From Synechococcus sp. (GTDB lineage: Bacteria; Cyanobacteriota; Cyanobacteriia; PCC-6307; Cyanobiaceae), in contig JBJBCN010000003.1 of assembly GCA_047285805.1 (NCBI GenBank), forward strand, positions 800,001 to 864,000: a stretch of DNA of 64,000 nucleotides. Reading direction: 5' to 3'. Made by a program: the position numbers and the translations under genes. Position 1 is the first letter of the stretch. Every line of letters starts with the position of its first letter. The notes under the pieces are model-generated. The model did no database searches, was not told the origin of the DNA, and worked only from the letters and a program-made list of their open reading frames with translations. Positions 1 through 64,000 of the stretch are shown here, in pieces.

Positions 1-1296
1 CTCTTGGTACCGGACCGGGACCTCGACGATCTTCAGGTTCAGCTTGCTGGCGCCAAAGAGCAGGTCGAAGTCTCCGAATGGGTCGAAGTCCCCGAAGTAA
101 CTGCGACCTGCCTTGAGGCGTTCGTAGTCTTCCTTCCAGATCACCTTGGTGCCGCAGAGGGTGTCCTTGAGCCGTTGGCGCAGCAACCAGGAGAAGGCGG
201 CGGCAAAGAAGCGGTTCGCCGCGGTGTTCAGCGGCGGCATCGCTTCCCAGCTGCGGGGGTAGACGAGGCGGCAGCCGTTGACGAACTCACCGCGCCCATC
301 GGCCATTGCCTGGGCGAAACGCGGCAGATCTTCTGGTCTGACTGTTAGATCGGCGTCGAGGATCATCAGCACATCCCCTTCCGCTTGATCGAAGCCGAGC
401 CAGACCGCATCGGCCTTGCCCTTGCCCGTCTGCCGGAATTTCTTCAGGCGCATAGGGCCTGGGTAGGTCGCGCAGACCCGCTCGATCTCCTCCCAGGTGT
501 TGTCGGAGGAATGCCCCTCGACAAAGATCACTTCGGTGAAACGGCCCAGTTCCGGCAGCCGTTCAATAGCCGGGGCGATGTTTCCGGCTTCGTTGCGCGC
601 CGGGATGACCACGCTGACGCTTGGGTTCTGGCGCTTTTGACGGGCGGGTCTGGCCACCATCCAGTGGGTGAGCCCTAGGTTGTCGATCAGCGGCAGTTGG
701 CTCAGCCAACGGTTGGCTAGGGGGGTGAGCAGCGGAATCTGGCGGGGGATCAGGCAGCGCTGTCCCTCCTTGAGCACCTCCCAGCTCGCGAGATCGAGCA
801 GGTTGCGGACGTCGTTGGGGGTCAGCCAGCTCTCCGGGGGCTGTGGTTGGCGCTGGCCCAGGCGTTCGGCGGTCTTCAGCAGCGGTTGCCAGAGCCAATT
901 GTGGAAACTCACCACCAGGCGGGTCCGGGGGTGGCAAAACGCCTCCAGCCGCTCCAGCACCCCCTGCACGTCCTGGAGCGTGTTCAGGGTGTTCGGCAGC
1001 AGGATCACATCGAACGGTTGGGTTTCGCCGATGGATGCCGGGGTCATGGTCTCGGCGTTGGTCGCCAGGATCCGCAGTTCGGGATGCCGCTCCCGGGCAA
1101 CAGCGGCCACCTCCGAGTCCAGCTCAATGCCAACCCCGTGGGCCGGTTGCAGGTGAGCCAGCAGGTCACCGGTGCCGCAGCCCACCTCCAGCACCCGCAG
1201 CCCCGGCGGAACCAGCAGCTGATGCAGCCGCTCGAGATCTGCGTAATAGGTGCGGTTGCGCTGGCGGAACTGCATCTGCTGGCTCGAGGTGGTCAT
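1..1296 (-). CDS. SAM-methyltransferase-like / GT2 glycosyltransferase fusion (3' end runs off the window)
   Basis: Not in the ORF track. Read manually from ATG at 1296: MTTSSQQMQFRQRNRTYY...RVLEVGCGTGDLL (SAM motif I), later SVVIPARNEAGNI (GT2 start). ATGA overlap with the upstream gene's stop. Confidence 0.85.
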   Translation of the reverse strand, partial: MTTSSQQMQFRQRNRTYYADLERLHQLLVPPGLRVLEVGCGTGDLLAHLQPAHGVGIELDSEVAAVARERHPELRILATNAETMTPASIGETQPFDVILLPNTLNTLQDVQGVLERLEAFCHPRTRLVVSFHNWLWQPLLKTAERLGQRQPQPPESWLTPNDVRNLLDLASWEVLKEGQRCLIPRQIPLLTPLANRWLSQLPLIDNLGLTHWMVARPARQKRQNPSVSVVIPARNEAGNIAPAIERLPELGRFTEVIFVEGHSSDNTWEEIERVCATYPGPMRLKKFRQTGKGKADAVWLGFDQAEGDVLMILDADLTVRPEDLPRFAQAMADGRGEFVNGCRLVYPRSWEAMPPLNTAANRFFAAAFSWLLRQRLKDTLCGTKVIWKEDYERLKAGRSYFGDFDPFGDFDLLFGASKLNLKIVEVPVRYQE

Positions 1297-3680
1297 GAAC
1301 GAAGCAGGTGGAGGGTCTGGGGCAGATCCAGGCGCAGGGCGCTGGCCACGATGCGCAGGGTTCGCAAGGTGGAGTTGTTGGGGCTCATCTTCGCTGCTTG
1401 ATCGAGCGCCACCTGGGCTTGGCCCGGCCGAAAGCGATAAAGCTCTACGACTCCGAGCCCCAGCAGGGCATTCGGATTAGAGGGGTCCAGGCTCTTGATT
1501 TGTGTCAAGGTCTGCGCTGCATCGCTGGCATGCCTTTGCAGCGCCTGGGCGAGGGCCAGGCTGTAGAGGTCGTTCAGATCACCGGGATCGCCCTGGAGTC
1601 GTGCCCGCAGGATGGACTCGGCGTCGGCCAAATAGATCTGCTCGGGGTCACTCTGGTTGATCTGACCGACCTTGGAGAAGAGGCTGGCCAGTTCCCCGCG
1701 GCGCAGCTGGCCCCCGAGGCCGCGCAGCAAGGCGACACGGTTGGCGGCCAGGACGCCGGGCTCCTGGGTCCCAGCTTGTAGGTCAAGCGTGGTGCTCCGC
1801 GGCAGCGGGATGGATCGCCGCTTGCCGTTGGCCTCGAGCAGTTGCAGTTGGGGGCTCCAGCTCCCGCCGTTGTTGCTGAACGCGAGCTCCTGCTGGACGG
1901 TGGCGCAGCCTTGGGGCAACCGCAGCAGGCCTTGGCCGAGGGCCTGGTCCGCTTCAAGCCGTTGCCCGGCTTGCTCCAGGGTGACCAGCAGGCGGGAATC
2001 CTGAAGAACGGCGCTCGGGCCGGAGACCTGGATGTCCAGGCCACCTGGAATAGCGGTGATGGCTCCGCTGAGCTGACCGGAGCAACGAACCGGGGTGGTG
2101 CTGACGCTGACGGATTGGCGGCGCAGCAGCTGGGCCTCACTGCCATCGGGGAGGGGCCAGCTCTTCACTGGTTTGAACGCGGCAGAGCCCTGCAGCAGTT
2201 CGGCTTGGCGCGCCTGCCGTTCATCGCTCATTACCCCCTGGTCGCCCCCTTTGCTGAGGAACCAGTCGAAGTTGCTGAGTTCCTCTTCGAGTCGATCCTT
2301 CGGGGCCACGGTCTGGCGGGCGGCCACGCGGAACTGCTGGCGCCGCCCCTCGGCCTCGAGGTTGAAGGCATTCAGCCCTTCGCTGTCGGGCAGCACGGCC
2401 AGGGTGGAGAGCTGGTTGGGACTGGTCTCGCGGACCGTCGCCACGATCGCCTCAAGGGGCCAGCCCCCCTGGGGGTTCGGGCGATGGGGCGGAAAGCTGC
2501 TCAGCTTTGGCCCCCAGCCGAATTGGCTCCAGAGCGCTCCGAGCAGGGCGACGAGCACCAGTGCGGCCTGCCAAACGGGGGCCCAGCGGCGCTCGACGCT
2601 GGCCACCACCAGTCCCAGCCCTAAGGCCAGCTGGGGAAGTAGGGGCAGGACAAAACGAAAGTCCTTGCTGGTCATGAGGATGCACACCAGCAGGCCCCCC
2701 AGCGGAAAGCTCAACCACCAGAGCAGCCAGGCCTTGTCTGCCTTGATTGACGGTCTGCGCTGCACCAGGGCGATGACTCCGCCCACCAGCACTAGAGCCG
2801 TCAGGCTGCTCCCCAGCATCGCCGGCAGCAACTTCAAGTAGTAGAGCCAGCCCTCCAGGCTGTTGGCCTCCAATCCGTCTTGGTAGGCGACCCCCCACTG
2901 GCGGGCCTTGTTGATGGTGCTCAGGATCGTCAGCCAGTTTTGGCTGAACCAGGGCCAGACCAGCAGCCAGGCGATCAGTCCCCCGGTCGCCCCCTCGGCG
3001 AGCGGACGCCAATGGCCGCGGAGCGCCTTGCGCAGGCCGCCGACAAGTAGCAGCACCAGCGGCAGCCAGAGCAGAACGAGCCCTGTGGGCCGGGTCAGTG
3101 CCACGAGCCCAAGGCCGATGCCGCTGAGCACGGACCAGAGCCAGCGCTGCTGGCGGGCGAACCAGCGCCGCTGGCTGAGCACCCACCAGCCGGCGGTCAT
3201 CAGTGCCGTCAGGCTCAGATCAATCAGGTAGTCGGTGCGTTGGTTGAGCAACGCGGGTGCGGCCGCGACAAACAGCGCCGCCCAGAGCCCCGCGCGGCGG
3301 CTGTGCAGTTGGCGCCCCAGGCCGTAGCAGCTCAGCAGCAGGATCCCGTTGAAGACCGCGCCGGAGGCCATCGCACTGCTGAAGCTCGGCCCGAGCAGCT
3401 GCAGAACGGGGGCGCTGAGCACGTAGGTCAGCGGGCCCCTATAGCTGGGTGCCTGGTCCCACAGGGTGTGCCACCAGCCGCCGCTCCAGGGGGCCGGCTG
3501 GCTGAGCACTTGCCAGACACCTAGGGCGCGGCTGAGGTGATCCCCTTGGTCCCAGGCCGGCGGGGCCTGGTGCTGCTGAATCCAGAGGCCATCCAGCAGC
3601 AGAGAGATCAGCCAGAGGGCCAGCAGCAGAAGGCCATCACGCCGGTTCAGTTTCCGCTGGGGCTGCGTACCAAGGTCCAT
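1293..3680 (-). CDS. GT-C fold (PMT/ArnT-like) membrane glycosyltransferase with C-terminal TPR-like repeats
   Basis: 795 aa with many TM segments; PPAWDQGDH loop after TM1, KDFRFVLPLLP motif, C-terminal TPR-like helices (DPSNPNALLGLG). Confidence 0.75.
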   Translation of the reverse strand: MDLGTQPQRKLNRRDGLLLLALWLISLLLDGLWIQQHQAPPAWDQGDHLSRALGVWQVLSQPAPWSGGWWHTLWDQAPSYRGPLTYVLSAPVLQLLGPSFSSAMASGAVFNGILLLSCYGLGRQLHSRRAGLWAALFVAAAPALLNQRTDYLIDLSLTALMTAGWWVLSQRRWFARQQRWLWSVLSGIGLGLVALTRPTGLVLLWLPLVLLLVGGLRKALRGHWRPLAEGATGGLIAWLLVWPWFSQNWLTILSTINKARQWGVAYQDGLEANSLEGWLYYLKLLPAMLGSSLTALVLVGGVIALVQRRPSIKADKAWLLWWLSFPLGGLLVCILMTSKDFRFVLPLLPQLALGLGLVVASVERRWAPVWQAALVLVALLGALWSQFGWGPKLSSFPPHRPNPQGGWPLEAIVATVRETSPNQLSTLAVLPDSEGLNAFNLEAEGRRQQFRVAARQTVAPKDRLEEELSNFDWFLSKGGDQGVMSDERQARQAELLQGSAAFKPVKSWPLPDGSEAQLLRRQSVSVSTTPVRCSGQLSGAITAIPGGLDIQVSGPSAVLQDSRLLVTLEQAGQRLEADQALGQGLLRLPQGCATVQQELAFSNNGGSWSPQLQLLEANGKRRSIPLPRSTTLDLQAGTQEPGVLAANRVALLRGLGGQLRRGELASLFSKVGQINQSDPEQIYLADAESILRARLQGDPGDLNDLYSLALAQALQRHASDAAQTLTQIKSLDPSNPNALLGLGVVELYRFRPGQAQVALDQAAKMSPNNSTLRTLRIVASALRLDLPQTLHLLRS

Positions 3681-5233
3681 GGGGCCAGATCATCGCCCGA
3701 GGCCAGGGGAATGAGGTCTCGATTGGCCGAATCCTGCAGGGCCGATGCCTCGATCCAGGCCAAAGCGCCGGGGGCGAGGTCTTGCGCGCTCTTGAGCTTG
3801 GGACCGAGCTGCGGTGTTCCCAGGGCGACGAGGATCAATTGGGCATGGGCCTGGCCGCTCAAGGAGCCCTGGCTGATTACCGCCACCGGTTCGGCGGCCA
3901 GCAGCGCAGGCAGCTCACCAGTGCTCAGGGCTTGGCGCACGGCGGGAGAACGATCACTAAAGAGGCCGCCCTGCACTAGCAGGCTGAGGGCCAGCCAGGG
4001 ACCGATCAAGATGGCGGCGAGGACGCGTTTTTGGCTCTGTTGTTGGGGCAGCAGGGCCCAGCTCAGGCCGAGCACCAGGGTCGCCAGCCCCACCAGCGCG
4101 GGCGTCAGGGGCGGCATCTCGAGGTTGAGCAGGTTGCCGGGGAACAGCATGAGCACCCCGGCAAGGCTCAGCAGAACGCCGAGGCCCGCCAGGAACCAGG
4201 CGATGGCCCGCGGCCGAGCAATCCCGGTTCGCACGAAGAGACGCAAGCCGCTGGCGGCCCAGATCGCCAGAAACGGCGTGAGCTGCAGGCCGTAGTACGG
4301 GGTCTTGGTGCGGAAGCAACTAAGCAGCAGCAGCAGGCTGAGTGGATAGACGAGTAAAAGCAGCCCCTCCTCGGAGCGCCAGCGCTTCAGGCCCCACGCA
4401 AGTCCAGCAATGGCCACCAGGCTCCAGGGAGCGCAGTTCGCCGGAATGTTCCACATGTAATACAAGGGCCCGGCGCTGTAGATGTCGCTTTCGGAGAGGA
4501 AGAGCAATTTGTCCAGCAGTCCGCCGACCACGCCGGCGCCGTAGTGCTGCAGGCTCAAACCCAGCCAGAGCGCCACGGGGAGCCAACCCAGCAGCAGTCC
4601 GGACCAGAAGGCCGGAGCGCGCAGCAGGAACCGTCGCTTGAGCAGTAGGAAGGGCAGCAGGGCGAGGACCGGCAGGGCGGTCATGAAGCCCTTAATCAAG
4701 AATGCTGGCCCCAGCCAGATCCCTGCGGCGATCTGCCAACCGCGTGAGGCGTGGGGCTGGGCCTGCAGCAGGGCCCACATCCCGAGCAGCTCGAGGGCCA
4801 GCAGGGGCATGTCCTGGCTGGCGAGGTGGGCGTAGTTAATAAAGAGAGGAGTGAGCGCCAAAAGGGCTGCACTCAGCCAACCCAGGCCTGGGCCGAGCAA
4901 ACGAGAGGCCAGGCGTCCGGTGAGCCAGAGCGCCAGACCTGCCGCAAGCAGGGATGGCAGGTGTGCCGCCCAGCTGCTGGGTCCTAAGAGGGTCTGGGCG
5001 CTGGCGATCAGCCACTGGACGCCGATGGTGCGATCAAACAGGGGTTGGTCCCACCAGAGGGGCGCCAGCCACTGGCCGCTCTCTTGGATCCAGCGGGCCT
5101 GCAGGGCGTAGTACCCCTCGTCGTGGGCCAGGTCGCTGCGTGGCGCAACGCTGATCAACAGCGGCAGGAAGGGCAGCCACCGAAAACTAGACCTTCGGTA
5201 TCCGTTGCTACGTGTCATTGCTGTTTGTGGCAC
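3647..5233 (-). CDS. ArnT/PMT_2-family (GT-C) glycosyltransferase; start codon uncertain
   Basis: HDEGYY motif, AFLIKG, KTPYYGL, multiple TM helices. Confidence 0.8.
   Translation of the reverse strand: MPQTAMTRSNGYRRSSFRWLPFLPLLISVAPRSDLAHDEGYYALQARWIQESGQWLAPLWWDQPLFDRTIGVQWLIASAQTLLGPSSWAAHLPSLLAAGLALWLTGRLASRLLGPGLGWLSAALLALTPLFINYAHLASQDMPLLALELLGMWALLQAQPHASRGWQIAAGIWLGPAFLIKGFMTALPVLALLPFLLLKRRFLLRAPAFWSGLLLGWLPVALWLGLSLQHYGAGVVGGLLDKLLFLSESDIYSAGPLYYMWNIPANCAPWSLVAIAGLAWGLKRWRSEEGLLLLVYPLSLLLLLSCFRTKTPYYGLQLTPFLAIWAASGLRLFVRTGIARPRAIAWFLAGLGVLLSLAGVLMLFPGNLLNLEMPPLTPALVGLATLVLGLSWALLPQQQSQKRVLAAILIGPWLALSLLVQGGLFSDRSPAVRQALSTGELPALLAAEPVAVISQGSLSGQAHAQLILVALGTPQLGPKLKSAQDLAPGALAWIEASALQDSANRDLIPLASGDDLAPWTLVRSPSGN
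5198..5211 (+). promoter_or_regulatory. Putative NtcA binding site
   Basis: GTATCCGTTGCTAC fits GTA-N8-TAC, about 105 nt upstream of the porin ATG. Confidence 0.4.
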
Positions 5234-5302
5234 ATGACCGCTTCTCGGGCCCCTTCGAGGCCTTGATCATCACAAAGAGGCCTTGTGCCTCAATCCTCTA
5301 TT

Positions 5303-5312
5303 GGTGTGAGGA
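5303..5312 (+). promoter_or_regulatory. Yfr1-type sRNA target site / RBS of the porin mRNA
   Basis: GGTGTGAGGA just upstream of the ATG; complementary to the conserved Yfr1 core (ACUCCUCACAC). som porins are described Yfr1 targets. Confidence 0.65.
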
Positions 5313-5315
5313 CCA

Positions 5316-6908
5316 ATGAAACTGTTCCAGAAGCTTCTTCTGGCGCCTGCAGCACTGGGCCTTCTGGCTCCTGTCGCTGCAAACGCCGCTGACGTCAACA
5401 TTGCTGGCCTGAGCCAGTACGGCGTCGAAGAGCAGGTGACTTCGATCACCCAGTTCTCCGACGTGCAGCCCACCGACTGGGCTTATCAGGCACTGAGCAA
5501 CCTGATCGAGCGCTACGGCTGCGTCGCTGGTTACCCCAACGGCACCTATCGCGGCAACCGTGCGATGACCCGCTATGAAGCGGCCGCACTGCTGAACGCT
5601 TGCCTCGACCGGATCACTGAGGTGACTGACGAGCTCAAGCGCCTGATGAAGGAATTCGAGCGTGAGCTGGCTGTGCTCCGCGGCCGCGTTGATGGCCTCG
5701 AGGCCCGCGTCGGCGAACTGGAAGCTACTCAGTTCTCCACCACCACCAAGTTGCGTGGTCTGGCCACCTTCGTTGTGGGTGCTAACAGCTTCACCGGAAC
5801 CAGCCCCAACGTTGATACCAACAAGGATTCGCTGGGCGCTACCACCTTCAACTACGACCTGCGCCTGATCCTCGACACCAGCTTCACTGGTAAGGATCTG
5901 CTTCGCACTGTCCTGCGTGCTGGCGACTTCGATGGCTCCGCTTATTTCAGCGGCCTGACTGCTCTCGAGACTGCTTTCCAGTCTCCTGCAGCTGACGACG
6001 TCGTTTCCATCAAGCGTCTCTTCTACAACTTCCCCGTTGGCGACGACTTCAGCGTCACTGCTGGTGCAACCGTCCGTGTGGATGACGCCGGCATGCTCGG
6101 CATGTGGCCCAGCGTCTATCCCGCTGACACCGTTCTCGACTTCTTCACCTACGCCGGTGCTCCTGGCGCATATGACCTCGATGGTCTGGGTGCAGGTTTC
6201 GGTGCCACCTACAACAATGTTCTGGGCTTCGAGGGTGTCACCCTGTCCAGTAACTACGTCTCAATCAACGGTGACGAAGGAACTGCAGGTCTGATGACCG
6301 ACAGCTCCAGCTCTGTGAGCGTCTCTCAGCTCGGCTACACCGGCGGAGAGTTCCCCGTCATCGGTGGTAGCGCTTGGGGTGCAGCTGTGGCTTACACCTA
6401 CAGCCAGAACAACTCTCTGTTCATCGCGACTCCGCTGGCTGGCTCTATGGGAGCTACCGGTGCCACTAACAGCTTCGGCTTGAGCGGCTACTGGGTCCCC
6501 GAGAGCACCGGCTGGATTCCTTCAGTCAGCACCGGTTGGGGCACCAGCTCTTTCCAAGATGCCGGCTATCGCACCGACACCTTCGCCAAGGCCCAGTCTT
6601 GGTACGTCGGTCTGCAATGGCCTGATACCTTCGTCGCTGGTAACGACCTGGGCATGGCTGTTGGTCAGGCTCCCTTCGTGACCAGCACTGGCTACGGCGC
6701 TGTGGAAGGTCCTAAGACGCCTCTGGACTCCAACTACATGTGGGAGTGGTGGTACAAGTTCCAGGTGACCGACAACATCACTGTCACCCCGGCTCTGTAC
6801 TACATCCAGAACTACGAAGGCCAGAACGGCCGTGTTTCCACCAACGGCAACATGGACGCCTCCAACAATGTCTTCGGCGGCCTGCTGAAGACCACCTTCA
6901 AGTTCTGA
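5316..6908 (+). CDS. som: Cyanobacterial outer-membrane porin with SLH domain (Som / iron-uptake porin family)
   Basis: MKLFQKLLLAPAALGLL signal peptide, FSDVQPTDWAYQAL SLH motif, coiled coil, QFSTTTKL, C-terminal KTTFKF. Confidence 0.95.
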   Translation: MKLFQKLLLAPAALGLLAPVAANAADVNIAGLSQYGVEEQVTSITQFSDVQPTDWAYQALSNLIERYGCVAGYPNGTYRGNRAMTRYEAAALLNACLDRITEVTDELKRLMKEFERELAVLRGRVDGLEARVGELEATQFSTTTKLRGLATFVVGANSFTGTSPNVDTNKDSLGATTFNYDLRLILDTSFTGKDLLRTVLRAGDFDGSAYFSGLTALETAFQSPAADDVVSIKRLFYNFPVGDDFSVTAGATVRVDDAGMLGMWPSVYPADTVLDFFTYAGAPGAYDLDGLGAGFGATYNNVLGFEGVTLSSNYVSINGDEGTAGLMTDSSSSVSVSQLGYTGGEFPVIGGSAWGAAVAYTYSQNNSLFIATPLAGSMGATGATNSFGLSGYWVPESTGWIPSVSTGWGTSSFQDAGYRTDTFAKAQSWYVGLQWPDTFVAGNDLGMAVGQAPFVTSTGYGAVEGPKTPLDSNYMWEWWYKFQVTDNITVTPALYYIQNYEGQNGRVSTNGNMDASNNVFGGLLKTTFKF

Positions 6909-6920
6909 TCCAGAACAGCT

Positions 6921-6948
6921 AGGGCTCTCTCCTCACACCTAGAGCCCT
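6921..6948 (+). ncRNA. Hairpin presenting a Yfr1-like motif in its loop (candidate 3'UTR element or sRNA)
   Basis: AGGGCTCT-[CTCCTCACACCT]-AGAGCCCT, perfect 8-bp stem. Confidence 0.5.
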
Positions 6949-6962
6949 TTTTGACCTCGTTC

Positions 6963-6990
6963 AACCCCGGCTTCGGCCGGGGTTTTTTAT
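6963..6990 (+). terminator. Rho-independent terminator of the porin
   Basis: AACCCCGGC-TTCG-GCCGGGGTT followed by a T-run. Confidence 0.9.
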
Positions 6991-7240
6991 TGCTTAGTGC
7001 TTCGACTTGCTGGTGGTGTTCCTGTTGAACTGAACTGTCTTTTGGTGGTTCAAGGATGTTCGAAAAAGCTTTTTCATGAAGTTCGTGGTTCGCTTCTGCG
7101 GTGGGCATTGGGTCTTTTTTTAGTCCTCTCGCGATATCTGAGGGGGTAGATAATTTGACTTGGGGTATCTCGAAAGGTCTGGGTCGCTCTAGTCGCGCGG
7201 CCTTGATCCTTGAGGATGGGATCACCCCCGTCTGCGTTGC

Positions 7241-7927
7241 ATGGCCCAGTCCGTCCGCGATCCCTATCTGGTGCTCGGTGTGGCGGCGACAGCCAGTGGC
7301 GCCGAGATCAAGGCGGCCTACCGGTCCCTGGTGAAACAGCATCACCCCGATGCCGGCGGAGATGAAGAGGCGATCCTGGCGATCAACGCGGCCTGGGAGG
7401 TGCTGGGGGATCGCGAGCGCCGAGCCGAGCATGACCGCCATCGCGCCTTCAGCAGTCATCAGGCCACTGTGCGCTCTGCCGCCGCCGGTCAAGCCGCCCG
7501 CAAGGCAACGGCGGAATCGGCCCGAGGTGATGAGGCGCTGCTGGTTTGGCTGCAGACGGTCTACGCGCCGATTGATCGTTTGCTGGGTCAGGTCATCAAT
7601 CCCTTCCCCGCCGAATTCAAGGCGCTCTCCGCCGATCCCTATGACGATCAGCTCATGGAGGCCTTCTGTGCCTACATCGAGCAGAGCCAAGCCAAGCTCG
7701 AGAAAGTGGAGACGCTTTACCGCTCCATGGCTGCACCGGCCTCAGCCCAGGGCTTCAGCCTCAGCGTTTACCACTGCCTCTCCCAGGTCAAAGACGCCGT
7801 GGTCGAACTGGAGCGCTACACGATGGGCTATGTCGACAACTACCTCCACGACGGCCGCGAGATGTTGCGGGAAGCCAAGCAACGGCGTACCCGGCTCCAG
7901 GCGGAGCGCCGTCGGCTGGACCTTTAG
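7241..7927 (+). CDS. J-domain (DnaJ-type) protein
   Basis: DPYLVLGV...IKAAYRSLVKQHHPD (HPD motif). Confidence 0.9.
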   Translation: MAQSVRDPYLVLGVAATASGAEIKAAYRSLVKQHHPDAGGDEEAILAINAAWEVLGDRERRAEHDRHRAFSSHQATVRSAAAGQAARKATAESARGDEALLVWLQTVYAPIDRLLGQVINPFPAEFKALSADPYDDQLMEAFCAYIEQSQAKLEKVETLYRSMAAPASAQGFSLSVYHCLSQVKDAVVELERYTMGYVDNYLHDGREMLREAKQRRTRLQAERRRLDL

Positions 7928-8169
7928 TTAAAGGCTTCCAGCTGATCGATCCGCAGCCAGATGTCGGGCACCGGCCGGCGGTAACGCAGTTGGGCGTAGT
8001 CCCCTTTGACGAGGAGTACTTCAGCGGGGCCTTCGAAGAGGTAGTCCGGCGCGGTGGTGTCGCTGGCTTTGGACTCCAGGCTGCCGCTGTAGGCCGCGCG
8101 ATTCAACTTCACCAGGGCGCCTTTCTTGATGGCGGCGGCCGCGGGTTTGCTGGCGGGCGCTTCGGCCAT
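7924..8169 (-). CDS. ndhO: NAD(P)H-quinone oxidoreductase subunit O
   Basis: C-terminal part of the track ORF 7924..9102; IKKGALVK...ASDTTAPDYLFEGPAEVL...PVPDIWLRIDQLE. ATG at 8169. Confidence 0.9.
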   Translation of the reverse strand: MAEAPASKPAAAAIKKGALVKLNRAAYSGSLESKASDTTAPDYLFEGPAEVLLVKGDYAQLRYRRPVPDIWLRIDQLEAFN

Positions 8170-8259
8170 GGCAACGAGGTCGGGTAGCCGACAGGCTAGT
8201 TCCCGCTCTGAGATCCAGAGGCTCCCTAGCCTTTGTTCCAGTTGAAGGGCTCTGGGCGC

Positions 8260-9189
8260 GTGCGGATTCTGCTGGTGGGGTGCACTGGTTTTGTGGGTCG
8301 GGCTCTCGTGCCCCAGCTGCTTGCGTCGGGCTACCAGTTGGTGCTGATCAGTCGCTCCAGTGCTCCTCTTGCGGCCGTGCAGTCCCCCCAACTCCAGTGC
8401 CTTCAGGCGGATCCCGCTAAGGCGGCCACCTGGCAGCTCCCCGCCGTGCAAGAGGCCCTGGCCACAAGCGAGGCGGTGATCAACCTGGCCGGTGAGCCCA
8501 TCGCGGAGAAGCGCTGGAGCGATGCCCACCGGGCCCTGCTCAGCAGCAGTCGCATCCACACCACCCGTGCTCTGGTGGCCGCCATGCAGGCGTTGCCCGA
8601 GGGCAAGCGACCCCAGACCCTGATCAGTGGCTCGGCCATCGGCTACTACGGCACCAGCGAGACCGGGCGCTTCAGCGAGACCAGCCCCGCCGGTTCCGAC
8701 TTCCTGGCGGGTCTCTGCCAAGCCTGGGAGCAGGAGGCCCAGGCGGCCTCGGCCTTCGCCCGCGTCGTGATTCTGCGGATCGGGATTGTTCTTGGCGCGG
8801 ATGGCGGCGCCCTCGGCAAGATGTTGCCGGTCTTTCGGATGGGCTTCGGCGGTCCGATTGGCAACGGCCAGCAGTGGATGAGCTGGATTACGCGCTATGA
8901 CCTCTGCAGGCTGATTGGCGAAGCTCTCAGCAAGCCGGCCTACCAAGGCACTTACAACGCTGTGGCGCCATCTCCGTGCAGCATGGCCAATTTCGCGGCC
9001 GCCCTGGGTCAGGCCCTCGGCCGCCCCAGCCTGCTGCCGGTGCCCGCGCCGATCCTGCACCTCCTGCTTGGCGATGGCGCCAAGGTGGTGCTCGAGGGGC
9101 AACAGGTTCTGCCGGCGCGCCTGCAGCAGCAGGGCTTTGTCTTTGAAGACGCCGAGCTCAGCGCTGCTCTCGCCCGCGCCACCACTTGA
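8260..9189 (+). CDS. TIGR01777/YfcH-family NAD-dependent epimerase-like oxidoreductase
   Basis: GCTGFVG Rossmann motif, INLAGEPI, SAIGYYG, GGPIGNGQQWMSWI; GTG start at 8260. Confidence 0.9.
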   Translation: MRILLVGCTGFVGRALVPQLLASGYQLVLISRSSAPLAAVQSPQLQCLQADPAKAATWQLPAVQEALATSEAVINLAGEPIAEKRWSDAHRALLSSSRIHTTRALVAAMQALPEGKRPQTLISGSAIGYYGTSETGRFSETSPAGSDFLAGLCQAWEQEAQAASAFARVVILRIGIVLGADGGALGKMLPVFRMGFGGPIGNGQQWMSWITRYDLCRLIGEALSKPAYQGTYNAVAPSPCSMANFAAALGQALGRPSLLPVPAPILHLLLGDGAKVVLEGQQVLPARLQQQGFVFEDAELSAALARATT

Positions 9190-9433
9190 GGGCCCAGCCC
9201 AGGATGCCGCTCAGGATCGCCGCTCCCATCAGTAGTCCGATGGCCGGGGTGAACAGCGGCTCCCAGAGGCTCTGAAAGACCTTGAGTGGAGCCTCGATTC
9301 CTCGGCTGTGGCACACCACGGCCACACCGAACCAGATGGCTCCGGCGATAACCACGAAGACGTCCGCGACCAGCACCGCATCCAAGTAACCCTTCAGGCG
9401 TTGGCCGGTGCTGGGTGGGGTCGCTTCAGCCAT
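9158..9433 (-). CDS. Small two-TM hypothetical membrane protein
   Basis: 91 aa, two hydrophobic segments, overlaps the end of the upstream gene. Confidence 0.7.
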   Translation of the reverse strand: MAEATPPSTGQRLKGYLDAVLVADVFVVIAGAIWFGVAVVCHSRGIEAPLKVFQSLWEPLFTPAIGLLMGAAILSGILGWALKWWRGREQR

Positions 9434-10649
9434 GGCGTTCCGCCAGACGCTCCAACAAATCAGTGCTCATCTTGGCGGCACCGCCACCACTGCCGATGCG
9501 CTCGTCTCCGAGCTGCCGCAGTTCCTCATGCCAGCGCTGATCGACCAGCAGGCGGTTGAGCAATTGCTCCAGGAGCTTCGCGGTCCCTTGGAGCTGCTCC
9601 TCGCTGCCCGCGCTCCCCGGGGCACAGAACAGGCCTGGCCCCAGTAGGCGTCGCTGGGCTTCGGCGAAGTTGTCGGTGAACTGGGGCCCATCGCCGACGA
9701 GTTGCAGGACTGGCTTACCCAGGCCTACGCACTGTTCGGCGGCGGTCCCGGTCATCGACAGCAGCAAATCGCACTGCTGAATAACGGCTGCAAAGCGCCC
9801 CCACTCCAACTGCAGGTGGAGTGGACCACGCTGCAGGCTGCAGCGGCTGCTGCTCTCCAATTCCAACCGCCAGCCCAACCGGCTCGCCAAAGGCGCCACT
9901 TCCTGGGGCGTCAGTTTTCCCACCAGGGCCGCATGCAGCCCGAGGCGTTGGGGAGGCCGGAGCGCTTCGGGCAGGCGCTCCAGCACCCCCAGCATCAGCT
10001 CCAGGTTGTGCAGGGCCTCAGGTAGTCGGCTACCGGGCAGCAGACCGAGCCGCTGCCGCGGCGCACCTGCCAAGTCGTCGCTCTCCCCCAGGGCCCCATC
10101 AAAGAAGGGGTTGCCGAAAAACTGCACTGGCCGCTTTAGCTGCTCGCTGAGGTCACTCGCGGTGAGTTGATCTCGGCTGTACACCCCCAGGGAGCGCTTG
10201 GATTTCAGGCAGCCGCCGCAGGGCCAGGGCAGCTGCAGGCGTCCCTCATAGTGGCTGGAGTAGGCCACCAAGTAGGTCGACATCGGCCGGCGGCTCAACC
10301 ATGCCGCCACCACCGGGATGACATCGCCGACCACCAGGATCAGGTCGTAGCGATGGCCGATGCGCAGCAGGAGCAGTAGCCGGCTCAGCAGGTAGAGCAC
10401 CTGCCCTTGCACGACCTCGGTGATCCGTCCGATCAGGCTCGTGTAGCCGAGGCCGCCAGTGCTGTATTCGCGGGTCTTGCCCCGCGTCGTGATGCCCGCC
10501 TGGCTGTAGGCCTGGCCGTGGCCCACCAGGGACAGCGCTTCAACGCTGCACCCCTGTTGCTGGAGCGCCGTTCCGATCAGGGCACCACTGAGGTCTTCGC
10601 CGTGGCCGTTGCTCAGCAACAGGATGCGCCGCTGGCCGTGTTGGGCCAT
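9426..10649 (-). CDS. Lipid-A-disaccharide synthase-related protein
   Basis: LLSNGHGED, LGLLPGSR, GTAAEQCVGLGKP motifs; ATG at 10649 overlaps the upstream TGA. Confidence 0.85.
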   Translation of the reverse strand: MAQHGQRRILLLSNGHGEDLSGALIGTALQQQGCSVEALSLVGHGQAYSQAGITTRGKTREYSTGGLGYTSLIGRITEVVQGQVLYLLSRLLLLLRIGHRYDLILVVGDVIPVVAAWLSRRPMSTYLVAYSSHYEGRLQLPWPCGGCLKSKRSLGVYSRDQLTASDLSEQLKRPVQFFGNPFFDGALGESDDLAGAPRQRLGLLPGSRLPEALHNLELMLGVLERLPEALRPPQRLGLHAALVGKLTPQEVAPLASRLGWRLELESSSRCSLQRGPLHLQLEWGRFAAVIQQCDLLLSMTGTAAEQCVGLGKPVLQLVGDGPQFTDNFAEAQRRLLGPGLFCAPGSAGSEEQLQGTAKLLEQLLNRLLVDQRWHEELRQLGDERIGSGGGAAKMSTDLLERLAERHG

Positions 10650-11071
10650 CACCCGTGAAGCCAAGCTTTGACCTTTTGCAGGGCCTGCCAGTCGGGGCGC
10701 CGGGCCAGGCCATCGGCGATGGAGGAGTCGAGTTCTTCGCCGATCTCCGGGGCCATCACCCGCACGCGCTGCACTAACTCGATGTGCTCCCGAACGCCTT
10801 TGACGTTGTTCTCGAGCATCGCCAGGCTCAGGTTGATCCTGGCCTGGGGGTCCTGGGGGTTGAGCTTGACCGCCATCCGTGCTGAGCGCAGCGCCGTCTG
10901 CGCTTGGTTGTCCAGCAGTTGGAGCCAGGCCAGGCAGGTCCAGCCGGCGGAGAGTCGGGGGTCCTGTTGGGTGATCTGCTCGAAGCTGGTGATCACCTCA
11001 GACAGAGGTGCGCCCTCGTTGTAGCTCTTCAGGGCCTGCTCAAACAGAGGGGGCGCGTCAGTGGCGGTCAT
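10649..11071 (-). CDS. TPR-repeat protein
   Basis: AVKLNPQDPQARINLSLA TPR signature. Confidence 0.8.
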   Translation of the reverse strand: MTATDAPPLFEQALKSYNEGAPLSEVITSFEQITQQDPRLSAGWTCLAWLQLLDNQAQTALRSARMAVKLNPQDPQARINLSLAMLENNVKGVREHIELVQRVRVMAPEIGEELDSSIADGLARRPDWQALQKVKAWLHG

Positions 11072-11119
11072 GGCGGAGGGCGTGCCGTTTCGTCAGCTCA
11101 GATTCGCACCCGAGGGGGA

Positions 11120-11515
11120 TCAGACCGCGAAGGAGCTGCCGCAGCCACAGGTTTGGGTGGCGTTGGGGTTGGTGAAGTTGAACCCGCCGCCGATAAGGGC
11201 CGATGAGAAGTCGAGCTGCATCCCATATATGTAGAGGAGGCTTTTGGGGTCGCTCACCACGGTGAAGCTGGGGGCTCCGCTGGGCTCATAGATGTAGCGC
11301 TCATCGTCCTCGCGGATCTCGCTGCTATCGATGAAGTCCATCGTGTAGCTCATGCCGCTGCAGCCGCCGGAGCGCACGCCCACCCGCAGGACTTTGCCTT
11401 CCCCTTGGGCCGGCAGCAGGGTGGCCAGCTGTTTCATCGCCGGCTCGGTGATCAGGATCCCTTTGCCGTCCCGGCCGGTGTGGGTCGCGACTGGGGTGGC
11501 GGTCTCGCTGGTCAT
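11120..11515 (-). CDS. iscA: Iron-sulfur cluster assembly A-type carrier (IscA/SufA)
   Basis: GGCSGMSY and TCGCGSSF motifs; ATG at 11515. Confidence 0.9.
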   Translation of the reverse strand: MTSETATPVATHTGRDGKGILITEPAMKQLATLLPAQGEGKVLRVGVRSGGCSGMSYTMDFIDSSEIREDDERYIYEPSGAPSFTVVSDPKSLLYIYGMQLDFSSALIGGGFNFTNPNATQTCGCGSSFAV

Positions 11516-11608
11516 CGGAGCAATGGCCTGTGTTCCCACTCTATGGAGGTCCTTTCTCCGCTGCCTTGTCACCCTTCTCCATAGAGTCACCCCATTAGTG
11601 GGAGAACA

Positions 11609-13087
11609 ATGGTGCGGGTCGCCATCGTGGGTGCGGGTCTGGCCGGATTGGCGGCGGCGGTCGATTTGGTGGACGCTGGCCACCAAATCGACCTCTATGA
11701 GTCGCGTCCCTTCATGGGCGGCAAGGTTGGCAGCTGGGTCGATGAGGGTGGCAACCACATTGAGATGGGCCTGCACGTCTTCTTCTTCAACTACGCCAAC
11801 CTCTTTGCCCTGCTCCGCAAGGTGGGGGCGATCGACAATCTGCTGCCAAAGGACCACACCCATCTGTTCGTAAACGCCGATGGTGATCTGCGGGAGTTGG
11901 ATTTCCGCTTCGCCCTGGGGGCACCCTTCAACGGCCTGAAGGCCTTCTTCACCACGCCACAGCTCGATTGGCTCGACAAGCTCCGCAATGCCTTGGCCTT
12001 GGGCACCAGCCCGATCGTTCGCGGCCTTGTCGATTACGAGGGGGCGATGAAGGTGATTCGTGATCTCGACCGGATCAGCTTCCAGGAGTGGTTCCTGAGC
12101 CACGGCGGCAGTGAGCAGAGTATCCGCCGGATGTGGAATCCGATTGCCTATGCCCTCGGTTTCATCGACTGCGAGGCGATCTCGGCCCGCTGCATGCTGA
12201 CCATCTTCATGATGTTCGCGGCGAAGACCGAGGCCTCCAAGCTCAACCTGCTGAAGGGCTCCCCCCACCGCTGGTTGACCGGCCCGATCCTCGAGTACAT
12301 CCAGGAGCGCGGGGCGCGGCTGCACCTGCGGCACCGCGTGACCGAGGTGCAGTTTGAGGAGGTCGCCGGTGAAACTCATGTCACCGGGCTGACCCTCGGA
12401 ACCCCCGATGGAGAACTGCAGGTTGAAGCCGACACTTACCTGGCGGCCTGTGATGTGCAGGGCATCCAGCGGATGGTCCCTCAGGCCTGGCGCCGTTGGC
12501 CCCTCTTCGACAACCTGTACAAGCTGGAGGCCGTCCCCGTGGCCACGGTTCAGCTCCGCTACGACGGTTGGGTGACCGAGCTGGGCGACTCCCCGATGGC
12601 CGAAGCCGCTCGCCGCGATGTGGCCCGCCCCGCTGGTCTCGACAATCTTCTCTATACCGCTGACGCTGACTTCAGCTGTTTTGCGGACCTGGCCCTGGCC
12701 AGTCCCGTGGATTACCGCAAGGAGGGCGTCGGCTCCCTGCTCCAGTGCGTCCTCACCCCAGGCGACCCCTGGATTCCCAAGAAGACCGAAGAGATCGTCG
12801 CGGCCACCGATGCCCAGGTGAGGCGCCTGTTCCCCTCGGCGAAAAACCTCAACCTGGTCTGGAGCAACGTCGTCAAGCTGGCTCAGTCCCTGTATCGCGA
12901 GGCGCCGGGGATGGAGGCCTACCGCCCGGATCAGGCCACGCCGGTCACCAACTTCTTTATGGCCGGGAGCTACACCAAGCAGGACTACATCGATTCGATG
13001 GAAGGCGCCACGATGAGCGGGCGTCTAGCCGCCGCCGCGATCCTGGGTCGTCAGGCTGAGCTGGCCACCAATGTATCTGTCGCCTAG
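11609..13087 (+). CDS. zds: Zeta-carotene desaturase
   Basis: [36 protein letters not shown]. Confidence 0.93.
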
Positions 13088-13092
13088 AGACC

Positions 13093-13548
13093 ATGGGCCG
13101 TTGGCTTGAACACAGCGTCACTACAGAGGTGAAGGCACCGGCCGAACGGGTCTGGGCGGTTTGGAGTGATCTTGAGGCCATGCCCCGCTGGATGAACTGG
13201 ATCGAGTCCGTCATCACCGAAGCCGGCGACCCGGATCTGACCAATTGGACCCTTGCGGCCCAGGGCTTTCGCTTCCAGTGGAAGGCGCGCATCACCGAGC
13301 GGGTGGAGGCGCAACAGCTCCATTGGGAATCGGTGGGAGGACTGCCCACAAAAGGGGCCGTTCGCTTTTACCCCCAGGGGCCGCAGACCACCGCTGTGAA
13401 GTTGACCGTCAGTTACGAGTTACCGGGAATGTTGGCGCCGTTGATGGATCCTTCCATCCTGGGGGGGATCGTGACCAAGGAGCTCCAGGCCAACCTGGAT
13501 CGCTTCCGCGATCTCGTACAAAGCGGGTATGGCCAAGCTGCGAGCTAA
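13093..13548 (+). CDS. SRPBCC (polyketide cyclase/START-like) protein
   Basis: VWAVWSDLEAMPRWM pattern, directly after zds. Confidence 0.85.
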   Translation: MGRWLEHSVTTEVKAPAERVWAVWSDLEAMPRWMNWIESVITEAGDPDLTNWTLAAQGFRFQWKARITERVEAQQLHWESVGGLPTKGAVRFYPQGPQTTAVKLTVSYELPGMLAPLMDPSILGGIVTKELQANLDRFRDLVQSGYGQAAS

Positions 13549-13554
13549 GACTCG

Positions 13555-14022
13555 ATGTTGGCGTTGCCAGTGCTGCTTGCCCTGGCGGCCTGCGAAATAG
13601 GCCAGAGCAGCAGCACGGTCCCCACGACAGGTTTTGTGCTGCCTCCGTCGGGCACTCCTGAGTCCACGCCCCTCACCCCCTCAGGGGGCTTCATCGCAAT
13701 GCCGAGCCCGCAGCAGGTGGTGGAGGCGCAACCCCATGGCCGCGTTGATCCCTTCGCTCCGGTGGGGATGGCGTCGGCCACGGATGGCAGCACATCCACT
13801 CAACTGCAGCTCACCGGTTTGATCGGCAGTGCCCGCAGCGCCCAGGCTCTGATCAGCCTGGGCGGCCAGAGCGAGATGGTCTGTGTGGGCCGGCAGCGCC
13901 TCTGCCCGGGGTCGGGCCTACCGGCTCTCTTGCTTCCGGGGTGGACCGTGACCGGTATCGACCTGGGGCGCGGTGAGTTGCGCTTGAACCAGTCCGGTCA
14001 GCAGCGGGTGTTCAGTCTTTAA
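13555..14022 (+). CDS. Hypothetical lipoprotein, PilP-like features
   Basis: Lipobox LAAC, Pro/Ser/Thr linker, GRVDPF, LQLTGLIG beta domain. Confidence 0.55.
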   Translation: MLALPVLLALAACEIGQSSSTVPTTGFVLPPSGTPESTPLTPSGGFIAMPSPQQVVEAQPHGRVDPFAPVGMASATDGSTSTQLQLTGLIGSARSAQALISLGGQSEMVCVGRQRLCPGSGLPALLLPGWTVTGIDLGRGELRLNQSGQQRVFSL

Positions 14023-14797
14023 AGGCGGCGCTGCAGGCGGCGACGAGCCCATCGAGGTCATGGGGGTTTGCTTCGCTATCCACCCGGCCCAGTACGGCCT
14101 GAAGGGTCTTCGAGGTTTGCGGTCCGATTGAGATCAGCCGCACTTGCTCCAGGGGCTCCCGCCAGCTGGCGCCGAAGTGCTGCTCCAGTAATTGGGCGGT
14201 GTGTTGCACGGTCTTGCCGCTGCTGAAGGTGATCGCATCCACCCGCCTTTCCGCTAGGGCTGAGGTGGTGGCCGCAGGCAGGTTGTCGGGGCAGCGGGAT
14301 TCATAGGCCGCGACTTCCACGACCCGGGCTCCGGCTTCGCCAAAGGCCTCGGCCAGCAGGGTGCGCCCGCCACTTTGCACCCGGGGGAGCAGGAGCCGCA
14401 GTCCCCAGCCCGAGACGGGGAAATGCTCAATCAGGCTGTCGGCGACGAAGGCTGGTGGCACGAAATCGGCGGCTGCCCCCAGCGCCTCAAGACGTGCCGC
14501 TGTTTTGCGACCCACCGCCGCAATCTTCAAGCTGTTGGGCCGCCGGCCTAGGTTGCTGCCGAGGCGGAGGAGCCGCTGCTCTACCGCGTCGACGCCATTG
14601 CTGCTGGAAACGATGAGCCAGTGGAACTCCTCCAGTTCCGCCAGGGCGTCATCGAGTGGTCCCCATTCATCGGGCGGACCGATGACGAGGGCGGGGAGAT
14701 CGAGGACCTCGGCTCCGGCCTCCTCAAACAATTGGCGAGCGGCGCCCAGTTGCTGTTCCGCCCGGGTCACCGCGATGGTGCGCCCTTGCAAGTCCAT
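14012..14797 (-). CDS. hemD: Uroporphyrinogen-III synthase
   Basis: IAVTRA, SSSNGV, AAVGRKTA, ITFSSGKTV, SIGPQTS. Confidence 0.92.
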   Translation of the reverse strand: MDLQGRTIAVTRAEQQLGAARQLFEEAGAEVLDLPALVIGPPDEWGPLDDALAELEEFHWLIVSSSNGVDAVEQRLLRLGSNLGRRPNSLKIAAVGRKTAARLEALGAAADFVPPAFVADSLIEHFPVSGWGLRLLLPRVQSGGRTLLAEAFGEAGARVVEVAAYESRCPDNLPAATTSALAERRVDAITFSSGKTVQHTAQLLEQHFGASWREPLEQVRLISIGPQTSKTLQAVLGRVDSEANPHDLDGLVAACSAAFKD

Positions 14798-14800
14798 TCC

Positions 14801-15994
14801 TCAGCCCTCGAGCTTGACCAGTTCTCCGGCCTGCTTGTGCAGCCGCTGGGCCTCCTGGGTGCGGCCCTGGTCGATCAGCAGTTGGATGGCATCGCGAAAG
14901 CTGCCGCGGGAGCCATCAATGTCACCCCCCAGCAGCAGCGCAACCGCGAGGTTCTGGTGGGTTTCTGCGTGGCCGGGGTTGACCCGCTTGGCCTCCCGGT
15001 AGGCCTCCAGGGCGCCAGCGAGATTGCCCTTTTTCCGGCGGATCAGCCCAAGGTTGTACCAGCCTAGGCCGATCTCAGGAGCGACGCGGGTGGCCCGGGC
15101 GCTGAGGGTTTCCGCCTCCTCGAGTTGACCGAGTTGCAGGAGGAGCGCCGCCAGGTTGAGTTGGGCCGCCAGGTTCAGGCGCGGGGCTAGGGGGATCGTG
15201 AGGGCCTGGCGGTAGTACTGCTCCGCTTGCTGTGGGTTCTGGCCGGCTTCCGCGAGGGCCAGGTGCAGCAGCAGCTCGTAGCGCTCGGGGTGGGCCTCAG
15301 CGGGGCAGTGCTTGAGGCCCTCTTCCAGGAGCGCCAGGCCGCGTTTGAGGTTCCCTTCGGCCACCTCCAGGCTGCCCAACTTGGCGCAGGCGTAGGGGTC
15401 GCCGGGGCGGGCCTTGAGTTCCTCTTCCATGGCTTGGCGCAGCCGCTCGGGCTTATTGCCTTGGGCCAACAGCTCGGGTCGGTAACCGTCATGGTCGATT
15501 GCCGGCTCGGAGCAATTGGCGATGCGCCACTTCGGCTCGTCCTTGAGCAAGGCCGCGACGCTGTCGTCAATCATCGAGTGGTAGGCCCGGCTCCACTGGA
15601 TGCGGGGATGGCGCCGGAAGAGGCGACTGACGTTGGAGTAAGGCGATTGGATCGCGCCGCGTTCATGGCGCAGCAGGTTGATGACCAGGACATCCGGTTG
15701 GGCCATCAAGGCCCGTAGCGGCTTCCAGGCCTCAGGCTTGAGCCGTTCATCGGCATCGAGTACCAGCACCCAGTCCCCTTGCACCATCGTGAGCGCTTGG
15801 TTACGGGCTGGGGCGAAGTCCCCGGGCCATTCGATCTGCTCGACCCGGGCGCCGGCTGCCTCGGCGAGCGCCATGGTGTTGTCCTTGGAGCCGGTGTCGA
15901 TAACCACCATCTCGTCGACAAAGCCTTGAGCGGACTTCAGGCAGTCTTCGATTTGCCCGGCTTCATCCCGAACGATCATCGAGAGGCTGAGCAT
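14801..15994 (-). CDS. GT2 glycosyltransferase with C-terminal TPR repeats
   Basis: LSLSMIVRDE, DTGSKD, DFAPARN, LDADE, followed by TPRs. Confidence 0.88.
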   Translation of the reverse strand: MLSLSMIVRDEAGQIEDCLKSAQGFVDEMVVIDTGSKDNTMALAEAAGARVEQIEWPGDFAPARNQALTMVQGDWVLVLDADERLKPEAWKPLRALMAQPDVLVINLLRHERGAIQSPYSNVSRLFRRHPRIQWSRAYHSMIDDSVAALLKDEPKWRIANCSEPAIDHDGYRPELLAQGNKPERLRQAMEEELKARPGDPYACAKLGSLEVAEGNLKRGLALLEEGLKHCPAEAHPERYELLLHLALAEAGQNPQQAEQYYRQALTIPLAPRLNLAAQLNLAALLLQLGQLEEAETLSARATRVAPEIGLGWYNLGLIRRKKGNLAGALEAYREAKRVNPGHAETHQNLAVALLLGGDIDGSRGSFRDAIQLLIDQGRTQEAQRLHKQAGELVKLEG

Positions 15995-16047
15995 GGTGGG
16001 TGCCGGCGGCCGCGATAGACGGCCCGAGGCTAGTGGGAGCTGCCCGT

Positions 16048-17649
16048 TTAGTCGGTAAAGCCGCCCTCCAGCGCCGCCTCCGGCAGCCCCAGGGCCTCCA
16101 GCAGCAGCGCTTGGGCCTGGGGCATCTGGGCTGGGCTGTAGGCCGCGGGCAGCTCCGGCGGCAGCAGTGGTTCAAGGGTCTGCCAGAGGTAGGGGCTGCC
16201 ATAGACCGCCAAGCCCGCCAGACGTCCTGCCGCCAGCAGTTGCTGCACGACCTGGGGCCAGGGTTCATCGCCGCCGGAACTGCCGCGGAAGGGATTGCCC
16301 CGCACCAGGAGCTGGAGCAGCACCGGACCCTCCGGTAGGTGATCGAGGGCCAAAGGAGCCAAGGGATCGTCGCTCCAGGGGCTCGGGCTGCGGGCGTCAA
16401 TCAGCCGCGCCTCGTAGCGCAAGGTCATTGGCCGCAGCAGGGCTGGGGCCGCCAGCGGCAGTTGCGGCGCGTTGAGCTGGTTGTCGAGTCGGATCAGGTT
16501 CAGTCCCGGTCCGGCGGGAAGGCCCCGGTTGCCCTGGCGTACGAGGCTGACGGCGAGCAGTTCGCCGCTGAGTTGCCGTTCGCTCGCTGTGACGAGCCCA
16601 TCCAGGGCGGCGTCCAGCGCCTCATGGGTAGCCATGCAGCGCGCGAGGGCCGCACGCCGCCGCTCAAGGCTGGCCTCTAACCGCTGCCCGCTGATCCGGT
16701 CGCTCTGCACGGCCTTCACCAAGCCATCGAGGGCCTCTTGGGCATCGGCGGGCATGAGGATCAAATCCGCCCCGGCTTCAAAGGCGAGTACGGCGGCTTC
16801 GGCGCTGCCGTGGTGCCGGCTGATGGCCTCCATGACCAGGGCATCGGTCACCACCAGTCCAGGGAACTGCAGCTCCTGGCGCAGCAGACCGGTCAGGACG
16901 GCTTGAGAGAGGGTGGCCGGTTTCGCGCTGTCTAGGTCTGGCAGGCGGAGGTGGCCGGTCATCACTGAGGCCACCCCCGCGGCAATAGCCCGCTGAAAGG
17001 GCGGCAGCTCGATCTGATCGAGGCGTTCGCGGCGATGGGGCAGTTCGGGCAACTCCAGGTGCGAATCACAGCTGGTGTCGCCGTGGCCGGGGAAGTGTTT
17101 GGCGCAGGCCAGCACGCCTTCGGCTTGGCAGCCTTTGATGAATGCCGACGTCAGGGACCCGGCACTCTCGGGGGTCTCCCCCCAGGCGCGCACATTGATA
17201 ACGGGGTTGGCCGGGTTGTTGTTGACGTCGCAGACCGGACCCAGCACCCAGTTGAGCCCCAGCAGTCGTGCTTGCCGGCCGGTGCAGCGGCCGTAGCGCT
17301 CCGCCAAGCTCCTCGCCCGCTGGGGATCGCGCGAATACAGCGCTCCCAGCGCCAGGGGAGGCGCAAGCCAGGAGGCCCCCTCAAAGCGCTGGCCGACCCC
17401 CTCTTCCACGTCGGCGCAGAGCAGGAGGGGCTGGCCCGCCCAGCGTAGGAGTTGCTCGCAGCGCAGGCGCAGTTCCTCTGCGCTGCCTCCCAGCAGGATC
17501 ACTCCGCCAACCCCCTGCTCGAGGAACGCCCGCAGCTGCGCGTTGCTCAGTTCCCAGCGGGGGTAGCGGCGCTGATGGTCCCGGGCATGGCCGCTGCCCC
17601 GTACCACCAGCAGGCTGGCGAGCTGTCGCCGGAGCTCAGAAGCCTCCAT
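16048..17649 (-). CDS. Glycoside hydrolase family 3 (NagZ-like beta-N-acetylhexosaminidase)
   Basis: [27 protein letters not shown]. Confidence 0.88.
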
Positions 17650-18046
17650 CCTCCTGTTGGCCAGTGCCTTCGGGAACCTCGCCGCGCTCTTGGCGCTGCT
17701 CCTCGAGTTGGTTCAGCAAGCCGAGCACGGAGGTGCCCTTCTCGATGCCGCGGTCCAGCTGGAAGATCACCTCTGGGGTACGGCGCATATTCAGCCGGCG
17801 GCCGAGCTCTCCTTTGACGTAGTTCGAGGCCGAGCGCAGACCCTCGAGGGCTTGCTGTTGTACCTCTGCGCTCCCGTAGACGCTGACAAAAATCTTGCAG
17901 TGCTGCAGATCGCCGGCCACATCCACATTGGTGATGCTGACCATCCCCAGGCTGACCCGCTCGTCCTTGATTCCGGTGACCAGCAGCTCGCTGACTTCCC
18001 GGCGGATCAGAGCGGCCACTCGCTCAACGCGACGACCTTGCGCCAT
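17636..18046 (-). CDS. rbfA: 30S ribosome-binding factor A
   Basis: [37 protein letters not shown]. Confidence 0.95.
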
Positions 18047-18048
18047 GG

Positions 18049-18255
18049 CTATGCGATGACCTCGGGAGTCACCATCGCACGAAGAATCAGGGTGATGCTC
18101 ACTAGGCCGCTCACCAGGGCTCCGATCAGGGCGACGGCGGTGACCGGGTTGCTGCGGCGCTGGGCGAGGGGTTCCAGGACGGAGTTGGCGACGCCAAGCC
18201 CGAACGCAATCAAGTAGCGCGGATAGCGCGTGACGTTCAGAAAAAAGTCCCGCAT
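18049..18255 (-). CDS. DUF751-family small membrane protein
   Basis: [16 protein letters not shown]; position upstream of rbfA is typical in cyanobacteria. Confidence 0.8.
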
Positions 18256-18334
18256 GGGGGCCGGGGCGCTGATCAAACAGTGCTGGCTACTCTGCCGCCA
18301 AAGGGCACCCAGTGCCGCGCGATCCGATCTTTTG

Positions 18335-19045
18335 ATGCTGGAGCTCCATCAGTTCCGCCATTCCGCCTTCTGCGAGAAGGTCCGCTTGGTGTTGGCCTTC
18401 AAGCAACTCGGCTTCACGCCGGTTGAGGTCACCCCCGGTGTTGGTCAGGTCGACCTCTACCGGCTCTCCGGCCAGCGGCAGGTGCCGGTCCTCGTCGACG
18501 GCAGTGAGGTGATCGCTGACTCCACGGCCATCGCGATGCATCTGGAGCAAAAGCATCCCGATCCTGCGCTGCTTCCGAGCGATCCCGCCCTGCGGGCCCA
18601 GGTGCTGTTGCTGGAGGACTGGGCAGATACCGCCCTGGCGGCTGGAGCGCGGATGGCCCTGTTGCAGTCGGCAGCCAGCGATCCGGTGCTGCGCGATGGC
18701 TTGCTGCCGGAGGCCACCCCATCCCCTCTGCGCTCGCTTGTGGGTGCCTTGCCAGGCGGGGTGCTTAGCGGCGTCGGTCAAGTGCTTGACCAGCAGGTCC
18801 TCCAGCAACTGCCCAGCAGCCTCGAGCAGCTCACGGCCCTCGTGCAGGCCCAGCCCTATCTGGTGGGGGATCAACTCACCCTGGCGGACTTGGCGGTGAT
18901 GGCCCAGTTGTCCCTGATCAAGTTCCCCAGCTCCTCCGGCAGTCCGTTGGCAGGCCGTGGGGTGGCGGGGTTGGCTGACGATCCCCGTCTGAAATCGCTC
19001 TGGCTCTGGCGCGATCGCCTGGGGCTCCAATTGGGGCCCCCCTAG
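18335..19045 (+). CDS. Glutathione S-transferase family protein
   Basis: HSAFCEKVRL, QVPVL, DSTAI, LTLADLAV; ATG at 18335. Confidence 0.88.
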   Translation: MLELHQFRHSAFCEKVRLVLAFKQLGFTPVEVTPGVGQVDLYRLSGQRQVPVLVDGSEVIADSTAIAMHLEQKHPDPALLPSDPALRAQVLLLEDWADTALAAGARMALLQSAASDPVLRDGLLPEATPSPLRSLVGALPGGVLSGVGQVLDQQVLQQLPSSLEQLTALVQAQPYLVGDQLTLADLAVMAQLSLIKFPSSSGSPLAGRGVAGLADDPRLKSLWLWRDRLGLQLGPP

Positions 19046-19710
19046 GGCTGCCGCTCCAGCACGAGCGTTCCGCTCCAGTTGCGCTTGGCTTCAGCGATCA
19101 GGCCCTCGGCGGGAGAGTCGTACCTCACCTGCCATTGCTGTGCCTCGATCCGATTGGCATTGATGCGGACATAGCGGCTGAGGGTCTCGACTTGGCTGAT
19201 GCGCGGATCGCCGGGGCCATGCAGCACCTGCAGGCTGAGCTCGTCAGCCAGGAATTGATCCGTTGGCAGCCGTTCGCTGCGGCGCCCCACCACGGTGGAC
19301 TCCAAATAGCGATCTCCGCTGAGATCGGCAAGCTGTCTATTGGGGTTCTGGGGGGCGTTGCGGACCCGCTGCAGCTGCTCCCCGAGGAGCGCCCGTCCGA
19401 CGGAATTGGCGTTGAAGGCGCGGTCACCAACGATGCGTCCGGAGGAGGATTGGATGAACCGGACTGCGTACTCGATCTCCGGTTCCACGCCGCTGAGGTC
19501 GGCGCTGGTGGCCCTCCAGTTCCCCTCAAACCACGCGGGATAGACGAGATCGCGCGCTCCGGGCCGCGGTAGCGGTGCCGGCAGGCTCCATGCCGGCCAG
19601 CTCTCGAGTCGTTTTTCCAGGGTTGACGCCGCCGCGGCAGGGAGGCCGCCGCTGAGCAGGATGACCAGGGTGAGCAGGAGCGCCAGCAGCGGTCGACGGG
19701 CATGCGGCAT
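19042..19710 (-). CDS. Conserved secreted hypothetical protein (DUF6816-like)
   Basis: Signal peptide, DLVYPAWFEGNW, DRAFNA, PQNPNR. Confidence 0.65.
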   Translation of the reverse strand: MPHARRPLLALLLTLVILLSGGLPAAAASTLEKRLESWPAWSLPAPLPRPGARDLVYPAWFEGNWRATSADLSGVEPEIEYAVRFIQSSSGRIVGDRAFNANSVGRALLGEQLQRVRNAPQNPNRQLADLSGDRYLESTVVGRRSERLPTDQFLADELSLQVLHGPGDPRISQVETLSRYVRINANRIEAQQWQVRYDSPAEGLIAEAKRNWSGTLVLERQP

Positions 19711-19759
19711 GCGGCACACGTGGCAGGCTGCCTGTGATCCTGCCGCCTGAGACGGCCCC

Positions 19760-20029
19760 ATGTCCGATCCCCTGATTCGCGAGCTGGATCACTACGTGGT
19801 GCTGGAGCCGGGGAAGCCCGAGCAATTGCTGACCGTTGCGGAGACCTTGGCGTGGCTGCAGCAGCAATTGAGCTCCCTCGAGCCCATCCCAGAGGACCTT
19901 TCGGGCTTGACCACGACGGCCGATCAGGCGCAGCGGTTGCTGGAGACGGCCTGTGAGTTGGAGCTGCAGCCCGGTGTGACGGTGCAGTGGTTTGCGATTC
20001 GACTGGAGCCGCCCGGCGCGGCTAATTGA
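19760..20029 (+). CDS. Chlororespiratory reduction protein 7 (CRR7) family
   Basis: MSDPLIRELDHYVVLEPGKPEQLL...LLETACELE...QWFAIRLE. Confidence 0.8.
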   Translation: MSDPLIRELDHYVVLEPGKPEQLLTVAETLAWLQQQLSSLEPIPEDLSGLTTTADQAQRLLETACELELQPGVTVQWFAIRLEPPGAAN

Positions 20030-20645
20030 TCGAGCTCCCCACCTCGCCGGCGTCGTTGGTGACTTGCAGCTGTCCCAGGGGGGGCGCGGCGCGTTCTTTG
20101 ATGATTGAAGGTAAGACCTCGAGGATTTGCGCTGCCACCTGCTCGGGTGGGCGGCCGTCCTGAAGGATCTGCAGGTCGGCTTGGGCATAGAGCGGGCGGC
20201 GCTCGGCCAGCAAGGCCGCCAGGCGCTCGGCGCGGTCCTCCGCCTCCATCAGCGGACGCGGGGTGGGGTCGGCCTCGAGGCGCTGCAACAGGAGCGCGTC
20301 GGGGGCGTCGAGCCAGATCACGACCCCTTGATGCAGTTCGCCCCAGTTGGCCGGCTGGGTGACGACACCGCCGCCGGTGGCCACAACCAGGGAATGCCAG
20401 GAGGCGATTTGATTGAGCACGGCCGATTCCAGGGCGCGAAACCCGCTCTCCCCTTCGCTGGCAAAAATCTCAGGAATGGAGCGACCAGCCACCTGCTCGA
20501 GGCTGGTGTCGGCGTCGATGAAGCGGTAGTTCAGCGCCTCCGCTAAGTGCCCGCCCACACTGCTTTTGCCGCTGCCCATCATCCCCACCAGATAGAGGTT
20601 CAGGCCTTCCAGTCGCTGCCGCAGCTGGACTCGGGTGTCCTCCAT
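20022..20645 (-). CDS. aroK: Shikimate kinase
   Basis: GMMGSGKS P-loop, GESGFRALE, VATGGG; ATG at 20645. Confidence 0.93.
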   Translation of the reverse strand: MEDTRVQLRQRLEGLNLYLVGMMGSGKSSVGGHLAEALNYRFIDADTSLEQVAGRSIPEIFASEGESGFRALESAVLNQIASWHSLVVATGGGVVTQPANWGELHQGVVIWLDAPDALLLQRLEADPTPRPLMEAEDRAERLAALLAERRPLYAQADLQILQDGRPPEQVAAQILEVLPSIIKERAAPPLGQLQVTNDAGEVGSSIN

Positions 20646-20703
20646 CGGTTCGCCATCGCAAGCACCAACATTCTTAAGATGCGAATCTCCGTTACTCGCT
20701 GTC

Positions 20704-21660
20704 ATGACTCCGCCAGTGATGGCGGCGCCTCCGGCGAGCCCGGTGTCCGTCGCCTCCTATGCCCCCCACGGCCAGGGGCGCCCCTGCGTGATCACGCGCC
20801 GGGCCACCTTCAGTGCCAGCCACCGCTACTGGCTGCCTGAGCTGACCCCGGAGCAGAACGCCGCACAATTCGGCCCCTGCAGCGTGGCCCCTGGCCATGG
20901 CCATAACTACGAGTTGATCGTGGCCATGGGCGGCGGGCTCGATGCCCACGGCATGGTGCTGAACCTCTCGGATGTGAAGCACGCCATCCGCGAGCAGGTC
21001 ACCGCCCAGCTCGATTTCCGCAGCCTGAACGAGGCCTGGCCGGAATTCGACCTGAGCCGTCCGGAGGGGGTCTTGCCCACCACCGAGGCCTTGGTGCATG
21101 CCATCTGGACGCGTCTGGCACCCCACCTGCCCCTGATGGGGCTGCGTCTTTACGAAACCGACAAGCTCTGGGCCGATGTGCTCGGCGATTCCATGGAAGC
21201 CTTCCTGACCATCCGCACCCACTTCGCGGCGGCCCATCGCTTGGCCCGTCCGGAGCTCAGCTTCGAGGAGAATACCGAGATTTACGGCAAGTGCGCCCGG
21301 CCCCACGGCCATGGCCACAACTACCTCTTGGACATCACCGTGCGCGGCGCCATCGACCATCGCACCGGCATGGTCTGTGACCTGGCGGCCCTGCAGTCCG
21401 CGGTGGATGAGTTGGTGGTGGAACCGTTCGATCACACCTTCTTGAACAAGGACGTCGAGCACTTCGCCAACACGGTGCCCACCGCCGAGAACATCGCGCT
21501 GCACATCGCCGATCTGCTTCTATCCCCCGTGGCGGCCCTGGGGGCCTCGCTGCACAAGGTGCGCCTGCAGGAGAGCCCGAACAACGCCGCTGAGGTGTTT
21601 GCGGAGGTGCCCCAGCTGGGCATGAACCCCCAGGCCCTCGAAGCCCTTGCCGGCGCCTGA
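20704..21660 (+). CDS. Dual-domain 6-pyruvoyl-tetrahydropterin / 6-carboxytetrahydropterin synthase family protein
   Basis: Two T-fold repeats, each with a Cys and HGHNY, plus PTTE / PTAENIA. Confidence 0.88.
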   Translation: MTPPVMAAPPASPVSVASYAPHGQGRPCVITRRATFSASHRYWLPELTPEQNAAQFGPCSVAPGHGHNYELIVAMGGGLDAHGMVLNLSDVKHAIREQVTAQLDFRSLNEAWPEFDLSRPEGVLPTTEALVHAIWTRLAPHLPLMGLRLYETDKLWADVLGDSMEAFLTIRTHFAAAHRLARPELSFEENTEIYGKCARPHGHGHNYLLDITVRGAIDHRTGMVCDLAALQSAVDELVVEPFDHTFLNKDVEHFANTVPTAENIALHIADLLLSPVAALGASLHKVRLQESPNNAAEVFAEVPQLGMNPQALEALAGA

Positions 21661-22270
21661 GGTCAGGCTGGTTCTGGCCGTCAGCCTCGATGGCCGCCTG
21701 GCTCCCGCTACAGGGGGTGCTGCCCAACTCGGTGGATCCGGTGATCGCCGCGCCTTAGAGGAGGCCTTGGCCTGGGCCGATGGCGCCCTGGTCGGCGGTC
21801 AAACCATCCGCGCCCATGGCTGCACCTGTGTGATTCGCGACGCCGATCTCTTGGAGCGGCGCCAGCAGGAGGGGCGTCCGCCCCAGCCCGCGGCCCTGGT
21901 GGTGAGTCGCCAATCGGACTGGGATCAGGACTTGCGCTTGTTCGAGCAGCCCCTGGAGCGTTGGCTGCTGGGGCCCCACGAGGCTGCCCCCGCTGGTTTT
22001 GATCGAGCCCTACGTCTCGCGTCCTGGCCCCAAACCTTGGCCGCGACTGGTTGTGCACGTTTGCTCCTGCTCGGAGGAGCCCAGCTGGCCTCCCAACTGC
22101 TGGCTGAGGCGCTCGTCGATGAGCTGCAGCTCACGCTGGTGCCCCAGCTGCTGGGAGGGCCCCACAGCTGGTTGCGTTCCGATCTCGCCTTGGAGTCTCG
22201 TGGCTGGCAGCTCGTGGAGCATCGCCCCTTGGGGGGAGAAGAGTTGTTGCTGCGTTACCGCCGCACCTGA
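21647..22270 (+). CDS. RibD C-terminal / dihydrofolate-reductase-fold protein
   Basis: AVSLDGRLA, LLLGGAQLA, LVDELQLTLVP; overlaps the PTPS stop. Confidence 0.85.
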   Translation: MPAPEVRLVLAVSLDGRLAPATGGAAQLGGSGDRRALEEALAWADGALVGGQTIRAHGCTCVIRDADLLERRQQEGRPPQPAALVVSRQSDWDQDLRLFEQPLERWLLGPHEAAPAGFDRALRLASWPQTLAATGCARLLLLGGAQLASQLLAEALVDELQLTLVPQLLGGPHSWLRSDLALESRGWQLVEHRPLGGEELLLRYRRT

Positions 22271-22584
22271 GCCTTGAGGCTGTTGAAGCGCTCGGCCAGG
22301 TCCCTCAGCGGCAGCCGCCCAAAGGTCTCCGGCGGAAGCCCCAGCATCCGTCCGGCGCAGCGCTTGACCACGACCTCCAGGTCGTCGCCAAAGCGTCCGG
22401 CCATTAACTCGGTGATCACCCCGAGGCTGCGCCCGCTTGATTGGGTCTCGGCCACCAGGCAGCGGCGGGTGGGGGCGGCGAGGGCCTGGCAGGCCGGCGT
22501 GAGCCGCTCCGTCAGGCTGCTGTTGCCCATGGCGCTCCACCGCAGGCAGGCCTCGCTGAGCTTGGCTTCCAGCTGCGGCCGCAT
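22255..22584 (-). CDS. Hypothetical four-cysteine protein; start uncertain
   Basis: C-terminal part of the track ORF 22255..23562; fills the gap between plus-strand genes. A signal-like segment lies upstream of ATG 22584. Confidence 0.6.
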   Translation of the reverse strand: MRPQLEAKLSEACLRWSAMGNSSLTERLTPACQALAAPTRRCLVAETQSSGRSLGVITELMAGRFGDDLEVVVKRCAGRMLGLPPETFGRLPLRDLAERFNSLKAQVRR

Positions 22585-22698
22585 CAGGTTGAGAACGGGG
22601 CTGAGCAAGCCAGCCTGGCTGGGCGTTGCCAGGCCCCCGATGGCGAGGGCCGTAGCCGTTAGCGTTCTTCCCGCTGCCTGCCCCCTTGTCTTGAGCTG

Positions 22699-23883
22699 AT
22701 GGCCGAGCTCACTGTTCGCTGGCACCGATCTATTGAAGAGATCCCCGAGGCGCATTGGCAGGCCCTCACGGAGGCGGCTGGGCTCCCCTTCTACTCCTGG
22801 CGTTGGCTGGCCGGCCTGGAGCGCTCTGGAAGTGTCGCCCCGCGGCAAGGCTGGCAGCCCTGTCACTTGAGCTTGTGGCGTGAGGAGCAGGTGATCGCGG
22901 TGGCTCCGCTCTACCTGAAGGGCCACAGCTACGGCGAATTCGTCTTCGACCAGTCCTTTGCCCAATTGGCCGCTCAGCTGGGTCAGCGCTACTACCCGAA
23001 GCTGCTGGGGATGAGCCCCCTGAGCCCCGTGGTGGGCTACCGCTTTTTCACCGCGACCGGCGAAGACCCCCAGCAGGTCACGGCTCTGCTGATGCAGTGC
23101 ATAGATCGCTTCTGCGCGGAGCATCAAATCTTCAGCTGCAACTTCCTCTACGCCGATCCCCAATGGCAGGCCCTGGCGGAGAGGTCGGGATGCGCCACCT
23201 GGCTGAACCAGCAGAGCTTGTGGAGCAACCAGAGCTATGGCTGCTTCGACGACTACCTCGCGAGCTTTAACGCCAACCAACGCCGCAACATCAAGCGCGA
23301 GCGCAAGGCCGTGGAGCGCGCGGGGATCACGGTGACACCCCTGGCGGGCCAGGACCTCCCGGCGGAGATGTTGGAGCGGATGCACCACTTCTATGCCCAG
23401 CACTGCGCCCGTTGGGGGCCCTGGGGCAGCAAGTACCTCACGGAAGCCTTCTTTGATGAGGCGGCGGCCGACTTGCGGGAGCACCTGGTGCTCTTCAGTG
23501 CCCACCGCGGCGATCCCTTGGATCCGGTGGCGATGTCGCTTTGCGTGCACGCCGGCGACCAACTATGGGGCCGCTACTGGGGCAGTGACGAGGAGATCGA
23601 CAACCTCCACTTTGAGGTCTGCTACTACGCCCCGATCCAGTGGGCGATTGAGCGCGGCATCCAGCGGTTTGACCCCGGCGCTGGGGGCAGCCACAAGCGC
23701 CGCCGCGGGTTTGTCGCCCGCTCCCACGCCTCCCTGCACCGTTGGTACTACGAGCCCTTTGATGCCATCGCCCGGCGTTGGTTGCCGGAGGCCAACAGCG
23801 AGCAGCTCAGTCAGATTGAGGCGGTCAATGCTGAGCTGCCCTTCACGGGGGCGACGCGATCCCTGACGGATTCAGCTGCGTAG
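22699..23883 (+). CDS. GNAT-family (FemAB-like, DUF482) N-acyltransferase
   Basis: PLYLKGHSYGEFVFD, LWGRYWG, LHFEVCYY, HKRRRGF. Confidence 0.88.
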   Translation: MAELTVRWHRSIEEIPEAHWQALTEAAGLPFYSWRWLAGLERSGSVAPRQGWQPCHLSLWREEQVIAVAPLYLKGHSYGEFVFDQSFAQLAAQLGQRYYPKLLGMSPLSPVVGYRFFTATGEDPQQVTALLMQCIDRFCAEHQIFSCNFLYADPQWQALAERSGCATWLNQQSLWSNQSYGCFDDYLASFNANQRRNIKRERKAVERAGITVTPLAGQDLPAEMLERMHHFYAQHCARWGPWGSKYLTEAFFDEAAADLREHLVLFSAHRGDPLDPVAMSLCVHAGDQLWGRYWGSDEEIDNLHFEVCYYAPIQWAIERGIQRFDPGAGGSHKRRRGFVARSHASLHRWYYEPFDAIARRWLPEANSEQLSQIEAVNAELPFTGATRSLTDSAA

Positions 23884-23892
23884 CATCCGCCC

Positions 23893-24279
23893 ATGAGTCC
23901 TTTCAACGCTGAGCAGCGCCGCAGCCTCGATGAGGGGCTCTCCCAGCGCTTCATTGCGCTCGATCCCGCTGGCTATTTCCTGATCAAGCTCGACCGTGAA
24001 ACCGGGGAGTTGATCGCGGAGCACTACAGCAATGCCATTGATGATCGGGGCCTCGCCACGGATCCTGAAACCGGAGAGGTGATCAGCTGCAAAGGGGCTG
24101 GACCGCGCGCACCCGTCGCGATCTTCCGCGGACGGAGCGCCAAGGAGCTGGGCATGGCCCTCAGCGAAGGAGACGGTCCCTATCCCCTGAGCTGCCTGGA
24201 TCACGCTCTTTACCTGGGCCGTGAACTGCAGAAGGCGGAGCAGGCCCTCGAGACAGGTGCTCCCTACATCCAGGACTAA
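23893..24279 (+). CDS. DUF4346-domain protein
   Basis: LDPAGYFLI, DHALYLGRELQKAE, YIQD C-terminus. Confidence 0.85.
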   Translation: MSPFNAEQRRSLDEGLSQRFIALDPAGYFLIKLDRETGELIAEHYSNAIDDRGLATDPETGEVISCKGAGPRAPVAIFRGRSAKELGMALSEGDGPYPLSCLDHALYLGRELQKAEQALETGAPYIQD

Positions 24280-25871
24280 ACCGGCTGCAGTTCGCGGGTG
24301 GCCATCGGGGGCTCTGGGGGCAGGGCCGCGAGTTGCTCTTTGATCTCCTCGGTAACCACGGAGCGGTATTCCATGAAGTGTTCGTTGTGGGCGAGCACCA
24401 CCAGGAACTGTTCCAGGACAGCGGGGTTTTTCCGCGCGACCTCCAGCAGGGAAAGCCAGAAGCGAAAACGGGTGTTGCGTTTGAAGCCCTGACGCCAGAG
24501 CACGATCAGCAGTGCACGGACATCGGTCCAGGCGGGTAGGGAAGCTTTGCCGAAGGTCGCCGGCACAAACTCCTGCCAGCGGGGTTTGCCCATTTTCAAG
24601 TAGTAGTGCTTGACCCGATCGATGTAGGCGTTGGGTTCGTAAAGGCGACAGAAGGCGTCGACGTACTCGTTGGCGATGTCTTGAATCGGCCTGGTAGGTA
24701 CGAAGTTGAGCAAGTTGGTCTGGTTGACCCCCTTGGCGTCCGCCGTCTCTTGGATGAGGCGGCCTTCTTTCTCCAGCCGGTGCCAGAGGCCCGTGTTCGG
24801 CAGTGCCTGGAGCATCCCCATCATCGCGGCGGGGATCCCGGTGCGGGTCACGAATTCGACAATACGATCGCCGGCCCCTGTCTTTTCGCCATCGAAACCG
24901 ATGATGAAGCCGGCCATCACTCGGAGGCCGTAGGAGTTGATCCGATCGACGGCTTCCTCAAGGGAGCTGCGGGTGTTCTGGTGCTTCCCGGCGACCGAGA
25001 GGCTGGCTTCGTCGGGGGTCTCAATGCCGAGGAAGACCGAATCAAAACGGCACTCGGCCATCATCTGCATCAGTTCCTCATCCGCGGCCAAGTCCACGGA
25101 GGCTTCCGTGGCGAAGCTGAAGGGATAGCCCCTCTCGATCTGCCATTGCTTCAGGGCCGGCAGCAGCAATTTGGCGTTGCGCTTGTTGCCGATGAAGTTG
25201 TCATCCACCAGGAAGATCGAGCGCCGCCAGCCCAAGTCGTAGAGGTACTTGAGCTCAGCGATCAACTGTTCAGGTGTCTTGGTTCTGGGCTTGCGGCCGT
25301 AGAGAACGATGATGTCGCAGAACTCGCACTGGAACGGACAGCCCCTGGAGAACTGCACGCTCATCGAGTCGTAGGCATCGAGCTTCAACAGGTCAAAGCG
25401 TGGTACCGGTGTGGTGGTCACGTCCGGCTTCTCACCGTTGGCGCTAAAGCGGCCGCCGGCCTCTCCCTTTTCGATCGCCTCAATGAACATCGGCAGGGTG
25501 ATTTCACCCTCATCGAGCACCTTGAAGTCCGCCAGGCCCAATTCCGGGGCATCGGGGGTGGAGCTGGCGAAGGGACCGCCGACCGCCACGGGTAGACCGC
25601 GCTCTTTGGCCTTGGCGATCTGTACGGCCATGTCGGCCTTCTGAACGATCATCCCGGAGATGACCACCAGCTCGGCCCAGTCCCAATCGGCTTGGGTGAC
25701 ATCTTCGACGTTGCGATCCACAAGCTTCATCGGCCAGTGCTGGGGCAGCAGCGCGGCCACGGTCACCATCCCCAAGGGGGGGAGGAGCACCTTGCGATTG
25801 ACGAGCTCGAGAATTTTCTCGTAGCTCCAAAAAGTCTTCGGGAACTCGGGGTAGATGAACAAGGTGTTCAT
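24276..25871 (-). CDS. B12-binding radical SAM protein
   Basis: LPPLG N-terminal cobalamin-binding region, SRGCPFQCEFC, VDDNFIGN. Confidence 0.9.
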   Translation of the reverse strand: MNTLFIYPEFPKTFWSYEKILELVNRKVLLPPLGMVTVAALLPQHWPMKLVDRNVEDVTQADWDWAELVVISGMIVQKADMAVQIAKAKERGLPVAVGGPFASSTPDAPELGLADFKVLDEGEITLPMFIEAIEKGEAGGRFSANGEKPDVTTTPVPRFDLLKLDAYDSMSVQFSRGCPFQCEFCDIIVLYGRKPRTKTPEQLIAELKYLYDLGWRRSIFLVDDNFIGNKRNAKLLLPALKQWQIERGYPFSFATEASVDLAADEELMQMMAECRFDSVFLGIETPDEASLSVAGKHQNTRSSLEEAVDRINSYGLRVMAGFIIGFDGEKTGAGDRIVEFVTRTGIPAAMMGMLQALPNTGLWHRLEKEGRLIQETADAKGVNQTNLLNFVPTRPIQDIANEYVDAFCRLYEPNAYIDRVKHYYLKMGKPRWQEFVPATFGKASLPAWTDVRALLIVLWRQGFKRNTRFRFWLSLLEVARKNPAVLEQFLVVLAHNEHFMEYRSVVTEEIKEQLAALPPEPPMATRELQPV

Positions 25872-26013
25872 GCCGTTCGGTGGTCTCCAGTGAGATGCGT
25901 GGAACGGCTGTCCCCAGCAGGGACCTCCGAGTTGATGGAGCCCACCCTAGGCCGATTGACCTGGGGGAGGGCTGGTTTCTGCTCTAATAGCGCTCAGTTG
26001 CAACCACTGAACC

Positions 26014-26106
26014 ATGGGCCCCGTGATCTATCTCGCACTGGTCGGCGGTGGTTTGGTGGCCGCTGCTGTCATCTCCTTCGTCCTGCGCGGCATCAAGCTG
26101 ATCTGA
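26014..26106 (+). CDS. petL: Cytochrome b6f complex subunit VI
   Basis: Below the track cutoff. MGPVIYLALVGGGLVAAAVISFVLRGIKLI: 30 aa, single TM, ending IKLI as in PetL. Confidence 0.8.
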   Translation: MGPVIYLALVGGGLVAAAVISFVLRGIKLI

Positions 26107-26110
26107 ACGC

Positions 26111-27349
26111 CTAGCTGAGCCGCATCGCGCGGTTTCGCGAGAGTTCCCAGATCCCAAGAGCTGCCCCCAGGCTTCCCAGTACAGCCAAGCAGCTCCACAG
26201 CCCCCCCGGCAGCGTTTCAGTCAGAAAAGCTGCCGCTAGGCCACTGAGACCACCCCCGCCCAGGAAGGCGATCTGACCAAGGCCTGCCATTCGTCCCCGG
26301 AGCACCTGGGGGGCATGCACTTGGATAATCAGATTGGTGCCCGCCAACAGGCTGGCGGTGCCAGCCCCGATTAAGAAAGCCATGGCCAAGCCCCAGGCCA
26401 GTCCGGCTTGGATTGATAACCCGAGCTGGGCGAGGGCGGTCAGCAGGGTCGTACTGCCCAGGAGCCAGCCGGGCCGGAGGCTGACGGCCGCGGCGTGACG
26501 CTGCAACAGCACGCCTCCGCAGATGCTGCCGCAGGCGAGAACACTGGTGAAGAGCCCAAGGGCCATCGGGCTGGGTCCGAGCAGCTCCATTGCCATCAGC
26601 GGGGCTAGCCCCGGGTGGAAGAAGCCCACGAGGCAGGCCGCGGCGGTGAAACTCAGGACGTGCCGGAGCCGCGCGCCACAGTCGCACCAAGCGGTGAAGA
26701 GGTTGGCGGCTTGCCCTTTTCCACTCCGGCGTTCCCTCTCGCGATGGGGAGCCATCAGCCAGAGCAAGGTGAGGATCGGGAAGAGATAGGTGGCGGCATC
26801 CAAGCTGAGGGCCAGGGTTGGGCCGGTGGCTGCCAACAGGAGTCCCCCCAGGGGAGGTCCCACCAATTTGCCCACGTTGAAGATCACGGAGAAGCTGGCC
26901 AGATAGGGGCCGAGCTGCTCGGGCTGATCCACCAGCAGGGCGACGTATTTGTTGCGGGCTGTCAGTTCGTAGGTGCTGGCGATTCCAATGCCCAAGGTGC
27001 TGAGCAGCAGCAAGACGTCTTGCTGCGGTCCCACAGTCAAGGGAATGGCGATCGCCCCGAGCACGGCGGCCACCATCAGCGCCCATTGGGCGCGAATCAG
27101 GACCCGCTCACTGCCCAGGCGATCGGTGAGCACCCCCGCTGGACCACTGACGACCAGGGTCGGCAGGGTGAGCATGGCGAAGTTGAGCGCCAGCAAGAAC
27201 GGGTTTTCGGCCCCCTCCATCAGCAGCCAGCCCTTGGCGGTCAGCCCGGCAAAGGATCCGGCCGTGCTAACTCCGGAGGCCAGAAGAAAGGTGGTGCGTT
27301 GATGGCGCGTGAGGCGCCCCTGGAGGCGCTTCAGTCCCCGCAGGATCAA
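26111..27349 (-). CDS. MFS transporter
   Basis: About 12 TM segments, GVLTDRLG motif A, LRGRMAG. Confidence 0.88.
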
Positions 27350-28743
27350 GAGGGACCCCGGTGCGCGGAGAGGGCTTTGCTGACTATGGCCTTGGCGCCC
27401 ACCACCTCGCCAATCAGGTCGTAGGTGTCAGCGGCGGTGATGCGGACGGGCACCATCGTTCCGGGTGCAGCACACAGTCCCCCTTCGCCGGGTATGACCC
27501 GTACTTCGCCGTCCACCTCCGGTGCAAAGCGTGCGCAGCGTCCGATCATTTTGCCGCTGCTGGGGTTCTCCTGCTCAATCAGTACGTCCACGATTCGTCC
27601 CACCCAGGTGGCATTGCGCTCGGCGGCGATGGGCTGTTGCAGAGCCATTAGGCGGTCTTTGCGATCCGCGGCGATCTCGGCAGGCACCTGGTTGGGCAGC
27701 TCGGCCGCGGGAGTCCCCTCCTCGGGGGAGAAGGTGAAGACCCCGACGTGGTCGAAGCGTTGCTCGGCGACGAAATCCAGGAGGTGCTGGAACTGCTCCT
27801 CGGTTTCTCCGGGGTAGCCCACGATGAAGGTGGTGCGCAGCACTGCCTCGGGAAGTTGCTCGCGAATGCGCGCCAGAACCACATTGGTGACATCGGCCTG
27901 CCAGGGGCGATTCATCGCCCGCAGGACATCCGGGTGGCTGTGCTGGAGCGGTAGATCCAGATAGGGCAGCACGTTCGGCACGTCGCGGTAGGCCGCGAGG
28001 ACATCCGGTGTGAGGCCCGTCGGGTAGGCGTAGTGGACACGAATCCAGGGGATCTCAACCTGCCCGAGGGCCCGCAGCAGCTCAGCTAATTGGGGCTTGC
28101 CCGCCAGGTCGAGGCCGTAATTGGTGGTGATCTGACTGATCAGCACCAGCTCCTGAACGCCCTGGGCAGCGAGTTGCTGCGCCTCGGCGACGATGCTCTC
28201 GATCGTGCGGGAGCGTTGGTCCCCGCGCAGGTGGGGAATGATGCAGAACGCGCAGCGGTAATCGCAGCCCTCAGCGACCTTCAAATAGGCGATGGCCTCG
28301 CTGGTGGTGCGGTATCGGGGCAGGTTCTCGTCGCCCACAAAGGTGGGAGTAGCGCTGACTTGGTTCACCCGTTCGCCGGCTTCGACGCGCTCGAGGACGC
28401 TGACGATGTGTTGGTAGTCGCCCGTTCCAACAATCGCCTTGGCTTCCGGCAGGCTTTCGAGCAGCTCGTCTTGAAAGTGCTGGGCCAGGCAGCCGGCGAT
28501 GATCAGTTCCTTGCCTTGCTCCGCCAGCTCCACCAGGGTGCGCACGGACTCTTCCCGGGCGTCCTGGATGAAGCTGCAGGTGTTGACCACGACGACGTTG
28601 GCGTCGGCTTCATCGGCGCTAACCCCATAACCGGCCTCCGCCAGCAGCCCGAGCATGTGCTCGGTGTCGACTCGGTTTTTTTCGCAGCCGAGATGCGCGA
28701 ACGCCACGGTTTTGCCAGTGCTCTTGCGGGCGCTATCGGTCAT
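27346..28743 (-). CDS. rimO: Ribosomal protein S12 methylthiotransferase
   Basis: [37 protein letters not shown] domain; ATG at 28743. Confidence 0.93.
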
Positions 28744-28839
28744 GGAGGAACTCAAGGGGTACGGCCGCGCGCTGGCCAATCCCTAACCCTACTAATCAGG
28801 ATCCCTGCCAAAATCCGTGCAGATTCAAGGACCTTTGCC

Positions 28840-29781
28840 GTGAGCTCATCACGCCTAAGTGAGCGTCTTGGAAGCCATCGCCGAAGGGGCGATGGCGGTC
28901 GCCGCTGGATGAGGGTGGTGATGGCCATTTTGGCCACCATTGGCGTGCTTGACACCGGCTCGATCACCCTGAGCAAGTGGGGCTGGATTGGGGACCTGAG
29001 CTGTAGCTCCGCCGGTCTGTTCGGCTGCAATGGCTGCGACAAAGTGCTCTCAAGTGCCTGGGGATCGCTGCTGGGGCAACCACTGGCGCTGTTTGGCCTG
29101 CTCGGTTACGGCGCGGTTCTGCTGATGGCAGTTGTTCCTCTTGTGCTGCAGGGAGACCTGCGGGTCAGTTTGGGCCAGAAGAGCTGGTGGGGGTTGTTTC
29201 TACTCAGCACCGGCATGGCGATCTTCAGCGGGGTGCTGCTGGGGGTGATGGCCTTTGGCATTCGCGATTGCTGCCCCTTCTGCATCCTCTCGGCTGTGCT
29301 GAGCACAGCCCTGTTTGTCCTGAGCTTGATCGGTGGGGATTTTGAGGATCGCGGTCAGCTGATCTTCAGCGGATTGATCACGGCCCTGTTGGTTGGTGTG
29401 ATTGGTTTGGGCTGGGCAGCCTCCGTGGGGCGGCCTGTTGTTGACAGTGCACCGGGCGTAGGCCCTCCGGTCCGCAGCGAGAGCAATGCCGGCCAGATCG
29501 CCTTGGCGGAGCACTTGACGGAATCCGGCGCCAAGCTCTACACGGCCTACTGGTGCCCCCACTGCCATGACCAAAAGGAGCTGTTCGGTCGTCAGGCCTC
29601 AGAGAAGTTGACGGTTATTGAATGCGCGCCCGATGGCCTCAACAGCCAGCGTGAGCTCTGTGAGGCCAAGAAGATTGAGGGATATCCCACCTGGGAGATC
29701 CAGGGCCAGCTTGATTCCGGTGTGAAACCCCTGGCCAAGTTGGCTGAGGCCAGTGGCTACCCGGGCCTGGCCCTGAAGTAG
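28840..29781 (+). CDS. VKOR-thioredoxin-like fusion (disulfide bond formation)
   Basis: CDKVLSSAW, CPFC in the TM domain, WCPHC in the Trx domain; GTG at 28840. Confidence 0.88.
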   Translation: MSSSRLSERLGSHRRRGDGGRRWMRVVMAILATIGVLDTGSITLSKWGWIGDLSCSSAGLFGCNGCDKVLSSAWGSLLGQPLALFGLLGYGAVLLMAVVPLVLQGDLRVSLGQKSWWGLFLLSTGMAIFSGVLLGVMAFGIRDCCPFCILSAVLSTALFVLSLIGGDFEDRGQLIFSGLITALLVGVIGLGWAASVGRPVVDSAPGVGPPVRSESNAGQIALAEHLTESGAKLYTAYWCPHCHDQKELFGRQASEKLTVIECAPDGLNSQRELCEAKKIEGYPTWEIQGQLDSGVKPLAKLAEASGYPGLALK

Positions 29782-29784
29782 CCG

Positions 29785-31422
29785 CTAGTCCGCCAGGGCC
29801 TCAGTGCTGATGCTGGGGCCCTGGCGTTGCAGGCTGTGGCGCCTCCAGAAGGGTTGGCGTGCGGGGATGTCTACGCGGAAGTGGCCGCCGCGGCTCTCGG
29901 TTCGGAACAGCGCTGACTCCATCAACAGGGCGGCTACCGTCACCCGCTGTTGCAGGTCGTGGGCTTTAGCCAGCCAACGGGCCTCATCTCTTGGCAGCTC
30001 GATTGCCCGGTCGTTGTCCAGCGACTTCAGGGCCATGAGCAGGGGCTCGGCACTGAGATCCCCCTCGAGCTGACGGCAAGCTCGGTATCCGTCGAGCAGG
30101 GCGTGACCGTCCCGCTCGACGCCACCGACCTGCCAGCAGAGATGGCGCAGTTGCTCGGTTTGCCGCTCGATCGTCTCCAGGCTGCTGCTCGGCGCGGTTG
30201 CGATCAACGCTGTGACCGTTGGTTCAACCCTGGTGGGCCCTGCAGGGGAGAGCTCGATCTCCCGCAGTTGGCGCGCATAGACGAGGCATTCCATCAGGGA
30301 ATTGCTGGCCAGACGGTTGGCCCCATGGACGCCGCTGCTGGCGACCTCCCCGACGGCATACAGACCGGGGATGGTGGTGGCTGAGTGTCCATCGGTGCGG
30401 ACGCCGCCCATGCAGTAGTGAGCAGCTGGTGCCACCGGGATGGGGGCCTGAGTGGGCTCGAGCCCCAGTTCGCGGCAGCGCCCCAGGATCGTGGGGAATT
30501 GCCCCTCGAGCTTGCCGTCGCCCACGGGCCTGAGGTCGAGCCAGAGATGGGGGCTTTGGCGCTCGCGCATGCGCTGGACGAGGGCCCGACTGACGGCGTC
30601 ACGGGGTGCCAGGTCAGCGCCGCTGAGCTGGCTGACGGGGCTCTCCCCCAGGTCATCGATCAGGCGGGCCCCTTCTCCGCGCACCGCTTCGGAGATGAGG
30701 AAGTGGGGGGCCCCCGGCAGCATCAAGGCCGTGGGGTGGAACTGGATGAACTCCAAGTCGCGCACGGCAGCACCGGCGCGATAGGCCATGGCGATGCCGT
30801 CACCGCTGGCTTGTTTAGGGTTGGTTGTGTTTGCAAAGAGGTGGCCGGCACCGCCGGTGGCCAGCACGACCGCGCGGGACCGGAGCCAATGCACCGTCCC
30901 GTCCAAGAGAACCTGGAGGCCGCGGCACTGGTCGTCCTGTACCCAAAGCTGGAGGGCCAGCCCACCTTGGAGGCGTTGCAGGCCGGGACGCTGCAGCACC
31001 TTGCGCTCCAGGGCGTCGACCAGAGCTCCACCGGTGCGGTCCTGGGCGTGGAGAACGCGGCGATGGCTGTGAGCGGCCTCAAGAGTGGTGCTGAGCCCGC
31101 CGTCCTGGCGGTCAAAGTCCATCCCTAGCTCTAACAGCCTTTCGACGCAGGCCGGGGCCTCACGCACCAGCAACTCCACCGCGGGGCGATCGCAGAGATC
31201 AGCGCCGGCCTTGAGGGTGTCTTCCAGATGGCTCTCGAAGCTGTCTTCCGGCCGGGTCACCGCCGCGATGCCACCTTGAGCCCAGCGGCTGGCGGATCGG
31301 GGTGCGCGGTCTTTGCTCAGCAAGAGGACGCTGAGGCCCGCGGGCAGCTCGAGGGCGGCCATCAAGCCTGCGGCACCCCCGCCCACCACGATGACGTCCC
31401 AATTGGAGGGAATGGAGGGCAT
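29785..31422 (-). CDS. nadB: L-aspartate oxidase
   Basis: SRWAQGGIAA, EAAHSHRRVLH, QFHPT, HGANRLASNSL; ATG at 31422. Confidence 0.93.
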   Translation of the reverse strand: MPSIPSNWDVIVVGGGAAGLMAALELPAGLSVLLLSKDRAPRSASRWAQGGIAAVTRPEDSFESHLEDTLKAGADLCDRPAVELLVREAPACVERLLELGMDFDRQDGGLSTTLEAAHSHRRVLHAQDRTGGALVDALERKVLQRPGLQRLQGGLALQLWVQDDQCRGLQVLLDGTVHWLRSRAVVLATGGAGHLFANTTNPKQASGDGIAMAYRAGAAVRDLEFIQFHPTALMLPGAPHFLISEAVRGEGARLIDDLGESPVSQLSGADLAPRDAVSRALVQRMRERQSPHLWLDLRPVGDGKLEGQFPTILGRCRELGLEPTQAPIPVAPAAHYCMGGVRTDGHSATTIPGLYAVGEVASSGVHGANRLASNSLMECLVYARQLREIELSPAGPTRVEPTVTALIATAPSSSLETIERQTEQLRHLCWQVGGVERDGHALLDGYRACRQLEGDLSAEPLLMALKSLDNDRAIELPRDEARWLAKAHDLQQRVTVAALLMESALFRTESRGGHFRVDIPARQPFWRRHSLQRQGPSISTEALAD

Positions 31423-31446
31423 CAGGCCTTGGCTGACGGAGGCAAC

Positions 31447-31472
31447 AAAAAACCGTCGGGATGGCCCGACGG
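31447..31472 (-). terminator. Rho-independent terminator after psbU
   Basis: CCGTCGGG-ATGG-CCCGACGG stem with an adjacent A-run (U-run on the minus strand). Confidence 0.75.
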
Positions 31473-31527
31473 CGGTCACAGGCTGCGGAATCTAGACCTC
31501 AGCTGTGCGCTTGAAGTGCTCGAGCAA

Positions 31528-31905
31528 TCAACGGTATTGGCCGTCGTTGATGCGATCGAAGCCTTCGTTCAGGGCGATGGACGCGGGGGTGACTGTGAAG
31601 TTGCCCTTGAACTTGTCAACCAGCTCTTTCTGGCGATCGGTTAAATCTAGATCGAACAGGTCGTCCACACTGTTGTAAGGCCCGCCTAGCACGATCTTTC
31701 CGGCCAGGGTGGGATACATCCCAGGGAATGCCTGGAAGCGACGGACGGAGCAGTTGTTCAAGTCAATTTTGTCTCCGCGCTCGCTGATCTTGTCGTCAGC
31801 GATGTTGCGCAGGGAATCGGCCTGAGCTGCGGGCGCGATGATCAGGCTAAGGAGCAGGCCGGCCATCAGCACTCCACTCATGAGCCACGAAACCAGCCGT
31901 TTCAT
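31528..31905 (-). CDS. psbU: Photosystem II 12 kDa extrinsic protein
   Basis: KIDLNN, PGMYPTLAGKIV, GFDRINDGQYR. Confidence 0.95.
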   Translation of the reverse strand: MKRLVSWLMSGVLMAGLLLSLIIAPAAQADSLRNIADDKISERGDKIDLNNCSVRRFQAFPGMYPTLAGKIVLGGPYNSVDDLFDLDLTDRQKELVDKFKGNFTVTPASIALNEGFDRINDGQYR

Positions 31906-32021
31906 TGATAACTCCGTCTAAACGGGAACCACAGGGAGAGGGCTGCCTTGCAGCCAGCTCTGCAAACCTACAGGGAGCAGTCCTTAGGGCCGTTGGCTTT
32001 TAAAGAGGCTTTTGCAGTTCT

Positions 32022-32747
32022 TCAGATGAGGCCGCTCCAGTGGGGTGACCAGAGGGCTGCGGCAAGAAACAGTCCATCCACAGCAAGGGTTGTCGCCATG
32101 GCGGAAGCGGCGACTCTCCAGGCCCCGTCGGGGTGGTGCCAGTAGCGCCAGCAGAGGTTCACGAGGACGGCCCCCGCCAGGAGAGTGACGCCGAGGGGAA
32201 GGGGCTCGAGTACTCCGAGGGCGGCTTGCTGCAGCAGGAGCGTGGCTTGATCAATCGGTGCGTTGAGCACCTCTGTCCAATGGCGCATCACACCCGTGAT
32301 CGCCATCACCCCATCGGTGGCGGCGGTGCCGACCAGGGACGCTAAGTAGAAACTGGCGGCCAGGCGCCAGCGGGTGCGTAGCCCACCCAGCGCCAACGGA
32401 AGGGCAAAAGCCTCAATCGGCAGATGCCAGAGGGGGTGCAGGCGGCACCAACCCCAGAAGAGACAGCCGCCTAGCCAGCTGCCGCTGAAGCCCACCAGCA
32501 AGGTGCCGGTCATGCTCCAGCGCTGCTTGTGGTGCTCGGCGAGGGCAATGCCGAGGAACAGGAGGGGGGCGGTGAACAGGGCCGCACTAAAGGGGGCCAG
32601 ACGTACCCAGGGAGCTTGCAGAAAGACCGGAAGCGCAACAAGCAGGCATCCCGAGAGCCACAGACCCCACCCCTTGGACTCGGAGGCGCGGCTCTGCGGT
32701 GCTGGGGTCAGCGTCCGGGTGGTGAGGCTGGGCTGCGCCCCGAGCAC
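32022..32747 (-). CDS. DUF3120-family membrane protein
   Basis: PVFLQAPWVR, HLPIEA, FYLASLVGTAATD. Confidence 0.8.
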   Translation of the reverse strand: MLGAQPSLTTRTLTPAPQSRASESKGWGLWLSGCLLVALPVFLQAPWVRLAPFSAALFTAPLLFLGIALAEHHKQRWSMTGTLLVGFSGSWLGGCLFWGWCRLHPLWHLPIEAFALPLALGGLRTRWRLAASFYLASLVGTAATDGVMAITGVMRHWTEVLNAPIDQATLLLQQAALGVLEPLPLGVTLLAGAVLVNLCWRYWHHPDGAWRVAASAMATTLAVDGLFLAAALWSPHWSGLI

Positions 32748-32844
32748 AACGCCTGTAACGAAAGGTATCCAACCTTAAGGGGTGTGCGGCTTCTCAATCC
32801 CCGCACCAGCGCATAAGGTCTGTCCTGATCGATGTTGCCCCGCC

Positions 32845-33708
32845 GTGACCACCCTTCCCCCCCCTGAGTCGCTGGGGGGTTTGGAAGCCTGCTGGCGCTT
32901 CTGCGTGTTGGGGGTGGTTCAGGGTCTCACCGAGTTCCTGCCTATCAGCAGCACGGCGCACCTCAAGGTGGTCCCGGTCTTGTTGGGCTGGGGTGATCCC
33001 GGTGTGGCGGTCACTGCGGTGATCCAGCTGGGCAGCATTGCCGCGGTCATTGCATTTTTCCGCGACGACCTCATGCAGGTCATCGCTGCGTTTTGGCAGG
33101 CTTTGCGCAGCGGCCAGTGGACGACCCCTGAAGCGCGTCTGGGTCAGGCAATCCTTTGGGGCACCCTGCCGATCCTGGTGGCGGGTTTGGGCATCAAGCT
33201 GTTTGTGCCCAACTTTGATGAATCTCCCCTGCGCAGCCTGACTTCGATCGGGATGGTCTCCATCGTGATGGGCCTCCTGCTCGGGCTGGCCGAGCGCTGG
33301 GGCCGCCGGCGCCGGGTGTTGTCGGATGTCGTTGTGCGGGACGGGTGGCTGGTGGGTGTGGCTCAAACACTGGCCTTGATCCCCGGAGTCTCCCGATCGG
33401 GCAGCACCCTGACGGCTGCCCTCTTCGATGGCTGGAAACGCTCGGAGGCAGCTCGCTTTTCGTTTCTTTTAGGGATCCCCGCCATCAGTCTGGCCGGCCT
33501 GGTGGAGCTGAAGGACGCGTTTTCAGCCCCAGTTGCCGGTGGCCCATGGCCTTTGTTTGTGGGGATTGTCTCGTCGGCCGTGGTTTCGTGGCTGGCGATT
33601 GCATGGCTGCTGCGCTTTTTGCAGAACCACAGCGCCTGGTGGTTTGTGGGGTACCGGGTCTTTTTTGGCTTGGGCGTGATTCTCTGGGCGGCCCGCAGCG
33701 TCGCTTGA
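32845..33708 (+). CDS. uppP: Undecaprenyl-diphosphate phosphatase
   Basis: VQGLTEFLPISSTAHL, PGVSRSGST, AARFSFLL. Confidence 0.93.
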   Translation: MTTLPPPESLGGLEACWRFCVLGVVQGLTEFLPISSTAHLKVVPVLLGWGDPGVAVTAVIQLGSIAAVIAFFRDDLMQVIAAFWQALRSGQWTTPEARLGQAILWGTLPILVAGLGIKLFVPNFDESPLRSLTSIGMVSIVMGLLLGLAERWGRRRRVLSDVVVRDGWLVGVAQTLALIPGVSRSGSTLTAALFDGWKRSEAARFSFLLGIPAISLAGLVELKDAFSAPVAGGPWPLFVGIVSSAVVSWLAIAWLLRFLQNHSAWWFVGYRVFFGLGVILWAARSVA

Positions 33709-33752
33709 TCCGTCTGCGACGCAAACTGAAGACAGTGAAGCCTTAGCGGTCG

Positions 33753-35144
33753 GTGTGGAATGAGCCTTCGGCTGGGGTCGTCCTGGCCGAAACAGAAGGA
33801 GAGGTCAGGCTGCCTGCACCGGCCGTCGTTGATCGGGTGGAAGCCGACTCGATCGGGGATGAGTTGGGCATTCAGCCGGGGGATCGCCTGCTGAGCGTCA
33901 ATGGGGTGCGCCCTAGGGATCTGATCGACCTTCAGTTCCTGGTAGGGGAGGAGGACCTTTGCCTGGAGGTCCAGGACCCCGATGGCACGGTGCATCGGGT
34001 GGAGCTGGAAAAAGATGCCAATGAAGGCCTGGGTCTGGCCTTCACCGAAGCGCTCTTCGACGGCCTGAAGCAGTGCAACAACCATTGCCCGTTCTGCTTT
34101 ATCGATCAGCAGCCCCCGGGGCACCGCCGCAGCCTGTACGTCAAAGATGACGACTACCGGCTGAGCTTTCTCTATGGCTCGTATCTCACCCTTACCAACC
34201 TGTCGGCAGCGGACTGGGAGCGCATCGAGCAGCAGCGCCTCTCTCCCCTGTTTGTCTCGGTCCATGCCACCAACCCGGAGCTGCGCTCCCGGTTATTGGT
34301 GAATCCCCGGGCGGCTTTGCTGCTGGAACAGTTGGCCTGGTTCCAGGAGCGTCAGTTGCAGATCCATGCCCAGGTTGTGGTTTGCCCTGGCCTGAATGAC
34401 GGTGAGGCCCTGGAGCAGACCTTGAAGGATCTCTCGGGGTTTGCAGACGGGGACTGGCCCGCGGTGCTCTCCACCGCGGTGGTTCCGGTGGGCTTGACCC
34501 GCTATCGCCCCGAAGGAGATGACTTGGTGCCTGTGGACCGGGCCTGCGCCAAGCGGGTGATTGCCCAGGTGGAGCCCTTACAGGAGGGCTTCCGTGCGCA
34601 GTTCGGTAGCCGTTTCGCTTGGCTCTCAGATGAGTGGTATTTGATGGCCGGCTATCCCCTGCCGGATCGGGCGGAGTACGAGGACCTGCCCCAGGAGGGC
34701 AACGGCGTGGGAAGTATCCGCTCCTTCCTGGAGGCCATGGATGAGGCCACCTCTGACCTTCCTTCTGCGCTGGCTACGCCTCGGCGGGTGAGTTGGGTCG
34801 TCGGGCTGTTGGTGGCGGAGGCCCTGAGGCCAGCGGTGGATCGCCTGAACCAGGTGGAGGGCTTGGAGGTGCTAGTCCATGGCTTGCCAAGTCCCTATTG
34901 GGGGCAAGACCAGGTGGTGACTGGGCTACTGACGGGCTCAGACCTGCTCGAGGGCTTGGCGGGCGCCGACTTGGGGGATGAATTACTGCTGCCCGCCGTG
35001 ATGTTGCGCCAGGGGGAGCCGGTCTTCTTGGACGACCAACCCTTCGAAGCGGTTGCAGTGCAACTGAATGCTCCGGTGCGCCTAGTTCATGGGGCGGACG
35101 ACATCGTGGCTGCGTGCCTGGGCGAATCAACAGCAGTTCATTAA
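33753..35144 (+). CDS. TIGR03279-family PDZ / radical-SAM-like (DUF512) protein
   Basis: N-terminal PDZ-like segment, CNNHCPFCF, KDDDYRLSFLYG. Confidence 0.88.
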   Translation: MWNEPSAGVVLAETEGEVRLPAPAVVDRVEADSIGDELGIQPGDRLLSVNGVRPRDLIDLQFLVGEEDLCLEVQDPDGTVHRVELEKDANEGLGLAFTEALFDGLKQCNNHCPFCFIDQQPPGHRRSLYVKDDDYRLSFLYGSYLTLTNLSAADWERIEQQRLSPLFVSVHATNPELRSRLLVNPRAALLLEQLAWFQERQLQIHAQVVVCPGLNDGEALEQTLKDLSGFADGDWPAVLSTAVVPVGLTRYRPEGDDLVPVDRACAKRVIAQVEPLQEGFRAQFGSRFAWLSDEWYLMAGYPLPDRAEYEDLPQEGNGVGSIRSFLEAMDEATSDLPSALATPRRVSWVVGLLVAEALRPAVDRLNQVEGLEVLVHGLPSPYWGQDQVVTGLLTGSDLLEGLAGADLGDELLLPAVMLRQGEPVFLDDQPFEAVAVQLNAPVRLVHGADDIVAACLGESTAVH

Positions 35145-35176
35145 GGTTTGGGCAACATTTATGTCTTGAGAGCTCG

Positions 35177-36880
35177 GTGGTTCGCCTCGTTCAAGCAGTC
35201 GTTGCGGCCACCGGTGTTGCGCTGTCTGGTTCTCCGGCTGCTGTCGTTGCCGCTGAACCTCAAGCTGCGCCCAAACCCAAGCTCGAGCAGATTGATCCAC
35301 CGCCGGTTTCGCTGCCGTCGGCCTTCAGCACCAAGGGCCAACGCCCCAAGTCCAATCCCAAGGTGTTGCCTCCGGCCGCCACGAAGTTGGACCCTGCCCT
35401 TCAGCGCCTGGCGGCTCCGGCGACCTTGGCCCTGCCGGACAAGACCGATCAGATCAAGATCGTCGAATTCCGTCCGCTCTCTTTGCTGGACGTCGAGAAC
35501 CTCGCCGAAGTCAACAACCCCAACCTCAAGGCAGTTGCTAGCCGGGTGGATCAGGCCCAGAGCAACCTGAGGGCGACGATTGCGGCTTGGTACCCAAGCT
35601 TTGACTTCACGACGGGCAATCAGTTCCCGTCTTGGACCTACGGCCGTCAGTACAACTACATCGAAGGAGCCATTGGTTCTTCCACGGAGGGTGGTGACAC
35701 TCAGACCAACCGTTGGGCCGCAACCGCCAACCTCGCTTTCAATTGGGATCTGATCAATCCCCAGCGGGTCCCACAAGTCAGTGCGGCCCGTGATGCTTTC
35801 GAGCAGGCCAAGAACACTTATCTGATTGCGCTCCGTGACCTGCGCCTGCAGGCGTCGCAAGCCTATTTCGCGCTCCAGCTCAGCGATGACAACGTGCGCG
35901 TTGGTCAGACCTCCGTGCAGGCCTCGTTGGTCAGCCTTCGGGATGCCCGCGCCCGCTACCAGGCCGGTGTGGCCACCAAGCTTGAAGTCCTTGAGGCGGA
36001 GACCCAGCTCGCCCGTGACCAAAGCATCCTGACTGAGGCCCTCGCAGAGCAGGCGAATGCAAGGCGGGATCTGGCTCGACTGCTGGATCTTCCGCAGAAC
36101 ATCACACCGACAGCCAAGCAGCCCTTGCGCCCCCTCGGCGTTTGGCTGCCTTCGCTTGAGGAGAGCATCTTGGGGGCCTATGCCTTCCGCGAAGAGCTGG
36201 ACAACGCGCTGCTGGATATCTCGGTCTCCAACAGCAACGCCAATGCGTCCCTGGGTGCGGTTCAGCCGTTCTTGAGCATCATCAACAACTTTGTGACGGG
36301 CCGTACCTTCGGTTATGCGGGCCTCAATCCAGATCGTGGCTTGGATGGCGGTCAAACCTGGGCGACGGACAACACGGTCGGGTTGAACCTGCGCTGGTCG
36401 CTCTTTGATGGAGGCCGGGCTCGGGCGCAGTACCGCCAGTCCAAGCAGCAGGCCCAAGAGAACGCCTTCCGCTTTGCCGACACCCGTGACCAGGTGCGCT
36501 TCCAGGTCGAGCAGAGCTTCAACAACCTGCGGGCCGATACCCGCACGATTCAGACGACATCTCGGGAGGTGCTCTCAGCACGTGAATCGCTTCGCCTGGC
36601 CCGCCTGCGCTTCCAGGCCGGTGTGACCACCCAGCGAGAAGTCGTGGACAACCAGCGGGACTTGACGCAGGCCCAGCTCCGCTATGCCCGAGCCCTCGCC
36701 GACTACAACAATGGCCTGTCGGAGTTGCGCCGTCGCACCGGTCTCGATCAGATCGCGGTCTGCCAGCCCCTGAAGATGGGCGCCATCAAGCCCCTGGAGG
36801 ACGACAACTACAACGTGCCCGTTCCCCCGGAGCCCCTCCCTCCGGCCTGCAGTGCGCCCTATCCGTCGGCCAGGAGCTAG
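35177..36880 (+). CDS. tolC: TolC-family outer membrane efflux protein
   Basis: Signal peptide, two OEP repeats (ARYQAGVATKLEV, LRFQAGVTTQREV); GTG at 35177. Confidence 0.88.
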   Translation: MVRLVQAVVAATGVALSGSPAAVVAAEPQAAPKPKLEQIDPPPVSLPSAFSTKGQRPKSNPKVLPPAATKLDPALQRLAAPATLALPDKTDQIKIVEFRPLSLLDVENLAEVNNPNLKAVASRVDQAQSNLRATIAAWYPSFDFTTGNQFPSWTYGRQYNYIEGAIGSSTEGGDTQTNRWAATANLAFNWDLINPQRVPQVSAARDAFEQAKNTYLIALRDLRLQASQAYFALQLSDDNVRVGQTSVQASLVSLRDARARYQAGVATKLEVLEAETQLARDQSILTEALAEQANARRDLARLLDLPQNITPTAKQPLRPLGVWLPSLEESILGAYAFREELDNALLDISVSNSNANASLGAVQPFLSIINNFVTGRTFGYAGLNPDRGLDGGQTWATDNTVGLNLRWSLFDGGRARAQYRQSKQQAQENAFRFADTRDQVRFQVEQSFNNLRADTRTIQTTSREVLSARESLRLARLRFQAGVTTQREVVDNQRDLTQAQLRYARALADYNNGLSELRRRTGLDQIAVCQPLKMGAIKPLEDDNYNVPVPPEPLPPACSAPYPSARS

Positions 36881-36960
36881 GCCTCTATTCCGACTAACGT
36901 CAGTGACCAGCTGAGCGACTGCAGCTGTCTCTTCCTCTTCCTCGTCTGATTCGTCTGGGG

Positions 36961-38301
36961 TTGTTCCAGGGGTGCCTGGGCTGTCTGGCGGTGATCTTTG
37001 TCGGGATGCTGAACCGGGTGATGCTCACGGAGTTGGGCTTCCCGGGTTTGTTCGTTGGTGGGGCCCTGGCCCTGGAACAGGTTGTGGCCCCGGCCAGGAT
37101 CCTGTTCGGTCAGATGTCCGATAGCCGTCCCTGGCTGGGGCGGCACCGGACGCCTTACATCTGGCTGGGATCGGCCCTCTTTTGCAGCCTGGCGGTGATG
37201 CTGATTCCGCTGATCTTCCGTCTGCATGCGGCCTTTGGCTCCGGAGACGCCGGCGCAATCACGGGCGGCATTGCCGCCATTTGTGCGGTGGTGTCTTGCT
37301 ACGGCCTGGCGGTCTCATTGGCCACGACCCCCTATCTGGCGCTGGTGATTGACCTGACAAGCGAGGAGGAGCGCCCCCGTGCGGTGGGCCTGATCTGGTG
37401 CTTGCTCACCGTCGGCATCGTCGTGGGGGCGATTGCCACCAGCATTTGCCTCAAAGGCTTGGACGGGGTGAGTGATCCAGCCCTGCTGGAGCCAGCACTG
37501 TTCCAGTTCCTGGCTCGTGTGGCCGTTGTGGTGTTTGCGTTGACAGTCTTCGCGACCTGGGGCATCGAGCCTCATGCCAGCGAACGCGCCATTAGCCACT
37601 CGGAGGACCGGGAAGACGCGATCACCATTGGGGACGCCTGGCGCTTGATCACCTGCAGCCGTCAGGTGCTGGTTTTTTTCTGCTTCCTGCTGGCCTTCAC
37701 CCTGGCGGTGTTCCTGCAGGACCCGATCCTGGAGAGTTACGGCGCTGAGGTCTTTGCACTGCCGATTGCGGCGACGGCTTCGTTGAGTGCCGTTTGGGGG
37801 GTGGGAACCCTGCTAGGCCTACTGGTCGCGGGCCTCTGGCTGGTTCCCAAGCTTGGGAAGTTCACGGCGGCCCGCTTGGGCTGTCAGTTGATCCTGTTGT
37901 CCTTGCTGCTCTTGACGGTGGTGGGGGTGCTGGCTGATCCCAATGCATTGCGGATCGTGCTTTTTCTGTTTGGACTGGCGACAGGGATTGGAACCAATGC
38001 CACCTTGGTTTTGATGCTGGATCTCACCCTTCCTGCCGTCGCTGGCACCTTCGTTGGTGTTTGGGGGCTTGCCCAGGCCTACTCAAGGGCGTTGGGCAAG
38101 GTCATGGGGGGTGGATTGCTTGATGCCGCACGTTGGCTGCTGCCCGATGCGCCAGCCCATGCGGCCTACGGCCTGGTGTTGCTCTTTGAGGCGGCCATTG
38201 CAGTCCTGGCTCTGGTGCTCTTGAGCCGGGTCAACGTGAAGCAATTCCGGGCAGATACAGCCAGCAATCTCGATCGTGTTCTCGCCGCGGAGCTGGGGTG
38301 A
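36961..38301 (+). CDS. BCD (PucC-like) family MFS transporter; true start may lie upstream
   Basis: LNRVMLTELG, HRTPYI, QDPILESYGAEVF, GTFVGVWG. Confidence 0.87.
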   Translation: MFQGCLGCLAVIFVGMLNRVMLTELGFPGLFVGGALALEQVVAPARILFGQMSDSRPWLGRHRTPYIWLGSALFCSLAVMLIPLIFRLHAAFGSGDAGAITGGIAAICAVVSCYGLAVSLATTPYLALVIDLTSEEERPRAVGLIWCLLTVGIVVGAIATSICLKGLDGVSDPALLEPALFQFLARVAVVVFALTVFATWGIEPHASERAISHSEDREDAITIGDAWRLITCSRQVLVFFCFLLAFTLAVFLQDPILESYGAEVFALPIAATASLSAVWGVGTLLGLLVAGLWLVPKLGKFTAARLGCQLILLSLLLLTVVGVLADPNALRIVLFLFGLATGIGTNATLVLMLDLTLPAVAGTFVGVWGLAQAYSRALGKVMGGGLLDAARWLLPDAPAHAAYGLVLLFEAAIAVLALVLLSRVNVKQFRADTASNLDRVLAAELG

Positions 38302-39107
38302 CGATGCTTTCTCTTGCAATGCCCGAAGGGTTGGAGCGGCTCGGTGCGCTGCTGGATGAGGTGGCCGAGCGGCAACGCCAGGACTTTGGCCAGCTCGACT
38401 CCGAGGCGAAGGCTGACGGCAGTTTGATTACCGCCTGCGACCGCTGGAGCGACGCCACCTTGGTCAAGGGCCTGGCTGAGCTCTACCCCGGGGAAGGGGT
38501 TCTCAGTGAAGAAGGCAGCCAGAGGGTTCCAACCTCTGAGGCCTATTGGGTGGTGGATCCCCTGGATGGGACGACGAACTTCGCGGCGGGGATTCCCTAT
38601 TGGGCGATTTCCCTGGCTCGCTTTGAGAATGGTGTGCCTGTGCTGGCTGTTTTAGACGTCCCGCCGTTGCGTCAACGGATCGTGGCGATTAAAGGAGGCG
38701 GGGCCTGGCGTAAGGACAAAAAATTGGGAGCTCCGTCGGCCCGGAACCAAGTGGCGGGCTGTGCGTCCCTCTGCAGCCGCTCGATCGGGGTGCTGCAGAA
38801 GCTTCCGAATCAGCGCTTTCCCGGCAAGATTCGTCTGCTGGGGGTAGCCAGCTTGAACCTGGTGAGCGTGGGGATGGGCCAGACCATCTCCGCCTTGGAG
38901 GCCACACCGAAGATTTGGGACCTCGCGGCGGCCTGGCTGGTGCTTCAGGAACTGAACTGTCCGATGGATTGGTTGGCGCGAGATCCGGGGCATTTGGAGC
39001 CGGGTGAGGACCTGAGCGAGGCCAACTTCCCTGTGCTGGCGGCTCGAAACGAGCAGACCCTGGCGCGCTTCAAGCCCTGGGCGGACGCCTTGGTGGGCCG
39101 TTCTTGA
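38298..39107 (+). CDS. Inositol monophosphatase family protein
   Basis: WVVDPLDGTTNF, KIWDLAAA. Confidence 0.9.
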   Translation: MTMLSLAMPEGLERLGALLDEVAERQRQDFGQLDSEAKADGSLITACDRWSDATLVKGLAELYPGEGVLSEEGSQRVPTSEAYWVVDPLDGTTNFAAGIPYWAISLARFENGVPVLAVLDVPPLRQRIVAIKGGGAWRKDKKLGAPSARNQVAGCASLCSRSIGVLQKLPNQRFPGKIRLLGVASLNLVSVGMGQTISALEATPKIWDLAAAWLVLQELNCPMDWLARDPGHLEPGEDLSEANFPVLAARNEQTLARFKPWADALVGRS

Positions 39108-39134
39108 CCAGTGAGGGGTAGATGGTGTTATGGT
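39104..39134 (+). promoter_or_regulatory. Putative rrn promoter
   Basis: TTGACC (-35) and extended -10 TGtTATGGT; the 19-nt spacing is non-ideal. Confidence 0.35.
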
Positions 39135-39171
39135 TATGTGCTGCGAGCAAACCGCGAGGTGAGTGAGCAGC

Positions 39172-39268
39172 GAACTGGAAGCCGAGGAAACTTGGTGGTG
39201 TAGGTTCGATCGGCGGCAGCGATGCCGCTAGTGAACTGAAAGCCGAGGGAACTCGGTGATGTAAGTTC
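39172..39268 (+). repeat. Two 36-nt direct repeats (hairpins) in the rrn leader
   Basis: GAACTGGAAGCCGAGGAAACTTGGTGGTGTAGGTTC and GAACTGAAAGCCGAGGGAACTCGGTGATGTAAGTTC, 31/36 identical, 25-nt gap. Confidence 0.8.
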
Positions 39269-39346
39269 AACAAGCGGTCGCGAGGCCGCGGACCGAGAGC
39301 CCGAAAGACCTGAGAGGGTCGAGCTGAGAAGCGTGTGGCGATCGGA

Positions 39347-39363
39347 GCACCTGGACAACTGAA
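39347..39363 (+). promoter_or_regulatory. rrn leader boxA / 16S processing stem
   Basis: GCACCTGGACAACTGAA resembles the ITS boxA; the adjacent sequence is complementary to ITS 41331-41353. Confidence 0.6.
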
Positions 39364-39721
39364 CGTTTAGGAACTGACGCTTTCACTGCGTTAGTCACCG
39401 CCAGAGCCGAGAGGTGAAGGTTTTGTGGTTAACGAAGATGCAGTGAGGGTGTGAGGTCCCGTCAAAAGTTTTTTAGTTGTGGAAGCTTGTTGCTTGCATG
39501 ATTGTCGACTCTCACGGTTGATGGTTGTGTCGGTGTGCAGCGAGTGGAGCAACGACCGGATCTGAGATCCTGGAAAGTCTGAACGAAAGAGATTTTGTTT
39601 TGCACTCTTTGAACGCTTCTGTCAGAGGAAGTGGCATCAACTGCAACCGTGCGCCAGTGCGAGTTGTGGGTGAAGCAAATCAGATTGAGATTGCGTAAGC
39701 AGTCAATAGGATTTGATCTAC

Positions 39722-41203
<1,482 letters not shown>

Positions 41204-41378
41204 ACAGGGAGACAAACAACGATTTTGATGCTTGAGTACTTTTATTCTTAGGCCGAAATCCTGTCACCTTAGGTCGATCGGTACCTCAACTTCAGTAGTC
41301 AGAGAGCTCGCTCTGCTGATTCATTGATTTTTAGTTCCTAAACGTTGTCTAGGTCACCCCATAGAGGGTTCACTTCCT

Positions 41379-41452
<74 letters not shown>

Positions 41453-41478
41453 TTCCAAAATCCAGTTTTGGATCATTT

Positions 41479-41551
41479 GGGGGTTTAGCTCAGTTGGTAG
41501 AGCGCCTGCTTTGCAAGCAGGATGTCAGCGGTTCGAGTCCGCTAACCTCCA
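41479..41551 (+). tRNA. tRNA-Ala(TGC)
   Basis: GGGGGTTTAGCTCAG...TTTGCAA...GGTTCGAGTCC...ACCTCCA. Confidence 0.97.
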
Positions 41552-41726
41552 CTAACACATCTGAACTCCTAAGCCAGGAAGAGCTTCTTGGTTGGTGACT
41601 AGACGTTGTTCGCAGAGAATCCACTGGTTTTACCAGATGTATTCAGCCTCAGCTCATTGCTGATTCAAACTTGAGTCAAGATTGAGCTGATGCTGAGTTC
41701 ACTCCCGAAAGAGAGAGGATTTAGCA

Positions 41727-41743
41727 GAACCTTGACAACTGCA
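41727..41743 (+). promoter_or_regulatory. ITS boxA antiterminator
   Basis: GAACCTTGACAACTGCA, preceded by a boxB-like hairpin; complementary to TGCAGTTCTCAGGGTTC after the 23S gene. Confidence 0.75.
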
Positions 41744-41952
41744 TAGGTGAGTCTGGAAAGACAAAAGCATCTCATAGAGGCTAGTTCGAAAGAACTAGTG
41801 ATTCTATTTTTGAGAGCCGAGACCTTCTAGCGTTCTTCCCAATCCGCCGAGGAACGGGGAGTTTGATCCTTGTTTCTAACTCAAGCAGCAATGCTTTAAG
41901 AGAAACTCGAGAGAATGGGCCTCAACAGCCTGAAGCGTTAGGAGGATTAATT

Positions 41953-44826
<2,874 letters not shown>

Positions 44827-44974
44827 AAATCTCATCTCTCAAAACACAACGACTTAACCGTCAACGTGGAGAGCTTTTGAATTCCAGAGCGACTAACTTG
44901 CGCTTGCGAAAGCAAGCAAGAGATCAGTTCGTAACCTGTGCAGTTCTCAGGGTTCACCTGAGAGCGAATACCTA

Positions 44975-45091
44975 TCCTGGTGTCCATGGCGCAGTGGAAC
45001 CACTCCGATCCATCTCGAACTCGGCTGTGAAACGCTGTAGCGCCGACGATATTTGGGGGGTAGCCCCCTGAGAAAATAGGTCGATGCCAGG
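44975..45091 (+). rRNA. rrf: 5S ribosomal RNA
   Basis: TCCTGGTGTCCATGGCG...GATGCCAGG, 117 nt. Confidence 0.96.
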
Positions 45092-45164
45092 TAAAACATT
45101 CGCTCCATTAACTCAATCCATGCTGCTTTCCTCTGATGAGGTCAGCCATGGGTTGAGACGAGAT

Positions 45165-45190
45165 AGCCACCCCAAAAGGGTGGCTTTTTT
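45165..45190 (+). terminator. rrn operon terminator
   Basis: AGCCACCC-CAAAA-GGGTGGCT followed by a T-run. Confidence 0.85.
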
Positions 45191-45330
45191 GTTGCCTACA
45201 AATAGATAGGTGCGAATCAAGCCCGAGCGAGCCCCCCTGCCTGAAGACTTAGCTCGAGTGGTCCAGATGTTTTGGGATGTTGGGCGAGCAACGCAGCCAT
45301 AAGCCTCAACGTCAGCACGTCTGGCAAGAG

Positions 45331-45365
45331 AAAAGCCGCCGGAGCTCAATCCCCAGCGGCTTTTT
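45331..45365. terminator. Possible bidirectional terminator
   Basis: AAAAGCCGC...GCGGCTTTTT between convergent transcription units. Confidence 0.6.
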
Positions 45366-45397
45366 GACTTCATCAATCTAGTCAGACTGCCTCGCAA

Positions 45398-45793
45398 TCA
45401 GGAGCGGTGAACGTGCACTTGCTTCCAGTTGCCACACAGCTTCTGCCAGATCCGTGTTTCGCAGCAGCGTGCTGTTACCGGATCTCCGTTAACCAGCTTC
45501 TGTGTGAGCCGTGTATAGCTCACCACGACGGAATCGTCACTCAACCAACGCAGGTGCGGACGGGCCATGGTCACGTTGACCGCAGGAGCCGGTTGGCTGG
45601 AGTCTCCGGGAAGGTCGAAGTAGTAGCGATGGAAGGGAAGACCTTCCACGAGGTGCCCTTCGCTCTCAGCTTCAAAGCAGCTGAGGTCATCCGAGGAGAT
45701 CGCCGAGTAGGCATGCCAATCCCCGGAGGCCACGCTGGTGAGCATGGCCTGATTCAGTTTCAGGATCTCTAGATCGCGCTCGCTAAAAGCCAT
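45398..45793 (-). CDS. NTF2-like protein (CaMKII association-domain / DUF4440 type)
   Basis: GDWHAYS, LSCFEAE, LVEGLPFHRYYF, ETRIWQ...WKQVHVHRS resemble the CaMKII hub domain. Confidence 0.8.
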   Translation of the reverse strand: MAFSERDLEILKLNQAMLTSVASGDWHAYSAISSDDLSCFEAESEGHLVEGLPFHRYYFDLPGDSSQPAPAVNVTMARPHLRWLSDDSVVVSYTRLTQKLVNGDPVTARCCETRIWQKLCGNWKQVHVHRS

Positions 45794-46526
45794 CTCGAGG
45801 ATTCAGGCTGCCGTAATCACTAATCCTCGCAAAGCGTCCGGGTTCGCGGTCGGGGTTGCCTTCGCGATCGCTGAAGAGGGTCTTCATTCCGGCTGCATCT
45901 GCGGCTTCCAGTTCCTGAATGGCGTCACTAATGAAGAGCACATTGGATGGAGTTGTCTTCATCTCTGCAGCGATAGCCAGATAACTCTGCTGTGCTTGTT
46001 TCGGCCCCGTCTTGGTGTCAAACCAGTGGCTAAAGAGCCCGGTCAAGTCTCCCGCAAGGCAGTGGCCATACAGCAACTTTTGGGCGGGCACGGAGCCCGA
46101 CGAATACACCGCAAGCGTGAATCCATCGTCGTGCCAGCGCTTTAGGGCTACTGGAACATCGGCAAATAGAGGTGCGATTAATTCCCCTGAGGCGTAGCCG
46201 AATCGCCAAATGCGTCCTTGGAGATCTTTCAGGGGCGTCAACTTGACGTCCCGCCCAATCAGTTGCCTGAGGTATTGGCTCAGAGCTTGTACTGAGAGCG
46301 TTGAAGCGGTGTCCTGCTGTTGCAGAAAAGCTCTCGCATCCGGATGCTCGTCCTCTCGCCACGCTACCTCCACATCCTGCATCAGCTTCGCGATGTCGGC
46401 GTTCCCCTGATGCGCTTCCAGGTAAGGCTCAAGAAACGCGCTCGCATAGGGGAAGAGCACCTCGGAGACAAATCTCGCTGGGCACGTCGTTCCCTCGATG
46501 TCCAGCAGGACGTGGCTAACGCTCAT
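45783..46526 (-). CDS. mtnC: Enolase-phosphatase E1 (acireductone synthase)
   Basis: LDIEGTT, LFPYA, LKDLQGRIW, YSSGSVPAQKLLYG. Confidence 0.92.
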   Translation of the reverse strand: MSVSHVLLDIEGTTCPARFVSEVLFPYASAFLEPYLEAHQGNADIAKLMQDVEVAWREDEHPDARAFLQQQDTASTLSVQALSQYLRQLIGRDVKLTPLKDLQGRIWRFGYASGELIAPLFADVPVALKRWHDDGFTLAVYSSGSVPAQKLLYGHCLAGDLTGLFSHWFDTKTGPKQAQQSYLAIAAEMKTTPSNVLFISDAIQELEAADAAGMKTLFSDREGNPDREPGRFARISDYGSLNPRDGF

Positions 46527-46529
46527 CGC

Positions 46530-47162
46530 TTATTTGGCCTGGATGGACTCCAATAGCAGTTGGCGCCAGCGCTGCTCCAGGAGGAACTCCAGGATTTCCA
46601 GGTGACGCATCGCGCTGCCAAGGTTTCGGCCCCAGGCATACAGGCCATGGCCGGCGATCAGTAGACCATGGGGGGCATCTCTTAAGAGCGCTCTGGCTTG
46701 GGTCGAGAGTTCTGCGAGGTTCTGGTTGTTGGCCAGAACGGGAACATCCACGGAGCAGTGGTGGGTCTTGATGCCGTCGAGGCCCTTCAACATCTCCAGG
46801 CCGCTCAGCACAAGCCGTCCCTGACGACAGGCCCACTGAGATAACAGCGTTCCCGCTTGGGAGTGGGTATGTAGGACCGCACCTGCTCCGCTGGTTTTCA
46901 CGATTTCCAGGTGCAGAGCCGTCTCGGCGCTCGCCTTCCCGTTGCCCAAGACCACGTGGCCTTCACGGTTCACCTGAATCAGGTCGATGGGGGCGACCGA
47001 CCCCTTGTGCACGCCGCTTGGGGCCATCAACAGCCGAATGGGGTCGGTATCGAGGACGCAGCTGAAATTGCCTCCAGTCCCGTCGCACCAACCGCGGCGA
47101 TGGATCTCCCCCATAGCTCCGCATAACGCCTTGGCGAGGGCCGTCGTGTTGGCATCGGGCAT
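46530..47162 (-). CDS. mtnB: Methylthioribulose-1-phosphate dehydratase
   Basis: GWCDGTGGNFS, SAETALH, VLHTHS, GHGLYAWG; ATG at 47162. Confidence 0.92.
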   Translation of the reverse strand: MPDANTTALAKALCGAMGEIHRRGWCDGTGGNFSCVLDTDPIRLLMAPSGVHKGSVAPIDLIQVNREGHVVLGNGKASAETALHLEIVKTSGAGAVLHTHSQAGTLLSQWACRQGRLVLSGLEMLKGLDGIKTHHCSVDVPVLANNQNLAELSTQARALLRDAPHGLLIAGHGLYAWGRNLGSAMRHLEILEFLLEQRWRQLLLESIQAK

Positions 47163-47175
47163 CGGCACGTCCAAC

Positions 47176-48033
47176 TCAGGTGGCTTCCCCACCCTGGCAG
47201 GAGGGGCACCAGTGGCTGCTGCGGCCGCCTAACTTGTGACGTCGGATCGGTGTTCCGCAGACCCGGCAGGGTTCTCCGGTGCGCCGGTAGACCCAGGCTG
47301 CATTGCCGTAGTTCCCATTCGTGCCGCTCAGGTCACGGAAGTCGCTGAAGGTGGTCCCGCCGGCACCAATGCTCGTGGTCAGCACCTCCACCAGGGCCGT
47401 GTGCAGCCGCTCGAGTTGCTTTGGCTTTAGGGCCCCAGCCCGCTCCTCGGGAGCAATGCGGCTCATGAAGAGAGATTCATCCGCGTAGATGTTTCCCACG
47501 CCGGCCACCAGGGTTTGATCGAGCAAGGCCGTCTTGATCGCACGGCTCGATCCCTTGAGCTTCTCTTTCAGGTACTGCGGGGTGAATGCCGCGCTGAACG
47601 GTTCCGGTCCCAGGCGCTTCAGGCCGGTTATCACCGACTCCAGCGGTTCTCCGGGGGGCACCCACCACATCTCACCGAAGCTCCGCAGGTCGACAAAGCG
47701 CAGCTCCTGGCCTTGGGGATTCCAGAACCTCACCCGCGTGTGCCTGCAGGGATCCTTCGGGCTCTCCATCCAGAGGAATTGTCCGGTCATCCGCAGATGC
47801 ACGCCCCAATGGCCGGCCTCAGCCCCTGATCGTGTCAGGCGGGCCATCAAATATTTGCCCCGGCGAATCCACTGCTCCACACTGCAGCCCTCCAGGGCCG
47901 AGCAGAACTGCTCCGGGACGGGCGGTGAGGCAATCGCCCGAGCCCGCAAGACCTCAACCCGCTCAATCGTGAAGCCCTGGGTCTGGCGTCCCAGGCCCCG
48001 CCGCACCGTTTCCACTTCGGGGAGCTCTGGCAC
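47176..48033 (-). CDS. mutM: Formamidopyrimidine-DNA glycosylase
   Basis: MPELPEVETV, HLRMTG, GNIYADE, C-terminal zinc finger. Confidence 0.96.
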   Translation of the reverse strand: MPELPEVETVRRGLGRQTQGFTIERVEVLRARAIASPPVPEQFCSALEGCSVEQWIRRGKYLMARLTRSGAEAGHWGVHLRMTGQFLWMESPKDPCRHTRVRFWNPQGQELRFVDLRSFGEMWWVPPGEPLESVITGLKRLGPEPFSAAFTPQYLKEKLKGSSRAIKTALLDQTLVAGVGNIYADESLFMSRIAPEERAGALKPKQLERLHTALVEVLTTSIGAGGTTFSDFRDLSGTNGNYGNAAWVYRRTGEPCRVCGTPIRRHKLGGRSSHWCPSCQGGEAT

Positions 48034-48085
48034 CCGTCGCCCCTGGAGAGATCATGGCCACAGACTGCCATGGAGCCCGAGACAG

Positions 48086-48115
48086 AAAAAACCCCGACCT
48101 GCTCAAAGGCCGGGG
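48086..48115 (-). terminator. Terminator after psaE
   Basis: CCCCGACCT...AGGCCGGGG stem with an adjacent A-run. Confidence 0.7.
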
Positions 48116-48140
48116 ATCGCTGGGAGCGTGATGCGGAGGG

Positions 48141-48350
48141 TCAGGCCTTCTCGAGTTCGCTCTCGGCGAAATTGTTGGTGTTGATGCCGCCTTCGGAGCC
48201 GCTGACGCCGTTGTAGTTCACCTTCTCGAAACGCACCACTACGGGGTAGCGGATGCCGGAGGTGTCGATGGAGGCAACGGTGCCCAGATCGTTGAACCAG
48301 TAGGACTCAGGACGCTTAATGCGCACCTTGTCACCGCGGGAGATGGCCAT
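48141..48350 (-). CDS. psaE: Photosystem I subunit IV
   Basis: [20 protein letters not shown]...VRFEKVNY...TNNFA. Confidence 0.97.
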
Positions 48351-48460
48351 CGCTGCGCTGTAAAGGGGTGGCTGTCATTGGGAATTTACCCGTAGCGGGA
48401 GTCCTGGAGGCTGGGCCGTCACGAAACGTGGCACCATCGATCTCCATCGAGCGTTTCCCC

Positions 48461-49504
48461 ATGGCCGAGGCCCCCACCTTCAGCCTCGACTTGCCAGATC
48501 CCGAGAGCGAAAGCATCAGCTCGATGGAGTTCATGGCTCGGATCGAGGAGGCCTGGGCGGTTTGCGACCGGTTCGACCTGCAGACCGAGATCTGGCGCGG
48601 CCGGATCCTCCGCAGCGTCCGGGACCGGGAGCGCCGCGGTGGCGATGCCCGCGGCGGCGGTTTCCTGCAGTGGTTGCGCGAGCAGGAGATCAGCAAGACC
48701 CGGGCCTATGCACTGATTCAGTTGGCGGAATCCGCTGATCAGATGCTCGGCGAAGGGGTCCTGGAGGAGACCAGCGTCAACAACTTCTCCAAGCGGGCCT
48801 TCATGGAGACGGCCCAGTCGGACCCCGAGGTGCAGCTGATGATCGGCGAGGCCGCTAACGACGGTCAGCAGATCACCCGCAAACAGGTTCGCCAGCTCAC
48901 CGATGAGTTCACCGCCGCCACGAGTCCCCTCCTGCCGGAGGAGATACGGCAACGCACGGCCGAGAACCTGCTGCCGCCGAAGGCCGTCGCGCCTCTCGTG
49001 AAGGAGCTCGCCAAGCTCCCCGACCAGCAGCAGGAGGATCTCCGCCAAGTCCTGCGGGATGAGCCCGAGCTCGAGCGGGTGAAGGACGTCACCAGCACGG
49101 CCCGTTGGCTCAGCAAAGCTTCCGAGGCCGGTCTGGCCGTTCGTGCCTTTCAACAGGGCGAGCTGGATCTGGACAAGGCCATGCAGGAGGCCCTCCGCCT
49201 GGATGCCTTGGGGCTTCTTTCGGATGCCGTCGGCCAAGCCCAAGCCTTGGAATCGTCCGTCCTCAAGCTCCACACCAGCTGGCGCCGACTCAATGGCTTG
49301 CAGGAGCGCCTCTGGGTGGAGAGTGGCAGCAGCACGCCTCACCTGCGAGAGCTGCTTACGGCTCTGCAAACCCTGAGTGGGAACACCATGCGGGTCTCCC
49401 TCGGTGAACTCGCCGGAGGGAAGCGTGTGCGGCTCCAGTTGGTTGAGGAGGCCCCCGATCAGCTCGATGCTCCCACCATTGCGGTGATGGCCCAGGCCGG
49501 CTGA
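48461..49504 (+). CDS. Conserved hypothetical alpha-helical protein
   Basis: Long ORF with host-like codon usage, ATG at 48461, ends 7 nt before recQ. Confidence 0.8.
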   Translation: MAEAPTFSLDLPDPESESISSMEFMARIEEAWAVCDRFDLQTEIWRGRILRSVRDRERRGGDARGGGFLQWLREQEISKTRAYALIQLAESADQMLGEGVLEETSVNNFSKRAFMETAQSDPEVQLMIGEAANDGQQITRKQVRQLTDEFTAATSPLLPEEIRQRTAENLLPPKAVAPLVKELAKLPDQQQEDLRQVLRDEPELERVKDVTSTARWLSKASEAGLAVRAFQQGELDLDKAMQEALRLDALGLLSDAVGQAQALESSVLKLHTSWRRLNGLQERLWVESGSSTPHLRELLTALQTLSGNTMRVSLGELAGGKRVRLQLVEEAPDQLDAPTIAVMAQAG

Positions 49505-49511
49505 GATCCGG

Positions 49512-50999
49512 TTGATGAGCGATCTCCTCGAATCCGCCCTGCAGGAGCACTTCGGCTGGTCGGCCTTTCGTTCCGGCCAACGTCCCGTCATAGAAGCAAT
49601 GCTCGGCGGTCAGGACTGCCTAGCCGTGCTCCCGACGGGGGCGGGAAAATCGCTTTGCTATCAGCTGCCCGCCTTGGTCCGTGAGGGCCTCGTATTAGTC
49701 ATCTCACCGCTGGTGGCCTTGATGGAGGACCAGGTGCAGCATCTGCAGCGCCGCGGGATTCCGGCGGCCTGTCTGCACCGGGGCTTGGATACCGAGCGCC
49801 GGCGCGACCTGCTGAAGCGGGTCCGCAGCAACCGGCTGCGCCTGCTCTATCTGGCCCCGGAGCGGCTCCAGGTGGAGGCCACCCGGAGCTTGCTCGAAGA
49901 GATCCATGAGGAGGGGAAGTTGGTCGGGCTGGCCATCGACGAGGCCCACTGCATCAGCGCCTGGGGCCATGACTTCCGTCCGGATTACCGCCGCTTGGGC
50001 CAGTTGCGCCGTCTCTGCCCTGGGGTGCCCGTCGTGGCCCTCAGCGCCACGGCGGCCCCACGCGTCCGCGCCGATTTGATCCGTCTGTTGGAGCTCCGGC
50101 GCCCGCTCATTCAGGTTCGCTCCGCCCGGCGGGACAACCTCTCCTATGTGATGCGCCGCCGACCCAAGGACCCCTTGCCCCAGGTCCTCAAGGCGCTCGA
50201 GGAGGCCCGCGGGGCCGTCTTGATCTATGCCCGCACCCGGCGCTCTGTGGAGAGCTGGGCCAAGCGCCTGAGCGACAGTGGGGTCGAGGCCATCGCTTAT
50301 CACGCCGGCATGGATCCGGAGAGTCGAGCACTAGCCCTGACCCATTTCCAGGAGCACGAGATGCCGGTCCTGGTGGCCACTGTGGCCTTTGGTATGGGGG
50401 TGGATCGACCAGATGTGGGCCTCGTCTTGCACCTTGATCTCCCGGCAAGCGCCGAGGGCTATCTCCAGGAGTCGGGCCGCGCTGGGCGGGATGGTCTCCC
50501 GGCCCGCTGCCTCGTCCTGTTTCATCCCGATGACCGTTCCAGCCTGGCCTGGGCCATCCGCTCCTCAGCCGAGGAATATGGTGATCCCCAAGACCGCACC
50601 CGGGCGGAACTCTCCCAGCAGCAGCTACGCCGGATGGAGGCGGTTGCGGAGGGTGCCGGCTGCCGCGAGCAGGCCCTGTTGCTCTCCGTGGGTGAGCTCG
50701 TGCCCCCCTGCGGTCGCTGCGATCGCTGTAGCCAAACCCCCCGCTGGAAGGACTGGTCCGATCAAGCGTCCCAAGTTCTCGAACAGCTGGATCAGCGCAG
50801 TGGCGTTGACCTGCGCAGCCTTGGTGAGGAACTGGCGAAGGCGGAAGGGCATGAGGTGGACCAGTGGCGCTGGTTGGCGCGGCGCCTTGTCCAGGAGGAC
50901 CTCATCAGTGAGAGCGATGACGGCAGTCAGCGCCTCTGGCTCAGACCTGCGGGCCGCCGTTTCCTGCGACAGCCTTGGGTATTGAAGTTGGCGGCCTGA
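49512..50999 (+). CDS. recQ: RecQ-family ATP-dependent DNA helicase (no HRDC domain apparent)
   Basis: PTGAGKSLCYQ, DEAHCISAWGHDFRP, QESGRAGRDG, CGRCDRC. Confidence 0.92.
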   Translation: MMSDLLESALQEHFGWSAFRSGQRPVIEAMLGGQDCLAVLPTGAGKSLCYQLPALVREGLVLVISPLVALMEDQVQHLQRRGIPAACLHRGLDTERRRDLLKRVRSNRLRLLYLAPERLQVEATRSLLEEIHEEGKLVGLAIDEAHCISAWGHDFRPDYRRLGQLRRLCPGVPVVALSATAAPRVRADLIRLLELRRPLIQVRSARRDNLSYVMRRRPKDPLPQVLKALEEARGAVLIYARTRRSVESWAKRLSDSGVEAIAYHAGMDPESRALALTHFQEHEMPVLVATVAFGMGVDRPDVGLVLHLDLPASAEGYLQESGRAGRDGLPARCLVLFHPDDRSSLAWAIRSSAEEYGDPQDRTRAELSQQQLRRMEAVAEGAGCREQALLLSVGELVPPCGRCDRCSQTPRWKDWSDQASQVLEQLDQRSGVDLRSLGEELAKAEGHEVDQWRWLARRLVQEDLISESDDGSQRLWLRPAGRRFLRQPWVLKLAA

Positions 51000-52097
51000 T
51001 CAGCCGGGCTTGGCCCTGCAGAGATCCGTGATCAGCTTCTGCTCAAAGTCGCTCTGGGGCGCATCCCAGGTTTTCCACGCCCCCGACTGGCCGGTGGCGT
51101 TCAGGCGCTTGGCGTTGCAGTTGATCGCCAGATACAGCGGTTGCCCTTGGCTATTGAGGCTCGGCGCCACGTAGCTGCCGCCCATGGACTGCCAATTGGC
51201 CCAATCCACCTGAAGGGGGCCGTAGCTGCGCCAGTCCGGAGTGCTGCCCGCTGCGGTTTTGCTCGAGGGCTTCGCTTTGGCCACTGCTGCCTTTGTGAAA
51301 GCTTGCTTGGCCTTCTTTTCGGGCTGAAAAGTCGTGGCGGTCGTTGCGGCGACCGTGGTGGCCACGGAGGGCTTGATCTTTACCGGCTTCGCCTTGGCGA
51401 CTTCGGTCTTGGTGACGGCGGGCTCCACTTGCTTAACGGGAGTTGTTGCTGCCACCACGGCGGTCTTGGGCTTCGGTTTGGCCACCACTGTCACCGCCGG
51501 CTTGGGCTTGGGCTTCGCCGCGACGGGTTTGGGCTTGGGCTTGCTGGTGCTGCGAAGGACCAGGGTGCTGCCAGCTATGACCTGGTTGGGGTTGTTGATG
51601 CCATTGATGGCAATCAGGCGCTGCATCGAAATGCCGTAGCGGTTGGAGATGCTCGAGAGGCTTTCACCAGGTTGGACCTTGTGAGTTTTGGCGTTTTGAT
51701 TTATGGCCACCCGTGGCAGGGCGCTGGCGCCCGGCACTTGAATGCGGCTGCCGGCCCAGAGGTCATTGGCGTCTCGAAGGCCATTCAGTCGAACGAGGCG
51801 ATTGACGCTAGTGCCGTAGCGGTCGGCGATTCCCGAGAGGGTCTCACCCGTTTTGACGGTGTAGTTGCCCGAGCTACCACCGCTGTAGACGTTGCCGGGC
51901 ACCTTGATGCTGCTGCCCGCCCAGAGGTCATTGGCATCGTGCAGACCGTTCATCTCCATCAGCCGATTGACCGAGGTCCCGTAGCGATCGGCTATTTCAG
52001 AGAGGGTTTCACCGCGCTTAACAACCACCTCGCCGGCCACTCCAGGAAGGGGGAGCAGAAGGGCCAGGGCTAAGGCGGCTGCAGTGCGGCGGCGCAT
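51000..52097 (-). CDS. Secreted protein with three LysM domains
   Basis: Signal peptide, three VKxGETLSxIAxRYG-type repeats, K/P/A/T-rich linker, small C-terminal domain; ATG at 52097. Confidence 0.9.
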   Translation of the reverse strand: MRRRTAAALALALLLPLPGVAGEVVVKRGETLSEIADRYGTSVNRLMEMNGLHDANDLWAGSSIKVPGNVYSGGSSGNYTVKTGETLSGIADRYGTSVNRLVRLNGLRDANDLWAGSRIQVPGASALPRVAINQNAKTHKVQPGESLSSISNRYGISMQRLIAINGINNPNQVIAGSTLVLRSTSKPKPKPVAAKPKPKPAVTVVAKPKPKTAVVAATTPVKQVEPAVTKTEVAKAKPVKIKPSVATTVAATTATTFQPEKKAKQAFTKAAVAKAKPSSKTAAGSTPDWRSYGPLQVDWANWQSMGGSYVAPSLNSQGQPLYLAINCNAKRLNATGQSGAWKTWDAPQSDFEQKLITDLCRAKPG

Positions 52098-52182
52098 TTG
52101 GTCTAACAACGGTCGACTGGGCGCACCATACGGGGCCTGGAGGCGGGCGCTAGTCCCTCTCCGATAAGGCATGGAAATGGCT

Positions 52183-53586
52183 TCAGCCCAGCAGGCGACG
52201 CATCAGGGGTAGACGTCCGGCATAGGGGGGGTAGCGGAAGGGCAAATCCAGGGCAAAAGGCCGGTGCAGAACGCTGCGGCGGTGGGAAAACGTGTCGAAA
52301 CCGGCTTGGCCGTGATAAGCCCCCATGCCGCTGCCACCGACCCCTCCGAAGGGGAGTTCGGGAACCCCGACCTGCATCACGACATCGTTGAAGCAGACCC
52401 CACCGGAGCTGGTCTGCCGGAGCAAGGTCTCCTTGTGCTGATTGGAGCGGCTGAAGAGATACAGCGCGAGGGGTTTGGCGCGTTGGTTGATCCACTGGAT
52501 CGCCTGCTGCAAGTGATCCACCTCCAGCACCGGCAGCAGTGGGCCGAAGAGCTCCTCCTGCATAAGTGGATCTTCGGGATCACGGACCGCGATTACAGTT
52601 GGGGCGATGCGTCTCCGTTCCGGGTCGCAGCTCCCCCCAAGAAGGATCTGGCCCCGCTTTCGGGCTTGCTCCAGCAGTCCACTGAGCCGCTGGTACTGGG
52701 CGGCATTGACGATGGAGGCCAAGTCGCATGAGTGAAGAGGCTCCTCGCCAAAGCACGCCGTGATGCGTTCCCCCAGCGCCTGTACCAAGGCCCCGCGGGT
52801 GCTGCGCTCAACCAGGAGATAGTCCGGGGCGATGCAGGTCTGACCGGCATTCAGGCACTTGCCCCAGACCAGTCGGCGACTGGTGACCTCGAGGTCCGCG
52901 TCGCTGAGGACCACCGCAGGGCTTTTGCCGCCTAGCTCCAGGGTGACCGGGGTGAGGTGCTGCGCTGCGGCACCCATCACAACTTTGCCGATGCGCTCGC
53001 CACCGGTGAAAAAGATGTGATCAAACCGCTCAGCCAACAGGGCCTGGGCGGTGCTCCCGTCCCCTTGCACCACCTGTACGATCTCCGAAGGGAAGGCGTG
53101 GGCGATCAAAGCGCTGATCAACTGGGCGGTAGCCGGCGCGTGCTCGGAGGGTTTAAGGATTGCGGTGTTCCCAGCCGCCAGAGCGCTCACGAGGGGCTGA
53201 ATCGCAAGGTGGAACGGGTAATTCCAGGGGCCAATGATCAGGACACAGCCCAACGGCTCACTGATGACCTCAGCCCGTCCTGGCCGTTGGCTCATGGGCA
53301 CGCTGACTGTCTTGGGGGCCATCCAACGCCGCAGTCGCTTGCGGCATAGGTTGATCTCCTGGCGAATCGCGACGACCTCGAAGTAGGCCTCAACATCGGG
53401 CTTGCCCAGGTCGCTGGCCAGAGCAGCCAGCACGGCATCACTGTTGGCGCTGAGGGCGGACTCGAGGCGATCCAGCTGCTCCAGGCGCCACTGCAGGGGG
53501 CGACTTTTGCCATCGCTGACCAGTTGTCGCATCGCGGCGATGGTTGTAGTCAGCTGGAGCACAGGACAAGAGAAGCGCCTGTGCAC
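52183..53586 (-). CDS. Aldehyde dehydrogenase (class 3 type); alternative ATG at 53532
   Basis: PWNYP, LELGGKSP, GQTCIAPDY, EELFGP, PFGGVG. Confidence 0.92.
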   Translation of the reverse strand: MHRRFSCPVLQLTTTIAAMRQLVSDGKSRPLQWRLEQLDRLESALSANSDAVLAALASDLGKPDVEAYFEVVAIRQEINLCRKRLRRWMAPKTVSVPMSQRPGRAEVISEPLGCVLIIGPWNYPFHLAIQPLVSALAAGNTAILKPSEHAPATAQLISALIAHAFPSEIVQVVQGDGSTAQALLAERFDHIFFTGGERIGKVVMGAAAQHLTPVTLELGGKSPAVVLSDADLEVTSRRLVWGKCLNAGQTCIAPDYLLVERSTRGALVQALGERITACFGEEPLHSCDLASIVNAAQYQRLSGLLEQARKRGQILLGGSCDPERRRIAPTVIAVRDPEDPLMQEELFGPLLPVLEVDHLQQAIQWINQRAKPLALYLFSRSNQHKETLLRQTSSGGVCFNDVVMQVGVPELPFGGVGGSGMGAYHGQAGFDTFSHRRSVLHRPFALDLPFRYPPYAGRLPLMRRLLG

Positions 53587-53614
53587 CCTATGGACAACGG
53601 CGAAAATCCCGTGG

Positions 53615-53851
53615 TTAGGGATTCTTCAGGAAGCCCTTGCTTGGTGCCTTCTCTGCGGTGGTCGTGGTGACTTGGGCGGCTGAGATTTTGGCTTCGATCC
53701 AGCGGGACAGGACATAGATGCCGATGAACATCGGCACGTAGATCACCCCAGCGCTGCGCTGGTCCAAATCCAACTGGCTGACCACGGCGACGCCTGCGCT
53801 GCTCAGCGCGAAGTAAATCAAGACTCGGCGCAGAGCGAGCGACTTCAGCAT
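53615..53851 (-). CDS. Small two-TM hypothetical protein
   Basis: 78 aa, ATG start, two hydrophobic stretches. Confidence 0.55.
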   Translation of the reverse strand: MLKSLALRRVLIYFALSSAGVAVVSQLDLDQRSAGVIYVPMFIGIYVLSRWIEAKISAAQVTTTTAEKAPSKGFLKNP

Positions 53852-54114
53852 CCGTTGGGGGCCTGTGGGGTCTTCAGCATTTCATGCGCGCGGATGCTAG
53901 GGCGCCCCTGGTCCACAGAAACCCGTGTGTTTTCTTCTCCAGGCTCCCTCTGATTGCAAGAAGGTTTCATTCAATAAGGGCCTTGTGATTAGTGGGCGCA
54001 AATGCTGCGGTCTTCGTGGCAAGACAGCTGGTGGGTCAACGGAGGGCCAAGGCGATTTGGGAGCCGGAAGGTGTAGTCCAGAGCGAACAATCCATTTGTC
54101 CCCTTCACAGGCAC

Positions 54115-54138
54115 AAAAAAACCGGCTCATGAGCCGGT
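54115..54138 (-). terminator. Terminator of the tRNA-Tyr/Thr transcript
   Basis: Palindrome ACCGGCTCATGAGCCGGT with an adjacent A-run. Confidence 0.75.
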
Positions 54139-54181
54139 GGGGTGACAAGTCTTGTGCCGCTTGACTTGTCGGTGTTTTGGA

Positions 54182-54253
<72 letters not shown>

Positions 54254-54263
54254 ATGTGGAAGG

Positions 54264-54345
54264 TGGGCCGGGTTGGATTTGAACCAACGTAGGCAGAGCC
54301 AGCGGATTTACAGTCCGCCCCCATTAACCACTCGGGCACCGACCC
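54264..54345 (-). tRNA. tRNA-Tyr(GTA)
   Basis: GGGTCGGTGCCCGAGTGG...CTGTAAA...long variable arm...GGTTCAAATCC...CGGCCCA. Confidence 0.96.
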
Positions 54346-54437
54346 GAACCACACCCCAAGAACTTACCAGCCGGTGGGGCCCTTCTAGGCACTCTCCCTA
54401 CGATCGCCGCAGTGGACCTTGACCTTGGCTGGCTCCG

Positions 54438-54878
54438 ATGCACCTGCTGTTGCTGAACGGCCCCAACCTCAACCTGTTGGGGCAGCGCGAGCCGGGGCTC
54501 TACGGCGCTGACACCTTGGAGGTCATCGAGAAGCGACTGAGCGCTGAAGCCGGTGATCTGGGCGTTGCGCTCACCTGCTTCCAGAGCAACCACGAGGGGG
54601 GCCTCGTGGACCGGATCCATCAGGCCCGCGGTCAGGTGGATGGGATCTTGATTAACGCCGGGGCCTTCACCCATACATCCGTTGCGTTGCGGGATGCCCT
54701 GCTGGGGGTCGCGATTCCTTATGTGGAGCTTCATCTGAGTAACGTCCATGCCCGCGAGGCCTTCCGCCATCACTCCTATCTGGCGGATCAGGCGCTGGGG
54801 GTGATCAGCGGCTTTGGTCCGGCCAGCTACTCCCTCGCGCTGCAGGGTTTGGTGACCAAGTTGCGGGCCGCGTCATGA
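54438..54878 (+). CDS. aroQ: Type II 3-dehydroquinate dehydratase
   Basis: [31 protein letters not shown]. Confidence 0.96.
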
Positions 54879-55507
54879 CGGTGGTCATGGAGAGCCAGAC
54901 GGCGCGGGTCAAGTGGTTGGCGGCCCCGAGTTCGCAGGCCTGGTTGGAGCAGGCCGTGGCGCGCCCGGATTTGGTCTTGATCGACCACGCCCATTGCGAG
55001 CGCAAGGCGGCCGGTGTGGCCCTCCAGTTGATGTTTCGCTACCCCTCCGATGAGCAATTGGGGGAGCGACTGAGTGCCCTGGCGCGAGAAGAATTAGAGC
55101 ACTTTGAGCAGGTCCTGGCCCTGCTGCAGCGTCGCGGCATTCCCTTGAAGCCGCTACCTGCCCCCGCCTATGGCTCCAGCCTGATGGCCGAGGTCTGCAA
55201 GGCTGAGCCGCAACGGATGCTCGACACCTTTTTGGTGGCCGGCCTGATCGAGGCCCGCAGCCATGAGCGCATGGCCTTGCTGGCGGCCGAGAGCCCTGAC
55301 CCTGAGCTTCAGGCGCTGTACGGGGAACTTCTCGCCAGCGAGGCGCGGCACTTCGGTCTGTATTGGGTGCTTTGCGAGCAGCGTTTCGGACGCGAGGTCA
55401 CCGTGGAGCGGCTTCAGGAGTTGGCGGCCGTTGAAGCCCAGGCCCTCAGCGGCAGCTTGGAGCGTCCTGACCTGGTGCGGATGCACTCGGTGGGAATCGG
55501 GGATTAG
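54875..55507 (+). CDS. miaE: tRNA-(ms2io6A)-hydroxylase
   Basis: [31 protein letters not shown] di-iron motifs. Confidence 0.9.
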
Positions 55508-56052
55508 CTCAGACGAGGGAAGCGATCGGCGATCGGGTCGCCGCTGAATTGCGCGACCCAGCCTTCGGGGTTGTCGAAGAAGCGAATGGCGCAGAAGGAG
55601 GGTTCGGCGCCCATGTCGAACCAGTGCTTGGTGCCGGCGGGAATGCTGATCCAGTCCTCGGCTTCGCAGAGCACCTGCAGCACCTCCTCGCCGATATGTA
55701 GGCAGAACAGCCCGCGACCTTCTACGAAGAAGCGAACCTCGTCTTCGGCGTGGGTGTGTTCTGAGAGGAACTTCTGGCGCAGCGCTTCTCGATCGGGGTG
55801 ATCCGGGTTCATCCGGATCGCATCGACGGTGGTGTAGCTGCCGCGCGCTTGCACCGCCTGGATCTCTTGGCTGTAGGCGGCGAGCACCGCATCGGGGCCG
55901 GCTCCGGCGGGGAGCTCGGCGCGGGCCGGCCAGCGCTCAAAGCCAATGCCGCGTTCGGCCAGTTCAGTGGCAATCACGGCCGGATCGTTGGTGGTCAGCT
56001 TGGGGAGCTGCGCGGCCTCGCCCGTGGCGTTGAACACCTTCAGGTCGCTCAT
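55504..56052 (-). CDS. mtnD: Acireductone dioxygenase
   Basis: FLSEHTHAEDEVRFF, PAGTKHWF, AIRFF. Confidence 0.93.
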   Translation of the reverse strand: MSDLKVFNATGEAAQLPKLTTNDPAVIATELAERGIGFERWPARAELPAGAGPDAVLAAYSQEIQAVQARGSYTTVDAIRMNPDHPDREALRQKFLSEHTHAEDEVRFFVEGRGLFCLHIGEEVLQVLCEAEDWISIPAGTKHWFDMGAEPSFCAIRFFDNPEGWVAQFSGDPIADRFPRLS

Positions 56053-56108
56053 CGCTCATCCCGCTGAGTGGCATCAGCCTAGAAAGGGGCCGACTGAGCC
56101 CCCTGTCC

Positions 56109-56867
56109 ATGCGCCCCAGCCCTGCCGCGGCAGTCACCCTGGTGGGGGTTGGTCCCGGTGACCCCAACCTTTTGACCCTGGCGGCGGTTCGGGCTATCGA
56201 GTCCGCGGCCGTTGTGGCCTACCCGGTCGCGCGCGCCGACGCCGAGGGCATGGCGGCGCAGATCGCCGCGCCGTGGATCACGGCGGAACAGCGGCGTCTG
56301 CCCCTGCTCTTCCCGATGGTGGCCGAGGCCGAGCCGCGGCAGCAGGCCTGGCGTGAGGCCGCCGCCGCTCTGGCTGCCGAGGCGGAGCGAGGGCTGGCGG
56401 TGGTCTTGCTATGCGAGGGGGACACCTCCCTGTTCGCGAGCTGCTCCTACGCCCTGTTGGCGTTGGCCGATCGCCATCCTTCGGTTTCGGTGGCCGTCGT
56501 TCCAGGCATCATGGCCGCAGCTGCCGCCGCAGCTGCCGCTTCAGGTCAGGGCCTGCCCTGGCCCCTGGCCCTGCAGCAGGAGGGGCTGTTGATTCGACCC
56601 ACTCCCGAGACTCGCGATGAGCTCGAGGCCTTGCTGGATTGGGCCCAGGCTCAGCAGGCGGTGTTGGCGTTGCTGAAGTTGGGCCGCCGCTGGCGCTGGG
56701 TGCAGCCGCTGTTGGAGCGGCGCGGACTGCTTGGCAGCAGCCTTTTTGCCCAACGGGTGGGCTGGCCCGATCAGCTCTTGGCCCGCGCGGATGCGATCAC
56801 GGCTGATGAGAGGCCTTACTTTTCACTCCTGCTGATCCGTCAGGGTTGGCCTGAGGTTCTGCCCTGA
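56109..56867 (+). CDS. cobI: Precorrin-2 C20-methyltransferase
   Basis: VGVGPGDPNLLT, CEGDTSLF, PYFSL. Confidence 0.88.
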   Translation: MRPSPAAAVTLVGVGPGDPNLLTLAAVRAIESAAVVAYPVARADAEGMAAQIAAPWITAEQRRLPLLFPMVAEAEPRQQAWREAAAALAAEAERGLAVVLLCEGDTSLFASCSYALLALADRHPSVSVAVVPGIMAAAAAAAAASGQGLPWPLALQQEGLLIRPTPETRDELEALLDWAQAQQAVLALLKLGRRWRWVQPLLERRGLLGSSLFAQRVGWPDQLLARADAITADERPYFSLLLIRQGWPEVLP

Positions 56868-56880
56868 AGGAGCTGCTGCC

Positions 56881-57522
56881 ATGAGCACCATCGCCTGGTT
56901 CGCCTTGCTGCACCCGGTGCTGGTGATCCTCTTCGTCTATCCCTTGATGGGGGCGACGGTCCGCCTGGGGTTGCTGGTGCGCGAGAAGCGCCTGGGGATC
57001 ACGAAACAGCCCGAGCCGGTGCCCCAGGAGCACGCGGATCATGGTCTTTGGCTGACGGTGGGCGTGATCGTCGCCGTGCTGATTGCACTGGTCTATTCCT
57101 TCTGCAAGGCCTACCTGGAGGCCGGCGCGGACTTCCGCGGCGGTATTAGCCGCTTCGCTCTCTTGTTGTTGGTCTCGACCGGTTCCTTGGTGGCCCTGGC
57201 GGCGCTCCTGGGGGTGCGCCGCGCCCTTTGGCGGGCAATCTTTGCGCTGCTCTGCTGGGCCGGCGTGCTGGGTTTGGGCAGTCAGGCGGAGATCTGGCGA
57301 CTCTCGGACAACCCCTTCAGAGCTGGCTTCTGGAGCTCTCACTATTGGGCCGGGGTGCTCCTGAGCGGCCTGATGCTCTTCACCCTCTCGGCGCGGCCTG
57401 AGATCAAGCGCATCCCTCGTCTGCGGCAGCTGCACATCAGCGCCAACGTGCTGATCCTTCTGTTGTTTGCGGTCCAAGGGGTGAGCGGCACCCGCGACCT
57501 GCTGCAGATCGGCGGCCGCTAG
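56881..57522 (+). CDS. DUF4079-family membrane protein
   Basis: LLHPVL, conserved His residues in TM helices, GTRDLL. Confidence 0.75.
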   Translation: MSTIAWFALLHPVLVILFVYPLMGATVRLGLLVREKRLGITKQPEPVPQEHADHGLWLTVGVIVAVLIALVYSFCKAYLEAGADFRGGISRFALLLLVSTGSLVALAALLGVRRALWRAIFALLCWAGVLGLGSQAEIWRLSDNPFRAGFWSSHYWAGVLLSGLMLFTLSARPEIKRIPRLRQLHISANVLILLLFAVQGVSGTRDLLQIGGR

Positions 57523-58526
57523 GCCGAGAGGGCCGCGGCGGTGTGATCCAGCAGGGCCATCGCTTGGTCAGGGGTCGGTGCACGCATCAAGGCGTGACGC
57601 AGCTGGGGTGCTCCGGTGAAGCCGTTGCAGGTCCAGCCCATGTGCTTTCGGGCGATGAGGAGTCCGTGGTCGCCTTTGGCTGCCACCAGGGCTTGGAGCT
57701 GTTCTTTGGCCAGCAGAACCCGCTCGAGGGGTGTGGGCTCCTCGGGGATCGGCCGGCCGCTGAGGGCTGCATCGATCTGGCCCACGAGCCAAGGGGCCCC
57801 CATGCTGCCCCGGCCCACCATCACCCCATCGGCTCCGGTCTGCTCGAGGCAGCGCAGGGCATCGGCGGCGGAGTTGACGTCGCCATTAGCAATCACCGGG
57901 ATGGCGAGGGCCCGTTTGACCGCGGCGATGGCGCCCCAATCGGCGCTTCCCTTAAACGCCTGCTCGCGGGTGCGGCCATGGAGGGTGAGTAATTGGGCCC
58001 CAGCGCTCTCGAGTTGCCGGCACCAGGCCGCCGGGTTTAGGTCGCTGCCGCACCAGCCCAGCCGGGTCTTCACGGTGACCGGGATCGAGACCGCCGCTGC
58101 GACCGTCTCCACGATTCGGCTGGCTAGATCGGGTTCGCGAATCAGTCCGCTGCCGCCGCCTTTTTTGGCGATCTTTTTGACCGGGCAGCCCATATTGATA
58201 TCGATCAGGAAGGCTCCGGCGGCTTCCGCCCTGCGGGCGGCATCGGCCATGGATTGTGGCCGGTAATCAAACAGCTGCACTCCGATCGGACCCTGTTCGA
58301 GCGCGAGCTCCTCCACCTTCTGCAGGCCATGGCCCAGCTCCAGGCTGGTGGCGTTGACCATCTCGGTGAACAGCAGGGCATCGGGGGCCCAGCGCCGCAC
58401 CAGGCCCCGGAAGATCCGATCGCTCACCCCGGCGAGCGGCGACTGCAGGGCGCGGCAACGCAGCTCCCGGGTTGCACCACGGCAGGGGAGTTGGAGCGGT
58501 GCGCTGGAGAGGGTGGGCGTGAACAT
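57519..58526 (-). CDS. dusB: tRNA dihydrouridine synthase
   Basis: SPLAGVSD, IDINMGCP, HGRT, ANGDV, GVMVGRG. Confidence 0.92.
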   Translation of the reverse strand: MFTPTLSSAPLQLPCRGATRELRCRALQSPLAGVSDRIFRGLVRRWAPDALLFTEMVNATSLELGHGLQKVEELALEQGPIGVQLFDYRPQSMADAARRAEAAGAFLIDINMGCPVKKIAKKGGGSGLIREPDLASRIVETVAAAVSIPVTVKTRLGWCGSDLNPAAWCRQLESAGAQLLTLHGRTREQAFKGSADWGAIAAVKRALAIPVIANGDVNSAADALRCLEQTGADGVMVGRGSMGAPWLVGQIDAALSGRPIPEEPTPLERVLLAKEQLQALVAAKGDHGLLIARKHMGWTCNGFTGAPQLRHALMRAPTPDQAMALLDHTAAALSA

Positions 58527-58554
58527 GGTGATTCGATTCTCGGACTCAAGGTCG

Positions 58555-59010
58555 ATGCCCGTTCCTTACCCCCTCAGTCGGGAGCTCTTGGAGGCGGTCC
58601 TGGAGGACCGCACCAGCGATCGTTTTGTTTGCGAATTGATTTGGCAGCGCCTGGGATATGAGCCCGATGGCGCGGGGATTTGGAGCGCCGGCCCTGAGAC
58701 GGACCTCAGCTGGCGGGAGTCTTTCCCTGCTGAGCCGCAGTTCATTGCCGAGCGTTCAGCGAGCGTGGCCCTCACCCGATCGGTTCCCAAGCCCTTCAAG
58801 CAATTGCTGAAGGAACAGCTGGGTTTCGCCGGCTACAAGATCGGTGGCCTCTATCCACGCCGAACCCGCCGGGCCACCGCCGTGAATTGGCTGCTGGCCC
58901 ACTTGGCGCAGCGGGGGGAGCCCCTACCCGTCAGCGGGCCGATGCCTCCGCTGTTGGATCAGCCGGCCGATCCAGTCCAGGGGCATCCAAGTGACCTGCC
59001 GATTGCCTGA
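58555..59010 (+). CDS. DUF1823-family protein
   Basis: KQLLKEQLGFAGY, PRRTRRATAVNWLL; ATG at 58555. Confidence 0.8.
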   Translation: MPVPYPLSRELLEAVLEDRTSDRFVCELIWQRLGYEPDGAGIWSAGPETDLSWRESFPAEPQFIAERSASVALTRSVPKPFKQLLKEQLGFAGYKIGGLYPRRTRRATAVNWLLAHLAQRGEPLPVSGPMPPLLDQPADPVQGHPSDLPIA

Positions 59011-59112
59011 TTCCCATGTGTTGAGCAGGAAGCGCCAAGGCCCAAAGGCCTACGACCAAAAGCTCCAAGCTCACGAGCTCCAGGATCCGGTGTGGAGCCC
59101 CGTCCGGCATGG

Positions 59113-59495
59113 TCAGGCCTGGATGGTGACGGGCGCTCCCTTGGGTGTGTTCTCAAATAACCAGCGGGCATGGGGGCTGGGAATGCGGATGCAGCCATGG
59201 CTGCGGTGCACGCCAAAGGCTTCATTGGCCTGCTCCTGCCAGGGAGCCCAGTGCATGCAAATCATTCCGTTCTGCGTGATCCACATAGCCCAGGGCACGT
59301 TTGGGGCCACATAGTCCCGGCCACGCATGGTCACGCTCCGATACTTGTCGTAGACCTGGCCAACTCCCATCGTTGTGGGTGTGGCGCCTTTGCCAGTGCT
59401 CAGAAGCACCGTGCGAACGAGCTCTTGTTGTCGGTTGAAGACGTAGAGCTTCTAGCCGAGAGATCGACCACGATCGAGGCAATCAGGTCCACCAT
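59113..59495 (-). pseudogene. L,D-transpeptidase (YkuD) gene with an apparent 1-nt deletion frameshift
   Basis: ATG 59495 reads [14 protein letters not shown], then the homologous sequence continues in another frame (KLYVFN...LSTGK...SHGCIR). The span is 383 nt, one short of a multiple of 3. Confidence 0.8.
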
Positions 59496-59635
59496 CGCGG
59501 GAGACCGCCGTCGGGCGGGGGACAGAACACCCTCTCTCTAGCGAGACTCGCTTGGTCTTGTTTCGAGACTGGTCGAAATATTTTCGCTTCTGTCGGCCTG
59601 TAGGGTCGGAATACGGCAGTTGTTGCGATAACTCT

Positions 59636-61000
59636 TTGGTGTTGCCCGTCGTTGCCATTATTGGCCGCCCCAACGTGGGCAAATCCACGCTTGTGAACCG
59701 CCTCTGCCGCAGTCGCGAGGCCATCGTTCACGACGAACCGGGAGTCACCCGTGACCGCACCTATCAACAGGGCTATTGGCGGGATCGTCATTTTAAGGTG
59801 GTCGACACCGGCGGCCTGGTGTTCGACGACGACAGTGAATTTCTGCCGGAGATTCGCGAGCAGGCCAACTTGGCTCTCTCGGAAGCTTCCGTCGCGGTGG
59901 TCATCGCCGATGGTCAGCAGGGCTTAACCGCGGCTGATGAGTCCATCGCGGAGTGGCTGCGGGGTCACAACGTCCCGGTGCTGCTCGCGGTCAATAAATG
60001 TGAGTCGCCCGAGGCTGGGCTTGCCATGGCGGCGGAGTTCTGGAGCCTCGGCCTCGGGGAGCCCTACCCGATTTCCGCGATCCACGGCGCGGGGACCGGC
60101 GATCTACTGGACCGGATGGTGGATCACCTGCCCGCCGCTGAAGAGCTGGAAGGCGCAGAGCCGATCCAAATGGCCATCGTTGGCCGCCCCAATGTGGGCA
60201 AGTCCAGTCTGCTCAATGCGGTCTGCGGCGAGAAGCGGGCCATCGTCAGCCCGATTCGCGGCACCACCCGGGACACGATCGACACCTCGATCGAGAGGGA
60301 AGGGAAGCCCTGGAAATTGCTGGATACCGCCGGCATTCGCCGACGCCGTTCGGTCAACTACGGGCCGGAGTACTTCGGCATCAACCGCAGCTTCAAGGCG
60401 ATTGAGCGCTCCGATGTCTGTGTGCTGGTAATAGATGCCCTCGATGGGGTCACCGAGCAGGATCAGCGCCTGGCGGGCCGCATTGAAGAAGAGGGCCGGG
60501 CCTGCGTCTTAGTGGTGAACAAGTGGGATGCTATCGAAAAGGACAGCCACACCATGCCGGCCATGGAAAAGGAGCTGCGTGCCAAGCTCTATTTCCTGGA
60601 TTGGGCACCCATGCTCTTCACCTCTGCCCTGACTGGTCAGCGCGTGGAAAGCATTTTTGCTATTGCGGCCGTGGCGGTCGAGCAGCACCGCCGCCGGGTC
60701 AGCACGTCGGTGGTCAACGAGGTGCTGCGGGAAGCCGTCAGCTGGCGCTCTCCCCCCACCAGCCGCGGCGGTCGCCAAGGCCGGATCTACTACGGCACTC
60801 AGGTGGCTGTTCGGCCTCCGAGCTTCACCCTGTTCGTTAACGACCCGAAGTTGTTTGGGGACACCTACCGTCGCTACGTCGAACGGCAAATCCGTGAGGG
60901 TCTGGGCTTTGAGGGGTCGCCGCTCAAGTTGTTCTGGCGCGGTAAACAGCAGCGCGACGCGGAGCGGGATCTGGCTCGGCAGCAGGCCAGGGGACGCTGA
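59636..61000 (+). CDS. der: Ribosome biogenesis GTPase Der (EngA)
   Basis: Two GRPNVGKS G-domains, DTGG / DTAG; TTG at 59636. Confidence 0.96.
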
Positions 61001-61024
61001 TCACCTGATCCCGCGTCAGCCCTG

Positions 61025-61933
61025 ATGGATTGGTTGCGGCAGATCCCCATCGGTCAGTACGTCGATGGGACGAACAGTTGGCTGCGGCTTCTTGATGCCC
61101 GCTTGAAGCTGAGCTGGACGGTGGCCTTTTTGCTGACCCCGATCTTGGCCGGACCCTGTTGGCGCCTGGCCTTGGTCGGCTTGCTGCTGCTGTTCACGGC
61201 GTTCAGTGGTCTGCCCTGGCGCCTCTGGCGCCGCACTCTGCCGCTTTTGCTCGTGCTCTCGCTCTTGGTGGGGGGCCTGGCCACCACCCTGCCGACGGGA
61301 TCCCTGGCGCCGGCCTCCTTGAACCGCCCTCCCCAGGAGCTGGAGCTCGGAGCGGAGCAGCAGGGGATGCGTTGGGAGCTGGTGCGGCTGGGGCCGGTGC
61401 AACTGGGCCCGCTGCCCTTGGGACCGTTGGTGGTGACCCGCCGCTCAGCGGAGCTGGGGGTCAACAGCGCCACGCTGCTGTTCACGGTGATTCACAGCGC
61501 CAATCTGCTGCTTCTAACGACTCCGCCGGAGGAGTTGGTTTGGGGCTTGAGCTGGTGCATGGCTCCCCTGGCTCGCTTGGGAGTTCCCGTGGAACGCCTC
61601 GGCTTCACCTTGCTGTTGGCCCTCCGGTTTCTGCCGCTGGTGCAGGAGGAGTTTCAGAACCTGTTGCGCTCCCTTGCCACCCGTTCGGTCAAGCTGCGGC
61701 GCTTGGGCTTCCAGGCGTCGGTCGGGCTGGTTTTGGCCCTGGGTGAGCGCCTGCTGGCCAACGTGTTGTTAAGGGCTGAACAGGGCGCGGAAGCCCTTTT
61801 GGCTCGGGGTGGTCAGTGGATCGCGCCCTCACAGCTGCTGCGTTCTCGCCTGCAGGCGCCGCTGCTTCAGGCCTTTGGTTGGCTAGGATTAGTTGTGGTG
61901 TTGGCGCTGCGCTGGCGCTTCGGTGCGCTTTGA
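61025..61933 (+). CDS. ECF transporter T component (CbiQ family)
   Basis: LDARLKL, TTPPEEL, LALRFLP, ARG motif. Confidence 0.85.
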   Translation: MDWLRQIPIGQYVDGTNSWLRLLDARLKLSWTVAFLLTPILAGPCWRLALVGLLLLFTAFSGLPWRLWRRTLPLLLVLSLLVGGLATTLPTGSLAPASLNRPPQELELGAEQQGMRWELVRLGPVQLGPLPLGPLVVTRRSAELGVNSATLLFTVIHSANLLLLTTPPEELVWGLSWCMAPLARLGVPVERLGFTLLLALRFLPLVQEEFQNLLRSLATRSVKLRRLGFQASVGLVLALGERLLANVLLRAEQGAEALLARGGQWIAPSQLLRSRLQAPLLQAFGWLGLVVVLALRWRFGAL

Positions 61934-61957
61934 TAGACGGTTGGCCGTCCTAGGCGT

Positions 61958-62224
61958 GTGAGCAACGAGCGCTACCTCAATCACCCCACATTTGGCTTGC
62001 TCTATCGCGTTGCCGAGGCCGGTGAAGGGCGCGAGCTGTACGCCACCCTCTACGCCCAGCGGATGTTTTTCCTGGTGACGGTGCAGGGCCGCAGCGTGGA
62101 ATTCGAGGTCATTCCCTTGATGGATGCGCGCCATCTCGCTGAGCAAAACCTCAACCGCGCTCGCCGCGAAGGCCCCGAAGTACATGCCGGCTGGCGAGAA
62201 TTGTTCGATAAGACCTTCATCTAA
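61958..62224 (+). CDS. pipX: PII-interacting protein X
   Basis: ERYLNHPTFGLLYRV, ATLYAQRMFFLV. Confidence 0.95.
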   Translation: MSNERYLNHPTFGLLYRVAEAGEGRELYATLYAQRMFFLVTVQGRSVEFEVIPLMDARHLAEQNLNRARREGPEVHAGWRELFDKTFI

Positions 62225-62227
62225 CGA

Positions 62228-62875
62228 TTGGGCCCCTCCCCTGCTGCAGCTAGTCTTCAGGCCCTGAACGAGCAGTTGCCCGCCCACACCCGCCTGTTGG
62301 CAGTGAGCAAGGGGTATACCGCGAGCAGCATTCGTGCCTTGGCGGAAGCCGGGCAGCGTAGTTTTGGTGAGAGCCGCCTCCAAGAGGCGATGGCCAAGCA
62401 GCAGGAGTTGGCCGATCTCGATGGGTTGGATTGGCATTTCATCGGTCGTCTTCAGGCCAACAAGGTGCGGCCAGTCCTCAAGCAATTCAGCGCGATTCAC
62501 TCCGTAGATTCCTTGGCCTTGGCCGAACGGGTTTCGCGGATTGCTGGTGAGGAGGGTCTCCGTCCCGCGGTCTTTCTGCAGGTGAAATTGCGCCCAGATC
62601 CCAACAAAGGGGGGCTCTCCGCTGATGAATTGGAGCAGGAATGGCCACGGCTTCAACAGCTCCCCAACCTGCGAATTGTGGGTCTGATGACCATGGCGCC
62701 CCTGGGGTTGGAGGTGCCTCAGCGGCAGGTCCTTTTTGCGGAATGTTCGGCTCTCGCGCAGCGTTTAGGGCTGCCGGAATTGTCAATGGGAATGAGTGGC
62801 GATTGGCCCGAGGCGGCTGCCGCCGGGAGCACTTGGGTGCGGGTGGGTTCTGCCCTGTTTGGCCCGAAGCCTTGA
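62228..62875 (+). CDS. pipY: PLP-binding YggS-family protein
   Basis: LLAVSK, FGESR, WHFIGRLQANK, LSMGMSGD, VRVGSALFG. Confidence 0.92.
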   Translation: MGPSPAAASLQALNEQLPAHTRLLAVSKGYTASSIRALAEAGQRSFGESRLQEAMAKQQELADLDGLDWHFIGRLQANKVRPVLKQFSAIHSVDSLALAERVSRIAGEEGLRPAVFLQVKLRPDPNKGGLSADELEQEWPRLQQLPNLRIVGLMTMAPLGLEVPQRQVLFAECSALAQRLGLPELSMGMSGDWPEAAAAGSTWVRVGSALFGPKP

Positions 62876-62969
62876 AACCAGCAAAAAAGCCAACAATGAC
62901 TCGCTGAAACCCTTGTCAGCACCCGCGTGGGACGCTATCTAAGTCAAAAGCCCACTCCGAGGTTTCACG

Positions 62970-63527
62970 GTGTCGTTGTTCTCCCGCCTGCGTGCAGTTG
63001 TCTCCGGAGACGATTACCTCGACGGTTACGACGATGAGGATCTGGATTACGACCAGGGCGACATGCCGGAAACCAGCGGTTCGACCCCCTCTGGCGCACT
63101 AGCGCTGACCAGCGATTTCGATTCCGTTGATCCCTTCGCGGGCAGCAACGTCATTGGCATGCCTGGTGTCTCCACCTCGGCGGCGGAAGTCACCTTGATG
63201 GAGCCCCGCAGCTTCGACGAGATGCCCCGCGCAATTCAGGCCCTGCGTGAGCGCAAGACCGTTATCCTCAACCTCACGATGATGGAGCCCGACCAGGCTC
63301 AGCGTGCGGTGGACTTCGTCGCAGGCGGCACTTTCGCCATCGATGGCCATCAAGAGCGCGTCGGCGAGAGCATCTTCCTGTTCGCCCCCAGCTGTGTCAC
63401 CGTGACAAGCGCCGGTAGCGAGGAAGCCTCGGCTCCCACCGTTGTCTCCCGCGAGAGCGTCGACGAGCCCCAGGACATCGCCCCTACTCCCGCTTGGGGC
63501 CGTGAGTACGGCGCGCACGTCGGTTGA
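62970..63527 (+). CDS. sepF: Cell division protein SepF
   Basis: [23 protein letters not shown]. Confidence 0.94.
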
Positions 63528-64000
63528 GCAGCACCTCCCCCACCACCTTTGGGGTCGTTGGCCTGGGCCGCATGGCCCAGGCTTTGTTGTTTCCTTGGCT
63601 CGAGAGCGGTCTGGTGCAACGCACGGCCGTCCGTGCCGTGGTCGCGTCTGAAGCTTCGGCCCAGCGGCTCCAGGGCGAGAACTTGCGTGTGAGTGTCGAT
63701 GGCCAAGAGGCCTGGGCCGCTCCCGTGGTTCTGCTGGCGGTCAAGCCCCAACAGCTCGACGCGGTGGCGGCCGCCGCACCCGCTCCCGTGCTGGGGACGT
63801 CCCCCCTCTTGGTGTCGGTGTTGGCTGGGGTGAAGCTCGAGCGCCTGCAGCGGCTCTTCCCCGGCTGGCGGGTGGTGCGCTCGGTGCCCAATACCCCCTG
63901 CTTGGTGCGCGCTGGCCTGACGGCATTGGCCTGGGCAGAGGGTGTGGATGCGCAGCAGAAGCACTGGTTGCTGGAGTTGTTTGCCCAGGTCGGCGAGGTG
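63524..64000 (+). CDS. proC: Pyrroline-5-carboxylate reductase (5' part; runs off the window)
   Basis: Not in the track. TTG at 63524: [21 protein letters not shown]...LLAVKPQ...VSVLAGV...RSVPNTP. Confidence 0.9.

Follow-up and report, generated by a model that had tools for sequence, protein, structure and literature searches.

Why should the message of a cyanobacterial porin carry, a few nucleotides behind its stop codon, a sequence complementary to its own ribosome-binding site? We have found this arrangement in a window of 64,000 nt (the whole stretch of DNA that was analysed) from a species of Synechococcus. The sequence behind the stop codon is of the type found in Yfr1; no small RNAs are more widespread in Cyanobacteria than this one and Yfr2. 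Our best explanation, a tentative one which we place slightly short of an even chance, is that a conserved hairpin in the 3' UTR exposes a Yfr1-type seed which acts in trans on the ribosome-binding sites of the porin family and gives negative feedback.

The porin gene and the hairpin behind it

The gene (positions 5316–6908, + strand) was identified from its open reading frame and by domain assignment. It codes for a porin of the Som type with 530 amino acids, an SLH domain and an OprB barrel, and it ends with the stop codon TGA at 6906–6908. In front of it, complementarity and the comparison of paralogues define a target site of Yfr1 type, GGTGTGAGGA (5303–5312, + strand), placed over the Shine-Dalgarno sequence: it covers GAGGA and ends 3 nt before the ATG at 5316. 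Four of the five porins of this genome have this site in common, the fifth is without it. Its portion GTGTGAGGA is invariant among 18 aligned leaders. Folding and the leader alignment also give a GC-rich hairpin ahead of the site (5277–5291, + strand), which is kept among homologues though its sequence differs. With the start site presumed here, the porin leader probably begins close to this hairpin, which may serve to protect the 5' end of the message. Further upstream, about 85 nt from the porin start, a box TG(G/T)CACA (5228–5234, + strand) is nearly invariant in the alignment of 18 leaders; judging from this pattern it is likely to be a promoter element or the site of a regulator or other factor.

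Behind the stop codon there is a hairpin (6921–6948, + strand), supported by folding and by covariation across homologues. Its stem has 8 bp, AGGGCTCT (6921–6928) paired with AGAGCCCT (6941–6948), and its loop has 12 nt, CTCCTCACACCT (6929–6940). Within the loop the seed TCCTCACACC (6930–6939, + strand) is the exact reverse complement of 5303–5312, and the contiguous match stops there at both ends. Both the geometry of stem and loop and the complementarity are precisely those described in a first-pass annotation of this DNA. The loop is identical to the Yfr1 core ACUCCUCACAC in 10 of 11 bases, the first one being different, and positions 6929–6938 are complementary to the 5' end of all three Yfr2 RNAs. 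The stem begins 13 nt after the porin stop, with no terminator in between. On one side of it a small hairpin of 6 bp lies over the stop codon (6902–6916, + strand); it was found by folding and recurs in many homologues, among which its arms vary. On the other side, folding and a terminator search give a terminator-like stem (6963–6984) with a U tract, together at 6963–6990 of the + strand. The region 6902–6992 folds with an energy of -36.5 kcal/mol (z -4.9) and none of 200 shuffles is equally stable, a result to which the terminator contributes much.

This element is not Yfr1 itself: no covariance-model match is found in the window, and the true gene is placed behind guaB on contig C2 (C2:1111390–1111447, 56.5 bits). 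The porin tail thus adds a further seed to that of Yfr1. A loss of Yfr1 can also be rejected as the reason for its presence, since Yfr1 is found in 22 of the 22 genomes of the genus that we searched; the same is true of Yfr2 (22/22). The genome studied here has three Yfr2 (Cyano-1) genes, all of them away from the porin element. It also has a Yfr1-like RNA under the Rfam cut-off (C2:257420–257478, - strand), which precedes a Yfr2 gene by about 180 nt, in a layout of Yfr10 type as in MED4, and with a predicted 12-nt pairing with porin leaders.

The paralogues show some features of their own. Two of them (C2:1325523–1327133 and C2:917087–918697) are equal in length and nearly identical in their 3' regions, with different upstream DNA, which suggests a recent duplication or conversion. 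The paralogue at C2:926848 has a degenerate double seed in its 3' UTR (C2:928522–928610), before the terminator, for which a weaker pairing is predicted. In the closest relative (locus L002, around position 3360) the downstream tandem porin has ATC at the position where homologues have ATG, and the leader site before this ATC is intact.

Conservation of the seed and of its stem

We have compared this element with the rest of the genome. A seed of at least 8 nt within 120 nt after the stop codon is present in 2 of the 1269 open reading frames of at least 250 amino acids: they are the porin at 5316–6908 and guaB. A seed of 7 nt is present in 21 of the 1269. For a comparison among homologues we used 110 distinct porins, all collected by protein search alone, whose 3' end is complete and followed by at least 120 nt of sequence. 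Altogether we have 125 distinct porin ends, 15 of which are known only from a pattern search and are excluded from the counts. A contiguous seed of at least 7, 8, 9 and 10 nt is found in 38, 23, 15 and 2 of the 110 ends; the opposite strand of the same ends gives 4, 1, 0 and 0. The corresponding means of 100 dinucleotide shuffles are 5.8, 1.3, 0.39 and 0.05, with maxima of 12, 5, 4 and 2. Related genomes are not independent, so that these counts are not formal probabilities. The presence of the seed in porin tails exceeds chance. The complete match of 10 nt is rare (2/110), the conserved core having 7–9 nt. Conservation of the loop behind homologous porins, which the first-pass annotation had proposed to look for, is thus apparent in 38 of 110 ends at a length of at least 7 nt.

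The distribution is uneven. In its own genus the seed is present in 14 of 22 porin 3' ends, and 72 of the 110 ends have no seed of 7 nt, among them whole clades which retain the leader site. A tree of 105 porin proteins shows the same feature: the seed is present in several clades and absent from others that have retained the site in their leaders. The seed accompanies 34 of 77 porins with a leader site and none of the 6 without it (p 0.077, with 27 further leaders not classified). Two or three seeds are found in 26 of the 38 seed-bearing tails; the porin of the window has one, and each leader has one site. Synechococcus WH7803 provides an example in its second tandem porin (L144, 6330–6450), which has a seed of 9 nt and a second, degenerate seed before the terminator.

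In other cyanobacterial families a seed of at least 7 nt is present in 6 of 46 ends, with 0 in antisense; six of these 46 ends are also within the 110. Seeds of 7–8 nt are found after porins in six other families (L029, L166, L178, L179, L181 and L194), and a leader site was detected in five of them. The presence of seeds in these more distant families hints at either an ancient design or repeated origins. A loose pattern searched through the whole family gave matches in 148 of 395 genomes, which we do not take as a prevalence, since a reversed control is also frequent; a porin stop precedes only 15 of 30 retrieved matches.

The stem is conserved as a structure rather than as a sequence. A plain MAFFT alignment followed by RNAalifold gave no consensus stem, because loop lengths vary between about 12 and 17 nt and the stems have different sequences. 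We therefore used an alignment-free test on the first seed of each of the 38 tails: 24 of them have an enclosing stem of at least 6 bp. The mean energy of their arms is -12.7 kcal/mol, compared with -5.9 when the arms are swapped among genes and -5.1 when they are shuffled; the native arms are better than every swap in 10 of 24 cases and better than all 50 shuffles in 16 of 24. The remaining 14 of 38 belong mostly to a second type of tail, whose unpaired seeds flank a small hairpin; it is also found in the tails of the paralogues.

A structure model built from three sequences was then scanned over 476 kb, and porin tails rank first. In the fitted alignment of 30 matches both sides vary in all 8 stem pairs, while 97.9% of the cells pair; the covariation score is 0.89, as compared with 0.25 when shuffled and at most 0.22 when slid. 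This alignment favours structure, being made of sequences selected by the model, from related genomes and with some hand-picked loci: 20 more pattern matches (19 behind a porin) had been chosen by eye, solely to broaden it. Covariation of the stem across homologues was the other comparison proposed earlier and it is found here; the sequence-level refutation that had been envisaged did not arise, because the loop is conserved and the stem covaries. Inside the seed, 22 of 25 single changes retain pairing through a G-U wobble, and the sole internal transition able to break pairing is absent among the observed changes. The changes that keep the wobble are transitions throughout, and transitions are the most frequent mutations. 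The porin-tail element is thus real, conserved and structured, and we have a strong prior expectation that it is functional.

Possible partners of the seed

The partners of the seed were evaluated with a simple accessibility-corrected calculation of pairing energies. The opening cost of the porin seed is predicted to be 0 and its net pairing with its own leader -11.6 kcal/mol. Its values with the four leaders that bear the site go from -10.7 to -12.6 kcal/mol, similar to those predicted for Yfr1 (-10.2 to -12.2). With the 5' ends of the three Yfr2 RNAs the predicted energies are -17.7 to -20.0 kcal/mol, with nearly no opening cost, and Yfr1 is likewise predicted to favour Yfr2. The base before the core is C or T in 15 of 17 exact copies; opposite it Yfr2 has a G and the leader a C. 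The base after the core fits the leader of its own gene in 2 of 16 cases. As read from these letters, the flanking bases lean towards Yfr2 as a partner more than towards the porin leader.

These values suggest an alternative, namely that the loop mainly docks Yfr2, the leader pairing being minor: the abundant porin message would titrate Yfr2 and set Yfr1 free, or Yfr2 would alter the stability of the message. The energy difference and the flanking base speak in its favour, several seeds in one tail would suit a sponge, Yfr2 is present in all the genomes of the genus that we searched (22/22), and PMC6778093 reports tighter binding of Yfr1 and Yfr10 to Yfr2 than to an mRNA target. However Yfr1 has the same preference in energy and yet it represses porin leaders, as described in PMC2796815; C/T flanks would also simply hold the loop unpaired; and a pure decoy could be placed on any message, whereas the seed is found only behind the class of genes that bears the target site. 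We consider this alternative rather unlikely. Pairing in cis appears less probable still. In this case seed and leader would pair within one molecule, closing the finished message, as in icaR, and Yfr2 could reopen it. A fold of the whole message as naked RNA does join 5303–5312 with 6930–6939, with a probability of 0.73–0.99, and extends them by five pairs (5296–5300 with 6940–6944); furthermore none of the 6 porins known to have a leader without the site carries a seed. This fold disregards ribosomes, and both it and the model used for the cognate test are blind to kissing loops. In that test, on the 5' and 3' ends of 35 genes, swapping the partners costs no stability (mean -4.91 for own and -4.94 for swapped pairs, own pair better in 17 of 35, p 0.93), so that the five-pair extension is not conserved. 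A tenth pair, found in just 2 of 110 ends, and the multiplicity of seeds against one site also argue against cis pairing. The first-pass annotation had left a choice between an RNA acting in trans and an intramolecular closure: the former fits best; the latter receives no support from the comparison among genes.

The element might also be a free-standing small RNA gene similar to Yfr10, with its own promoter, which by chance lies behind a porin and shares its terminator. Yfr10 does have this architecture, with the seed in the loop of a stem and then a terminator (PMC6778093), and ApcZ is a cyanobacterial RNA from a 3' end with an internal promoter (PMC8136909). The position of the stem, so close to the stop and with no intervening terminator, argues against it. 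No sigma-70-type promoter was found in 5100–7300, and a -10-like hexamer TAnnnT precedes the seed in 1 of 38 seed-bearing tails, a count whose control, made by eye, is imperfect: the hexamer is present before Yfr1 and two of three Yfr2 copies and absent before two other RNAs. Rfam assigns no family to the porin element, whether the window or 5100–7300 is scanned, the weak matches being terminators; a search with the Rfam model of Yfr10 (RF02362) has no match in the genome, though it gave none in controls either. We find such a gene very improbable. Finally, the complementarity could be incidental, if the C/A-rich loop serves to bind a protein or is just a neutral, pyrimidine-rich stretch that separates the gene from its terminator. 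The tails are indeed rich in C and U with degenerate repeats, and the distribution is patchy. Against this, composition-matched shuffles contain far fewer seeds, pairing is retained in most of the internal changes (22/25), and the motif is the known seed of Yfr1 behind a known class of Yfr1 targets. This is the least probable of the four alternatives, a very remote one.

We come back to the action in trans on porin leaders. The seed hairpin would be made as part of the porin message, in agreement with the lack of promoter signs, and it could act either from the intact message or from a cut-off tail. The linker 6917–6920, inspected by eye, has no cyanobacterial RNase E signature, which is very short: A at -3 and U at +2 (PMC8682795). 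The loop would kiss GUGUGAGG of another porin message and mask its Shine-Dalgarno sequence. Yfr2 would compete for the seed of the porin tail. If Yfr2 is bound by the tail, Yfr1 would be freed and the output of porins would be lower; an increase of Yfr2 should lift the brake on porins. Direct blocking and titration of Yfr2 share the same sign, so that negative feedback is a more robust prediction than its route, which is uncertain.

Published work on Yfr1 and Yfr10 is consistent with such an action. In reporter assays, pairing through this seed lets Yfr1 reduce the output from two porin leaders about threefold (PMC2796815). According to PMC6778093, Yfr10, which has the seed in a loop, has targets in common with Yfr1 and pulls down porin mRNAs; Yfr2 neutralises the repression. 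In the third pull-down table for MED4, which by file order corresponds to Yfr10, PMM1121 is enriched 8.6-fold and PMM1119 6.0-fold (PMC6778093). An E. coli GFP system is already functional with these leaders. On the other hand Yfr1 is present in every genome of the genus that we searched and is described as abundant, so that one more seed may make little difference.

A wider proposal, in which we have distinctly limited confidence, is that cyanobacterial porin messages are themselves regulators of the Yfr1 class: seeds, one to three per tail, would be displayed by covarying hairpins and silence the porin family, Yfr2 would switch them off, and the genes of the major outer-membrane proteins would in this way keep count of their transcripts within the Yfr1/Yfr2 network. 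If true, tail seeds, being tied to porin transcription, would bring to this network an input that varies, together with a feedback loop. PMC6974561 poses the question of how Yfr1 can exert regulation while being nearly constant.

Relation to known regulators

The element resembles Yfr1 (RF01116; PMC2190773, PMC2796815, PMC6974561) in 10 of 11 core bases, in the target site of porin leaders and in predicted pairing energy. They differ in structure: as described in these papers, the seed of Yfr1 is single-stranded between two hairpins, in a gene behind guaB, whereas the porin seed is in a hairpin loop. The first-pass annotation was right in calling the seed Yfr1-type and in placing Yfr1 itself elsewhere, but the Yfr10 class and the Yfr2 sponge had been overlooked.

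The Yfr10-like RNAs are Yfr10, Yfr12 and Yfr18 of Prochlorococcus MED4 (PMC2518516, PMC6778093). Like the porin element they have the Yfr1 motif in the loop of a stem, followed by a terminator (PMC6778093); both have poorly conserved flanks and are complementary to Yfr2 and to porin leaders. However the Yfr10 class is reported as separate transcripts, which in MED4 adjoin yfr2 genes, while the porin element is in the 3' UTR of the porin itself and is often doubled among homologues. An identity with the published Yfr10-like RNAs of WH8102 and SS120 can be rejected, since their probe loci have no porin nearby: one is behind a gene for an RpoD-type sigma factor, the other between two unrelated genes, as labelled from their translations. 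To class the porin element as Yfr10 would require a transcript. By analogy, it would act as a Yfr10 seed placed at the position of OppZ, CarZ or the icaR motif.

OppZ and CarZ of Vibrio cholerae (PMC7398697) also come from a 3' UTR complementary to the translation start region of their own class of transcripts. They are described there as RNase E products which act on operons and give negative feedback, and their sequence is unrelated to that of the porin element. The latter differs by belonging to a porin with paralogues and by a seed common to a free small RNA and a sponge. In the 3' UTR of icaR of Staphylococcus aureus, as reviewed in PMC7821165, an anti-Shine-Dalgarno motif matches its own ribosome-binding site, as it does in the porin; there the motif is UCCCC, in a long UTR with cleavage by RNase III, whereas no cognate tuning was seen in porin tails. 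Regulators derived from 3' UTRs are known in small number in Cyanobacteria: PMC8682795 counted one in 2021, ApcZ. This RNA of Synechocystis (PMC8136909) derives from a 3' end, but its target is ocp and not its own leader. Similarly OueS, from ompU of V. cholerae (PMC13376802), is a small RNA derived from a porin, but the targets reported are RyhB and others, not its own leader. Nothing that we read in the literature searched describes a seed of Yfr1 type within the 3' UTR of a porin gene.

A last observation concerns another region of the window. The sequence GGTGTGAGG is found around position 39449 (+ strand), about 270 nt upstream of a 16S rRNA gene, with two identical copies elsewhere in the genome. 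It probably sits in the rRNA leader, and it is a possible target of Yfr1 type.
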